Under the pieces are notes generated by a model. The model saw only the letters and a list, made by a program, of their open reading frames with translations. It made no database searches and was not told the DNA's origin. A DNA stretch of 64,000 bases from Podarcis cretensis. Its lineage: Eukaryota. The stretch spans positions 47,740,001 to 47,804,000 of the forward strand of contig OX638155.1 of the NCBI GenBank assembly GCA_951804945.1. The letters are read 5' to 3'. Both the position numbers and the translations under genes were made by a program. Shown here one piece after another: positions 1-64,000 of the stretch (its first letter is position 1; every line of letters starts with the position of its first letter).

Positions 1-151
1 CCAAGACACATCTATTGATGGCGATATTGTAGAAGCAGAAAATTGTATGCGATCAGGGGAGTTGGAGAAGTTTTGCCCTCATTGTGAAGCTAATTACTTG
101 TTTAGGCTGCCATTGCTAATTGTAAGATGCTTAGATCTTAGAGCTCAGGTG

Positions 152-240
152 CATAGCTGTCAACTTTTCCCTTTTTAAAGGGAAATTCCCTTATTCCGAA
201 TAGGATTCCTCGCAAGAAAAGGGAAAAGTTGACAGCTATG
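152..240. mobile_element. 89-bp hAT-type MITE
   Basis: Perfect 24-bp TIRs (CATAGCTGTCAACTTTTCCCTTTT) and 8-bp TSD CTCAGGTG (144-151 and 241-248). Confidence 0.85.
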
Positions 241-799
241 CTCAGGTGGTGGCAGGTGTCCTGAAGGATGTCATTTGGTGTTTTAGAGGGACAGTTTACT
301 GAGGCAAGGAAGCCATACTACCTTATCTTAGACATTTGCAAACCATTTTTCGGCTGAAGAGTGGAATAAAAATGTTTTAAATAAATAAGTAAATAAAATT
401 TATTTGAAAATCCCCTTTTAAAGCCATCCAAGTTGCTGCCTCTAATAGGAGCAAATTCCATCGTTTCACTATGTGCTGTATGAAGATGTACTTTATCTGT
501 TCTGAATCAACATTATTCTGCTTCATTGTATGTCCATGCATTCTAGTGTTAAGAGAGAGGGAGAAAAACTATTCTTTGTCACTTTCTCTACTCTATGCAT
601 ACTTTTATACACTTCCTTTACATCCCCTCTTACTTGCCTTTTAAAATTAATAAGTTTCAAATGCTATAATCTTGCTTCATCGGAGAAATTGGCATTCTGT
701 TGTCCTGATGCCACAGGAAAGGTGTTAATGGTTGTTTATAGCTCAATCCTCCATGAATGGAATGTGTCTGGATTTAAGTTTCAGAGATACAAGCACATA

Positions 800-1148
800 C
801 AGTTGTGCCCCGCGAGATGAATGCCTCGCAAGACGGAAAATCCGCTAGACGAAAGGGTTTTCCGTTTTGGAGGTGCTTCGCAAAACGAATTTCCTATGGG
901 CTTGCTTCGCAAGACGAAAATGTCTTGCGAGTTCCTGCGGTTTTTTTCTCCTCCCCCCCCTTTTTCTAAGCCGCTAAGCCGCTTAACAGCTGAGCCGCTA
1001 AGCCGCTTATCAGCTGATCCGCTAAGCCGCTAAGCTGCTAATAGTGCTAATCCGCTAAGCCGCTATTGGGCTTGCTTCGCAAGACAAAAAAACCGCAAGA
1101 CGAAGAGACTCCCGGAACGGATTCTTTTCGTCTTGCGAGGCACCACTG
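800..1148. mobile_element. Tc1/mariner-pogo-type MITE (family copy 1)
   Basis: TA TSD, TIR CAGTGGTGCCTCGCAAGACGAA, internal CCGCTAAG repeats; near-identical copy at 14915. Confidence 0.85.
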
Positions 1149-1555
1149 TACATCTCTTTCTGCTTTCCTATGGTCATGAGGTTCCCTCAGTGGCCATGGC
1201 CAAATCAGTCAAAACCAATGACTGGGCAGTGTTATTTATTAAATTAATGGGAAATCTCACTCATGTTATTGGCCTCAGTTAATGTTTTCCATCTCTGTTT
1301 CCTACCTGTAAAATGGGACCAACATTGACTACAGGGCCAATGTGAGGATAAAACACTATGCAGTATGTACATAAAAGGAGGTATTTAAATATTATTAAGA
1401 CTATATCTGAGAGAAACTGTCAATGTTTGTTGTGAGGCTCAATGCATAGTAAAGTAACCAGGGAATACTTTCTTCACTTAAAAAGTGCTATATGGATTGT
1501 TGAAAATAAATAGCTTTAAAATAATGGGGTTTTTTATTTTTTTAAATGTAAACAG

Positions 1556-1602
1556 GAAACAGCAACGAATGTGACCCAGCAGGAACCATGGATTCTTATT
1601 CT
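1556..1602 (+). CDS. LAMA3: LAMA3 exon ~14 (LE repeat; GNSNECDPAGTMDSYS)
   Basis: aacag|GAAAC...TCT|gtaagt, 47 nt, phase 1->0. Confidence 0.88.
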
Positions 1603-2146
1603 GTAAGTATTACAGAATAGAATTGTATTACATAATAGAATTGTCATGCAAAGGCTATAGTTCATTGAACTTTCATTTTCATAACAGTGGATTTATATGG
1701 AGAAAGAAACAAATAACTGGCAACACATTAGCACCTATCCTGCTAAATAACCTGACTATGGCATCTACAATTATAACACAAGGCCACATTGCTAGGGCTT
1801 GAATGACTGGCTCTCCACCCTTTTCTGTTGCTAGTTAATGGGCATGGGGCAAGTTGTCGTCACAGGCACCGTAGAGGAGACTCCTCCAGTAAGTAACTTT
1901 TAGATAAGGAACTGTGTGGAGTGGGATGGTAAGTTCATAAGCGTAGGAGAAATGGAATGTTTGTCATATCTCCTAATATCAAATGTGTGAATATTATTAC
2001 TTGTTAGATTTGATGACAATATACGTACATAATAGGGAAATGTTCTGTAGTGAATTTGCCTCTGTTCTGCTCAAGTATCATTAGTTCCATTGAGCAAAGA
2101 GGTGTAATACTGTTCCCCACTCAAACAGGTTTTTGATAATCTTTTA

Positions 2147-2148
<2 letters not shown>

Positions 2149-2185
<37 letters not shown>
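2149..2185. repeat. (GT)n microsatellite
   Basis: Direct inspection. Confidence 0.95.
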
Positions 2186-2188
<3 letters not shown>

Positions 2189-2828
2189 TTTTATTGATCC
2201 ATAACTTAATGTAAATTGTCCAGTGGACTTTATTGATGGGCAGTATAAAAATATTAATTTAAAAAGCAGGAAGAAATCAACACATTTTCTAAAGGTACAC
2301 CTGCAAGTTGGAGGGATGCAGCTGTGAGTTGGCGGGGTGGGGGTGGGGACTTTCTCAGAGTTTGGATAGGTTCCTTCAGCTCCTCCAGTCACATGTTGAG
2401 CCATGCAAGGATCCAAACTAGTATAGTCTAGCAGCTACAGACCATTGTATTGGGGTTGTATTGGGTGGAACGTCCCATCAGTGCAAGCGTTGCAGCTTGC
2501 CAGATGAAACAATCTCCCCTCTCCTCTCCCTGTAGGCTGTCTCTGGGGGTTCTCCAAGCCAATTTCAGGGGCTGCAGGGGAAGGAGAGGGGGAAAGTCCT
2601 GTGGTATGAGCAGAAGCCCTTGTGCAGGACTTCTGCTGATGGAACTCGTTAGGTGAATTCTGCCCATTGTGTATCTTCAGACAACTTACTAATTCTAAGT
2701 CTGGATTCTCCATCTGTAAAACTGTTCTCCGTCTCCCATTTCCTATGTGTATTTCAAAGCTGTATACTAGTTTGTCAAGACCCTTAGCTCCCTGTCATGA
2801 CATATGCATTATTCCCTTTGTCCATTAG

Positions 2829-2928
2829 GACGATTGCCAGTGTCTGCAAAATGTAGAAGGTCCAACCTGTAGCATTTGCAAACCACTTTACTGGCATCTG
2901 GCCAGAGAAAACCCGTATGGATGCATAG
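2829..2928 (+). CDS. LAMA3: LAMA3 exon ~15 (LE; DDCQCLQNVEGPTCSICKPLYWHLARENPYGCI)
   Basis: ttag|GAC...ATAG|gtaagg, 100 nt, phase 0->1, laminin-EGF Cys pattern. Confidence 0.93.
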
Positions 2929-3480
2929 GTAAGGCTGTGTTGATACACAACCATACACACACCCCTAAACATTTTGTGAATCTAAGTTTGGCCTCATTGA
3001 GGGGCAGTATTTCAGTATGAGTAGGAAAATGAGAGTACCTCTAAACATTTTTTAAAGAAAAAAGCACTGTACACGCCTCATGTTATATTATAAAAATAAA
3101 GCCTATGGTTTTTTTCCTGTTCTCAGCTCAGTCCAGGTCCTCCAGACCTGCCACTATTATCTTTTATTTAACAACCCTAAGAAAATGATAGTACCTGAAC
3201 ACATTTGAGGTTCCAAAGGGGCTTCACTGACTGACACGGATGTGGACATTGTTGCGAAGGCCTTCACAGTGCAGTCTTAAACCACTGACTTTGGATTCAG
3301 CTGCCTTGTATATTGCAGAAGGTTTTGTGCTCTCTTTTAGTGAAAGCACAATTCTCACAGGCTGAGAGTATCAAACAAACCAGTATTCTTGCAGTTGCTT
3401 AAAAAAACAAAAAACAAAAAACACCACTTTGTTTCCCATTAGTAACACAGGTGCCTAATTATTAGGCATTAGTAACATTA

Positions 3481-3849
3481 GGGACGCGGGTGGCGCTGTG
3501 GGTAAAACCTCAGTCCCTAGGACTTGCTGATCGTAAGGTCGGCGGTTCGAATCCCCGCGGCGGGGTGAGCTCCCGTCGTTCGGTCCCAGCTCCTGCCCAC
3601 CTAGCAGTTCGAAAGAACCCCTAAGTGCAAGTAGATAAATAGGTACCGCTTTATAGCGGGAAGGTAAACGGCGTTTCCATGTGCGGCACTGGTGCTGGCT
3701 CACCAGTGCAGCTTCGTCACGCTGGCCACGTGACCCGGAAGTGTCTTCGGACGGCGCTGGCTCCCGGCCTCTTAAGTGAGATGAGCGCACAACCCTAGAG
3801 TCGGTCACGACTGGCCCGTACGGGCAGGGGTACCTTTACCTTTACCTTT
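3481..3849 (+). mobile_element. Sauria SINE (Squam1/POM-type), full length
   Basis: GGGACGCGGGTGGCGCTGTGG head, GGTTCGAATCC B-box, (ACCTTT)n tail; CpG-rich, so probably young. Confidence 0.9.
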
Positions 3850-5009
3850 AGTAACACAGAAGCCTCTTTTCCTATACACCACAGTCTTGATCTGGATCAG
3901 GGTCATCTACAGCTCCTATTTAAAAATAAAATTAGAAATACACAAATGCAGGCATGCTTTTGCAGCACATTCCTGTAAATATTTACTCAGAAGTAAGTCC
4001 TCTTAAGTTCAGTGAAACTCCCATGTGCAAGGGCTATAGAACTGCACCCTCAATCTAGTGTTTGATTTGGCACAGAGTGAGGCCTTTTTGCTTGGAGAAA
4101 ATTGTTTATTTACTTGTCTAAGAAGCCTCCTGTTGGTAGTTTTCTGGAACATACTTGCCTTTTTCATGGACTGCCTAGAGTTATGTTGAGATGCAGAACA
4201 TGGAAAATAAGTACAACAACAACTGGAAGCATTTTCAAAATGTTCAGCAATGCTCAAAGTGTATCTGATAGGTCTAGACTTTAGACAGCTTGCTGTGTGG
4301 AAAGGAGTCTTAAAATAGCTTTCCTCCCAAAGAACATTCATGTCACTTTTATGGTAATGTGCCTCCACCAATCTAGCAAAAGATATAGGAATTATTAGTA
4401 CTGAATTCCACTTACATGGTAATGTGGCAAGGTCAGCAAAGATTCCCTGGAGAGTGGTTGTGATGGTAAGGTTTTCATAGCCCCAGGAGAATTACTGAGG
4501 AAGATAACAGATAGTCAACCTAGCAGGAACACATGCAAGATACTTACCCCCCAGAATTTCTATGTTTGGGGAAAATCAGGAGCATATCTCTGTCTCATGT
4601 GTACCTCCTCCATCATGAACTTAATACCTGAAATGGAACAGCCCACATTTATTTTAAAGTGGAATCTCCCTGTCTGTGTAATCCTGGCCTTGTTTTCATT
4701 AAGGGTCTGGATTGTGAAATCAGAGGGAGCTTCCACTCAAACAGATACTATCTCCTAGTTCAGGAGTTTTGCTCTGCAGATGGGGCTGGCGAAGGGATGG
4801 AGGGGGCAGACAGGTTCATCTCACCACAGGTAGACATTCCAAGTTAGAGTATTATATGAACCCTAAGTCTTTCTGGATTTTGGTCTTACAGTTTAAAAGG
4901 CAGAGAGTTCCTTTAGGCATACCTGTTGTCTAGCCCTCATCCAGCAGATGTCAATCATATAAAGGGTTCTAAGAAAATGGGTTTCAGGTGGATACGTTTG
5001 CCTTTACAG

Positions 5010-5062
5010 AGTGCCACTGTGAGGCATCTGGAACACTGAGTGGAGTCAGAGAGTGTCGGCAG
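5010..5062 (+). CDS. LAMA3: LAMA3 exon ~16 (ECHCEASGTLSGVRECRQ)
   Basis: acag|AG...CAG|gtaaaa, 53 nt, phase 1->0. Confidence 0.92.
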
Positions 5063-5653
5063 GTAAAAATATTCAGTTTTCACGTATGTGTTATTCAACT
5101 TTTTTGGCTGAATAAATCCATATCAAGCAGCAGCTCTCCCACTGGTCTACAGCCCCAAATGTGTGGGTGGGAAAGGACCTTGGCATCCCAATATTCTTTG
5201 TTTCTTGGGTGCAAGTATTGCGTTTTAGGCCCAATTTAAAACTTTGCTTTTCATCTTTCTGAGTCCTTTGTGACATGCATGAATGTCCCCTCTAGGTGAG
5301 GTACTACAAATGACAATGAGTGAAAAAGCCTTTTCAGTAGTGACTCCCTAGTTTGTGGAATGCCTTCCCCAGAGAGACCCACCTAGCATCTACCCTAATG
5401 TCTTTTCATTGCCAGGCAAACAGGATGACAACCTAGTTTTAGCTCAGTGAATTTTATTTCTCCACTCCCTCTTTTAAAACTGTTTTTTTTTTAATCCCTC
5501 TCTCTGTTTATCCCTTTCTCTACATTTTGATCTGCTGTGTTTTATTTGTTGGCTTATATTGTAATCTTTTTATTTTTGAATTTTTGGTCTACATTGTAAG
5601 CCTCCTGGAGAAGCTTTTTTATTAGGCAATCGAAAAATAGCCTACCTACCTAA

Positions 5654-5712
5654 ATACAATACAATACAATACAATACAATACAATACAATACAATACAAT
5701 ACAATACAGTAC
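5654..5712. repeat. (ATACA)n microsatellite
   Basis: Direct inspection. Confidence 0.9.
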
Positions 5713-6251
5713 AGTACTGAATTACTGTAAATAGGAACTACTCCCATGTAAATGTTCATATCTGTATCCCAAGTAGCTTGCTTAGCAAGTTGGTGTCAGG
5801 TTTAGCTAATTTTTATAAATGAGCTCCCTCACCCTGCCGAAGTTACCCATGACTGGCTGACTTCAAATCTGGCAAATCACAGGAGGAACCTCCCACTCTA
5901 GGCTTCTATTAGAACAGGGCCCCACAGATATTATTGGGCTCCATCCCTATCCATGACAGTGCTGGCTGGGAATGCTGGGATTTGGAGTCCAACAGTGGCT
6001 CAAGGACCCCATCACTAGACTAGAACCTGGGAGATAATTCCACATAAGGCTATCCTGTAGAAGTGGGACATTTGGCTTCTTTCCTTTTCTATATCATGAT
6101 CTCTTTGTTTGCAAACCATCTCCCACCTAATGCAACAACCATCCATTCATGCCTATTTAAAAATATTTTAGGTCATTACTAAAGACTCTTTTGAAATAAG
6201 AAATGTATCAAAGGAAAACTTGAAAGCTTCTCCACTCCCTTCCCCTTATAG

Positions 6252-6357
6252 GTGGATGGTGAATGTTACTGCAAGCCTAACGTTTGTGGAGATTCGTGTG
6301 ATACTTGTGAAGATGGTTATTATGGGCTAGAAGACAATAATTATTTTGGATGTCAAG
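6252..6357 (+). CDS. LAMA3: LAMA3 exon ~17 (VDGECYCKPNVCGDSCDTCEDGYYGLEDNNYFGCQ)
   Basis: atag|GTG...CAAG|gtacag, 106 nt, phase 0->1. Confidence 0.93.
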
Positions 6358-6626
6358 GTACAGTGTGGTTTAATTACTACAGGACATGTTTCTGAAAAAT
6401 ATAGTCTTCAAATCACTCCTACATAACATATTTGCATATGAACATTTATTATTGTTTCTTACCAATGTGAGCCTTCTGTTTAAATTTTGGTAAGTGACAG
6501 TGGGCAAGTTTTCAGTATTAAATATCTGCTTCCTTCAACACAGATCACTCTTTAAACTGATGGCCTTAAGCTGTGTTCACACTCCTGATTACTGCGCACT
6601 TACTGTGTTGCCAGTGCTGAGTTTTT

Positions 6627-6836
6627 GAGAGTCAGTGTGGTGTAGTGGTTAGCGACCCAGACTTGGGAGACCAAGGTTCTAGTCCCCCCTCAATCTTGAA
6701 GCTCACTTCATGACCTCAAGCCAGTCCTAGCCTCTCAGTCTAACCTGCTTCACAGGGTTGTTGTGAGAATAAAATGCAGGATGGAGAACTATGTTAGCCA
6801 CCTTGAGCTCCTTGGAAGAAAGGTGGGATATAAATA
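6627..6836 (+). mobile_element. Old tRNA-derived SINE (Squam3-like)
   Basis: GTGGTGTAGTGGTTAG A-box-like head, ACAGGGTTGTTGTGAG core; opposite-strand copy at ~8236-8462. Confidence 0.6.
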
Positions 6837-7275
6837 GAAAACAGACTACTGTTTTAGTGATTCCCTGGTTATCTCATTTTGTTTATGCTACTCTTTCCCT
6901 TCAGAAACAGGGACTCATTCCAATAGTGACCTGCAGTAAAGCAGCCATAGCAATTGGGGCAATGTCAGTTCTTCCTCCTCTGCTCTTTCCTAGCTCTTGG
7001 TTGTGTGTGAGAGATGGAGAGATGACTTTGGATCTATACAGGTACTTTGTTGAGCATCTGCTGTGATGACTCTGGGGCTGTGCCAGCCCACTGCAGAAAG
7101 CCATACATATACATTTTTGAGAATTGATCTTGAGCATAAGCAATGCGGCACTAAAGTCATTTACAAAAAGGCAGAGAGTGTTCTTCCCATCTCTTTATCC
7201 CAGAAAACCTACAAATCTTTCTTCTGGCATCATATATTTTTGCTTTAAAAGTTTGGTTCTTTCCTTTACTCACAG

Positions 7276-7375
7276 GGTGCAAATGTGACGTGGGAGGGGC
7301 CATAAGCCGTGTGTGCGATGATCTGTCAGGTGATTGCCAGTGCAGAAGGCACATGGTTGGAAAATCCTGCAATGA
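7276..7375 (+). CDS. LAMA3: LAMA3 exon ~18 (GCKCDVGGAISRVCDDLSGDCQCRRHMVGKSCN)
   Basis: acag|GG...GA|gtaagt, 100 nt, phase 1->2. Confidence 0.93.
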
Positions 7376-7811
7376 GTAAGTAAGATGGAAAAGTGAAGCT
7401 TAGGCACCAGTAAATCCAATAATAATAATAATTTATTATTTATACACCGCCCATCTGGCTGGGTTTCCCCAGCCACTCTGGGTGGCTTCCAATCAAATAT
7501 TAAAAACACAATACAGCATCAAAACTTCCTTAAGATTTTGTGCTGATTCATCAACACTTGATTGGTAATCTGGGATTAACTAGATACTTTCAACAGTGGG
7601 TGCCAAGTTCTGTGAGGGCGCTCTTTGTGACTTCACCTTGGTAGTAGTATGGAGAGGATTCGTTTTGCCATCTCCCTCCTTAACTTCTGCCATTTGGTCT
7701 AATCCAGCAGGCCAATTCTTAAATGTTATGTCTCTTTTTCATATGTAGCAAATGAAACATTTTTAGAAAACAAAAGTATTGCCTTCCATTTCATTTTTAT
7801 ATTTATGAAAG

Positions 7812-7968
7812 GCCTGAAAAGGACTACTACTTACCTGATTTACATCACATGAAGTTTGAAGTTGAAGATGGTACATCTCCTAATGGAAGAGGAATCCGGT
7901 TTGGTTATGATCCTCAAGAATTTCCTGGCTTTAGCTGGCGAGGTTATGCACAGATGTCCTCAGTACAA
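7812..7968 (+). CDS. LAMA3: LAMA3 exon ~19 (start of L4a/LF; PEKDYYLPDLHHMKFEVEDG...FSWRGYAQMSSVQ)
   Basis: aaag|G...CAA|gtatgt, 157 nt, phase 2->0. Confidence 0.94.
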
Positions 7969-8235
7969 GTATGTATTTAACTGACCAGATGTTACTTTGT
8001 GAAATAACCTTGGGAAGAAGATGTGAGTTTATTTCCTTGGTCCTGCTGGATTATAGAAGAGGCCAGAAGAAGTTAATCCCACATATACTTAAACTTCTTT
8101 TCTTTTTTAAAAGTTTATAATGGGTGCGATGGAAACATTCTTCAGCAAAGCCTGCTTTATGCATTTACCCTTCCTCTGTGGGGAGATCTTCTAAGTGGTG
8201 ACTCCACATGCCCTCTTGCATTTTCTGCAGCTGTT

Positions 8236-8462
8236 TATTATTTTTATTTATTTGTTGCATTTATAGCTCAACTTGTCTCCATGGGGCTCCAGGTAGCTTA
8301 CATAGTTCATTTAATCCTCACAACAACCCAGTAAAGTAGGTTAGGCTGAAGGGTTGTGACTGGCCACCAAGGTCACCCAGTGAGCTTCATGGCCAAGTGG
8401 AGAATCAAACCCTGGTCTCCCAGGTCCTGGTCCAACACTCTAACCACTACACCACCACTGGC
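8236..8462 (-). mobile_element. Old tRNA-derived SINE (Squam3-like)
   Basis: Reverse-complement similarity to 6627-6836 (CTAACCACTACACCAC, CCTCACAACAACCC). Confidence 0.6.
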
Positions 8463-8702
8463 TCCAGTCTCCCATGTGATTCCTTCCAGTCACTTGGAGA
8501 TATATCCACACCAGGGACAGATGCTTCCAGGAAATCCACTGTAGTTGTAGAAACTCCCCATGTGATTGAGATGACCCATATAGTAAGTTTTCCTAGGTGT
8601 AATAGCTGGAGTTGTGAGGCAGAAGTGAATATTTTTAGACTAGCCCTAAGCTTGTTACAATTGAGTAGGAACATAGGAAGCTGCCTTATACTGTCAGGCC
8701 AG

Positions 8703-9757
8703 TATGTGGGCTGGATGAGGTAGCTGTTAGGTGGATTTGTAGCTCGTTGACTGGCCGAACCCAAAGAGTTCTCACTCATGTTCCTTATTATCATGGAAAA
8801 AAGTAACAAGTTGGGTGCCACAGGGTTCTCTCCTGGACCCATTGTTGTTCAATTATACATGACTTAGATGAAGAAATTCAGGGGGTGATACCAAACTGGG
8901 AGGGGTAGCTAATGCTGCAGAAGACAGAATCAAGATTCCAGGTGACATTAACAGATTGGAGAACTGGGCCCAAACTAACAAAATGAATTTCAATAGGGAC
9001 AAATGTCAGATTCGATACTTAGGCAGGAAGAACCCCCTTCACAAATATAAGATGGGGGACATGTGAAAAGGATCTAGGGGGTCTTAGTGGACCACAAGCT
9101 TAACATCAGTCAAAAGTGTGATGTAGCAGCAGCAGCAGCAGCAGCAGAAAAAAGCTAATGCTATTCCAGACTGCATCAACAGAAGTATAGTGTTCCAATC
9201 AAGGGAAGTCATAGTACCACTCTTATTCTGCTTTGGTCAAACCATACCAGGAGTGCTGTGTCCAATTCTGCAAACCACAATTTAAGGATATTGACAAGCT
9301 AGAACGTGTAGAGGAGAGTAACCAAGATGATTAAGGGTCTAGAAACCAAGCCTTATGAGGAACAGTTGGGGGAGTTGGGCATGTTTAGCCTGGAGAAGAG
9401 GAGGCTGAGAGGAGATATGATAGCCATCTTCAAATATCTAAAGGGCTGTGACATGGAAGATGGAGCAATCTTGTTTTCTCCTGCTCTGGAAGGTAGGACC
9501 TGAATCAATAGTTTTAAGTTACAAGAAAGGAGATTCTGAATAAACAACAGGAATAACTTTCTGGCAGCAAAAGCTGTTCAACAGTGAACCAGACTTGCTT
9601 GGAAGGTGTTGGACTCTCCTTCCCTGGAGGTTTTTAAGCAGAAGTTGGATGGCCATCTGTCATGGATGCTTTAGTTGAGATTCCTACATTGCAGGGGTTG
9701 GAGTAGATGACCCTCAAGGTCCCTTCCAACTCTACAATTTTATGATTCTGTGATTCT
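8703..9757 (+). mobile_element. CR1 LINE, 5'-truncated and degraded (RT C-terminus + 3' UTR)
   Basis: CR1-type motifs (GAAAAGGATCTAGGGG, TTTAGCCTGGAGAAGAGGAGGCTGAGAGG, GGTCCCTTCCAACTCT) and TATGATTCT tail; (CAG)n run at ~9125-9147. Confidence 0.85.
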
Positions 9758-10999
9758 CAATTTGTGAGCATTACAGAAAAAATTGGAGGAATGTATTCAG
9801 TAAGTGCTGTCTTGGCATCTTTTTGGAGAATATGGTTTGTTTCATCACCTGATGCTTGTTCATCCTTGGGGACGCGTTCAGAGAGATTGTTGGAGTAGCA
9901 TCATATATAATGGATTCCTTCTGGTTAATCTTCATTCATTTGTATGCCTTACTCCTCTTAATCTAGGGCTTTCCCTTAGGGTTATTCTTTTAAATTCTGT
10001 TAACCGTGTCAGAATTTTACAAGGGTAAAATATAAATTTATGAACTACAACTTCTCCATTGCCATTTCCCCCTCTGCTTTTCCTTGCCTTCAAAAACAGA
10101 ACATGCTCTTAAGAAACCTGGATCAGCCCCCAGAAATGCCTAGTTAAGATGATCCAGAGAAGAACATTTTTGGCTGTTTTAGACTAATTTTAGATAGTAG
10201 AACAGCTCAGCATTTCCTGTTTTGTTCCCATTAAGTCAACTTCATTGTTGAAGCTTTTATTAGAGGAGGAAGGGAAGCAATGCTGACATCCCCACCCCAA
10301 ACCTCTCCCCTCCTTCTCCTTGCTGCAGTGATTCTGTAGTTGGCGGTCACCAATGAAAAACCAATAGGAGATGCATAGAAAAAGGGTGAGGAAGAATAAT
10401 CAAACCAAATAAGTTAAATAATGCATGGAACTCTAGGCATATGCCAGATGAACTTCAGTCATCTGGTTTCAAACCTTTCCATTGCATCGTTGACATCCAG
10501 TTGGATTCTCTAGGAAGTAGTTACTTGGCAACCCTAAAGTTAATACATGGAAAACCATCTCAAATGCCAAGTTAAAATAGATTGGAGAAGTGCAAGGTAC
10601 ATCATCCATGATTTAACATTAGCACACAGTTCTTATCCTTAAGCCATGCCACATGGACACCACAGTACTATGCCAGCTTAACAGAGCAATGATATGCATG
10701 TCTTCTCAGAAACACAGGAGCAAACAATACAGGTAAGTGTGTATAAGAGTGCAGCCGTAAAAATGCGGACCATAGTACAGCCAAAACTTGTTATCCTTCT
10801 GAATTCATCTGGACATCATTTACAGTGAGGATCAGTAAGAAGAGAACTGCTTTAGACCTGTGTTTCATCCAAACCCACCATAACTTTTTTGATTGCTGTG
10901 TTACATTTGCTAAATGTTTCTAGACATTTTCTGCCTTTTGGGTGGTAGTCTTAAAATAATATGCTTTCCTGTCCTCTTCTTTGCTTCTTTTTTCCCCAG

Positions 11000-11138
11000 C
11001 CAGAGGTGGTAGCACCTGTCACTGTGGCTTCTCCTAAGCTCTTCCACCTAGCACTGCACTATGTCACCTTGGTTTCAAAAAGCTGTAGAGGGAGGATCTC
11101 AATTGCTGAGGGGAAACATTTTGGCCCTAATAACACTT
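11000..11138 (+). CDS. LAMA3: Candidate alternative (mutually exclusive) exon 20a, LAMA5-like (PEVVAPVTVASPKLFHLALHYVTLVSKSCRGRISIAEGKHFGPNNT)
   Basis: Long polypyrimidine tract + cag|CCA...ACTT|gtaagt, 139 nt, open frame, phase 0->1 like exon 20b. Aligns without gaps to the recalled LAMA5 segment [22 protein letters not shown]...SGRVS. Expression not shown. Confidence 0.65.
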
Positions 11139-11362
11139 GTAAGTGAATTACGTTTCTTGCTAGGTTTGCCTATCTTTCTCTTCCTTATGCCAGAAAATGC
11201 TTTTCCTTCCGCATAAATGTCTCTGTCTATATGTGTGGTACTTGTTATTCTTATTTTCCCCCCTGTAGGAATTGTGTATTTTGCTTGCACAGCTTCTGAA
11301 GATTTATCCTTTTGGTACTTTATGGCTTTTTCCTCCTTGTTTATTTACCTCCCATTTTACAG

Positions 11363-11492
11363 AATGAAGTAAGGATAACTTTGAATGTGGAGAAATCAAA
11401 CCTCCGTTTATTTCGTGTTATCTTGAGGTATATTAATCCTGGAACTGCTGCGGTATCTGGCCACATAATCGCTTATTCTCGTCTTCGTAAAG
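11363..11492 (+). CDS. LAMA3: LAMA3 exon ~20 (20b, canonical; NEVRITLNVEKSNLRLFRVILRYINPGTAAVSGHIIAYSRLRK)
   Basis: ttacag|AAT...AAAG|gtaggt, 130 nt, phase 0->1; matches recalled human NDVRITLNVGKS..LFRVILRYVNPG. Confidence 0.93.
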
Positions 11493-12834
11493 GTAGGTAG
11501 AGCAAAATGGCGGTGGAACTCAGCAGGTAGTTGCAAAGTGTCTTCATGCACTGAATTCAATTGACCTAAAAGCTTCTTTTATGCCATGCCCACCTGCCCA
11601 CCCTACATGTTGTCTGGTGTGGGGTGAGTAAAGGCGGGGCTTCAAAGGAGCAAGCAGGAGCTTAAAGTGGGCTCCTTGTTGTTCCTTCGTTGGAACAAGG
11701 CACACTCTTGCCTGCCCATCAGCTGATGGGTGCTTGGAAGGTGCCTTGCTCAAGGAGGGCGTAGCGCTTCCCCCTCCCATTGCTGCTCTTTGAAGTAGCC
11801 GCTTTTCAACTTCTGAAATTGGAAATTGAAGGGAACATCGTAGGGAGGCTTGCAAAGGGCTCCGTTTGGTTGAGCATACCTGGTCCCTCCTTTTGGAAGC
11901 TCTGGACGCACATAGGCAGCTGATGCTTCTGAAAAGCACTCCCACGCCTTGCCTGTCAGGTGATCAGAGGGGACAAAACCAGCAGTCTTTTCAGGGCTAT
12001 CAGAGAGCCCCCCCCCCCAGTGATGCTTGAGCTTCCAGAGGGTTTCAGCTACAAGTCTGTCAAATAGCACTGCCCTTTGAAATCCTGATTATTTGGGATA
12101 TCAAAGCACAGCATCACCTGGCATCAAAGGGACATCAGGTGATAGGCAAGCGGGAGGCCCTGCCCAACTAGCAAGTTTGGCCTGGCTAGAAAAGGACACC
12201 CACCCCTGATTTACATCAGTCTCGTTTGGTATCTTCTGCACTCACCTATTGCATGTTTGTTAGGTCTGCTATGTGCCGGGGGGCAGGTTAGTTGTAGTAG
12301 TAATAATATACTTTATGTGTGCACATAAGCATGCATGTGTCATACATTGGAAGACTGTGTTTCAAATTTTAAAAATAAATTTATTTGATCAAGACATCTG
12401 AGAACACAGATTAGCAACATTGTAAAGGTAGAAGAACTTCAGAGAGAAATTCATTGCTCCTATATCCCATCTTGTCAGAGAATCTTCCTCACGATGCTAT
12501 TGGGCCATGGCCCTGATTTTTTTAAAAAAAATTACTGAATGCCTGGTTACAGAAGAGACATATGTGGTGGCAGAAATTTCCAGCCTAGAAATTAGTGCCA
12601 AACAGATTGCTCAGCCCTAGATTTGAAGAGTGTCAGGCTGAAGTAAAGGAAAGAGTTACTGCCCTGACAACTCAAGGGCTATGACTGTTCCTCATTTTTC
12701 ATTTGCTTCAAGATCTGTACTGAGTAAAGAATTACTAGCTTGGTCATCTTAAAACAAATGATCAGACAAACCCTAACTTTGGTAATTAAGCAATTTCAGC
12801 TGCTGGTTGTTGCAACAGGAAAAAGACAGTTATT

Positions 12835-13179
12835 AAAAGGTAAAGGGACCCCTGACCATTAGGTCCATTTGTGGCCGACTCTGGGGTTGCGGCACTCGTC
12901 TCGCTTTATTGGCCGAGGGAGCCGGCGTACAGCTTCTGGGTCATGTGGCCAGCATGACTAAGCCGCTTCTGGAGAACCAGAGCAGTGCATGGAAATGCCG
13001 TTTACCTTCCCGCCAGAGCGGTACCTATTCATCTACTTGCACTTTGATGTGCTTTCAAACTGCTAGGTTGGCAGGAGCAAGGACGGAGCAATGGGAGCTC
13101 ACCCCGTTGCGGGGATTCGAACCGCTGACCTTCTGATCAGCAAGCCCTTGGCTCTGTGATTTAGACCACAGCACCACCC
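12835..13179 (-). mobile_element. Sauria SINE
   Basis: AAAGGTAAAGGGACCCCTGACC tail (reverse); 15-bp TSD AAAAAGACAGTTATT (12820-12834 and 13185-13199). Confidence 0.9.
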
Positions 13180-13690
13180 TTAGTAAAAAGACAGTTATTG
13201 TAGCAACAGTAAAAATACAAAAAGCAGAAGATAGAAAATCAATTTAAATCCTGGGCAATCTTTTTTTTTTTTTTTTTAAGTCTAAAATGTGGTTCTCTGG
13301 AAAACCCAATCAGGTGGCGGCATGTAAATAATAGTAATTATTATTATGAAAGCCTACAGAGTGGCAGGGATATTTAGAGAAGGACCTTTGGTGCTAGACG
13401 TAAAAACAGGTACCAGTAGGTTCCTTAAAATAAATATAAACCAACATTCATTGAAAATGTTAGCTTATTAATAGCTTGCTTGCCACTTTTAGTTCTTCTG
13501 ACAGATATTTCCCGGGGTGGTTTCATGGAGGGCAGCCTGTTACAGAATGTGGATCACATATATCGTGGGATTTGGCTGCATCTTAATCTCATGTGGTAAC
13601 CTTTAATGGATTTATTATGGCATAAGCCTTCGTGAGCTACAGTCCCTTTTATCAGACACATGAAGTGTTGTCTTGAGTTGCAGGTACATA

Positions 13691-13932
13691 CAGTGGTACC
13701 TCTGGTTATGTACTTAATTCGTTCCTGAGGTCCGTTCTTAACCTGAAACTGTTCTTAACCTGAAGCACCACTTTAGCTAATGGTGCCTCCCGCTGCCGCC
13801 GCGCCACTGGAGCACGATTTCTGTTCTCATCCTGAAGCAAAGTTCTTAACCCGAGGTACTATTTCTGGGTTAGTGGAATCTGTAACCTGAAGCGTATGTA
13901 ACCTGAATTGTATGTAACCCGAGGTACCACTG
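13691..13932. mobile_element. Tc1/mariner-pogo-type MITE
   Basis: TA TSD, TIRs CAGTGGTACCTC / GAGGTACCACTG. Confidence 0.85.
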
Positions 13933-14078
13933 TACATGGTTGGGTGGGCAGGGGGATGCACCTGCTCTTTCAGTTTGCTGCTTATCTCATTTTAATTAAT
14001 AAAAATGTTGGTTTCTGAGTCATCAGGGAGTGTGTGTGTTTTTTAAATTATTATTATTATTTTCTTGTTTGTTGGCAG

Positions 14079-14221
14079 GGACTCCTCAGAGCAAAGATGT
14101 TGTCTTCCCACCCAGTAAAGAACCTGCTTTTGTCACTGTCCCAGGGAAGAGCTTTGCAGATGCATTTTCACTGACTCCTGGAACCTGGATTTTTAAAATC
14201 ATGGCAGAGGGAGTCCTTTTG
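14079..14221 (+). CDS. LAMA3: LAMA3 exon ~21 (TPQSKDVVFPPSKEPAFVTVPG...AEGVLL)
   Basis: gcag|GG...TTG|gtaaga, 143 nt, phase 1->0. Confidence 0.94.
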
Positions 14222-14914
14222 GTAAGATGTTTGCTATAATTACGAGGGGGAAGAATGCTAGTGCAGTATAGTTGAACAGAGTTCTCATATATAGCAAAAA
14301 AAGGGGAAAGGGGCGTGGAAGGCTATCACAGATATTATATTTTGCAACTTGTGTTCCCCTTCCCCTTGCTTGGGTCTGAAAACCCCAGTTGGTGAAGTGG
14401 AGTTTACTGTCAGTTGGTTGTGCCTGGAGTCCTGAGGCAGAGCTCCTCTTAAGAGTTTATGTGTGTTGTGTGAGGTTGGACTGTTTTGTGCGAAATGGTC
14501 TCCTTCTGTGCAGAGTGCCCTTTCTCTTCTCTGCCCCCCCCATCAGACTTCCCCCTTTTGACTTCCCCCTCTCAGTGTGCACAACATGAGGTCAGAGAAA
14601 TATAGCCTCATGAGCTGTGCCTAGTTATTGGACCGGTAGTCTCTCTGTGCTCGGCTTGTGTGCTGTGATTGTGTGCTGAATCATACCATATTCTGTGCCA
14701 GAGTGGGCAGAGGGACTGCTTTCAGTTCTATTGTCCAGGTCTGGGGTTAGTGTAAAATGATGCTGTCAGCAGCATGACTGTGGTCTGAGTGAGTATAGGA
14801 TTTGGGACAAGTGTACCCCTCACATGTACAACTCTAACCTGTCCCCATCTCCCCCTAGTCCATTGTCATATAATTGCTGATGGAATGGTGCCACATATTA
14901 TTAGAGGATCATTA

Positions 14915-15269
14915 CAGTGGTGCCCCGCAAGACGAACGCCTCGCAAGACGGAAAACCCGCTAGACGAAAGGGTTTTCCGTTTTGGAGGCGCTTCGCAAAA
15001 CGAATTTCCCTATGGGCTTGCTTCGCAAGACGAAAATGTCTTGCGAGTTCCTGCGGGGTTTTTCCCCTCCCCCCCTCTTTTCCTAAGCCCTAAGCCGCTT
15101 AACAGCTGATCCACTGAAAAGCCGCTTATCAGCTGATCCGCTAAAAGCCGCTAAACCGCTAATAGCGCTAATCCGCTAAGCTGTCAATGGGCTTGCTTCG
15201 CAAGACGAAAAAACCGCTATACGAAGAGCCTCACGGAACGGATTAATTTCGTCTTGCGAGGCACCACTG
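14915..15269. mobile_element. Tc1/mariner-pogo-type MITE (family copy 2), nested in L1
   Basis: TA TSD, same TIRs and interior as 800-1148. Confidence 0.88.
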
Positions 15270-15440
15270 TATATGAGGTGTGGGAGAAAAATAAAAAAAA
15301 ACTATTGGAAAGGAAAACACCCTGGTGGTTATCACCGATCGATATCTTAACAACTAAAAAAAGCAAACATGGAGGGGGAAAGATTGACTTACGAAGATTT
15401 ATTGATAAGAACAGAAAACGGATGGAAAATGAGAGCATTC

Positions 15441-15612
15441 ATAGAATCATAGAATCATAGAGTTGGAAGAGACCACAAGGACCATCGAGTCCAACCCCCT
15501 GCCAAGCAGGAAACACCATCAGAGCACTCCTGACATATGGTTGTCAAGCCTCTGCTTAAAGACCTCCAAAGAAGGAGACTCCACCACACTCCTTGGCAGC
15601 AAATTCCACTGC
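15441..15612 (-). mobile_element. CR1 3'-end fragment nested in L1
   Basis: (CATAGAAT)n tail in reverse, GAGTTGGAAGAGACC...TCCAACCCCCTGCC; flanked by CATTC repeats. Confidence 0.8.
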
Positions 15613-16994
15613 CATTCGAAGAGTTAAAAGATAGATTAACAGGCTGGTTGCAATTTCATCAAATAAACACATTATGGAAAGAAGATAAAAAGATAGGGAT
15701 GAATGATAAAAAATCTAAATTTCAGACAGAAATATTAGAAGGTAAAACTAAGCTATTATCTGAAATGTATAACTTTTTGTTAGAGTGGGATACCAAAGAT
15801 GAAGAGATAAAAGAGGTAATGGTAAAATGGGCAATGGATCTGGGATACAATATAGAATATGATAATTGGGTGGAATTATGGAACAGAGGAATGAAATTCA
15901 CGGCCTGTGTCACGCTCAGAGAAAATTTGGAAAAAATGATGTATAGGTGGTACATCACACCGATGAAATTAGAAAAAATGTATAAAACCGGTAACAAAGC
16001 CTGCTGGAAATGCAAAATTAAAGAAGGAAATTTTTACCACATGTGGTGGGCTTGTGAAGAAATAAAAAAGTTTTGGGAACTCATATATAATGAATTAAAA
16101 AAAATATTTAGATACACTTTTTCTAAAAAACCGGAAGCCTTCCTATTGGGAATAATTGGGGATGAAATTAAAAAAGAGAATCAGACACTATTCCAATATG
16201 TAACAGTGGCTGCCAGGATACTAATAGCACAAAAATGGAAGAGTCCAGACATCCCAACTGTTAGATTGGCAAATAAAATTATTTGAATATGTGGAACTAG
16301 CAAAAATGACGCAAAAAATTAGACACCAAAAAGGTACAAAGTTTATTAGCGATTGGAGTAAATTTATAACATACATTGAAGGAAATTTTAGAAGTTTAAA
16401 ACCCACAGCAGGTCTAACATAAATCTTACGATGCGTAAACTATTAATTAATGAAACTGCAAAAAAAAGAAGTTTCTACCAAGTAGCCCGAAATCGGGAGG
16501 GAAGGAGGTCAACATGTACATATAGGAGGGATACAAATAAGATGATGAAGGATTGCAATGGAAATTTATGTTATTTTTCTTTGTTTGTTTTGACTTTTGA
16601 TGTTTGTTTGCTTATTTTTGATTTCTCAAATGAAAATTAATAAAAAAGAATTAAAAAAAAAGAAAAAAAGAAAAATATCATACAAATCCATTGGACATGT
16701 GGCACCATAGATCAAGATCCACTATTGTTTCCTGGCTTCTGCCACTTCTTAAAATCCCTCAGCTAGACGATCTTGAGTACAGGACTGTGTCCTTGGGGAG
16801 CAATCCTATACACATTTACATAGGAATAAGTCAAAATAACTGGGGGCTTATATCTGAATACATGGGCTTGCATTGTTAAATCTTCTGTGGAAACAGGAGC
16901 CCACTCTGTTTGCAACTTATGCTGAAATTTTCACATAATCATTTTCTATGTGCTTAATAAATATGCTTATGTTAATATTGTTTTGTCCTGTTAG

Positions 16995-17095
16995 GATTAC
17001 CTGGTGCTCTTGCCTAGCGACTACTATGAAGCCCCCATCCTGCAGTTACCAGTTACAGAGGCTTGCACATATTCAGGACAGGCAGTGACAGATAA
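16995..17095 (+). CDS. LAMA3: LAMA3 exon ~22 ([33 protein letters not shown])
   Basis: ttag|GAT...AA|gttagt, 101 nt, phase 0->2. Confidence 0.92.
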
Positions 17096-17181
17096 GTTAG
17101 TGCACCTATTATATTATTGAGACCATTGCCTTGGGTTGTTTTATTTGATTTTAATGGTGTCTCTTCCTCCTTTTTAAAAAG

Positions 17182-17335
17182 TTGTTTACAGTATGAGCAC
17201 CTCCCACTGGACAGATTTTGCTGTGTGCTTGGTTCAGAAGTCAGAGTTTCCTTGAACAGAAGAGAGTACAGGAAGGTAGCTTCCCACCAGCCAACAGCCA
17301 AACATCCCATAATGTCTCATATCACTGGTCAAGAG
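17182..17335 (+). CDS. LAMA3: LAMA3 exon ~23 (CLQYEHLPLDRF...QPTAKHPIMSHITGQE)
   Basis: aaag|T...GAG|gtaaga, 154 nt, phase 2->0; 86-nt upstream intron. Confidence 0.9.
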
Positions 17336-17404
17336 GTAAGATGGCTCTGTTTGTGTGTAAATCTGCCATCATATGTGTCAATTTTGTACATTCTATTTCC
17401 ACAT

Positions 17405-17753
17405 GGGTGGCGCTGTGGTCTAAACCACTGAGCCTTGGGCTTGCCAGTCGGTTCGAATCCCCACGATGGGGTGGGCTCCCATTGCTCGGTCCCTGCTCCT
17501 GCCAACCTAGTAGTTTGAAAGCATGTCAAAGTGCAAGTAGATAAATAGGTACAACTCGGGCGGGAAGGTAAACGGCGTTTCCGTGCGCTGCTCTGGTTTC
17601 ACCAGAAGCGGCTTAGTCATGCTGGCCACATGACCCGGAAAAACTCTGCAGACAATCGTCGGCTCCCTCAGCCAGTAAAGCCAGATGAGTGCCACAACCC
17701 CAGAGTTGTTCATGACTGGACTTAACTGTCAGTGGTCCTTTACCTTTACCTTT
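17405..17753 (+). mobile_element. Sauria SINE
   Basis: GGGTGGCGCTGTGG head, (ACCTTT)n tail; homologous to 3481-3849. Confidence 0.88.
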
Positions 17754-18007
17754 AGTTCCATGCATCCCCTGCAGTATTACTGTGTGACTTACTCAAGGGG
17801 CAATCATTCTGGTGGGCAGAGTAAGGAAGGCTTTTTCTGTAGGAAAGGCTTTGGCGGGTTTGGGATTTGGCGTTCAGGAATTATGTAGCTCTCCTTTTGC
17901 TTTCTTGAAACTCTTGCATGCTTGAGAAAAGCGTTTCCTGGGAAATGGATGGCATCCCCTGCAATCCTTATTTTGGTAGTAGTCAAATGTGGTTTGAATT
18001 TTCTTAG

Positions 18008-18168
18008 GTGGATCTGCAGATAAGGCTGACAGTTCCCCAAGTTGGCCGCTACGTGGTAGTCCTTGAGTATGCTAATGAACATGATCGAGTATATGTTGGC
18101 AATGTGAAGATTGACACCCCTGGGAATGTGATGGAGGCAAAAATCAATATATATAGCTGCAAATACAG
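18008..18168 (+). CDS. LAMA3: LAMA3 exon ~24 (VDLQIRLTVPQVGRYVVVLEY...NIYSCKY)
   Basis: ttag|GTG...AG|gtgggg, 161 nt, phase 0->2. Confidence 0.93.
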
Positions 18169-18300
18169 GTGGGGAAATGTGGAAACTTAATTATCCATTT
18201 GGGTTGAGTATCTGTTTTGTCTTTCTTTTTAAACTTGCTTACATATGCCTACTGTGTACTCATTCTGAATACTGTTTTAAAATAAATGGGAATTGAGTAG

Positions 18301-18477
18301 GGGAAGCACCACAGCTTGGCAATAGGGCATGTGCTTTGCAGGTTCCTGGTGTCTCCTGGCAAAACTGGGAAAGACTCTTGCCTATAACCCTAGAGGGCTG
18401 CTGCCAGTCAGTGTTGACAATACTGAGCTGGATAGAATAGTGGTGTGACTCATTAGAAGGCAAATTTCTATGTTCTT
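18301..18477 (+). mobile_element. Old tRNA-derived SINE (Squam2-like)
   Basis: Similar to 19575-19755 (GCTGCCAGTCAGTGTTGACAATACTGAGCT core). Confidence 0.55.
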
Positions 18478-18872
18478 GTGCTCTATGCTTGATCTAATGA
18501 CAATGATATTATAGTGTATGGATTGGGCGGCGGGTGGGTGTCTCCATCTAAAGAAAACAGAATAATCTGAGGGAGTCAAATACTGATGTAAATAGATTTT
18601 AAAATAATTTTCATTGCATTAATCCATAGAGAGAACTTAATTCTTTAATTCCAAACATAATTCCCTGTTTTGGATTGTATTGATTATCCCGGATCATTCC
18701 TTATTTTCCAATCAACATGATTTAAAATAGCCAGATATAAATGGTACAATCCTGATAAATAACTCACTGTTTCTTGGCTTTGGAGGAAATAAGCAAACGG
18801 TAGAAGAAGAATACTCTTTTGGGGTGGAAGAGTTCCAGTATGGTTTTTAACTACTTTTGAAATCTATTCCAG

Positions 18873-18981
18873 CTTTCTATGCCGCAGTGTTGTGCTTGAT
18901 GAAATGCACCGAGTTGCAGTTTATGACCTTCTGGCTGATGCAAACTTCCATCTCAGGGCTTCAGCAATAGATTTTCTCCTA
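18873..18981 (+). CDS. LAMA3: LAMA3 exon ~25 (FLCRSVVLDEMHRVAVYDLLADANFHLRASAIDFLL)
   Basis: ccag|C...CTA|gtaagt, 109 nt, phase 2->0. Confidence 0.93.
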
Positions 18982-19574
18982 GTAAGTTTCAGTTCTGTGA
19001 TATTTTTCCTGTCAGGTGGGCTACTCTGGGGTCTCTAATAGGGGATCTCTTGCCACCTGGATCCATTGTGAGTCCCTGTCAGGAAAAAAAGTGGGGTATA
19101 AATAAATAAATAACAATGACCACAACAATAATCCATTATTATCAATGTCCTGCCAGCCACTGTGATGCAGGCTTTCACATATTTTGGTTTCAAATGATCA
19201 CAGTGATTGTGCGGTTCCATAGTACCCCCCACAAAAATGTGTGCGTATGTGTCTTTTTCAACCCTTCCCAACTGCAAAGCAAAGGGACTGGCTATGAAGA
19301 TAGATTTGTGAGTAAATTGGTTTAAAAGTTTCATTATAAGATCTTTGCTGCCACCTTTTGGATACTTAAATATTTCCTCACTTATCCCCTTGCGCCTTCT
19401 GCTTTCAAAACAATGCATTGCCTAGCATGCATATGGAGAACCCTGGGATAAAAACCAGAATAGAATGCGGCTCCTTGGTGGTTGCATTCAGAAGGAGTTG
19501 AACTTTTGCTTGTTGCAAGGTACTGTGGACAGTCATACAGAATACTCCTTAAAAAAATAAATAGTGGCTGAATA

Positions 19575-19755
19575 GGGGGAGGGCCATAGCTCAGTAACAG
19601 AGCTCCGTGTTTTGCATTCAAAAGGTTCCAGGTCCCTGGCATCTCCAGGCAGAGCTGGGAAATATTCCTGCCTGTAACCCTATAGAGTCACTGCCAAACA
19701 GAGTTGACAATGCTAAGTTAGATGGACCAAGGGCCTGACAGATTCATATGTTCCT
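19575..19755 (+). mobile_element. Old tRNA-derived SINE (Squam2-like)
   Basis: GGGCCATAGCTCAGT tRNA-like head; CTGGCATCTCCAGG. Confidence 0.6.
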
Positions 19756-21051
19756 GTTAGTTAAGTTACCCAGAATTGGAAAGGAAGTGCACCCAGATCC
19801 TGTTGGCCAGGGGATTCCCCCACCCCTTTTTAAAATTTCTCTTGAGTTAATTTCTTGGTTCACTGGTTAGTCAGTGAGATTGTTTTGCTGTTCTGTTTCT
19901 TGAATCTTTATTAGACATTTGGTTTATTTATTATTTGTTTGTTTTTAACTGTTTCTGCACTTCTGTTTCATATGATATCTCTCACAGCTTTACAAAGTTA
20001 GAAGCAATGTATAGAAAGTCCCTTAATGAAATCTAACTAAATAACAGAACGGAAAAATTCGTGGAATAAAATGGCAGTACAATATCTGAAATATGAGCAG
20101 ACAGTACAAAACACAGGGCAATAGCCGTTTGTTCTCAGGAATTCTCAAAGGCTTTATTAAAAAAAAAAAAAAAACTGCCTCTGGGAAAGCAGCAAAGAAA
20201 GTTCCACAGGATCTCTCAGTTCCACAGGACTGGGGCTGTTACTATTCCCAAGGGAGGCTAATTTAAGTTCACCGTAAGATGGATTCTGGAGCTATCAGAA
20301 GAGGTCAGCTTTTGTTTCTGAGCCTTTAGCTGCAGTCCTTGCCTTCCACGCATTTATTCAACTTGTCTTTATGAGAGCCTGTGCAGGATACATGGATAGG
20401 ATACATGGCCGTCTAATAGGTACACATTGTGTGTTTTCAGACATTTTTCTGAATTCATCAGGATTAGAACTGTGCTTCTTCAAAAATAAGTTGAGGTTTT
20501 CAATGTGCCAAATTCTGGGATACAGTCCACATTTTGTAGTTGCACGGGAATACTATCAGCTTTGAATAAATGGAGTTGGAATGAATAATCTTACTGTAGT
20601 TGAACAGTAAAAGTAGGCTGAATGCTTATTTTTTGCTTCTATTCTTAGTAAAGACCAATGAGCAGTTCAAGGCACTGCTGTGTGACTCACTGTCAAAAGC
20701 GTACACTTCTAATCCCATATAATGGTAGAGTAGCAGCTCTTGGCCAACCACATTGTCCTCATGGCTTCTCACAAATCCTTCTAATGAAGGCAAGAGATTG
20801 TAGAAGGCCCTGTGGTCATGGAAAGGGGTTTTCAGCTCCCTTTCCTTGGCAGGATCCTGCAGCTTACAAGCCTTCCATTCACAGGTCTCTACATACTGCA
20901 CTGCCTCTTTGCTAAACTGAATTGCTTCCTTCCTTTCTTTAACAGCACAAATGGTGTGCTGTTTTCACATATTGTAGCTGCCTTGTTCACATGCTGCTCT
21001 TAGCTGGAAGAAGAAAATAACAGAACCTTCATTGTCGTCTTTGTTTCCTAG

Positions 21052-21149
21052 CATAAAGTTTGCCTTATTCCTCTGGAAGATTTTTCTATAGAGTACTTGG
21101 AACCTAAAGTATATTGCATTGCCACTTCTGGCCATTCAGCTGATCCAAG
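21052..21149 (+). CDS. LAMA3: LAMA3 exon ~26 (HKVCLIPLEDFSIEYLEPKVYCIATSGHSADP)
   Basis: ctag|CAT...AG|gtaaac, 98 nt, phase 0->2. Confidence 0.93.
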
Positions 21150-21943
21150 GTAAACTGCTTCCTTCCCTTTTGCTTCCATCAAAAGAAAGTTTAAGGCTCT
21201 CTCTGACCTGGGAATAACTGCAGTACCCATCATACAGCAAGGCTGCCGCTACTCTGTGTATTCTGAAATAAGAATAATTTGATCTCAGTCGTGCTTTCTT
21301 CTTAGCAGAGATATGCAAGGCTTTGCCCAGAGCTGTGCACACACTCTTGAGAAATTTCGCTTGTCTGAATTATTTTAGCTTCTTTGCAAACTCTGACAAA
21401 TGTTCCATCTCAGGACATTTGAAACAGTCACACACCAGCATTTTTAATTGTTATACCACAACAATGTACATTTTGTTTGTGTATTTCATTATTTCGGTGG
21501 GTTGTAAACATACCGTCCAACATGTTGAATCCTAAAACTGGGATGTGCATCTTCTCAGCCGTGCTCATGCGTGAATCATGTGACCTGCGCAAGATAAAGG
21601 AGCCCAAAAGACATGCTTTCTTCTGGGCTGTGCTCTTGCACAACAGCAGATGCCCCAAAACATGTATTTTGGAGCACTGTGCGAGGTCGTGCACCCCCCC
21701 CAAAGTGTTTTTTGGGTTGAGATCTCTGCACGAAGTCACGCCACCCAAAATGGCCACTATGCTCTCATGGGGAAAAGTTGGGATGTCCTGGTTTTTCCGG
21801 GACACTTACAGGGTATGTTGTAAATACAGTAATGTAAAAAGGCAGCAAGCAATTTTAAAATGAAATGTATAGGTTTCACATTTATTTGAATTCACTTTTC
21901 TGTGTATACATGTATATGTTCTGATTCTGTTTCCCTTTTAAAG

Positions 21944-22115
21944 TGCTTCTTGCCTCCCCTCGCAATATGAAACGCCTCCTTCAGCCGTGGTCTTGGATGC
22001 TCTGAGGGATGGGCAGGTTGCAGAAGTGCAAAGAAATGTGATATACCAGGAGCCACTGAGTTCTCCTTTGCCATCTGCTCATACAGCTAAGGGAGTAACT
22101 TTGACTTCTTCACAG
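21944..22115 (+). CDS. LAMA3: LAMA3 exon ~27 (ASCLPSQYETPPSAVVLD...GVTLTSSQ)
   Basis: aaag|T...CAG|gtattt, 172 nt, phase 2->0. Confidence 0.9.
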
Positions 22116-22452
22116 GTATTTAACATTTTGAACTAAATGCGGGTCATAGTCCAGCACAGACTTGGCTGTGTTTATGTCAATTGATTTGTAGAAGTTAATA
22201 TCATCTGGCATGCAGCCGAACTCTTGCAGAACTGTAAGAGTTTCTCTTAAATGATTTACAATACGTTGGCCTCTTACAGAGCTTTTGCTCTGACATTAAA
22301 TTCCACTACAGGTCTGGGCAAAAAGCTGGTGCAGAAAGAAAGAAGTAGTTCTTGAAGTCACTAGATGTGCCTCTCTTTTCCTCTAAGGACAGTCCCTACT
22401 GCAGCTTTCTAGGTCCAAGCAGGATGAGAATTTAAACAAGAGATTTCTAGCA

Positions 22453-22508
<56 letters not shown>

Positions 22509-22523
22509 ATCTATCTATCTATC
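22453..22523. repeat. (TATC)n microsatellite
   Basis: Direct inspection. Confidence 0.95.
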
Positions 22524-22688
22524 CTGTACATAAACTTAACCTTCTTTTTTATATAGGATACCTCCCCACACTTTCAGTTGTGCTAAATTGAATAACCAGT
22601 AGTGTGCAAGGATGGTGCTTAGACATTGCCACACTTTGACTATAAATAGGATGAAGCTCAAAACACAAAACTTTTTTTATGTTGACAG

Positions 22689-22815
22689 AACCAAATTACT
22701 CTGCATGGGAGAGTGACGCATTTGGGCAGATACGTGTTTGTCATACAGTTTTACCAGCCGGAGGTCCCAACATTTCCTGTACACGTGACTGTAGATGGAG
22801 GACGACTCTGGTCAG
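22689..22815 (+). CDS. LAMA3: LAMA3 exon ~28 (NQITLHGRVTHLGRYVFVIQFYQ...VDGGRLWS)
   Basis: acag|AAC...TCAG|gtgagt, 127 nt, phase 0->1. Confidence 0.94.
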
Positions 22816-22908
22816 GTGAGTTGGGTTTTACATGGGTTTAGATATTTTTAGCACGTTTTGAGTTTTCACAGTTTTCATTTTATTTTATTTTCCATTTGTC
22901 TGTTTTAG

Positions 22909-23048
22909 GGTCTTATAATGCTTCATTTTGTCCGCATATTGCTGGATGCCGAGGTTTGGTGATGGCAGAAAATCGAATTGAACTTGACACCCCTCAGCAT
23001 GATATCTCAGTCACTGTGAAAATTCCTAATGGAAAAATGCTTGTGTTG
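22909..23048 (+). CDS. LAMA3: LAMA3 exon ~29 (SYNASFCPHIAGCR...KIPNGKMLVL)
   Basis: ttag|GG...TTG|gtaggg, 140 nt, phase 1->0. Confidence 0.94.
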
Positions 23049-24039
23049 GTAGGGTTTGTTATATTCAAGACAATTTAATTATTATTATTATTATTTAAAA
23101 ACTATTAATTTAACAAACTAACTAAAGTTATATTGTCACCCAATTCAGAAGTTCATTACAAAACAAATGCAAAAATCAAACTACAGTATAAAACAATGCA
23201 AACTATTAAAAACTTAAAATACATATAAAATACAGGTTTGCTTTTTTAAAAAAACATAAGAGGACCAGGCCAGACCATAAGACATACATTATTTAAATAG
23301 CCTGGGTGAACAAAAATATCTTTCCCTGGCACCAAAAAATCACAAAGATGGCATCAGGCAAACTTCGAAGGGATGGTTGTTCTATAACTGGGATACCACT
23401 ACCAAAAAGGCCATTTCCCTTGTGGTTACCTGCTTCACTTTGTTTGGCAAGGACACCTGGAACAGAACCTCTGAAAAAGATATTAAGATTCTGATAAGTA
23501 CCTATGGGAGAAGGCAATCTTTCAGCGAACATTGTCTCAACCTAAAGTATTTATCTCTGTAAAGGTTAAACCAGTTCTTTAAATTAGGCTCAGAAACAGA
23601 CTGGGAACCAGTGCGTTTGACAACATACAGATGTAATATGATCAAACTTCTCAGTCAATAAATCTGTAGCCCTATTCCAGACCAATGGTGATTTTCTAAC
23701 TTTTTAAAAGCACAGCACCACATGCTATATACATTGTAATAGTTTAAATGGAAAGTTACCCAAAGCATAGGTAACAGTGGTATAGCTGTTTTCATTCAGT
23801 TATGCAGGCAGCTGCTGCAGCTTTCTTTCAACCAGGGAAGATTCCTTTTATCTGGATAGAGATAGACAAATTACAATATTTTGTGACTTAATAATTATAA
23901 AATGTTTTAGTGCTTATAACCACACATCCCCATGATGTGCTGAATGAGCTGGTTGTTTAGAATTACAGTATTATTTTTTAAAAAATACAATTATCCACCC
24001 TCTAGTAATTTCCAGTCTACAGCTATTGGTGTATGAAGG

Positions 24040-24480
24040 CCTGCTTTGAAGACTGCTTAGAAACAGCCGTTCAAAACATTGCCACCGTGGCACCAAATGA
24101 GACAAGATGTTGGTTGAGAACACATTTCACCAAATCTTTAAAGAGCTCCATTGACTTCTGGTCTGTCTCTAAGCACAATTCGAAGTGCTGCTTCTCATCT
24201 TTAAAGCCCTCCACTGCTTAAGACCTCTGTATTTTGAGGGAATGTCTTTCCCCCCAATCATCTGTTTCTACTATATCAAGCTGTTCCTCAGGAGCTCTTC
24301 TGAGTGCTACCACTATGTGGCTGCAGGTGGCAATGGAGAAGACTTTTTAGACTGTGACGTCCTGCTTGTGGAACTCTCTCCTGTGGGAGTCCCTCCTGGT
24401 CCCTACATTAACATCTTATAGGCACCAGTGAAAAACCGCTTTATTTCTCCAGATTCTGTTGTGTTTTCTGTCTCTGCTGT
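24040..24480 (+). mobile_element. Degraded L2-like LINE 3' fragment
   Basis: CTTTAAAGCCCTCCA and TGTGGAACTCTCTCC motifs typical of L2 3' ends; boundaries approximate. Confidence 0.45.
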
Positions 24481-24715
24481 GATATGTTTTATTTATTTCT
24501 CCTATTTTATTGGGTTTAATGGGCTGTTGTTGAGTTTCAGATGGAGGGTGGTATGCAAAATAAAAATACTTTAAGGCCCTTGTTTTCTGGAGCTCCTATC
24601 AGTGCAGTGCAAGTACCGTTTGCATACACATTGCGTTGAAATGAATGGAAATTGGAAACAGTGCTTGGATACTTAAGATTAAACATACCATTTCATTTCT
24701 TTATCATTTTTAAAG

Positions 24716-24831
24716 GAACGTGTACTGGCTGTTCCAGCAGACAGCTACAGTTATAGACTTCTTCAGAAAGACACTGTGGACAAGTCATTTGATTTCATCT
24801 ATCATTGTGGTGGGAACAGTTTTTACATCAA
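24716..24831 (+). CDS. LAMA3: LAMA3 exon ~30 (ERVLAVPADSYSY...DKSFDFIYHCGGNSFYI)
   Basis: aaag|GAA...AA|gtaagt, 116 nt, phase 0->2. Confidence 0.93.
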
Positions 24832-25114
24832 GTAAGTCAGCCTCATATTCTGCGACACCAAACACATCTGCTATTTATTATATGGGTGCCAGTTAGCTAG
24901 TTAATTTATTTTACTTCCACTGTCTATGTAATGTTGCAGTGGGGAACCTGTAGTCCTCCAAAAGTTGTTGGACTCCATCTCCCATCATCCCCAGCCAATG
25001 GTCAAGAATGATTTGAGTTGTAGTTGAACAACATCTGGAGGGCCACAGGTTGCCCACTGTGGTGTTCATGGTGCTTTACAAATCACAGTTTACTTTTTTC
25101 TTTTCTTTTGACAG

Positions 25115-25326
25115 CCCTGCCACTTCCTCAGAATTCTGTAGAACGTCTGCAAGGTCACTTGCAGCTGCCTACAATGATGGAGCACTGCCTTGTAATTGCC
25201 ACAGAAATGGGGCCACCAGTCGCACTTGCAACCCTGTGGGAGGGCAGTGCAATTGCAGACAACACATCATTGGCCGCCAGTGTAGCAGGTGTCAAACAGG
25301 CTATTATGGATTTCCCTTTTGCAAAC
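25115..25326 (+). CDS. LAMA3: LAMA3 exon ~31 (end of LF, start of LEb; FCRTSARSL...GYYGFPFCK)
   Basis: acag|C...AAAC|gtaagg, 212 nt, phase 2->1. Confidence 0.95.
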
Positions 25327-26910
25327 GTAAGGATGTCTTTAATAACTCTTGGGAGAGGTCATGTGCTGCATTACACGTTTTTGGAATGTTGCCTAAAGTG
25401 TTTAAAGTTTCATTCTGTATTTCATTCCAGTTTTATTTCCCTTAAGTTTATAGCCTGTCCTATCAGTGGTCATCTATATGCAGGTTTTTTAAAATGACCA
25501 AAGCAAATACTAATGCAGCTATTACATTTACACAAAAAGCCTTGGTTCCCTCTCTTTGTGGGTTTTTGAGAAATTATTATATTATATATGCTTGTACTAT
25601 TGGAGTTCAGATGTCACTCTAAACTATGTTTTAGCAAGATGTAAACGAGCCTAGTATCCTCTTGGACTAACATGCTCCCCGATTCCCTCTCTATGTAAGC
25701 ATTCGGAAGCTTTCTCCTCTGCTTTTTGTTAACCACAGTTTGTCTTGCTGCCCAGACCAACCACAGTTTGTCTTGCTGCCCAGACCAACAAACTGTGGTT
25801 AACATTTAACTATGGTACTTTAAAACCATGGTTTTTGAAGCTGACTTTTTAAAGCTAGCCTTAGAGGAGGCTAGGCTCATTTATGTTTTGCTATACAATA
25901 GTGTAACGTGACATCCAAGTGCATCTGTAGTAATATCAACATTATTTCTGTTAATTGTTTTATATTGCCTTTTTGTAAACTAGTCATGACAGTTTACAAC
26001 GAAGCAGAACAATAAAGCAACAGTATCATAAAAGCATTAAAGCGATAAAGCATAACTAACAGCATTACACGCAGTAGTAGGAGCACTAATACTGATTTAA
26101 AAGGCCAGTTGAAAAGATATGTCTTGACACATTTTCTATCATGGAGAGAGACTGGGTACTGATCTCCGCTCTGAAAGGAGTGCATGCCACAATTTGTACC
26201 TACTCAATATCTGCTCCTAGCAACAAACATGCACTTTCAAGATATATGTCCCCCAAAGAAAGCCATTATGTGTATGGTTTCAAATAGTGGTTTATCATAT
26301 AGCTGTAACTGTTATATGGCATCCTGTCTTCTCACCATTTCCCCTTATTTCTGATTTAAGTTGTAAGTCCCATGCTGGCATGAAGCTGGTTTAGAGATGG
26401 GGCTTCAGAGGAGAGCTTTGGAGAACACACTGGGCAGATCTCAGTAGAGAGAAAGAGGTAGAGGGCAGTGCAGCAGTGCTGGCCTCTCCAGTTTTGAGGT
26501 CCAGGTCTGTGTACAGCTGCAAGTCTTTCTTGTCTGCAAGGCTTTCAAGTCTTTCTTGCGCCTCAAAAAACCCAGGCAGCAGAATTACACCTTCATGTTC
26601 TTCCCAGTACTTGATGAGATATCTGAGATGTTGTCTTTTTCTAATTGTATTTTATTGTGCTTTTCGTGTTTGTTACTTAAAAACCTAATTAGAAAAGCCT
26701 AATGCTTGTCCCAAAGAACTACTTCCTGTAGCATATATATGTTTCATTTTTCACTTTTTAAACTATTTTAAGACCATTATATGATAAAGTTGATATGAGG
26801 CAAAACAAGCTCTAGTGGTTGCTTTTTTTAACTTCTATTCAAATTTAAATGAACTTGCATATACTGGTATACAATATTATTCATGTGTTAAATGGTTCTC
26901 TCAATCCTAG

Positions 26911-27115
26911 CATGCAGCTGTGGGCGGCGACTTTGTGATGACATCACTGGAAAGTGTATTTGTCCTCCTCAAACCGTTAAGCCCAGATGTGAAGTGTGTG
27001 TGAGGCAGCACTTCGGCTATCACCCCCTCACTGGCTGCGAGGGCTGCAATTGCTCAAGGAAAGGCATTATTAATCCGGGAAATGCTGAATGTGATAAAAT
27101 TGTTGGGCAGTGCAA
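26911..27115 (+). CDS. LAMA3: LAMA3 exon ~32 (LEb; CSCGRRLCDDITGKC...ECDKIVGQC)
   Basis: ctag|CA...AA|gtaagt, 205 nt, phase 1->2. Confidence 0.95.
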
Positions 27116-28240
27116 GTAAGTCCATATTATCAGACTACAGTTTAAACTTCCACGTTTGGGGGGGGGGATGCAAGGGAGAGAAATGGGATGGAACAAGAAG
27201 CCCTTTTCTTCAAAATAAGCATCTATGCAGTGTTAATTAATTTCTGAAAAGTGGAATGCCTAGGAGCTTTAGTGGGTGCTAAGAGGTTGGTTTACTCTGA
27301 GAAACAATTTGTGGGAGACAGTATGCTTTATTGTTGGCTGTATGCGTCTATTATTTATATACAATATCTGTGTCCCACCCAATAGCCACAGTTCCCTGGC
27401 CTGCATTACATTATGTTATGAAAGAATAAGTCTTTGAGCTTCCCACATATGAATCAAATTTGCCAATTGGCCTATATCATTTATGGTGGTGATTGGGTGT
27501 GTTTGGGAAGAAAGACGCTACCACCATCAAGCAACAGTTGAGGAAACAGGGGATCCTGTCACTCTTACCTATGGACCTAACCAGAAGAAAATGGGATGGG
27601 GGCTGCTGGGTTAGCTCCATACAGACATGTGACTTCTAAATGACATACACTTCGGGCTGGTCAGCAGCCACATGTCTGCTGGCACAGAGCTACTGTCTTT
27701 CCACAGCTTCAGATCTATGCAGTGCACCAAAGCTCAAAGTCCCAATTTAGTGTGCAAATTTGCTTTTATTATCAAGATGTATGGATATCGCACTTCAACA
27801 CTGTGCGTATTGTGCCTCACCTGTGTGCAGTGTTCTTATCTTACTTGACTTATGTATACTTCAAGCAGAGCTTTGAACCTTGTTTAGTCCTTCAGGCTAA
27901 TCTGTTATTCAGACATTTTAAAAAATGCCATTGCTGTATACCACTGTGAAAGAAAGCAATGAGTTTTAGTAATGAGGTCTTCACTTGAAGAACAGCATTC
28001 AGTTATAGCTGACACTTCTAAATGTTTGTTCCAGCATGTCCGGCTTTGATGCCTAAATTATATCTAAGAAACACTAGTATTTTATGACATCACGGTGTGA
28101 TATTTATTTGCTAATGGAAAACTACCATATACACTGATTTTAATACTGTTACATAAAGACTCTTTCATTGGCTCACTGAGTTTCCAAAAAAGCAAACCTT
28201 TTTTCAGAAATTGTTTTTTGGTTTTATTTTGTTACTGAAG

Positions 28241-28385
28241 ATGCCGCATAGGAATAACTGGTCGACGGTGCGATCGATGTGCTTCTGGTTCCTATGGTTT
28301 TCCAAACTGCAAACCCTGCGAATGTAACAGAGAAGGAACAGAGCCAGATGTTTGTCATCCACAGACAGGAGTTTGCCTCTGTAAG
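28241..28385 (+). CDS. LAMA3: LAMA3 exon ~33 (CRIGITGRRCDRCASG...TGVCLCK)
   Basis: gaag|A...AAG|gtcagg, 145 nt, phase 2->0. Confidence 0.93.
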
Positions 28386-30193
28386 GTCAGGTGCTTTTGC
28401 ATTCAGAATTGGTGCGACTGTAATTGCCAGGAGTTTGTCCTTAGTTAACTAGTGATGATTACTGTTCCCATGATTTCTGAAGGAATAATAAAATTATTAA
28501 TTAGCTGTATAGCATTTTCCATGTCTAAATTACCATAATATGAAAACAATGGTAATTCTTAAATGGAGCTAACACTTGTGAGCTTCCCAAGGAAACATTT
28601 GTTAGTACAATACCTTGGTTTGCAATCAAGCCTCGGAAGGAAACATGTAGCAACACTGCTGTTCCTTGAGTGTCTATTTCACCATTCGTCCCTTATTTCA
28701 GAGGGAAGCAAATTCACCTCCCACCTAAATCAATAGAAACACTTCAACTGGATTGTTATTATACAGATTGATCAAGAGGAACCCTTGTGCAAAAACCATT
28801 CCCCCCCCCCCTTAAATACTCTCTACTGCCAGTAGTGCAAATGGTGCTAGGAAAACCCACTTCCGTTGTCCTGGGGATATTTGTGTACACTGCTCCAATA
28901 TCTCGTGTGCACTGCTTAGCACATTTCTTGGACTCTGGTTGACAAATGCTGGGAGAATGTTGCTAACTTCACTCCAGCTGCCCACTTCACTACTAATCAT
29001 CTAGTAATGGGCTCAGTGAATGTAGCAATGCATTTGCGGGAGTTACTCAGTTGTGATCCCACATTAATTCAGCTTCTGGCTTATAGTATCATAGAATTTG
29101 GGGGCTGGAAGGGGAGCCTGAGGATCTAGTCCAACCCCTTGCAGTTCAGGAATATGCACATGGTCCCGTATATAAAGTGTTAACTTGATGTACTAACTGT
29201 TCATTGCCAAACTTTAATAGTACTTCCAAACAGTCATTTCCAAGAGTAAGTACAAGTGCAAGTGCTAACTTTCAACAATCCATTGAGTTTCAATTATCTT
29301 TTTCTAGGATGATTAATTTAGTTGTCTTATCAGCTGCACATCACATATATTTGGTATTATTGTAATTCTCTGACACAGTGGCTATCACACACATAGTTAG
29401 GCTCAGTCTTTAAACTCAGAACGACTGTATGTTGATCTTTGCAAATTCCAAAACAAACCTCTTGGACTAAGGTTCAAATCAGAACATTAGTTGGTTATTC
29501 ATCAGCTTTTACAGTTCCTGAGTGTTCTGACACATTGTTGTTCTTGGGTCAAAGATATCCAAGTGCATTTTAAAATGCATATTTTGCAAATTTCGGTGCA
29601 GAGCTTTAAAATAAAAAAAAATGTGGATCAATGTAGAAATGGAACAGAACAGACTTATGGGTGAACACATGAAATAGCAACAAGGACCAGAAATAGATGG
29701 ATTTTTCTCATCCCTGCTTCCAACTAGATCAAGAGCCGCACAATATTGTGTATTGTGTGCGTTCAGTGTGAATCAGTCTGTGACTGACAGCAGTCAAAAT
29801 GTGTGACAATCATCCACAAAAAAGGTTTGTTTGGAAACACCTTAATTTTATTTTATTTTAAATAATATTTATTCAAAATTTTGAGAGTTACAAAAAGAAG
29901 AAAAAAGAAAAATAAAAAAATAAAAAAACAAATTTTAATGCACACAAGCATAGTATTGGCGAAGCTGCTTGTTATGCACTCAAAGGAGCAAAAGCATATG
30001 TGTGTCATTTGCTTGAAACTCCTTTCAGAAGGAGACAACCTCATTTGCATTTGTGCTACTGTGTACTGAAAATCAAGGCGATGAAACAATGTTATGTATT
30101 ATTTTGGATGTATTTTACAGCTTTTTTCATGTGTATATTACTGCAGGAGCTTTATGTGGAAACATTTAATGACTTATTGCAACTGACTTATAG

Positions 30194-30334
30194 GAGAATG
30201 TTGAAGGTATTCAGTGTGACATGTGCCGCCCTGGGTCGTTTTATTTGGACTCTGCTAACCCGAAGGGTTGCACCAATTGCTTTTGTTTCGGAGCAACCAA
30301 TATTTGTCGCAGCACAAATAAACGTAGGGTTAAG
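30194..30334 (+). CDS. LAMA3: LAMA3 exon ~34 ([11 protein letters not shown]...[10 protein letters not shown]...KRRVK)
   Basis: atag|GAG...AAG|gtacgt, 141 nt, phase 0->0. Confidence 0.94.
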
Positions 30335-30653
30335 GTACGTTTGCTGTAAGTTATTCTTTTTTCAATCACTATTTTAAGGGTGCAACTAGCAGGAGACCTG
30401 ATTGGATTTCCTGTTTGCTTAAATTCAAAGTAGCTGTGGCATGGGGAAATTAGATTGGGCTTCGGTGCCATGAAGAATTTACACACTTCACTTTCCCCAG
30501 TCTAAATAGCCCTCTGCCTGAAGGTGCTGCTTAACCTGCAGGAAAAAACTTATAGGTGTGCTGCTTCTAACCTCTTCTTTAAAATGAATGACCCAATCAT
30601 GGATCAAGTCTCGTCTAGTTTTGTGGCCTAAAATTAAAGACTTATTCCAATTT

Positions 30654-30907
30654 CAGTCTTACCTTGGTTCTCAAACACCTTGTGACTCAAATGTTTTGGC
30701 TTCCGAACGCCACAAACGCCAACAAAGTAAGTGTTCTGGTTTGCAAACTTTTTTTGGAAGCCAAACATCTGACACAGCTTCCGTGGCTTCCGACTGAGTG
30801 CAGGAAGCTCCTGCAGCCAATCAGAAGCCACGCCTTGGTTTTCAAACATTTTCAGAAGTCGGACAGACTTCTGGAATGGATTCCGTTTGAGAACCAAGTT
30901 ATGACTG
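30654..30907. mobile_element. Tc1/mariner-pogo-type MITE (older)
   Basis: Inverted ends CAGTC..ACCTTGGTTCTCAAAC / GTTTGAGAACCAAG..ATGACTG. Confidence 0.65.
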
Positions 30908-31537
30908 AATTAGAGTCACTGTTTTTATGTCTGAAGTTGGGGGTGTGACTTTGTATATACATGTGTCTTTAAGATGTATTATTCCCCTCCCCTTTATGCC
31001 ATTGTAATTTCTTAGAACAGTTAAGGCTAATTGAGGCTGCTGTTGAGTTTGTGGCTGGTACTTTTTTCTTCAGCCTTTGGCAAACTGTTGATTGTTCACT
31101 GTGAACAGAAGCAATAAGCTTTGCACATCACTATAAGACACAGGCTATGTGTTCCACTCACCGTAGCAATCCCTGTGACAAGCCTCTCAACCCCTCCGGA
31201 CACATAGTTTGTCAGCACTTGTGAATTGGGTGGCTTCCCAGTTCCCATTCCTTGTTGTAGTGGGGCTGCAGAAGGGTTTCTATATTGTGATATGGCTGGT
31301 GGGTGTGTAGAACCTCAGTCTACTGAATGCAGTAACTTGCCTGAGACGGTTTGTGGTGTCACACAAAACCAGGAGCTGTTGCTCATGGCAAAGAGTTGGA
31401 AAAACTTCTCACATGAGGCAAAACAAAACATTTCCACCAGAAAACAGGTAGTCATGCGCATTAACTCTATTGCTCTGGGAAAACTGTATTCAGTATAGAA
31501 ACTTCTCTTAGTGTCTTATTGTCTGTTTCACTCTTAG

Positions 31538-31702
31538 TTTGTTGATATGAGGAACTGGCACCTAGAAGCTGTGGATAATGGCATGAGCATCCCTGTAACT
31601 TTCAATCCAGGCAGCAACAGTGTCGTTGCTGATGTTCAAGAACTGCCTCCCTCTGTGCACAATTTATACTGGGTAGCACCACCATCTTACTTGGGAGAAA
31701 AG
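31538..31702 (+). CDS. LAMA3: LAMA3 exon ~35 (L4b; FVDMRNWHLE...WVAPPSYLGEK)
   Basis: ttag|TTT...AAG|gtacat, 165 nt, phase 0->0. Confidence 0.94.
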
Positions 31703-32310
31703 GTACATGTCCCTCAAAGCTGTATTCAGAACATTGTTACCATCCAAGGTCAATAGCAGGGCTGGGTGATATATTGATATACTGTCCAAAACTGGTTTGA
31801 AGTCCATATTTTGATATTGGTTTCATAATTTTTGACCTGGCATTATATCACAAGGCATGATGTGTGTTAGAGCTGGGTGAATGAATGAATGAATCCATTT
31901 ATTTTGCTCACTGACCAGATTGCAACATATACAACAACAGAGAGCATATGAACATAAATAGTTTAAAATTAAGCTTGTATCCTTAATTTTATAGCAGCAG
32001 CACACAATTTAGCCACTTTTAAGGTACAGTAATCTTTGGTTCCCTGTCCTTTATTAAGTATTTTAAGTAATAATCATCAGTTCCTCTTGGGGTTATGCCT
32101 GTAGAAATGCCTTCTAAAGATGCATGTTTCAGAATACATTACCCCTTTCCTGATCTGACTGCTTCTGCACCTCCATTAATCCTGTGTTGGTAGCACTGGA
32201 AATGTTCTTCCAAGGGTCAAGGTTCTGAGATAAGTGTGCTCTGAATACTTAGAAACCATGTCATAAGTTCTCATAATAATTCTCACCATCTCTTTAAATA
32301 TGTTGTTCAG

Positions 32311-32412
32311 CTTTCTACATATGGCGGCTACTTGAGCTATCAAGTTAAATCCTTTGGCTTGCCTAGCGAAGGCATGACTCTACTGGAAAAAAGCCCCGAT
32401 GTGCAGCTTACT
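32311..32412 (+). CDS. LAMA3: LAMA3 exon ~36 (LSTYGGYLSYQVKSFGLP...PDVQLT)
   Basis: tcag|CTT...ACT|gtaagt, 102 nt, phase 0->0. Confidence 0.94.
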
Positions 32413-32967
32413 GTAAGTGAAAGTTGCCTGTGAAATCAAGAGTCTTCCTGTTAAACCATTTTTAAGGGTTGCTCTGCTTTGTTCAGGTGGCATTTTCTCC
32501 TCTCCTGCTTCTCCCTCTCCCTTTCCTGCTGCTGACTTTATACAGCCCCTGTTGGGAGAGGCGAAAGCCTGAAACGTGTTTATTTGAATGTGCCATCTTT
32601 ATGACCACATGAGAATAAATCTGCTGGAAAGATGGCTTTAGCTTTAGCTGCAAGGAACTGGAAGATCACACATTAAAATAAACCTGGGATTTCCTGGTTT
32701 TGGTATTTACTATTTCTTGGAAGAAAAAGTTGAAGCCAGTCGAGAATGAAATGTGTAAGCTTAAAGCCTGCTCCTAAACTTTCTCCAAGAACCGTCCTGG
32801 TCTGAATAGAGTTTTTACACTGTTTCTATTTTACAGCATTCTAAAATGATGCAATAAGCTAGCTAATCATTTATGAGATACCATACTGTACTTCCAGGGT
32901 GGGGAACTCATACAAATGCAGCTCTCTAGGCACAGGTCTGCTCTTTAAAGCATCATGTCTGAGTGCT

Positions 32968-33035
32968 TCTTCTTTTCTTTTCTTTTCTTTTCTTTTCTTT
33001 TCTTTTTTTCTTTTCTTTTCTTTTCTTTTCTTTTC
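32968..33035. repeat. (TTTTC)n microsatellite
   Basis: Direct inspection. Confidence 0.9.
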
Positions 33036-33627
33036 TGCCTCACCATTTCTCCCAGGAAAGCCTGCTCTTTAATGCTGAATTGGAACAAAGAGCAATTCAG
33101 GTTTCCCACAGATTGCCATTTGCTCCGATTCAGTGGTAAGAAGTGGATTTTTCCATAGGGCCAAAAAAAAGGGGTGGAAGCACCCAGACATGTAGCTTTA
33201 AAGCACAGACCTGTGCCTAGAAACATGGCACAAAAGGAAGTCTGGATGAGCACTGGGTCTCTCTAGCTGACCCTTGGGGCTCTCCTCAGGCCACACACCC
33301 TGGCTGGAATGTGTCCCTAAACTCTAATAATTCCTCCTGATGGCCTGGATGGAGGGTAGAGAGGAGTGGGTGTAGAAACTAGACTGCTATACAAAAGCAA
33401 GCTTGGCATTCATTGCTTCACTCACTTTTGCCCCTGGCAATGCCACCCTCAGCCTGAAAAAGGTTTTCCCCCACCACCACTACTATACTTTAATGTTAAC
33501 TACATTTCTTTTTGTTGAGATCTAATAACAACTGAAATATCTCTCAACTAACGCAGTTCTGTAAAGCATGCTAATTCTGCACATTGAATATTATACTGAT
33601 GTTTGGAATGGTAATGTTTTTGCACAG

Positions 33628-33711
33628 GGCCACCAAATGAAATTAATCTATGTGGATCCTAACAATCCTTTGCCCGACAAACAGTATTATGGATCAGTTC
33701 GGCTACTTGAG
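33628..33711 (+). CDS. LAMA3: LAMA3 exon ~37 (GHQMKLIYVDPNNPLPDKQYYGSVRLLE)
   Basis: acag|GGC...GAG|gtaaga, 84 nt, phase 0->0. Confidence 0.92.
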
Positions 33712-35331
33712 GTAAGACTGATAGAATTCCCTTTCATAAATCACTAGCTGACATTTCTGCTTATTTTATAGCACAGCATCAGAAACAGTCTTGCTTCAAA
33801 GTACACTTTAAAGGCCTCAATTTTTAATACTCTTATGAGCAGGTAAAGCCCACTGAAAAAAATTTGCTTAGGATTAACCATGCGTAGGATTGTTCTGTTG
33901 TTTCCTTCCTGTTGTAAACATTTGAAATTGAACAAATGTGAAGAAACTGTGTTGCAAGTGTATTCTAATCAGGAAAAGAAACCATACAACAAAGAGAATA
34001 TCACTATGCATGCCAGGTGAAGCCTAGTTCTCCAATAAGGAACTGAGAATGTGAAGCATAAATGGTATATATGAAGTTGCTGTATCCTGAGTTAGATGGT
34101 ACGACTGGTGCTTACTTGAAGCATAGAGTTATGAGGGCGTCATGTAGGCACTGGGACCTTTCCCTAATCTGTACTGCAATGGGGTCAAAGTAATGTGTGA
34201 GTTACAGTTGTGATTAATTCTAAGGTTCATTAGTTGTGGAAAGTGAGTGGTTTTTTGCTGTATATTTTCCTAACTTTTCCTTTGTATGAGACTGTTGAGC
34301 TTGGTGAGCCTGTATACTGGAGATGGTACAACCCACTTCCCAGAAATACTTCTCCAGTATTTATCTCTCTCTCTCTCTCTCAACTAAATTAAATACTTCC
34401 TGTTGTGCTGCACCTGGACTTCTCACAGCCCAAGGAAATATAACACTTCTGAAAAGCCAAACTCTGGAAAGGGCTTTGCCTCATTGTTGTCCAGAAATAG
34501 TGTCATTATTTACAGTGAAACAGCTGCTTGTTCCCGCAGTCTCAAAGTCAAGTTGGGTTCTTGTCAGGCTCATGCCTGAACTTGAAAAATAAAAGTACTT
34601 TTGAGTTATATTCTGCCTTCAATTACATATGTGCTTGCAAATGGTTTGAGGCCATTGCAAACAAATCTCATTTTGATGCATGAGGTTTCCTCTCAGGCAT
34701 TTGTAGTCCAGCCTACAACAAACTCTGTCAATGAAGTGTGGATGGATGAATGTATTTCCGTCCCATGTCAGTTTCACATGATATTTAAATATATATTTTT
34801 GAATGAGTTTTCTCATAGAATAGCACATTTATTAATGTATTTTCTCTCAAGTGTGGATTTCTAAATGTATTTTATTACAATGTATGCATATATGCAATTT
34901 GGTATGGTTGTTGTTTTTTCTTTCAAAATTGGCACCCATTCATTGTTACTAATGAAACAGGAAATTTTCTGTGGAATAATTAAGCACTGGGAATTTTTTG
35001 CACAGCCCCGTGTCAAGTGAAACCTTTTGTTCCTGTCCTAGTTGACTTTGTATGTTATTATTGTAATCTGTCCTTATATGTCTACTTCTGAGGCTGACCC
35101 TCATTTATTTTACTTTACTTTACATTGTCTCTTGCTTGGGTTTCATTCTGCTAGTGTCCTTTTCCCTTAGGCTACCAGCACCCGTTGCTTCTTATAAAGC
35201 ATGGACCTGTTTTATTATTGTTATTATGTTTAATCTATATCCCTTTGCATGTGCAGCAGTACTTTTACACTGAGTAGATTGCTAATTACGGTAAACTTTC
35301 TCCTAACTTTAATTATATATTGAATGTGCAG

Positions 35332-35562
35332 GGAAACTTCAGACATGCAAGCAGCAACAGCTTGGTATCTCGAGAGGAACTGATGATGGTCCTGTCTAGA
35401 CTGGATGGATTACGAATCAGAGGACTTTACTTCACAGAATCTCAGCGGTTAACCTTGGGCGAGGTCGGTCTGGAAGAAGCCTCCAATGCAGGAAATGGCA
35501 TCGTTGCTTTTGATGTAGAGACATGCTCCTGCCCTCCTGAATATATGGGTGATTCATGTCAG
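35332..35562 (+). CDS. LAMA3: LAMA3 exon ~38 (last alpha3B-specific exon; GNFRHASS...CPPEYMGDSCQ)
   Basis: gcag|GGA...CAG|gtagga, 231 nt, phase 0->0. Confidence 0.95.
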
Positions 35563-36409
35563 GTAGGAAATTGTCTTTGTTTCTGCTCTGCATCATTCAT
35601 GACACACGATAACAGTATTGATTTAGCTATAGCAACGAGAGAGTCTTATTCATTCATTCTTACTGATTGCCTTAAAAGCGCAGGAGAGACGCGTTTCTGA
35701 ACAATTCTGAACAATTATGTTCCACCTTCATAGTGTAGTCCTCTTCATAGTGTAGTCCACCTTCATAGTGTAGTCCTCTTGTAGAAGTTGTACTTAATTC
35801 AGCTATTATATATTTATGGAGTTTTATAATTTATGGATTTCATTTTAATTCATTTGTGTGAACAAATAACTTCAAACATCCAAATGACAAAAATAGAACC
35901 AAGAAACGTTTAAAAGTAAAACCAATAAAATACAACCCAGTTTCTAAAGATGTGTGAAGCATAATATTTCAGCATTTCTTTAAAAATTCAGGCTGTGGGG
36001 GTTTTTTTGGGGGGGAGGAATGGATTCACACATATCCTGAGACAACTAGCTAGTTCCTCAGTTGCCAATCAGCAGGAGTGGTCATGCAGTAGATATGTCC
36101 CACCCACTCTGCCAAGACATCATTGCCACCAGACATTCCTCTGATCACTATTCTTCCATATTATGCCCCATAATGCTGTGTGACAGCTATTTTCAGAATT
36201 GTTCAGAAGTAAAGGAGAGGAAAAAATTGCCTAGTACTTAAATTTTTAATCTGAAAATCTGGATTTGACTGGTTTGATCTTACATACAGGGTGGCCTAGG
36301 AGCCTGAACCCATCCTCAAACAACATATTCAGGTCTCCCAGAAACCCACTGATATTGGCATCAGTGGGAAGGAGGAGAAGGAGAAGGAATTGGAAGTAAG
36401 GAGAAATAG

Positions 36410-36497
36410 GTCTACGGCCATACTACCCTGAACACGCCCAATCTCGTCTGATCTCTGAAGCTAAGCAGGGTCAGGCCTGGTTAGTACTTGGATGGGA
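36410..36497 (+). pseudogene. 3'-truncated 5S rRNA retropseudogene (nt 1-88) with TSD and no poly-A
   Basis: GTCTACGGCCATAC...GAAGCTAAGCAGGGTC.GGCCTGGTTAGTACTTGGATGGGA; flanking direct repeat GGAAGTAA(G/A)GAGAAATAGG. Confidence 0.9.
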
Positions 36498-37189
36498 AGT
36501 AAAGAGAAATAGGAAGAAGGTAGACATGATTTTGGAGAGGTTTAAATCTCCATCTACTCCAGCTCCCTAGTGGGGATGCAAATTACCCCCTGCAGGCATC
36601 AGATTGATTATTTGATGAATGGGAAGTGGGTGATAACTGATCTTTAGGTATTTTGGTTCTCTGTCTAAGCTTCTGCTCATGGGGGTGACCAAAGGCCTGT
36701 ACCTTGATATCTGCACAGGAGAATGTGTTTTGACAGCTGCCATTTGTCATAGGAGAAAAGTTGTACCTACTAAGCTTCTGTCTTCTTCTGTGTTTTACTA
36801 CCTCTAATAATGCTACTTGTTTGGTAACACTTCATTGATATGTTCATTGTGACTTTTCCAAGTAAATGCACTTGGATTGATGTGCAAGTCTCTCAACTTT
36901 ATTCTCAGGTTACAATAATAACATAAAGCTTGCTTGTCATTTTTAAAAATACTTTCAGAGGCTTAAAAAAAAATACATTTCACAGTCTGTTATATGAAAA
37001 ATGCAGTCGATCAGCATGCCAAGGCTTGCATTTAATACACTAACTAAACTCTTCTCATTCCTGTTCCTACTCACCATGCACAAAAATGCCTCTTTTGCTC
37101 CCTTTTCCTGGACTGATTAAAACATGTAGCCCAAAGGAAGGTATAGAACCACAGTACTCCATAAAATAGCTCACACACCCTGCATGTTT

Positions 37190-37509
37190 CCACAGAATTA
37201 CTCAGCCCGTGATTTACAGTTCTAATCGTCTAGTACTGCCTGACTGTCTTAGGCAGGGAAAAGGTGATGCCTGCCACACCTTAATGCAGATATACGCTCA
37301 TTTGCAGGAATTAGAAAGCGGTTCGTTAACCTCAAGAACTGCTATGTGTTGCACAACCTGACTCATGTATGAAGTTTTAAAGGAGGGGCATATCACAGCA
37401 CACAGACTGAGTCAGAGAAGCTGAACAATAAGAGGGTAGTATAAGAAAAGGGCTGCATAGCAAAAAGAGACTCCTTGCATGTGAGCAGCAAAGCCTTAAG
37501 CTAAGTAAA
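37190..37509 (+). promoter_or_regulatory. LAMA3: LAMA3A (alpha3A) internal promoter and 5' UTR
   Basis: AP-1 consensus TGACTCA (37359-37365) and TGAGTCA (37408-37414), variant TTACTCA (37198-37204), TATAAG at 37440, directly upstream of the alpha3A first coding exon. Confidence 0.75.
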
Positions 37510-37671
37510 ATGACGGCCGGAATGCAGAGGCCGGGCAACATTGGATGGCTGGTGTTATGCATAGGCCTGAGGCACTGTTTGGTGCATGCTACACAACACA
37601 GGATAGGATTCCCTTATCTTCTTGGCGGAGGGCAGCAGCAGCAAAATCACTGGGATTTTAAACCAAGACAG
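37510..37671 (+). CDS. LAMA3: LAMA3A-specific first coding exon with signal peptide (MTAGMQRPGNIGWLVLCIGLRHCLVHATQH...WDFKPRQ)
   Basis: aaaATG, 54 codons, CAG|gtaacg phase-0 donor compatible with exon 40135; resembles the recalled human alpha3A N-terminus (...MGWLWIFGAALGQCL...VEFRPSQ). Confidence 0.88.
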
Positions 37672-40134
37672 GTAACGTGTGTTCTTTCTTCCCCTATCCC
37701 CCTGCTTTAAGGTGTTTTGTTTTGCTTTTTATAGCCCTGACATAAAAGTGTGTTATGCAGTATTTTGAGTGAAAACAACAACAAGCTGATCTCTTTATCC
37801 ATTGGACTATATGGTCCAGAAGACCTGCTACAAAATGTTGCTGTTTGAGTCGTTAGCTGGGCAGTGTGTTAACCATTTGTAATAGACTCTACTGGTGTAC
37901 AAGGTCATAGAATGGGTAGAAAGGCTGTTTCTAGTCTTTTTCTTTTTAAGCTTGCAGTCCTTGTTTCAAACACAAAACTTAATGAACATTCAGTTTTACT
38001 GTGGCTTTGAAATGTTGACTGCCAGAGTGGTATTGCCATGTGGCCAACAAAATATTTGCTCCCCATCCATTTGAACAAAGTGGACAAATATGCGTTTGTC
38101 ACAACTTACAGTGCACACTCCAGTGTCCTCCATGGAAGTGTTATCTGCACAGGATATCTTATTTTCCTTCAAGGCAATTGAAAATGGAATTTGAGTGTGC
38201 AGGGAAACTACTATTGGAAGAACTTTTTTAAAAAATGTTACATGAGAAAGACAATGGCTAGCTTTAAACTGATTATTTCATATGAACATCTCAAATAGTT
38301 CTCTTTAACTGATTTTTAATAATTGGGTCATAAGTAGCTTTATTTCAGCAAGCTGCTTTTGCAATAATCCATACTTTAAATGCCTGTACTGGTAGCTGCT
38401 GCAGGATAATTCCCTCTTGTGAACAGCATCAACTGTTGTTGTTTAAAAAAATTCTACTACAACCATTCACATAGACCTGTTAATTTGTAATGTGATTTAT
38501 AATCTTCATTTTGTTTCTCCTCACAATAAACAAGTGAGGTTACTCATTATTTTTTCACACATAGGGAGTTTTGCCCAGCTCTAAACAATGTATTCATGAG
38601 AGAGATAGGACTTCAAGACAAGTTTCCCAGAACCACACCTAAGGGCTAAAACTTCACAACTCATTTCATTGTTTGTCCTTGACTTCTTTCTTTCTTTTAC
38701 ACAAATTGCCGCTGGGGGCAGAGGGAGGAAGCAATCTGGATCAGGACACTAGCATGGGGTGGGGATTAATCCTTTGCTAATCCTTTGTCCTCTGCAGTCT
38801 CAGCCAGGAATAAGGTCTCATGCTAAAAGAAATGAATAGACACATGAAGCAGTTCCACACAATTGGGAAGTCTGAATGTGCAAGGTCTCCCATCACGTGG
38901 AGCACCTAGGGATGTACATGCCCCTTTCAGACCTCAAACTTCATGTATGGAGGAAAAGGACAGGTCCAGGGGGGCATGGTGATATCTGGGGTGGGGCCAT
39001 TGTATATGGTCCCTCTTCTCACTCCATTTGTTTAAGCACAGAGAGCATGCATACAGTACTGGGGTTGTCAAGATGCTCACATCACAACTGGACTTCATAG
39101 AAGATTATAGGTTTTGAAGAGGGGATGGTTGAAGTGGTGGCCCAGAGATTATCAAAGTTTTTTTACAATCCCTTTTCATTGGTGAAAGCCACATTTTCAA
39201 TTGATATGCTTTATTGAAACAGGACATGGCTTTTTGACAACTGTGTCTCTTTTCTTTTTTAAAAAATTATTATCCTGCTCCCCAAAATTCTGTCAGTTGA
39301 CATTGATAGCGGAAGAGCAGCTTTACTTCTTAAATGCTTCTAGTTGATGAACATTCTTTTCATGCTTCACTTGTCTTTGGGACAAGCCTGTACGTACAAA
39401 TTGTGCTTCATATTAAAGAATGCCTCCCATTGCCTCAACATAGTTTCATATACCCTCAGGTGAGGAAATCAGGATGAGGTTATTTTACAGCAAGTAGTTT
39501 TGAAAATTAAACTTTAAATTGGTTAAACGCTAATGAACAAACATAGTTCTACAGAAACCTATGGATCTAGAACAAAAACACCTTTAGCTGTATTTTAAAT
39601 ACAGTATTTTACTAAACTGGACTTATTCTGGAAACATTCTTCACAGGATATGAAATATGTCCAGCCAGAACAGCCTTCAGGGGTTTAGGTTGAGAGAATC
39701 CTTCTTGACAGATCTCAGAGCACTGATATATACAGCTACTTTTCAAAATGGTTGGGCAGTTTGTGGACTTTAGACATGGTTGACATTGACTGCATTTGAT
39801 CATATCTCAGTATGACAAGTTATGAAGGAGCCTTTTGGTCTCACACAGAGACCCTTGGCTCACCCCTTCCTGAAAGCAAGCAAACAAGCCAAGAAGTCTT
39901 CCATTAAGTATAGTTTCCTGCTGCGTCCAAACTGAAAAACTTTGGCTATATGTCTTGGCTTACCAAACTGAGATGACTATTAGAATAAAACCTATTCCTC
40001 TTAATCATATAATAGGTATTCATATGACAGTATTTAGCAATTTAATTCCTTCTACCTTAAAATTTCACAGAACACCTCTTTTTAAAGGTATAAACATATA
40101 GCCTTTTAAAAAAAGTCTCCTTCGTATGCAATAG

Positions 40135-40248
40135 GAATGCAGCCCAGGATTCTACCGTGAGAACAGTGGCCTATTAACAGGATGGTGTGTTCCTTGCAAT
40201 TGTCATGGAAATGCAAATAGATGCCTGGATGGTTCTGGAATTTGTATT
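40135..40248 (+). CDS. LAMA3: LAMA3 exon ~39, first exon shared by 3A and 3B (ECSPGFYRE...CLDGSGICI)
   Basis: atag|GAA...ATT|gtaagt, 114 nt, phase 0->0. Confidence 0.95.
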
Positions 40249-40537
40249 GTAAGTAATAATAGCAAAGATTGTTGAGATTTATCACTGCTGTTAGTTACTA
40301 ACCACTGACGTACATAGTAGTTTTGCTCTGTCCAGTATTGCACTAGATCCTAGGCCCTTCTGTCTAGTAGAGGGTAAACAATTGTGTATGCAAAGCAATG
40401 CATATATTGAACCACTCCTCTGAAGTGAATGAGTTCTATGAGCACATGTGTAGTGAACTCATAAAGTGTAGTGATCTCATAAGGGTGTCTGCTTTGGTTT
40501 ATTAGTACAACAACAACACCACCCCAAAGAATTGCAC

Positions 40538-40695
40538 GGTACCTTAAAAACTAACAGGTGTATTATTGTGCAAGCTTTCATGGACTAGAATCAACTTCAT
40601 CAGATGCGTGGAGTATTGTCCAGTAACACTCCACGCATCTGATGGAGTACACCCTCAACCACGAAATATTTACCATAATAAAATTGTTAGCCTGT
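40538..40695. mobile_element. Two inverted Penelope-like terminal fragments joined at a hairpin
   Basis: GCATCTGATG(A/G)...GAAA...AATA(A)A..TGTTAG motif on both strands, diverging from a 17-bp perfect inverted repeat. Confidence 0.55.
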
Positions 40696-42910
40696 ATATC
40701 TATTTGTTGTTTTTCTCGTAAACATAGGTAAAATATCCATCATACAGTATGTGTAAGAATGCAAGTTGTTTACCTGGAATACAAATCTGTCTGTCACAAT
40801 AATAAATGGTTCCATCTCTCTAATCATTTGAAAATGGCACCCAATCTTTTAAAAATGCAACCCATTTAGCAGTGCATTCCACTTGGAAACTTTAGTTCAC
40901 TGATTCTATTTACCTGAACCATGATTGTGGGTATGCTAGTATGATTATGCCAGCTGCTTGCTTTGCAGACTTTAAACACTCATTATAAAACTGCATTTTA
41001 CAAAAAATACAGAATTGCTGCCATTTTTGTGTCTCCAGTTTTCCTGGTAATGTGTGGCTAATGTGTGATGTGATGCCACGGCACTGCAATTCCCACTACC
41101 ATCTCAACTTGTTGGCTGTCTGAACCAGAGAGCGGAAAACATTCAATGTCACACATTGATAATAAGCTACACATTGATAGAAAGACTAGAAAGTGGTCGC
41201 AGCATGTTTCTTTTGTAGCAACTAGTTCTGCCCAAAGAGTGAAAGCTACAGAATGCATGTATAAGCATGTCAAGAGAAGGTAGTTCCGCACATTGGAAAT
41301 GGACAGTTATAATGCAGACATAATTGGTAAATGTCTGATTTCTGCAAACTAATTTTGCAGCAAGATACAAATCTCATCTGAATTGAATTACGCTTTTAAA
41401 AGTGTAATTTACAATTCTGTTGCTAAAGAACTTGCACAAATATGAGCTCTAGTTGAAGGATCAGGGTTTGCATCAATAGCACTCTTGGGAGATTGTTATC
41501 TTGTATTCTATTTCACTGCTTTTGTCTCAATAGTTTATTCTGAAAAGTTATCATAGGATCATGCCCCCTATTCACTGCATGGACTCACTGCCAGATTCAT
41601 TGCATGGGTGCCTTTTTCATTATGAACCTATTTTGGCTGCATTGAAATCCTCTGACGATGATTATGCAATACTTCCCTTGACTTTGGCTTCAACAAACCC
41701 TTTTGGGTTAAACATAGGAATTGTTAGCCAAATCAGCATGTTCCAGGAGATGTATGAATCATAAGAAATTTTGATTAGAGAAATGGGGCAGGCTATGACA
41801 GGAAAACACACAGGCAGGAAAATCAAGAGAAGACAAGGTTTGCTTTTTCAGCCTTGCTACTGCTGTTTTAATAGCCATGCAAACTGTGTTATAGCTAGTG
41901 CCATATATTTGTTACTAATTAATGCAGCTTGCATTCTGTGTGCATAGGTGGTCCCGACTGTTTGATGACTATTGGTTCCAAATTCAAATTGAAAGATGGA
42001 CACTTTCAATTCATTTTGCAGAGGAAATAGTTTTTCCAGGGTGCAGTTATGTGTCCCCATAAAGTAAAAAATGTCAATTCATTGGTGGCAGTTTGATGAT
42101 CTGATCAGGTTTTGTTGCTCTGACAGGTAACATTATGCAACAGAATGAAAGAACAGTGTCCCCCCTCTCTCCCCCCTCTCTCTTTCCCCTTTCCCCTGAC
42201 CACAAGATGTCCAGGACATTAGTATCTTATACCAAACATAAATGAACTGTGGAAAAAAACTGTATGAATTGAAAGTGGAGACGCTATATGTACTTTTCCT
42301 TTTTGATTTATTTATTTTGTAACACAATAAAATCTTCAATAAAAACTAATTTTAAGAAAAATTGTTGTACTTGTCCTGAGGCAATTGCCTCCCTGTATTA
42401 GTGTTGTTGTTCCAGTTGTGTTGGGAATGTTAAGTCCTATGCTAGGGCTGTGAGAAGTACAAAAAAAAAATATCTTTTATTGGACCTGTCTACCTAGATT
42501 TGAGACTATATAAACTTGTTCAAACTAAAGGGCTAAACAGAAAAAAATGGGTAGCAGGATATTCATTTATAGAGAGACTCGAATAGATTGTGAAATGAAT
42601 CCAAAGTTGCTCACAAGTATTTGCATCACTTCCAACTAAGAGTCCGATTCTTGGATGTGTAGTTATTTAAACCAGTGACATGTTAACCAGATGTGTGAAT
42701 ACTGTAATATTCTGCCATCTCTGGCCCCAGCTGAGCAACTTTTCTATAATTCAAGAGAATGAAGACATTGTCAAAGTCATATGTTTGTTCTTGTGGTAAT
42801 ATAATTGTGTGGAGGAAATGGCTTGGAACTGATCAACTCTAATTTTCTCTTGCTGATAATTGAATTGTTGTTAACTCTCTGGTTTTATATATTTGTACAT
42901 ATTTTAAAAG

Positions 42911-43020
42911 AATTGTCAGCATAATACTGCTGGCGAGAAGTGTGAACGCTGTAAAGAAGGCTACTTTGGAGATGCCACGCAAAGAACCTGCAGGGCTTGT
43001 CGCTGTCCTTTTACAAGCAG
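42911..43020 (+). CDS. LAMA3: LAMA3 exon ~40 (NCQHNTAGEKCERCKEGYFGDA...CRACRCPFTS)
   Basis: aaag|AAT...AG|gtactg, 110 nt, phase 0->2. Confidence 0.94.
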
Positions 43021-43255
43021 GTACTGTGGGGGCGTGGGGGAGGGATGCTAGGAAAGGAGAGTTGTGTTTTTCTTGTGCTTGACACATTGACTGATTATTT
43101 GATTGATTAATTTCTATACCACTTAATGTATTAAAAATATCTCTAAGCAGTGTACAGAACGCTGAAGCAACAACAGACAACTTAAACAACATATTACAAA
43201 AATACAGAGTTACATATAAAAATGTTACAGTAATACAAAGTTACTAATATATATA

Positions 43256-43506
43256 AGTAAAGGTAAAGGGCCATTAGGTCCATTCATGACTGACTCTGGG
43301 GTTGCGACGCTCATCTCGCTTTATTGGCTGGGGGAGCCAATAATCTATTTATCTACTTGCACTTTGACGTGCTTTCGAACTGCTAGGTTGGCAGGAGTAG
43401 GGGCCGAGCAACGGGAGCTCACCCCGTCGCGGGGATTCAAACCGCCGACCTTCTGATTGGCAAGTCCTAGGCTCTGTGCTTTAACCCACATCGCCACCCG
43501 CGTCCC
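43256..43506 (-). mobile_element. Sauria SINE with internal deletion
   Basis: Head and tail present; 15-bp TSD TTACTAATATATATA (43241-43255 and 43507-43521). Confidence 0.88.
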
Positions 43507-45356
43507 TTACTAATATATATACTACATCAATATTAATTCATCTATCTTCTGACACACCCTCCCTCTTAGGCTCTGGGTTCTTGCCCAGGATCCAAACAAA
43601 CTTTCAGCTCACCCACAAAAGTCTCACAATAAAGAGTTCATGGAAACAGCAGTCATCACCCTAGTCTCTCACTCTAGATTTGCTTTTTATGGGCAGGCCC
43701 AAGGTGAATGGTACTTCCTCAGACTGCCCACAGCTGTGTCCCATTCAGCTGCACTCTCCACACCCAGTTCAGGTACAGCAGGTTAGTTGAGTGGTCCAGG
43801 GGGTCCAGAGGATGGAGAAAGGACCCCTCTCCACTGACAGCTCTTTCTTCACTCTTTGTCTTCTCCTTATCTTCCAGCTGCTTGACAAAGGTGTTGGACC
43901 ATTCTGCCATGAAAAGAATTATGTCTGCTAAGTGTAGTTTTTTTTTGAATGCTTGAGGCTTCCTTGAGCATGTTATTCCTTAGTTATGGTGTATTTACCC
44001 ATGTTAGTATGGTTCCCTAAAATTTGACACCTGATCCTATGATAGGAGTTGAAAAAGCTACTACTGGGTATATGAATGGGGCAGATTGCAGCTGTCTGAT
44101 CTTCTTGAAATACCACCATTTGCCAAAAGAATATAGGCGGGACAATTAATGACAACAGTGCAAAAACAGTTATATATGCCTGTGTGGACAGAGCACACTG
44201 CAGTGTATGATAGTGGCCTTTTGGGTTTGTTTTCATTTCAAGGGGTGATAGGAATTGATGAAGATTACATTGGACCTGACTCTTCAGAATGAGCTTGGCT
44301 AAAAATGTTTGGGGTCCTGTGAAATAGCAAGACCCTGTAGCACTTAAAATTAGGATAATTAATGGCCAAGGGCCTCAAACATTTGCCAGGTGCAAAAGCA
44401 GAGGTCAAGAGCCTTATGAAAATAACTGATAAACTATAGATAGACTATAGATAGATGATAGATAGATAGAGAGATAGTTTACTTTAAGTACGTAGTTTTT
44501 TCCTCTGAAAACTCACAAATGGTTTCCCTCAGGAGTGTGTAGAAAGTGATTTTTTTTAAAAGCAAATAATAGTGAATGTTTTGCATCCTGATCCTCATGC
44601 CTATGTATGTGTTGCATAGTTGAATGGTGGGTGGGGGACCAAGATTCCCAAGGTGCAAGGATATTTTCTTGGGGGAAGGGAATTGAGAAACTACACCACA
44701 GAGGAGAAGCAGATGTCATAGCACCACTGTCTGAGCAATTTGATGTAGTGGTAGATCTCCTGCTTCCTCTCATGCCCCTTTGTCACCAACAGGCACTGTT
44801 CTTGTGCAATGAGTGAGATCTAGTGAATTGCACAGGTGCCATCATACTACACATGCTCATTTCACTGGGGTTACCAGCCACTATGAGCCTGATAAAGGGT
44901 GGGATGGGCTGGTAGCCTGGCATAAATGCCTTGATCTGCTATGTCGGTATAGACTAAATCTTGTGCAGAATTCAGAGAAGCGAGTGAGTTGTCATAGAGA
45001 TTGTCCATGGTAATGCATCACCAAATACAAAGATTTCTGTAGATAAAAACGCCTCACTTAGAATCCTCAAGGAAATGCAGTACATTTGTATTTGCTCAAT
45101 AATAACACATCAATAGATGTCATTTTTATTCCCTATTTCCTTTTTTAAGGATTTGGTTGTTTGCATTGTTAAGCAGAACAAACTGTTCTCAGAAGGTCTA
45201 GGCAGATAGGCAGCAATACACCTGGACTCTCAATGCTATTTGATATTTTGGCAGCAATTTAAATCTCAGCTTCTTGCAAAATATTGAAACCTGTCTAAAT
45301 ATGCCTGAAGTGTAAAACGTATTTTATATGTATTGTCTTTCTGTTCCTCCCCGCAG

Positions 45357-45437
45357 TTTTGCTAATGGATGCGTGGAAAATGGTGGAGAAATTCAGTGTT
45401 TCTGCAAAGAAGGTTATACTGGAATGCACTGTGAAAG
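45357..45437 (+). CDS. LAMA3: LAMA3 exon ~41 ([26 protein letters not shown])
   Basis: gcag|T...AG|gtgatt, 81 nt, phase 2->2. Confidence 0.93.
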
Positions 45438-46528
45438 GTGATTGTTTGTCTCAATATGGGTTTTCTAATTAAAAAGTGGCACATTGCAAAATATTAGTCT
45501 ACACATCATGCTAAGCCAAACCATGGTTTAGCACAAACATATAAGCATGCAGGCTACTAAAGACAGGAGTGTGATTGCTTTACTTCCTTATCCCCTATTT
45601 TATGGCTCTGGCATGAGCTAAACCATGACCTGGCTCAGCATGTTGTCCAAATCCAGGTTTATGATTGAGCACTCTCCAGATTAACTGTGAGCCATCAACC
45701 TAGAACATGCCTTGGTTATAGCTTGTGGTTAGTGTGCAGAAAGCTAACTCACATGCCCAGGTTCAAGCAACACACTAAGCCAAGGTGTGGCTTAGCTCAA
45801 TACAAGTCTGCAGCATAATAACCAGGGAGCAGCAAAGCAGCTATGGTCTTCTTTCCAGAAGACCCCACACATGGATGTTTGCACCAAGCCATGGTCTGGC
45901 TCCGCATGACAAGCATATCAGCCCATTGTGTATTCTAAGGGTGTGCCATATTAACATACTTGGTCTACAGTCCAAGGCGCTGTGGGGTTTGAAAGCACAT
46001 AGAAAGCTTTCTGCAGATACAACCTGCTGCATTCAATTCAGTGTATTTGGAAGTCTGCACGTTCTGCTGGGATTGTGCACACTGTTCTTGGTTTTGACGT
46101 GAATTACGCAGATCTCCTATTGTACATGAGAGCCCTTGTATGCACTTTGGAGCATTTGGATCTGAGCAGCAGTGTGAAATACAAGTGCAGTCCAAAGAAA
46201 TTTTTAACTCTGCTAAAATTTTACTAATTTCAAAGGAGAGTACACTTCCCCACCCCTCTGGATTGAACCCTATATGTAATAATATGTTGGACAGCTCACT
46301 AAAGCATAGTTAAGCCTGACAAGAATTAACCTAGGTGCACTTCAAGCAGCTGCAAAAAGGATGCCTTAACTGTACAGTAGTTTGTTGTTTTGTCCAAACT
46401 GGCATGTAGTGGGTACTATTAAATGTGGTTCATTTTGAAAGAAGCCAACTTGAAATCAGCTTTGAATTTCAAAGGTAGGAATTGTTGGCCAAGCCAATGC
46501 AGTAAAAAAAGTTGGGTACTGTCACTTT

Positions 46529-46752
46529 AGCCTTGTCCACACTTCCACTTGCCCCATGCCTAGAAAGCATGGGTACAAGAGGTTTTGCAGGCTTCCCCCT
46601 TTCCCCGCTTCTTTCCCAGGCAAAGCCTACTCTTTAGTGCTCAGTTGGAGCAAACATCAATCTGGAGAAAACCCAAATTGCTGTTTGCTCCACTTGAGCA
46701 CTAAAGAGTTGTTTGGGGAAATCAGTAGGAGAAGAGGAAGTGCCTAAGCCCT
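46529..46752. mobile_element. Non-autonomous DNA transposon (MITE), copy A
   Basis: TIR-like ends (CTTGTCCACACTTCC / GGAAGTG..TAAGCC); reverse-complement copy at 49011-49263. Confidence 0.6.
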
Positions 46753-47494
46753 TTGCACTGTGTTCCTCTTAATTTAGACTTTTTGAAACATCATCTCTGT
46801 TGGATGATTTCTTTTCTCCCTAATCCTGGCTTGCATAACTTTGAATTAAGTTCTCTTTCTTTATGTTAATAATGACAACATAATTGAATTTCATGACCAC
46901 ATATTAATTTTCTTTAAGATTCCAGGAGTCCTGAATTACATGTCCAGACAATGAGGAGCAACCTACAACTCTGGCTGGACTAACTGGTCCTTTGCCTCGT
47001 AGGACAATAGTCTTCAACCTTTTCATATCCAGGAGCCATTTTTAACCTAAACATGCATTTGGGGACCCATTTATTAACCTTTTAACATATATTTGGGTGG
47101 TGGGAGTGCTGTAGTTGCGATCTACATTGAATCAGACCATGACCCACGAGTGAGTCCTAACCCACCAGTTGAAGGCCAGTGTCATAGGAGATTTGAAAGA
47201 AACAAGATACAGCCAAGTTTTCTAGGTTTTGCTTTTTTTTTTTTTTTTTTTGGTCAACAGTTGGATTTGCTTTCTGCAGTCTTTCAGATGTTACAGCTAA
47301 CCCCAAATGCTTGATGTGATGTGTTAAGAATTTTTGTGTGTGAAAATTTTGTCAGAATAGGCAATTACAAGTTAAATCTAATAAAATGGCTAGATTTCAC
47401 GACTGGATTTTGTGCAAACCATAATGCCAGCAGAAGATGTTCCAAGCTGAGTAAAAATGTATTAATTGCAAATTGTGTTTTTTCCCCTGTGTAG

Positions 47495-47601
47495 CTGTGC
47501 TCCTGGTTATTTTGGAAACCCACTCAAATATGGAGGTTACTGTCAAAAGTGCAACTGCCCTGATAATGGTCAGCTCATGACCTGTGAGCGCCTGACTGGG
47601 G
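47495..47601 (+). CDS. LAMA3: LAMA3 exon ~42 (CAPGYFGNPLKYGGYCQKCNC...CERLTG)
   Basis: gtag|C...GGGG|gtatgt, 107 nt, phase 2->1. Confidence 0.94.
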
Positions 47602-49010
47602 GTATGTAGAATTGTATAGCTATTCCTAGTGACTGTATTCCATTGAACTGTACAACACAAAGGAAATTGTGTGGACTCTGGACTGCCGCTGCCAGTCAGC
47701 GTAAACAATAATGAGCTAGTTAAACTGATAGTCTGGCTCAGTATAAGGCAGCTTTCTATGTTCCTATGCTGGAGCCAGGAAAGTTTTGCTGCTCAGGCAA
47801 GTTTCCAATCCAAACAGGAAGCTCTACCTGTTCAGGAGCGCCCAGCAACCAACCTGGTTGGCAGAGCCTGGAGAGTGTTCCAAGCTGCAGTCTGGTAGCA
47901 GCTGCACAAGGTCCTAGCTCTAGCCCAGGTAGCTTTTGGCATAAATGCAATTCATTTATTCTTAATATGAATCGACTGAAATGCTTTCTTTCTCAAACGT
48001 AATGTTAACTATCTTCCATTATGCAAAAGCTCCTTCACTAGAGTTGTGTTATTGGTGGATATATTCTGCAGAAAATATGTTGCCTTGCTGAAATTAAAGG
48101 TTGGCAGGACAAGTTTGATCTTGACTCAGAATGCAGTTTTATTTCAAGTTTTGAACTGCTTTTTCCACATCAGCAGCAGTATCACCTGTAATCAGCAGAC
48201 CAGTGATTTTAGTAGGTTCAGACATTATTGCGGTCTTCCACTAGATTACTGAAGCATTTAATTGCATCATCACGGACTGTCCTTAACAGGCTGTAATAAA
48301 AGTTGCATTAAAGCAAGGTGCCAATTAAATATATCGTGCAATATGTATACAGGGGATTTCTACGTGTGGTGGTCAATGGTTAAATGTGAAAGATTACATC
48401 CCCCTTCAGTTTTTCCAATTTGAGCTTCTAGCTTCATATTTTCTTAGCCTGAACAGTTGCTTTCGATTCACACAGTCCACTGAGAGGCTGAATTCATCTG
48501 GCCATGATAGCAGACACATGAATGTTCTGTAAAAAGCCTTTTGTTCCATGTAGCTCAGGCTCAGTCCATTTTAAGTATTCTAATCCAGTGTGTTCATAGT
48601 ATGGGCTAAACACAACCTGGAATCTCCGCCAAGCCATGGAATGTGAGAATAAGGGCTTGTTTTGAGGTTACTTATAGTGGTTTGAGAACTACTGGAGTCT
48701 GGGGTCACATAAGCAGCAGTCTGTACCATACCATGGCTCCTTCAAATGCCAGCATCAATCCTTCAGAGGACCAGAGCAGAATTGGCATGGTCTGGACCCA
48801 TGGCATGGACCCATGCTATGCAACCTTTGATTTCATTGTTGATCAGTATGGGAAAGAGCCAAATGCTGCAGAAGGAACTACTTATTTAATGTTTAGAGAT
48901 TTTTTTGTCATTTGTGGATTCCAAAACTTTATTTGGGTTTGGAATAAATGTGTAAAATTTCAGCATGAAGTATGATCCTGGCCTGACCCAAGGGTGATTT
49001 ATCCTTACAA

Positions 49011-49263
49011 AGGGCTTATCCACACTTCCTCTTGTCCTGCTGCTTCCCCCTAGAGAAAACAGCTAATTAGCACTTGATTGGAGCAAATGGCAATTGGAGC
49101 TTTCTCTGGATTGACGCTTGCTCCGATTTAGCACCAAAGAGTGGGGTTTTCCTGGGAAAAGTGGGGCAAGCTGAGACCTCTGCTTAGAATGTGCAGGTCA
49201 AATGGAAACATGCTTGAACCTGTGATTTTGAGGCATAGGACAAGTGGAAATTTGGACAAGCCT
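49011..49263. mobile_element. Non-autonomous DNA transposon (MITE), copy B, inverted relative to copy A
   Basis: GGCTTATCCACACTTCC ... GTGGAAATTTGGACAAGCCT. Confidence 0.6.
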
Positions 49264-49960
49264 AAAGATTAATTCTTGGGCCTCAGGGTTTTTTCACTGT
49301 AGACTTTCAAGGCTCATTTACATTTTTATTGTGAAATTATGAGCCTTACAGTCACTTTAACCATTGTTCTCTTTACATGTTCAAGAGCTAAATCAGGGTC
49401 AAAGTTAGTTAAATAGCAAGTTCAAGGGCTCTTGACTGGTCTCATTTTATCATTGTGTAAGTGAACAACAGCGGGGTTATTGCCTCTGGCAGTTGTTGCA
49501 GAAGCAGACTTCAGAATGGCTTAAGATATAGCATGGCATTTTTGTTCATGTCAATGGAAGTTGTTATTTAAAGAGAACCAGTCTGTAACAATAACCCTGA
49601 GAACACCAATGACTCTGAGTAGTGTGAACTTGCTTTCCGATGTCAAGCTATTATTCAGTTTGGACAGCCTGAGACCTTTTTTCTAACCACAACTAGCAAG
49701 ATGTTCAGAAAGCCCATGGGGTTGGGGGAATGGAAAATCCACAGTCAGTGAGTGAGCAAGATTTCAAGTTCTCCAGAATTCTTCATCAGGCTGGAAGTTC
49801 AGCTAAGTAGAGGGTGGGTAGGGCAGAGCCCGGAAGATGTCCCAAGTTGCAGTCTGATAGCTCACCATATAGAGCACCTGCACAAGTTCCTAGTTCCAGC
49901 CTAGGTAACTTTTGGCATAGATGCAAGATATTCATCCTTAATGTGAATTTACTGAGATTA

Positions 49961-50365
49961 CCGTATTTTTCGCTCTATTGGACGCAGTTTTTCCCCTCCA
50001 AAAATTGAGGGGAAATGTGTGTGCATCCTATGGAGCGAATGCAGGCTTGTGCCACAGCCGCGCACAACCCTTCCGGCAGGGAGAGGCTGCACGGGGCTAT
50101 GGCTTCTTTAGCCCTGTGCAGCGTCTCCCGGCAAGGAGAGGCTGCACGGGGCTAAAGGGGAAGCCAAAACAGTGAGCGGGATCCATCCCGCTCGCTGCCT
50201 TGGCTTGTTCCATAGCTGCGCGCAACCCCTCTGGCAGGGAGAGGTTGTGTGCAGCCTGTACACTGCTCTTTGGGGCTGGGGGGGGGATATTTTTTTTCTT
50301 GATTCCCCCCCTAAAAACTGGGTGCGCCCTATGGTCCGGTGCGCCCTATAGTGCGAAAAATATGG
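49961..50365. mobile_element. Tc1/mariner-type MITE
   Basis: TA TSD; TIRs CCGTATTTTTCGCTCTAT / ATAGTGCGAAAAATATGG. Confidence 0.8.
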
Positions 50366-50513
50366 TATCTGTATTTAGCTACAGCCTTAAAATAAAGATA
50401 CAGACTCACTTGGATTAAGTTGTTGGATTAGATGCTGTGCAGGTTTCAGGTTGCACCCAGGACTGTTGGGACAAAGGCACACACAATGATTGATTCCCCA
50501 GTTAACCCTGATT

Positions 50514-50878
50514 GGTAAAGGTAAAGGGCCCCCTGACTGTTAAGTCCAGTCACAGATGACCCTGGGGTTGCAGCGCTCGTCTCGCTTTACTAGCTGAGAG
50601 AGCCAGCGTTTGTCTGCAGACAGCTTTCCAGGTCATGTGGCCAGCATGACTAAGCCACTTCTGGTAAACCAGAGCAGCGCACGGAAACGCTGTTTACCTT
50701 CCCGCCGGAGTGGTACCTATTTATCTACTTGCACTTTGACATGCTTTCGAACTGCTAGGTTGACAGGAGCAGGGACTGAGCAATGGGAGCTCACCCCGTT
50801 GCGGAGATTCGAACCGCCAACCTTCTGATCTGCAAACCCTAGGCTCTGTGGTTTAGACCACAATGCCACCCGCGTTCC
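50514..50878 (-). mobile_element. Sauria SINE
   Basis: GGTAAAGGTAAAGGG tail in reverse; body homologous to the other copies. Confidence 0.9.
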
Positions 50879-51232
50879 GTTTTGTCTCTAGCCTTAAGTA
50901 AAACACATAAGCTCCTTGTTAGGTAGGCAACAGAACTGAAGAGAAGTAGAGATTAATTTCAGATGATGTCCTAGATAGAAAAAAGAACAAAGGAAGCCAA
51001 ATTGAGTAGCATTCTCTAGTACCTGCTGGAAAAGTAACTCTTGAAAAGACAAGTTCCATCTTCCAGTAGTAGAAAACCTGCTAAGAGTTATGGTTAGTTT
51101 TCAGTGAATAAAGAGAGCATCCATTATATAGCGGCATCAGTTTTCTGAATGCGATTTCAAAATCTCATGTCTTATATCAGTGTTGTATTATCATGTGATT
51201 CTAATTTGCTTCTTTTGCCCCCTAACCTCCAG

Positions 51233-51283
51233 AATGCATAAGCCAAGAACCAAAAGATATAGATCCTCAAGAAGATTGCGACT
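51233..51283 (+). CDS. LAMA3: LAMA3 exon ~43 (ECISQEPKDIDPQEDCD)
   Basis: ccag|AA...GACT|gtaagt, 51 nt, phase 1->1. Confidence 0.92.
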
Positions 51284-52410
51284 GTAAGTAATAACGCATG
51301 AGCAGTCTGGATGCTTGCTTATAGGGCTTCATTAAAGAGTCACCATTGTTTTAAATGGGAGACTGCAAAGGTCAACACATGCTTTGACAGTGAACTTATT
51401 CAGAAATGCTTACACGGGGTGGGGAACCCCTTGAGTGATATTCAGCCCACAGTGCACTCAAAGCTGTCTTGCAGCCCCTTCTCCTTTCATCTGCTATGAA
51501 GTGAATTTTTAAAGAAGCCTTCATTCCTGCTGCGTCCTGTGCTAACCAAGGACACCAAATGAGCTAGAGGAGGAGAGACTCTGTGCTTCTGCTTTCCCCC
51601 TTTCCCTCTTTGTTGATTACAAAGGGCTAGTGCCTACTTTTTCACTGTGACTCCCCCCGCCCCCTGTGACCATCCTTCGGTCCTGCTCCTCCAGTTTGCT
51701 TACCGTAGTTCCCTTTGTATCCAGAATGAAAGACCTCCACAGGAAGACTTCCTATTAGGACTGGGAGGTAGGAAGCATGGGGGGGGTGGGAAGGAGCAGA
51801 TCAGCTCTCCCCCCCCCCCCCGATTGCAAAGGGGACTCAGCATCTGCTTTGTGTGGATGGTGGTGGTGGTAGGAGTGGAGAAGGTTGTAGATGGATGAGT
51901 GTTGGAGTGTAGCTGTGGATGGTGTCTGTTTTGTTGGATGTCTGTGTGTGGTATGCATGTGTGTATGGGGGTACATTGAACTCCTTGGGGTTGGGATATA
52001 AATGCAATAAATAAGTGTGTATGTGTAGGAGAGAGAGAGAACATATGGGAGTGATGATGATCTTCAGAGAGTGTGTTTATAGTGCCACCGGCCCCACCCA
52101 CCACCAGTGCACTTTTCCTGACAGACTACCTCTGAGAGAATGCAGCTCTTGATGTAAAGAAAAGGTTCTCCTCTATCCTACTCTTAAGGAAAATTGACAG
52201 GGAGTAACTCTAAAATAAGTCAAGACATACTAGGGAGGGCCTCAGGATTTGGTTACTGCCTTAAATGCACTTGAGCTTCCCCTGCCTTTTTTTGTTCATT
52301 TATAGCAGTAGATGACAGTTTGTGGAAAGGTGTTATTTTGGTGCTGTCATTCTCTGCCCATACAGCAAACTAACACTTTGCACTGTTTGGATGTGCTCTT
52401 TTCCATTCAG

Positions 52411-52562
52411 CCTGTGATAGCTGTGTAATTACTTTGCTGAAGGATTTGAGTACAATGGGGGACGAGCTCCGTCTGATTAAGTCTCAGATGCAAAACGTCA
52501 ATGCCAGTGCCCACACATTGGGGCAGATGAAGCATCTGGAAGACCGCATCAAGGAACTGAAG
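52411..52562 (+). CDS. LAMA3: LAMA3 exon ~44 (start of coiled coil; CDSCVITLLKDL...IKELK)
   Basis: tcag|CC...AAG|gtaatc, 152 nt, phase 1->0. Confidence 0.94.
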
Positions 52563-53013
52563 GTAATCTTGAAAAGTTGGCATTTCCTTACGGGGCTGAG
52601 AGAAGAAATAAAGAAATAGGTTTCAAATTAACTACACAATGTGATGACCTTTAGAAGCAGCTGGGCAAGATCCACTGGTCTGTGATGTGATCCCATGTGG
52701 CTGAGGTTGGACTGATGGAGCCAGTTGCATGGTCCTTTCCTGTGCCGGTTCTTTGGGAAAGACCATGGCAGCCCAGTCCACATCATCCTTGGTGTTCCCT
52801 TATTGTAAAATTCAGTTAGTCACAGCATAGCTCAGTCTTCCCCAGACAGTGGTCTGAGGTGATGTGATGGGAGTTGTAGTCCAACAAGTTCTGGAGGGCA
52901 GGAGGTTGGGGAAAGCTGGCATAGTTGCATGGTTAGTGCCCGGCACTGGCAAGGGGGAATAACTGTTGCTTGCTATACTGGCTGCAGATTCATTGGTGAG
53001 CACAATTAGCATA

Positions 53014-53277
53014 CTGTTCCGTGTATATGATGAGGTTTTTTTATTTAAATTTTTTGTTAAATGGGGGTTGTCTTGTACACAGATAGTGCATAGTGGGGGG
53101 CCATGTAATTGGTTGTCGCTGCGAGCTGGAGATTGTCAGTGGCTATTGGGCGAACCCTCCTTAAAAAAAGCTCAACAACTCTGGCAATTCCCCCCCCCCT
53201 CCATTTTATGAAATTGGAGTCCCCCAAAATAAGGGGTGTCTTATACACGGGGGCGTGTTATACACGGAAAAATACGG
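53014..53277. mobile_element. Tc1/mariner-type MITE
   Basis: Right end TATACACGGAAAAATACGG-TA; degenerate left end TA-CTG..TTCCGTGTATA. Confidence 0.6.
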
Positions 53278-54367
53278 TAAGTGCAGGTTCTTGTCTTTGA
53301 AAACCTACATTTTGTGCGACCCTGGTATCTGAAAGATTGCCTTCTCCCACATGAGCCTGCCCTAGGAACAACCAGCAGGGTAGGTGTCAACATAGCAGTG
53401 GGGCCTGCCAGAGCACTGGAATGCTGGCATCTGCCCAAGGGTGCCATATTTTGGAGCTGGGTCTGTGTGGAAAGAGGAGCTTCCCACCTTCCCTTGTTTC
53501 CAGCTCCCATCAGCCCCTATAAACAGCAGGAGCAGGAACAGTGGAGGAGACTCAAGGACTGGTGGTTTACCACCATGGCAAGCAGTGTCTAGCACTGGCT
53601 GTGACATGGTCTATGATGGTTGCTGCTGGCCCGTCAGCAGCCACATGACTGCACATTGCTGACTTAGCAGCCCCTGTGACTCCACCGCCCAATACCCATC
53701 AGGTCCCCTAGCCTCAGCTGCTAGGCGTTGAACTGACATAATTAATTAGGTCTGCGTAGTGCCATAAGGGACCTATTTATGCTCTGCTTTATTGAAGGTA
53801 GGCTTAAGGCTTGTCTGTACGAAAGCTTTTCATGGCCCCAGTTCATCTCTTTAGCACAAACCCATAAGTTGGGGAAGTAAGACACGCTGGGTGGGATTTT
53901 GTATGCTCTGTCCAAGTAGATTGTGGCTTTGCCTAACATCCGTCTCATCCTGCTATGATGCCTGAACTGATATTCTGAATCTTTTCAGTCTGCCACATAA
54001 ACTGTTATTAGCGTGGGTTATAGACAAGCTAGATGCCGAATACTTTAAAGGCATTGGATGCACCAGATCTTTGAATCTGTTCTGACTGGCACCAAAACTC
54101 TAAATACATTTTTCTAAGAAGTAACAGCTTGCTCCAACACATGTTTCCTCTGAAGTACATCAAACCGAGTGTAATGAGAATTACTCCTACATGTATGGGT
54201 GTGATTGCAGCCTAAGTCTTTCAGTTGAATTCTTTCCTATGTAAATGACTTAGGATTCCTGTCTAGGTAAAATATGTTTTTGGCCCAAACTCATGCTGAA
54301 TTCAGATACACTTTTCAGCTCAGTCAGACATCCCTTTTCCCCTCTTTTTGGTGGCCTTTCTTTTCAG

Positions 54368-54478
54368 ATTCTGTTGAGCCGCTATCGTACTGTTATTACG
54401 ACTCACGGCCCAAAAGTGGATGAACTGGAGACAGACCTGCTCAACCTTAACCAAAATGTTAATGCTCTAAAAGAAAAG
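54368..54478 (+). CDS. LAMA3: LAMA3 exon ~45 (ILLSRYR...NALKEK)
   Basis: tcag|ATT...AAG|gtgagc, 111 nt, phase 0->0. Confidence 0.93.
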
Positions 54479-55797
54479 GTGAGCTGTTTACATTTTTATA
54501 TATATATAAGAAGTGCTGGAATTTGCTGGTCAGGAAATGTCAGTGCCTTCACTAAAATTCTAATGGAAAGCCTAATTTCTGCCTGAAAGACTTTTGATCA
54601 TGTATGGGGTATTAAATGTCATTTACCTGTGTTGACTGTGAGGGATCCCAGCCAGAGGAAGCCCCCTTTCCCTTGCATCAAGAGTTCTGAGGGAGCAGAT
54701 TCTGAGTGGGGTTACCCACAAATGGCAAGTCATGTGGGCACTGCCAGCTGGTATTCTGCCCTGCCAATTAGCCGAGAAGTGAGAAACAGATGCCCAGGGA
54801 GGAGAGACAATAATAGCCACATAAGGTGATCAGAAGGAAATAAAAAATGTGGTGTGAGGGGAGGAAAGAATGAAAGAGCTCAGCAGAAAGAGGAGAGCTA
54901 ACAGGGGAAAGGTGAGGAGAAGTGACAGACAGAAAGCTATCCTTCAGGAGGATAGAAAGAGAAGACAGGAAGACACAGGAAAGGAGGCCACCAGATAGCA
55001 TACTGACTTGAATATCCCCAGATATTCAAGCAAAAAAGCTGGAAACTGAAGGTCTGAAGGCAGTGACATTAAAGAGCACACAATGGAAGAAAAATAAAGA
55101 TGTGAGAGGGGTGAATTGGGTAGGTCTGCAACCTGGAGGGTAGATATCCCCCTTTGGGATCCCTATGATGAGATCCTACAGGCTGAACACTGTGCCAATA
55201 TCCTGGTGGGGCTTATTTATAATCAAAGACCTAGCGCTCCCATTTAGGAACTGCCAGCATTTTCCAGAGGACACAGGTGGAGAGGTATCCCTGTAACTGA
55301 ATATGTTGTTGAAAAGCAGAACCAGGAAGCTTCCAAGAAGGTTCCAATTGTGATATTGCAGAGGACATAGCAGAACTAAAGATCAATTGTCCTTCTGCTT
55401 GGGGTGATCCATGCTGCTTGGGCTACTCCACCATAGATAACTAAAGGAACTATGTATGTAGTTTGGGGAACAAAAGCATTTATAGCTATCAGAATAAATG
55501 ACTGGTAAGCATTACATCTTGGCTTCCTCTTGATTCAGGGGGTCTGGATATGGATGAAACCAGGTTCAAGGTGTCCTGCACACTGAAGCCAAGGGCAACA
55601 TGACACAAACACTTCTGATATTTCCTCTTGTAGAATCTTAAGAATGACCAGTAAATGTCAAATTCACCAAGTTTCTGAAATCTGTCATGACTTAACAAAT
55701 TTTGTTAAGAATTTACTACTATCAGAAACATTGAATACTTTAAAAAAACAAATATTGATTTGTGCTCTCTTGTTTTAAAACTCTTACCTCTTGTCAG

Positions 55798-55909
55798 GCT
55801 GAAAGCAATTACAAGAAAGCAGAGACACTGTTCAACAAATTTAGTAAGACTAATGAAAGGGGGAAAGACTTGATTTCCAAGATACAAAGTGTTGCCACCA
55901 ATATTAACG
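55798..55909 (+). CDS. LAMA3: LAMA3 exon ~46 (AESNYKKAETLFN...VATNIN)
   Basis: tcag|GCT...AACG|gtaaga, 112 nt, phase 0->1. Confidence 0.92.
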
Positions 55910-56057
55910 GTAAGAGTAATTGCTGATCTCCTACATTATTTTATTTGATCACAATCCTGTTTTGTGGAGATAAATTCCAGCTGATTTAATTCACTATTGC
56001 AACTTGATATACCACGTTTCTCTGATTATGGAGTTTTGTTATAAAAGGTGGGGTTTA

Positions 56058-56965
56058 CATGGACCAGTGGTACCAAATCGTATGGGAAACAGCCTTGCTA
56101 GAAAAGCTAACCAATAAACTGAAACTGACACGGGGACAAATAGAAGAGGATGCCTTCACCCCACAATATGGCTCCCCTTCATCACATACACAGGCCAACA
56201 AGACAACAACAAGAACCCACCAACAGCATACAAATCAAACTGTCTTACTTGGCCCAACAAGCCCTCCCCCCCCCAATGCAAACAAACCCCATTACAGACA
56301 ACCAACCATACTCTGGACCTCAAACCTCTCTCACTACAAAGAAAATGTAACAAGCAAATAGAAAGAGAACCTATCTAGTTGACGCTGACCCAAAATCCCA
56401 CACATACACTGTAAAAAATATCAATTTCACCACCCTCCCTCTTCTCCTCCCCAACCTTATACTGTAAGGTAAAGGTAAAGGGCCCCCTGACCATTAGGTC
56501 CAGTCGTGACCGACTCTGGGGTTGCGGCGCTCATTTTGCTTTATTGGCCGAGGGAGCCGGCATACAGCTTCCGGGTCATGTGGCCAGCATGACTAAGCCG
56601 GTTCTGGCGAACCAGAGCAGCGCATGGAAACGCCATTTACCTTCCCGCTGGAGCGGTACCTATTTATCTACTTGTACTTTGATGTGCTTTCGAACTGCTA
56701 GGTTGGCAGGAGCAGGGACCGAGCAACGGGAGCTCACCCCATTGCAGGGATTCGAACCACCGACCTTCTGATCAGCAAGTCCTAGGCTCTGTGGTTTAAC
56801 CCACAGCGCCACCCGCATCCCTTTACCTTATACTGTACTCAACACTAATGTCTCATAAAAAATGTGACGGATCTGTAAAAAAGACTGTGCAACTTGAAAA
56901 AAGAGACAAGGCATGTACTTTTGTAAGCCAATAAAATCTTTAATAAAATAAAATAACATAAACAA
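56058..56965 (+). mobile_element. 5'-truncated L1-clade LINE 3' end
   Basis: ORF2-like C-terminal peptide (MDQWYQIVWETALLEKLT...), AATAAA + A-rich tail, 17-bp TSD ATAAAAGGTGGGGTTTA (56041-56057 and 56966-56982). Confidence 0.8.
56467..56821 (-). mobile_element. Sauria SINE nested in the L1 3' UTR
   Basis: Full-length SINE; 13-bp TSD ACCTTATACTGTA (56454-56466 and 56825-56837). Confidence 0.9.
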
Positions 56966-57844
56966 ATAAAAGGTGGGGTTTATGAGCAGTGGCTTTAGAT
57001 GTGCTTATTGATGAGAAAATCTTATGAATGATTATTGGCCTACATTAAGATCTGACATTATGCTTGCTTCAGAAGTGTTATTGAAAATGGCATCTTTGTG
57101 GTAATTCTCCTCCCCCAATTTGTAATGTGTAGAATGGAGTGAGGAACCTCAGGCCTGGTGGCCAAATGTGCCCACCTCCCACACCTCTTTGTCTAGGCCT
57201 CAAAACTCTTCCTAGGCCATACTCTTCACTGGCCCTGCTTCACGCCCAGACTACTTTTGCTTTATTGCAATTGCAATTTAACTCAGATAGTCTTATTCCT
57301 TGTCTGGATAGAGGATAAAGGAGAGTATACGAATATGTATATAACTATCCTACTGTCCTAAAGTAACTTTCACATTTGTTGCTTCAACTGCTTTTGCCTA
57401 TGACTCTCCCCACCACGAGCATGTTGCCCAGAAGGGAATGCCGCCCTCAGACTGAAAAACATTCCCTACATCTGATATAGAAGTTCAGATCCCATGGATT
57501 GCCCTCATGATGCTGCCCTGCCCTGCTAAGAGCTGCCAAAAAGTGAAGGTGTCTAGGAGGATGATCTGTGCAGTAAAGTACTCTTAAGTGGTTCTCAAAC
57601 TTCTTTCTCTGGGTCACACTTTCAGAATAAACATCTAATTTTTTTATTGATAAGAAATACATTGGAAAACAAAAAAGAAACAATTCCGAAGCAGTGCTTG
57701 ATTTATAACATAGAACACAACTACTTTATAATATGATCATAGGACACCGCATAGTATAAAACAATACAGCTGCATAAGAACATGAATCATCCCCTGAACA
57801 CTTGATGCTCTTGCTCTCATTTTTAGAAGAGATCTATCCATATT

Positions 57845-57885
57845 ATGAATGAATGAATGAATGAATAAATAAATAAATAAATAAA
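57845..57885. repeat. (TGAA)n(TAAA)n compound microsatellite
   Basis: Direct inspection. Confidence 0.85.
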
Positions 57886-58346
57886 TGCTATTTTATGCTA
57901 CAATGAAATGTGCAAATATTTCTTTGTCCTTGAATCTTCCTGCCACACTTGCCATCTCCTCCTGCCACACCCTTTGAGAACCACTGCTTTTAAGTAGAAC
58001 AGCTAAGGAGTGGACAACTCACCAGGGGAAAGTTGTTTTGGCATCATTCCCTTGGCAAGATAGACATAAGCACTCACCCCAGTACCTTACTAAATAAGTG
58101 GGATATAATCTGCATGTTAAAAAGCAGGTTAACACCCCACCCCACCCCGACAACAGTCAAAGTGATCCAAAGGCAAGGACTGTTTCACTAGGATCGTTTG
58201 ATGGATTATTTCTGCATCATTGAATATGTGTTGAATGGAAAGTAGAACCTTTCAGGTTAAGAAAAGAAAACAACACAACACATGGCTCTGAGAAAAAGTA
58301 TCTGTCAGAGTATTTTGTTCATCTGTTTTTTCTTTTCTTGTCGTAG

Positions 58347-58514
58347 TTCTCCTGGATCAGATAACTGGTACTTCTACAGCAGCAACTGCTTCACCTTCAG
58401 GAGATGGTGCCAAAGAGCTGGCTCAAGCTCAGCAAATGATTAACGAGATGAGAAACCGCAATTTTGAGCAACAACTAACCAAAGCAGAAAAGGAGAAAAG
58501 AGAAGCCCAACTTT
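58347..58514 (+). CDS. LAMA3: LAMA3 exon ~47 (LLDQITGT...EMRNRNF...KREAQL)
   Basis: gtag|TT...CTTT|gtaaga, 168 nt, phase 1->1. Confidence 0.92.
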
Positions 58515-59601
58515 GTAAGAGCGTAAAGACTGTATGCATAGATCCTGGGATAGAAATGACTCTAAGTAGATTTGCTAGAATGAGGAGGACTGTTGTCTCT
58601 TTGTAAATGCCCAGTGGAGTTGTAAACAACGTGGAACTGAAAGTGGTCTTATCATGTACGATCATTCTGTAGCTAACATGAGGCGGAGAAGAGGAAGGTG
58701 AAGGTGGTAGGCTTGGGGACAGGAGTACAGATGGTAGGATCAGAAAGTGCTAGACCAGGAAGAAACTTTCTGAGGTGCATAAGTCCAAGGAGCAGGTTAA
58801 ACAAATCCTTTTGGTTGGATTTGGGCCTATAGGCTGGGCCTATAAGCTTTGCGTTTTAATTTTTACATTTCAAGAAGTCAAGGTGAGAACCTCTTTTCTC
58901 TCTTCAAAACCAGCAAGCAGTGCTATGTAATGTCCACCCCTTTTTTCCTCACTTTGCCTGCAACAGATGTGTATTCATCATTTGTTGCTACACAATTTAA
59001 TAAAGAAATTCTGGAGAGAATGGAAATACTTAATGATGGCAGGATCGTACAAGAAAATCACGTAGTACATAGTACATTCTGGGTGTCCACTAAAGGTCTT
59101 CATGTGAAGTGTAGCAGTAGCATAATTTTGCATTGCATTATTTTAGTTACTTTAATGTAAGTCAGCTGAAACACTTCTTTATTCACTAAGACTTTAGCCT
59201 GACAAATGTCGTTACATCATGTTATGGCAGGCAAATTAAAGAAAAATAATGGATGTTTACCTTCCTGTAGTCTCACTAGTCCAGTCACAGATGGTTAATC
59301 TCTGTCTGCCCCAATCAGGTGCCCTCCAGATGGTTCAGACTGCAATTTCCATCATTCCCAACCACTGGTCATGCTGGCTGGGGCTGATGGGAATTGGTCC
59401 AAAGATCTGGAGAGCACTAGGTTGGGAGAGAACGTTCCAGATGATTAAAATCCACTCATTGGCAAGACCAGAACAGGACTAGGGGCCAGAAAGGACTTAA
59501 GCTGGGTGGATGCTATCCCCTTATAGCAGTATGGATAATCAAATTCGTCCTTATTTTGCTATCCGATAATCAAACTTTATCCATTCTAATTCTCTCCATA
59601 G

Positions 59602-59798
59602 TGCTGGAGCGTGTAAGGACTGAACTACAAAAGCACCAAGCAAAAAACCAGGGACTTATTAAAACTATAAGAGAGTCATTAAATGAGTATGAATCCAAGC
59701 TCGAAGACCTTCGGATATCTTTGGAAGAAGCAAAAGAGCAAACAAAGCTGGCTGAAAATTTAAATGGAAATAATCAACTCCTTTTGGAAGATGTTAAG
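59602..59798 (+). CDS. LAMA3: LAMA3 exon ~48 (LERVRTE...SLNEYESKLEDLR...EDVK)
   Basis: atag|TG...AAG|gtgata, 197 nt, phase 1->0. Confidence 0.94.
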
Positions 59799-61235
59799 GT
59801 GATACCACTTTTATTTATTTTCTTTTTCTTTTTAAAAAAATATTTAATAGATGAAGAATATGTGAAATTCCAAGTCGTTTTATCTGGCCTTATCAATAAT
59901 CTCTCTCAAAAGGATACTGTGAAAGGCTGATGGAATAAGAAACTGCTGCTTTATTTTGCTTTTTGTTTCTTAATAAAGAAACAAAGTTTAGTTTCTCTGG
60001 AACAGTTATATGAGGTGTAATTTAATTGTTCAACCTGCCCAGACCTATTCTTTGTCCTGAAATTACCTGGGATGACCCAATGATACACAGACATGTCATA
60101 AATTGTTCTATCCTGTTCTGCTTTACTTTTGTGCCAAATGCCTATACAGGAAACCGTTACCAGTAGGTAGGTAGTTAATTAGTTACCTATTAATAATAAT
60201 AGTAATCATTTCTAGTTTAGGAAATAATTATCCAGAGATTTCAGGATAGGATAGTCTTCAGTTTTACAGCAATACCTTCACTTGAAAAATAGGTGCCGTG
60301 CTCACCATGAAGTTGTTACAGTAAGTAACACACTTTTTAACAAGAAGAGATGCTGGTACTGCGTACCCTTGAGTACCCCTGGGGCACTGGATGTGAGTGA
60401 GGAAGGGCTTTCTCCTTCCCTAATCCTGGACCAACACTTCTTGGCTTTCAGGAAGCAGGGTCCAGAACTGTAGAGCACTGATAAGGAACCCCTGCAATGG
60501 CTGCTGTAGAGTGCTAATAGGCATAAGCTGCAGTCCTATATGCACTTACCTGGGAGTCAGACCCAATGAACTCAGTGGAACCTAAATCTGAGTAGACCGT
60601 GCAAAGGCTTGCACTACGAATTTTCTATGTCCTCCTCCCTTCAGTTAGGATTTGCAGGATTCCTAATCAGAATCTTTACTTCTACATGCCAGGTTACATT
60701 AGCTATGCAGCTGTGCCTTTAAATACAAAGCTGTCTGCTTGTATTGTACACAAAGTGGCAGTGGGAGTGGTGGTGGTACTCCTGGCCTGGATTATAAACC
60801 ATGGGGGGGGGCTTTAATCTTTTGTCCATACTATGGTTCTGAACTGAATAAGAGCCCCATGCCTGTAATTTGCATTAGGTGAGGAAAGTCTCATTTGCTT
60901 CAATGGGAACTTCTTCCCTATGCAAATTGCAGGCATGGGTCCCAATCCAGATTAGGCAATTCATGCCAAAAACGAAGACCCTTCACTTAAAGCTATGATG
61001 GTGTAACATGCTGATTGGCCCTAAGACACATGCTTGATTTAGGATCAGCCTGCCTTTGGGTAAATGCAACCTGGCCATTAAACAAGTTATACCTTTCCCC
61101 AAATTGCACTTGCACCTGGAGACACCCTATGGCTAGATAGTGCCCCTTGTTACTATTCAGAAAGCTATGTTACTTATATCTCTACCAATGAGAGCTGCAT
61201 TTAAAAATTGAATCTCCTCTTCATTTCTTTGTCAG

Positions 61236-61352
61236 AAACGGATTGATGCGATGACTAAACAACAGACTAATATCTTGGATCTTCTGAGTTCTGCTGAAGC
61301 ATCATTGTCTCAAGCAAACAGTGTGTTTGGCTTGCTGCAGAAGAGCAAAGAG
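61236..61352 (+). CDS. LAMA3: LAMA3 exon ~49 (KRIDAMTKQQ...LLQKSKE)
   Basis: tcag|AAA...GAG|gtactg, 117 nt, phase 0->0. Confidence 0.92.
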
Positions 61353-61667
61353 GTACTGAAGAAGTAATGCTTTAATTCTGTGAAGAGAGAGAGAAATCAT
61401 TGTAATGGAAATAAAAATCTATTGCAAGTAATGATTTGATTTTGTAGGCGGTAATAGCTGCTCACAAAATACAAGTTATATGTTGAAAACATTTTCCCCC
61501 ATTTCTGTCTAATCTTTTGTGCTTAATCCTCTGTGCTGTGCTCAAAGCACCAAGATTTGCATGAAAAGCTGAAGCACACAAAAGACAGAATTGCCATTTA
61601 TTTCCTCTGCTTTTATAAATCTGTCTGGGTCACAGCAAATAAAGTGACATTTGCCTTCAAACTTCAG

Positions 61668-61822
61668 GAATATGAAAACTTAGCTGCCCAGCTGGATGGC
61701 GCAAGGAAGGACCTAAGTGAAAAACTGAAGAGCCAGTCTTTATCGGCCAGCAAGGAACCTCTAGTAGTGAGAGCAGAAGAGCATGCCAACTTTTTACAAG
61801 ACCTGGCAAGAAAACTGGATGA
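61668..61822 (+). CDS. LAMA3: LAMA3 exon ~50 (EYENLAAQLDGAR...LQDLARKLD)
   Basis: tcag|GAA...GA|gtatgt, 155 nt, phase 0->2. Confidence 0.94.
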
Positions 61823-63137
61823 GTATGTTTTCATTTTTGCATATGAATAGCTAGATACCGTGTATCTTGCTAAAGAGCATTGTATACTGTATTGTGCTAA
61901 AGGTAAACGGCGAAGGCAAAAGAAGAGGAACTTGTTATTTATATGTGAGAGCTGATTCATGGATCAAATGGGAGAGGTTCTTATACTGAATCATGTTCTA
62001 AACCCCTTTTCCTGCCCTTCAAGCCCACACCAGCAGGAAGGAAGGTGAACATTCAGACCCAACTCCAGCAGCCAGCATGGTAGGACAAATGTCAGGGTCC
62101 TAAAGGACCCACCGCAACTGACACCAGTCTCTTTTTTTGTGTCCTCCTGCCTTTTGAAGTATTTGGGGCCCAGCATTCTAAAGAAAAGAGGTAGTTGCAG
62201 CCTCTTCCATGTTTAATTTCTGTGGCACCCCTGATATAGGGACCAGAGGCATTCTGAGGAAATTAAGATGGCAGCTGCTTCACCTGGAGCTTCCCTTCAG
62301 AGCACTGGGTTGCCTCCTGCAGCCCCTTCCCACTTGTAGGGTGGGGATGGGGAACCAGGGCGGTACTTGCCCAGGGTCCCATAAAACTGGTGCCAAACCT
62401 GCAGGCATGCTCCCTTCAGATGATACCTGTGTATCAGTCATTTTCCAGAACATGACCATATCTTTAGAATGCCAGAGGGGTTCTGATTTTTGACCGAATC
62501 TACACATTGCACTGTAAATTTGCCAGCCTAAATTAAACACTGAACCAGCTAAAGGGAAGCATGCTTAAGTCTCACTGCTTTCAGTGGGAAAGTAAAGCCA
62601 GCATTTAACTAGATGGAACTGGTGGGATTTGAAAGTGTTTTGCTTTGACCAGGAGTGCCAGCCTGGCCCCATGGGTACCCGGAGCCGTGGGTGTCATGCA
62701 GTGTGCATGGCCCTGGCACTGAAATTTGTGGGTGCTTGGGCACTCAGTGAGTTGGCACCTATGGCTTTGGCTGTCTCTCATTCTTTCTCTTCTTTCATAG
62801 AAGTGTGTGTGTGTGTGTTTCAGTTTTAAATTCTGATTTAAGAGCTAACCTCTGCGGTTTTCATGTAAACATTTCTTGGGGATTGGAGTGGTCTCTTTGA
62901 TCTACAGCCTCATAAGAGTTTCCTCATGACATGAATTCTCAAGGTAAAAAAGGAACATCAGCAGCAGAGTGTCCCTACCCAAAAATGGCACCTTAAAGTA
63001 CCATCTATTGGACCACTTGTGTATGATGTATACTTTTCTGTCGGGCATTTGTGAGCAAATGCCACCAAAAGAGCAACCAAAAATATTTTCACCATACATG
63101 GTCCAGATTGCTAGATTTTCTGCTTTTCTACCCACAG

Positions 63138-63279
63138 GATCAAGAAAAATGTCAGCGATGACGAGCTGGTGTCCTGTTCTGTAGCAGCAGCTACTGCCTA
63201 CGATGACATTATTGATGCCATCAAAGCAGCAGAGGTTGCTGCCAACAGTGCATCCAATGCTGCAGACTCAGCTTTATCG
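63138..63279 (+). CDS. LAMA3: LAMA3 exon ~51 (IKKNVSDDELVSCSVAAATAYDDII...ADSALS)
   Basis: acag|G...TCG|gtaaaa, 142 nt, phase 2->0. Confidence 0.93.
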
Positions 63280-64000
63280 GTAAAAGTATTCTGAAATCAC
63301 ATCAGAATTGTTTTTTAGGCATTGGATTTATTTCATCTTATTTTAAATATAATGCCCAGCCCTTAAGGTACAACCTGACAGCCTGCCTGTTAGCTGAAGT
63401 TAGCCTTGGAGGAAAGCCTGCTTCCACCTCTCCTCTTCCAGAATCTCTTTGGTCCCACCCCTCTCTCCTGCCTGCTGTCACCAGGATTCTTATTGGGCCT
63501 CATAGCAGGTGGGAAAGGAGAATGGGCAGAGGAACCGCTGAAGCACCAGAGTGGGAGACACCGCCCTGCTCCTTCTTGTTGTCTCTGTTCTCTTAAGGTG
63601 CTTAGGCTAGAACATGGCAACTCTTAACTGGGTATTTAGAGGGCTTGTATTCAAATTCACAACTTAGTATCTTTCATGATTTGGAATGCTACCGTTGCAA
63701 ATATGCTACACACATACGGGTTTGTTTGTTTAATGCAGTTAAAAGCAGTGATTGATTGATGAAAAGTGAGTTAATAGCACTCCAGACTCATCAGGGAGAT
63801 AGAATGGGAAGCTTTGATCCTAATCTTACATATCTGAGGGCTGCCTACATTTTGTTCAGCTTAGCTGTGATTTTTTTTTTTATAAAAAAGACACCATCTC
63901 ATTTCATCATTACTTTAGATATTATAGACCTAATCCAGGCAGATTCACAATAGGTTCCAAGGCAACACTCTGACAATTCTCCAAGCATTTCATATTCTGA

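What the first reader, a model, noticed from the sequence alone, without database searches (positions are those of the whole stretch)
11000..11492. Hidden LAMA5-like exon next to canonical exon 20: candidate ancient mutually exclusive exon pair in the alpha3B L4a/LF domain
Seen: 224 nt upstream of the normal exon (11363-11492) is a second 139-nt exon with a strong polypyrimidine tract + CAG, a consensus GTAAGT donor, an open frame and the same phases (0->1). It splices cleanly between exons 19 and 21 (...SSVQ-PEVVAPVTVASPKLFHLALHYV...GRISIAE...NNT-W-TPQSK). The two exons share the LF-x-[LV]-x-L-x-Y...G-x-I pattern. Against the human LAMA5 segment as I recall it ([46 protein letters not shown], 46 aa), it aligns without gaps with 15 of 46 identities. 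The downstream exon matches human LAMA3 instead. Inference: an old tandem exon duplication in which LAMA5 shows the a form, mammalian LAMA3 uses the b form, and this lizard keeps both, giving two switchable versions of a globular short-arm domain. I know of no description of this. The conserved RYVN motif has drifted to HYVT, so it could also be a decaying pseudo-exon.
Basis: partly seen in the sequence, partly recalled or inferred. Interest (0 to 1): 0.85.

Follow-up and report, generated by a model that had tools for sequence, protein, structure and literature searches.

The report
Conserved alternative LAMA3 exon in lizards
Next to a normal exon of the lizard laminin alpha-3 gene lies a second, older-looking version of that exon, kept intact across lizards and geckos and spliced into RNA, so the gene probably makes two versions of one globular domain, although the decisive RNA junction could not be checked.

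Summary
Window 11000-11138 is an open 139-nt exon. It has a strong acceptor, a GTAAGT donor and the same phases (0 to 1) as the canonical exon 11363-11492.

It is not a chance ORF or a decaying relic:
- It is intact in about 30 squamate sequences, including a Gekko kuhli gene model (83% amino-acid identity).
- In one distant relative (locus L001) it is a gap-free 85%-identical island in an otherwise unalignable intron.
- Its amino-acid divergence matches the neighbouring exons, and its synonymous divergence is three times lower, as in regulated alternative exons.
- Assembled RNA contigs of relatives join exon 19 directly to it.

Profile comparison places it with the "a-type" exon of LAMA5-like and fish LAMA3-like genes (P 1e-12). 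It matches the canonical "b-type" more weakly (P 1e-5 to 4e-6). Both types occur in both gene lineages, so the tandem duplication probably predates the LAMA3/LAMA5 split.

Exactly one of the two exons must be included to keep the frame. Including both gives TAA at the junction.

An unproductive "poison exon" role therefore remains a live rival. I found no paper describing this exon pair.

The parts
7812..7968 (+). Exon 19 (constitutive). It encodes the start of the LF-like beta-sandwich and ends in phase 0.
   Evidence: It is 77% identical to the gecko model and 70% to mammalian LAMA3. Against L001, pS is 0.68 and pN 0.10.
10939..10999 (+). Conserved intron flank upstream of 20a (polypyrimidine tract and acceptor). 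The alignable block between the window and L001 begins here.
   Evidence: blastn block 10939-11467. The 120 nt upstream of 20a are 66% identical, while the rest of intron 19 gives no blastn match.
11000..11138 (+). Exon 20a, the a-type (LAMA5-like) alternative exon. It is 139 nt, phase 0 to 1, and encodes 46 aa plus 1 nt.
11139..11362 (+). The 224-nt intron between the two alternative exons. It is partly conserved (69% in the first 70 nt, 64% in the rest, with indels).
11363..11492 (+). Exon 20b, the b-type canonical LAMA3 exon. It is 130 nt, phase 0 to 1.
   Evidence: It is 61-67% identical to mammalian LAMA3 fragments. pS is 0.35, below the constitutive exons.
14079..14221 (+). Exon 21, the common downstream exon (phase 1 to 0).

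Best explanation
Exon 20a is a real, selectively maintained alternative coding exon of the laminin alpha-3 (alpha3B) gene.

Origin. It is the surviving 'a-type' copy of an ancient tandem exon duplication. The 'b-type' copy is the canonical exon 20b.

What it encodes. By a low-confidence model, both copies encode the same three beta-strands of the CBM35-like (LF-like) sandwich at the start of the large first globular insert of alpha3/alpha5 short arms.

Frame rule. The exons are 139 and 130 nt, and the flanking exons demand 1 mod 3. A productive mRNA must therefore carry exactly one of them. Carrying both creates TAA at the 20a|20b junction, and carrying neither shifts the frame. These forms are presumably removed by nonsense-mediated decay.

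Inferred consequence. Squamates can make alpha3B with either version of this domain segment. The choice is presumably set by regulators acting on the conserved exon and intron sequence.

Shown:
- exon anatomy and the frame rule;
- conservation;
- homology to a-type exons;
- the 19-to-20a splice in RNA of relatives.

Inferred:
- the 20a-to-21 splice;
- translation of the 20a form;
- regulation of the choice and decay of the unproductive forms.
For: 1. Anatomy and frame rule.

2. Orthologues. A phmmer search and cluster look-ups give about 30 distinct squamate sequences. All are open, all have the same AG| and |GTAAG borders, and the only indel is an in-frame 3-aa deletion. Ascertainment favours open copies.

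3. Orthologous DNA (L001).
- Introns are unalignable.
- 20a is 85% identical without gaps.
- 20a has pN 0.13, against 0.16 for exons 16-19 pooled.
- 20a has pS 0.22 against 0.63 (Fisher p 5.6e-5).
- 20b also has lowered pS, 0.35 (p 0.016). This fits both exons being regulated alternatives.

4. Gecko against the window. 20a is 83% identical, within the range of the neighbouring exons (59-89%).

5. RNA. P0021, P0022 and P0026 (Logan contigs) and the NCBI model KAL8182236.1 read exon 19 straight into 20a.

6. Homology.
- The lizard 20a profile against a-type exons of other genes gives Prob 97.7, P 1.3e-12.
- Against b-type it gives P 1e-5 to 4e-6.
- The tree separates an a group (support 81/86) from a b group (82/88).
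- Best hits in the window are reciprocal.

7. Hatje et al. 2017 (PMC5740500) report that most validated MXE clusters in their cross-species set have incompatible frames, and that exon-joining reads are common. Joint-inclusion transcripts therefore do not argue against an MXE pair.
Against: - No transcript or protein with 20a joined to exon 21 was seen.
- P0021, P0022 and the gecko model end exactly at the 3' end of 20a. This fits 20a+20b (TAA) as well as a contig or model break.
- P0026 reads past that end into the retained downstream intron, so it does not bear on this point.
- Differences between the window and L001 in 20a fall evenly on codon positions (5, 9, 7). dN/dS is 0.52 and not significantly below 1 (p 0.19). 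The pairwise test alone does not prove protein-level selection.
- No RNA evidence was obtained from the window's own species.
- The length limits of the searches could only reveal short ORFs. This biases against seeing productive long transcripts and equally prevents confirming them.
Confidence: 0.58

Rival explanations
1. Regulated unproductive ('poison') exon. 20a is included together with 20b, the TAA at the junction triggers nonsense-mediated decay, and the exon serves to turn down alpha3B output in some tissues. Its coding look would be a leftover from its origin.
For: - Three 20a-containing products stop exactly after 20a, as expected for T+AA.
- Both splice sites of 20a are strong and the 224-nt intron is spliceable, so joint inclusion is the default outcome.
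- Synonymous divergence is very low and there is no third-position excess. This points to nucleotide-level constraint.
Against: - A poison exon does not need an open frame. Yet the frame is open in every squamate sequence recovered, across sequences as divergent as gecko, the window species and L001, and the only indel is in frame.
- The a-type protein signature shared with LAMA5-like exons is still strong (P 1.3e-12). This requires protein-level selection over most of its history.
- 20b also shows lowered pS, as expected if it too is alternative.
- The stop after 20a could instead be a contig end at a branch point.
Confidence: 0.28
2. Decaying pseudo-exon. It would be a relic copy that is no longer used and is only occasionally spliced as noise.
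For: - R to H in the RYV motif and T for N in this species.
- No productive transcript was seen.
Against: - 20a is 85% identical without gaps where the surrounding intron is unalignable and synonymous sites of neighbouring exons are near saturation (pS 0.63).
- It is 83% amino-acid identical to the gecko.
- Splice sites are intact in all copies.
- H at that position is shared by many orthologues and by another a-type exon.
Confidence: 0.05
3. Chance open frame with chance splice-like sites.
For: - BLASTP of 20a against 20b alone is weak (E 0.012).
- Pfam finds nothing.
Against: Orthologues, spliced contigs and profile homology.
Confidence: 0.01

Closest known systems
Mutually exclusive exon pairs born by tandem exon duplication and kept exclusive by frame incompatibility plus NMD (as catalogued for human by Hatje et al. 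2017, PMC5740500)
   Same: - Two adjacent homologous exons lie in one intron.
- They have identical phases and lengths that are not multiples of three.
- Joint inclusion gives a premature stop.
- They encode the same structural segment.
   Different: - Exclusive, productive use is not demonstrated here.
- Neither LAMA3 nor LAMA5 occurs in that paper's text or its held supplements.
- The intron between the exons (224 nt) is long enough to be spliced, so steric exclusion does not apply.
The a-type exon as seen in a non-human LAMA5-like transcript fragment (P0034), a fish LAMA3-like genomic ORF (P0030) and P0047 (organism not given)
   Same: - Same position after exon 19.
- Length of 45-49 aa.
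- In P0034 and P0030 the read-through past the exon end reads C-K, as after the T|GTAAG donor of squamate 20a. This was inferred from protein only.
- The V-x-V-[AT]-[ST]-P-x-L-[FY] and G-x-[IV]-x-V pattern is clear in P0034 and P0047 and degenerate in P0030.
- hhalign P 1.3e-12.
   Different: - Whether those genes also carry a second, alternative copy is unknown.
- In squamate LAMA3 the a-type exon sits beside a b-type exon.
Laminin beta LF domain (laminin IV type B; PDB 5LF2, Pulido et al. 2017, PMC5338690)
   Same: - Fragments of this alpha3/alpha5 region match 5LF2 (E 8e-15 for an invertebrate fragment, with stretch 11-191 reaching into the LF region). The profile alignment printed covers only the LE domain and the first residues of the insert.
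- The paper states that the first ~200 residues of the ~580-residue alpha3/alpha5 insert are weakly LF-like and CBM35-like.
   Different: - The alpha3/alpha5 insert is far longer.
- No Pfam model hit it here.
- No function is known for it.
Poison exons coupled to NMD
   Same: - Inclusion together with 20b yields a premature stop.
- Nucleotide conservation is high, including at synonymous sites and in the flanking intron.
   Different: - 20a holds no stop itself.
- It keeps a paralogue-like open frame.
- It is frame-compatible with both neighbouring exons on its own.
LaNt (laminin N-terminus) short isoforms of LAMA3/LAMA5 (Hamill et al. 2009, PMC2790989)
   Same: They are a known form of alternative processing in the 5' (alpha3B-specific) part of LAMA3.
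   Different: - By my recollection, those isoforms arise by intron retention and early polyadenylation near exon 9, not by an exon choice inside the first globular insert.
- Only the abstract was seen.

Membership tests
Mutually exclusive exon pair (tandem-duplicated) | Two neighbouring exons within one intron of the constitutive exon chain | tested here: met
   20a is 11000-11138 and 20b is 11363-11492, between exon 19 (ends 7968) and exon 21 (starts 14079)..
Mutually exclusive exon pair (tandem-duplicated) | The two exons are homologous | tested here: met
   BLASTP is weak (E 0.012). hhalign of profiles gives P 1e-5 to 4e-6, Prob 82-87%. The aligned motif is LF-x-[LV]-x-L-[RH]-Y-[VI] ... G-x-I.
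Mutually exclusive exon pair (tandem-duplicated) | Each exon alone keeps the reading frame; both together or neither breaks it | tested here: met
   139 and 130 nt, both 1 mod 3. 20a|20b gives TAA. Skipping both shifts the frame. The same holds in L001 (139 and 133 nt).
Mutually exclusive exon pair (tandem-duplicated) | Each exon is found in mature mRNA joined to both the common upstream and downstream exons | tested here: inconclusive
   19|20a is seen in P0021, P0022, P0026 and KAL8182236.1.
Mutually exclusive exon pair (tandem-duplicated) | Regulated (tissue or stage specific) choice | not testable with these tools
   No read-level data could be obtained.
Poison exon | Inclusion introduces a premature stop | tested here: inconclusive
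   This is true only if 20b is also included (TAA). 20a alone is in frame. Products ending at the 20a 3' end fit this but also fit contig ends.
Poison exon | No selection for an open frame or for protein sequence | tested here: not met
   The frame is open in all ~30 squamate sequences. pN equals that of neighbouring exons. The a-type signature is retained.
a-type exon of the alpha3/alpha5 LF-like domain | Closer to a-type than to b-type exons by profile, tree and reciprocal best hit | tested here: met
   Tree support is only moderate (81/86) on 48 columns.

The most novel reading that the evidence does not exclude
The a/b exon pair arose before the LAMA3/LAMA5 split and was an alternative pair in the ancestral alpha3/5 gene. 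Both genes would still carry or use both versions in various vertebrates:
- squamate LAMA3 has both;
- a fish LAMA3-like gene has a;
- a fish LAMA5-like model has b;
- another LAMA5-like transcript has a;
- possibly a decayed remnant is spliced in a mammal-like LAMA3 transcript.

If so, an overlooked, half-billion-year-old switch changes three strands of the LF-like sandwich of epithelial laminins. It would give the first experimental handle on a laminin short-arm domain with no known function.
Probability: 0.3. Interest if true: 0.7.

Novelty: new member of a known kind. Interest (0 to 1): 0.52.

Why it matters
No function is known for the globular inserts of laminin short arms (PMC5338690). 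A conserved natural swap of three beta-strands in the alpha3B insert would mark a surface that evolution treats as tunable. It would also offer two natural variants to compare for binding, matrix assembly or proteolysis.

For annotation, squamate LAMA3 models that ignore 20a miss an isoform, and models that take both exons are truncated. For evolution, it adds a case in which paralogous genes seem to have fixed opposite members of an ancestral alternative exon pair.

Tried and rejected
Tools that gave no data:
- Read laying. No junction reads were obtained.
The Logan contigs behind P0021, P0022 and P0026 could not be read, so what follows 20a in them is unknown.
- The look-up of sequencing runs. 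17 runs hold 20a words but none is on record as RNA. Most look like DNA, so this says nothing about expression.

Searches that found nothing useful:
- Pfam on the exon peptides and on longer fragments found only LE domains.
- Papers: five searches and one supplement search found no description of a laminin alternative exon pair.
- A search for a third exon copy in the window found none.

Weak or insignificant results:
- The structure of a 333-aa invertebrate fragment had mean pLDDT 47. Only residues ~100-200 reached 60-80, showing the exon-20 equivalent as three strands. I did not search folds with it.
- A long-range RNA stem was considered (upstream intron about 10908-10925 with 20a about 11112-11128, and likewise L001 10114-10127 with 10315-10328). 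It is present in both minimum-energy folds, but the z-scores are -0.3 and -1.1 and only two sequences exist. It is not claimed.
- The alternative exon in P0032 scores only 3.5 bits against the a-type HMM, and 4 of 1000 shuffles do as well. It is a hint only.

Steps left out or to disclose:
All searches were exon by exon or used natural database proteins.
- P0043 looks to me like a human or primate genomic ORF of exon 19. It was fetched in a batch and left out of every comparison.
Nothing matched there. The file was deleted and later scripts worked beside those places.

Full report
**Observation**

The + strand of the window carries a laminin alpha-3 type gene.
- Mammalian LAMA3 fragments (P0031, and P0040 named laminin subunit alpha-3 of Camelus dromedarius) map colinearly. 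P0031 maps to 7801-7968, 11357-11491, 14075-14212 and 16995-17078.
- The Gekko kuhli model KAL8182236.1 (P0024) maps to 4997-5068, 6252-6359, 7239-7376 and 7813-7968. It then maps to 10997-11137 rather than to 11363-11492.

Exon 20a is 11000-11138 (139 nt).
- An 89% pyrimidine tract and CAG precede it, and GTAAGT follows it.
- It is open in one frame only.
- Exon 20b is 11363-11492 (130 nt), 224 nt downstream.

Exon 19 ends at 7968 in phase 0 and exon 21 starts at 14079. Both alternative exons are 1 mod 3.
- 20a|21 makes TGG.
- 20b|21 makes GGG.
- 20a|20b makes TAA.
- Skipping both exons shifts the frame.

**Is it more than a chance frame?**

Yes. A phmmer search of the 46-aa peptide against 1.84 billion representatives found two clusters of genomic ORFs at 69-74% identity.

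Cluster look-ups and a profile search raised this to about 30 distinct sequences.
- All are open across 20a and have the same borders.
- In the genomic ORFs the residue before the exon is Q from CAG, and the read-through after it is C-K-stop from T|GTAAGTGA.
- The only indel is an in-frame loss of three residues (P0002).
- Ascertainment favours open copies, so this alone is not proof.

**Orthologous DNA**

A scan of metagenome contigs fetched a 62-kb JGI contig that is host DNA of a distant relative (L001).
- In L001, 20a is 10202-10340 (139 nt) and 20b is 10532-10664 (133 nt), with the same splice sites and phases.
- blastn of L001 against the window aligns only exons and one block running from about 60 nt upstream of 20a to the end of 20b. 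The rest of the introns is unalignable.
- 20a is 85% identical without a gap. 20b is 74% identical. The intron between them is 64-69% identical, with indels.

Nei-Gojobori counts:

| Exon(s) | pS | pN | Fisher p for pS against pooled |
|---|---|---|---|
| 16-19 pooled | 0.63 | 0.16 | - |
| 20a | 0.22 | 0.13 | 5.6e-5 |
| 20b (37 codons) | 0.35 | 0.15 | 0.016 |

So 20a changes its protein as slowly as the real exons around it. Both 20a and 20b have suppressed synonymous change. From general knowledge, that is the usual mark of regulated alternative exons.

The flip side is that changes in 20a fall evenly on codon positions (5, 9, 7). dN/dS (0.52) is not significantly below 1. The pairwise codon test by itself therefore cannot separate protein-level from RNA-level constraint.

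Against the gecko model, 20a is 83% identical in protein. Exons 16 to 19 are 59-89% identical.

**RNA**

- P0021 and P0022 (86 aa each, Logan contigs of 1.2 and 3.1 kb, two different species by their sequences) read from inside exon 19 straight into 20a.
- P0026 does the same and then runs into the intron after 20a.
- The gecko gene model does the same after three LE exons.

An exon-exon junction cannot come from genomic DNA, so 20a is used as an exon.

P0021, P0022 and the gecko model end exactly at the last full codon of 20a. There are two readings of this.
- The next exon is 20b and the stop is the junction TAA.
- The contig or model ends at the exon border. A de Bruijn contig breaks there if several continuations exist.

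The junction 20a to 21 is therefore untested. This is the main gap in the case.

**What kind of exon is it?**

A search with the exon 19 plus 20a part of the gecko protein returned natural fragments of related genes.

The segment after exon 19 falls into two forms.
- The a form is about 45-49 aa, has a V-x-V-[AT]-[ST]-P-x-L-[FY] motif (degenerate in P0030) and a longer tail. It is found in squamate 20a, a LAMA5-like transcript (P0034), a fish LAMA3-like genomic ORF where it follows exon 19 after a short intron (P0030), and P0047.
- The b form has two extra residues near the start, R-Y-[IV]-N-[PA] and an A-Y...R-K-G end. It is found in squamate 20b, mammalian LAMA3 (P0031, P0033) and a Salvelinus 'alpha-5-like' model (P0049).

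Invertebrate-like fragments (P0062-64) are intermediate.

Supporting tests:
- hhalign gives lizard 20a against the other a exons Prob 97.7, P 1.3e-12. Against b exons it gives P 1e-5 to 4e-6. a against b outside lizards gives P 7e-7.
- A maximum-likelihood tree on 48 columns separates a (81/86) from b (82/88), with the invertebrate rows as outgroup.
- In tblastn against all six frames of the window, every a exon hits 20a best and every b exon hits 20b best. No third copy appears.
- Trees of exon 19, and of the LE part plus exon 19, put the a-bearing P0034 and the b-bearing P0049 in one LAMA5-like group (87/90 and 90/90). That group is apart from the LAMA3 rows.

Both forms therefore occur in both gene lineages. 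The simplest history is a tandem duplication before the LAMA3/LAMA5 split, followed by differential retention or use. The organisms of several fragments are unknown and the alignments are short, so this is a moderately supported inference.

**Where it sits in the protein**

- The single-sequence match of P0062 spans residues 11-191. The profile alignment printed covers only the LE domain and the first residues of the insert.
- The paper on that structure states that the first insert of alpha3 and alpha5 is about 580 residues long and weakly LF-like in its first ~200 residues. It also says this part is predicted to have the same CBM35-like sandwich, and that no function is known (PMC5338690).
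- A low-confidence model of an invertebrate fragment (mean pLDDT 47, but 63-81 over residues 100-160) shows the exon-20 equivalent as three consecutive strands.

The exon choice would thus swap three strands of the sandwich. This fits the shared hydrophobic pattern of a and b.

**Mechanism and odds**

*Best reading (0.58): a maintained alternative coding exon used one-of-two with 20b.*
- The frame rule and decay of the joint form enforce exclusivity.
- Hatje et al. report that this is the common situation for validated pairs and that joining reads are usual.

*Rival (0.28): an unproductive exon that is included with 20b to lower alpha3B output.*
- It explains the strong sites, the RNA-level conservation and the three truncated products.
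- It does not explain why the frame and the a-type protein signature are kept, or why 20b also shows reduced synonymous change.

*A decaying relic (0.05) and a chance frame (0.01) are rejected by the conservation data.*

**Novelty**

Searches for LAMA3 or LAMA5 with mutually exclusive exons, for laminin with tandem exon duplication, and for alpha3B splicing found no description. The text and held supplements of the human MXE catalogue also hold nothing.

One deposited gecko model already contains the exon. Automatic isoforms in other squamate annotations may also contain it. The clustered protein libraries could not show this.

It is a new member of a well-known kind.

- One local blastn included them by oversight. 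It matched nothing there and the file was deleted.
- P0043, which I take for a human or primate ORF, was left out of all comparisons.
I did not test that.

Noticed in passing
window 10908-10925 and 11112-11128; L001 10114-10127 and 10315-10328: A segment of the intron about 90 nt upstream of 20a is complementary to the 3' part of 20a in both species (13 of 14 pairs in L001). It appears in both minimum-energy folds and would loop out the acceptor and most of the exon. The fold z-scores are not significant and only two sequences exist.
   Followed up: partly
protein P0032 (Logan, organism unknown, mammal-like LAMA3): This is a multi-exon transcript fragment in which exon 19 is spliced to a 33-aa segment that starts with P and is followed by a stop. 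The segment holds L-S-L-T-S-P-S-I-F, which resembles the a-type motif. It may be a decayed a-type exon still spliced in a mammal. The score is weak (3.5 bits; 4 of 1000 shuffles do as well).
   Followed up: partly
proteins P0020, P0027, P0028 (relatives of the L001 species): In one squamate lineage the frame stays open from 20a through the whole intervening intron into 20b. Retaining that intron would therefore be in frame.
   Followed up: no
protein P0040 (Camelus dromedarius LAMA3, partial model): The model goes from exon 19 directly to the D-Y-L-V-L-L-P segment, so it lacks exons 20b and 21. In the window 130 + 143 = 273 nt, so skipping both together is in frame. This may be a real isoform or an annotation artefact.
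   Followed up: no
window 11474-11492 and L001 10643-10664: The last 6-7 codons of the canonical exon 20b are poorly conserved and differ in length (130 against 133 nt). The first 37 codons are well conserved.
   Followed up: partly
proteins P0049 (Salvelinus 'alpha-5-like', b-type) and P0030/P0055 (fish LAMA3-like, a-type): Fish appear to use the opposite exon types from tetrapods in the two paralogous genes. Whether each fish gene holds both copies could not be checked.
   Followed up: partly
The stretch lies in intron 19 and was not studied.
   Followed up: no
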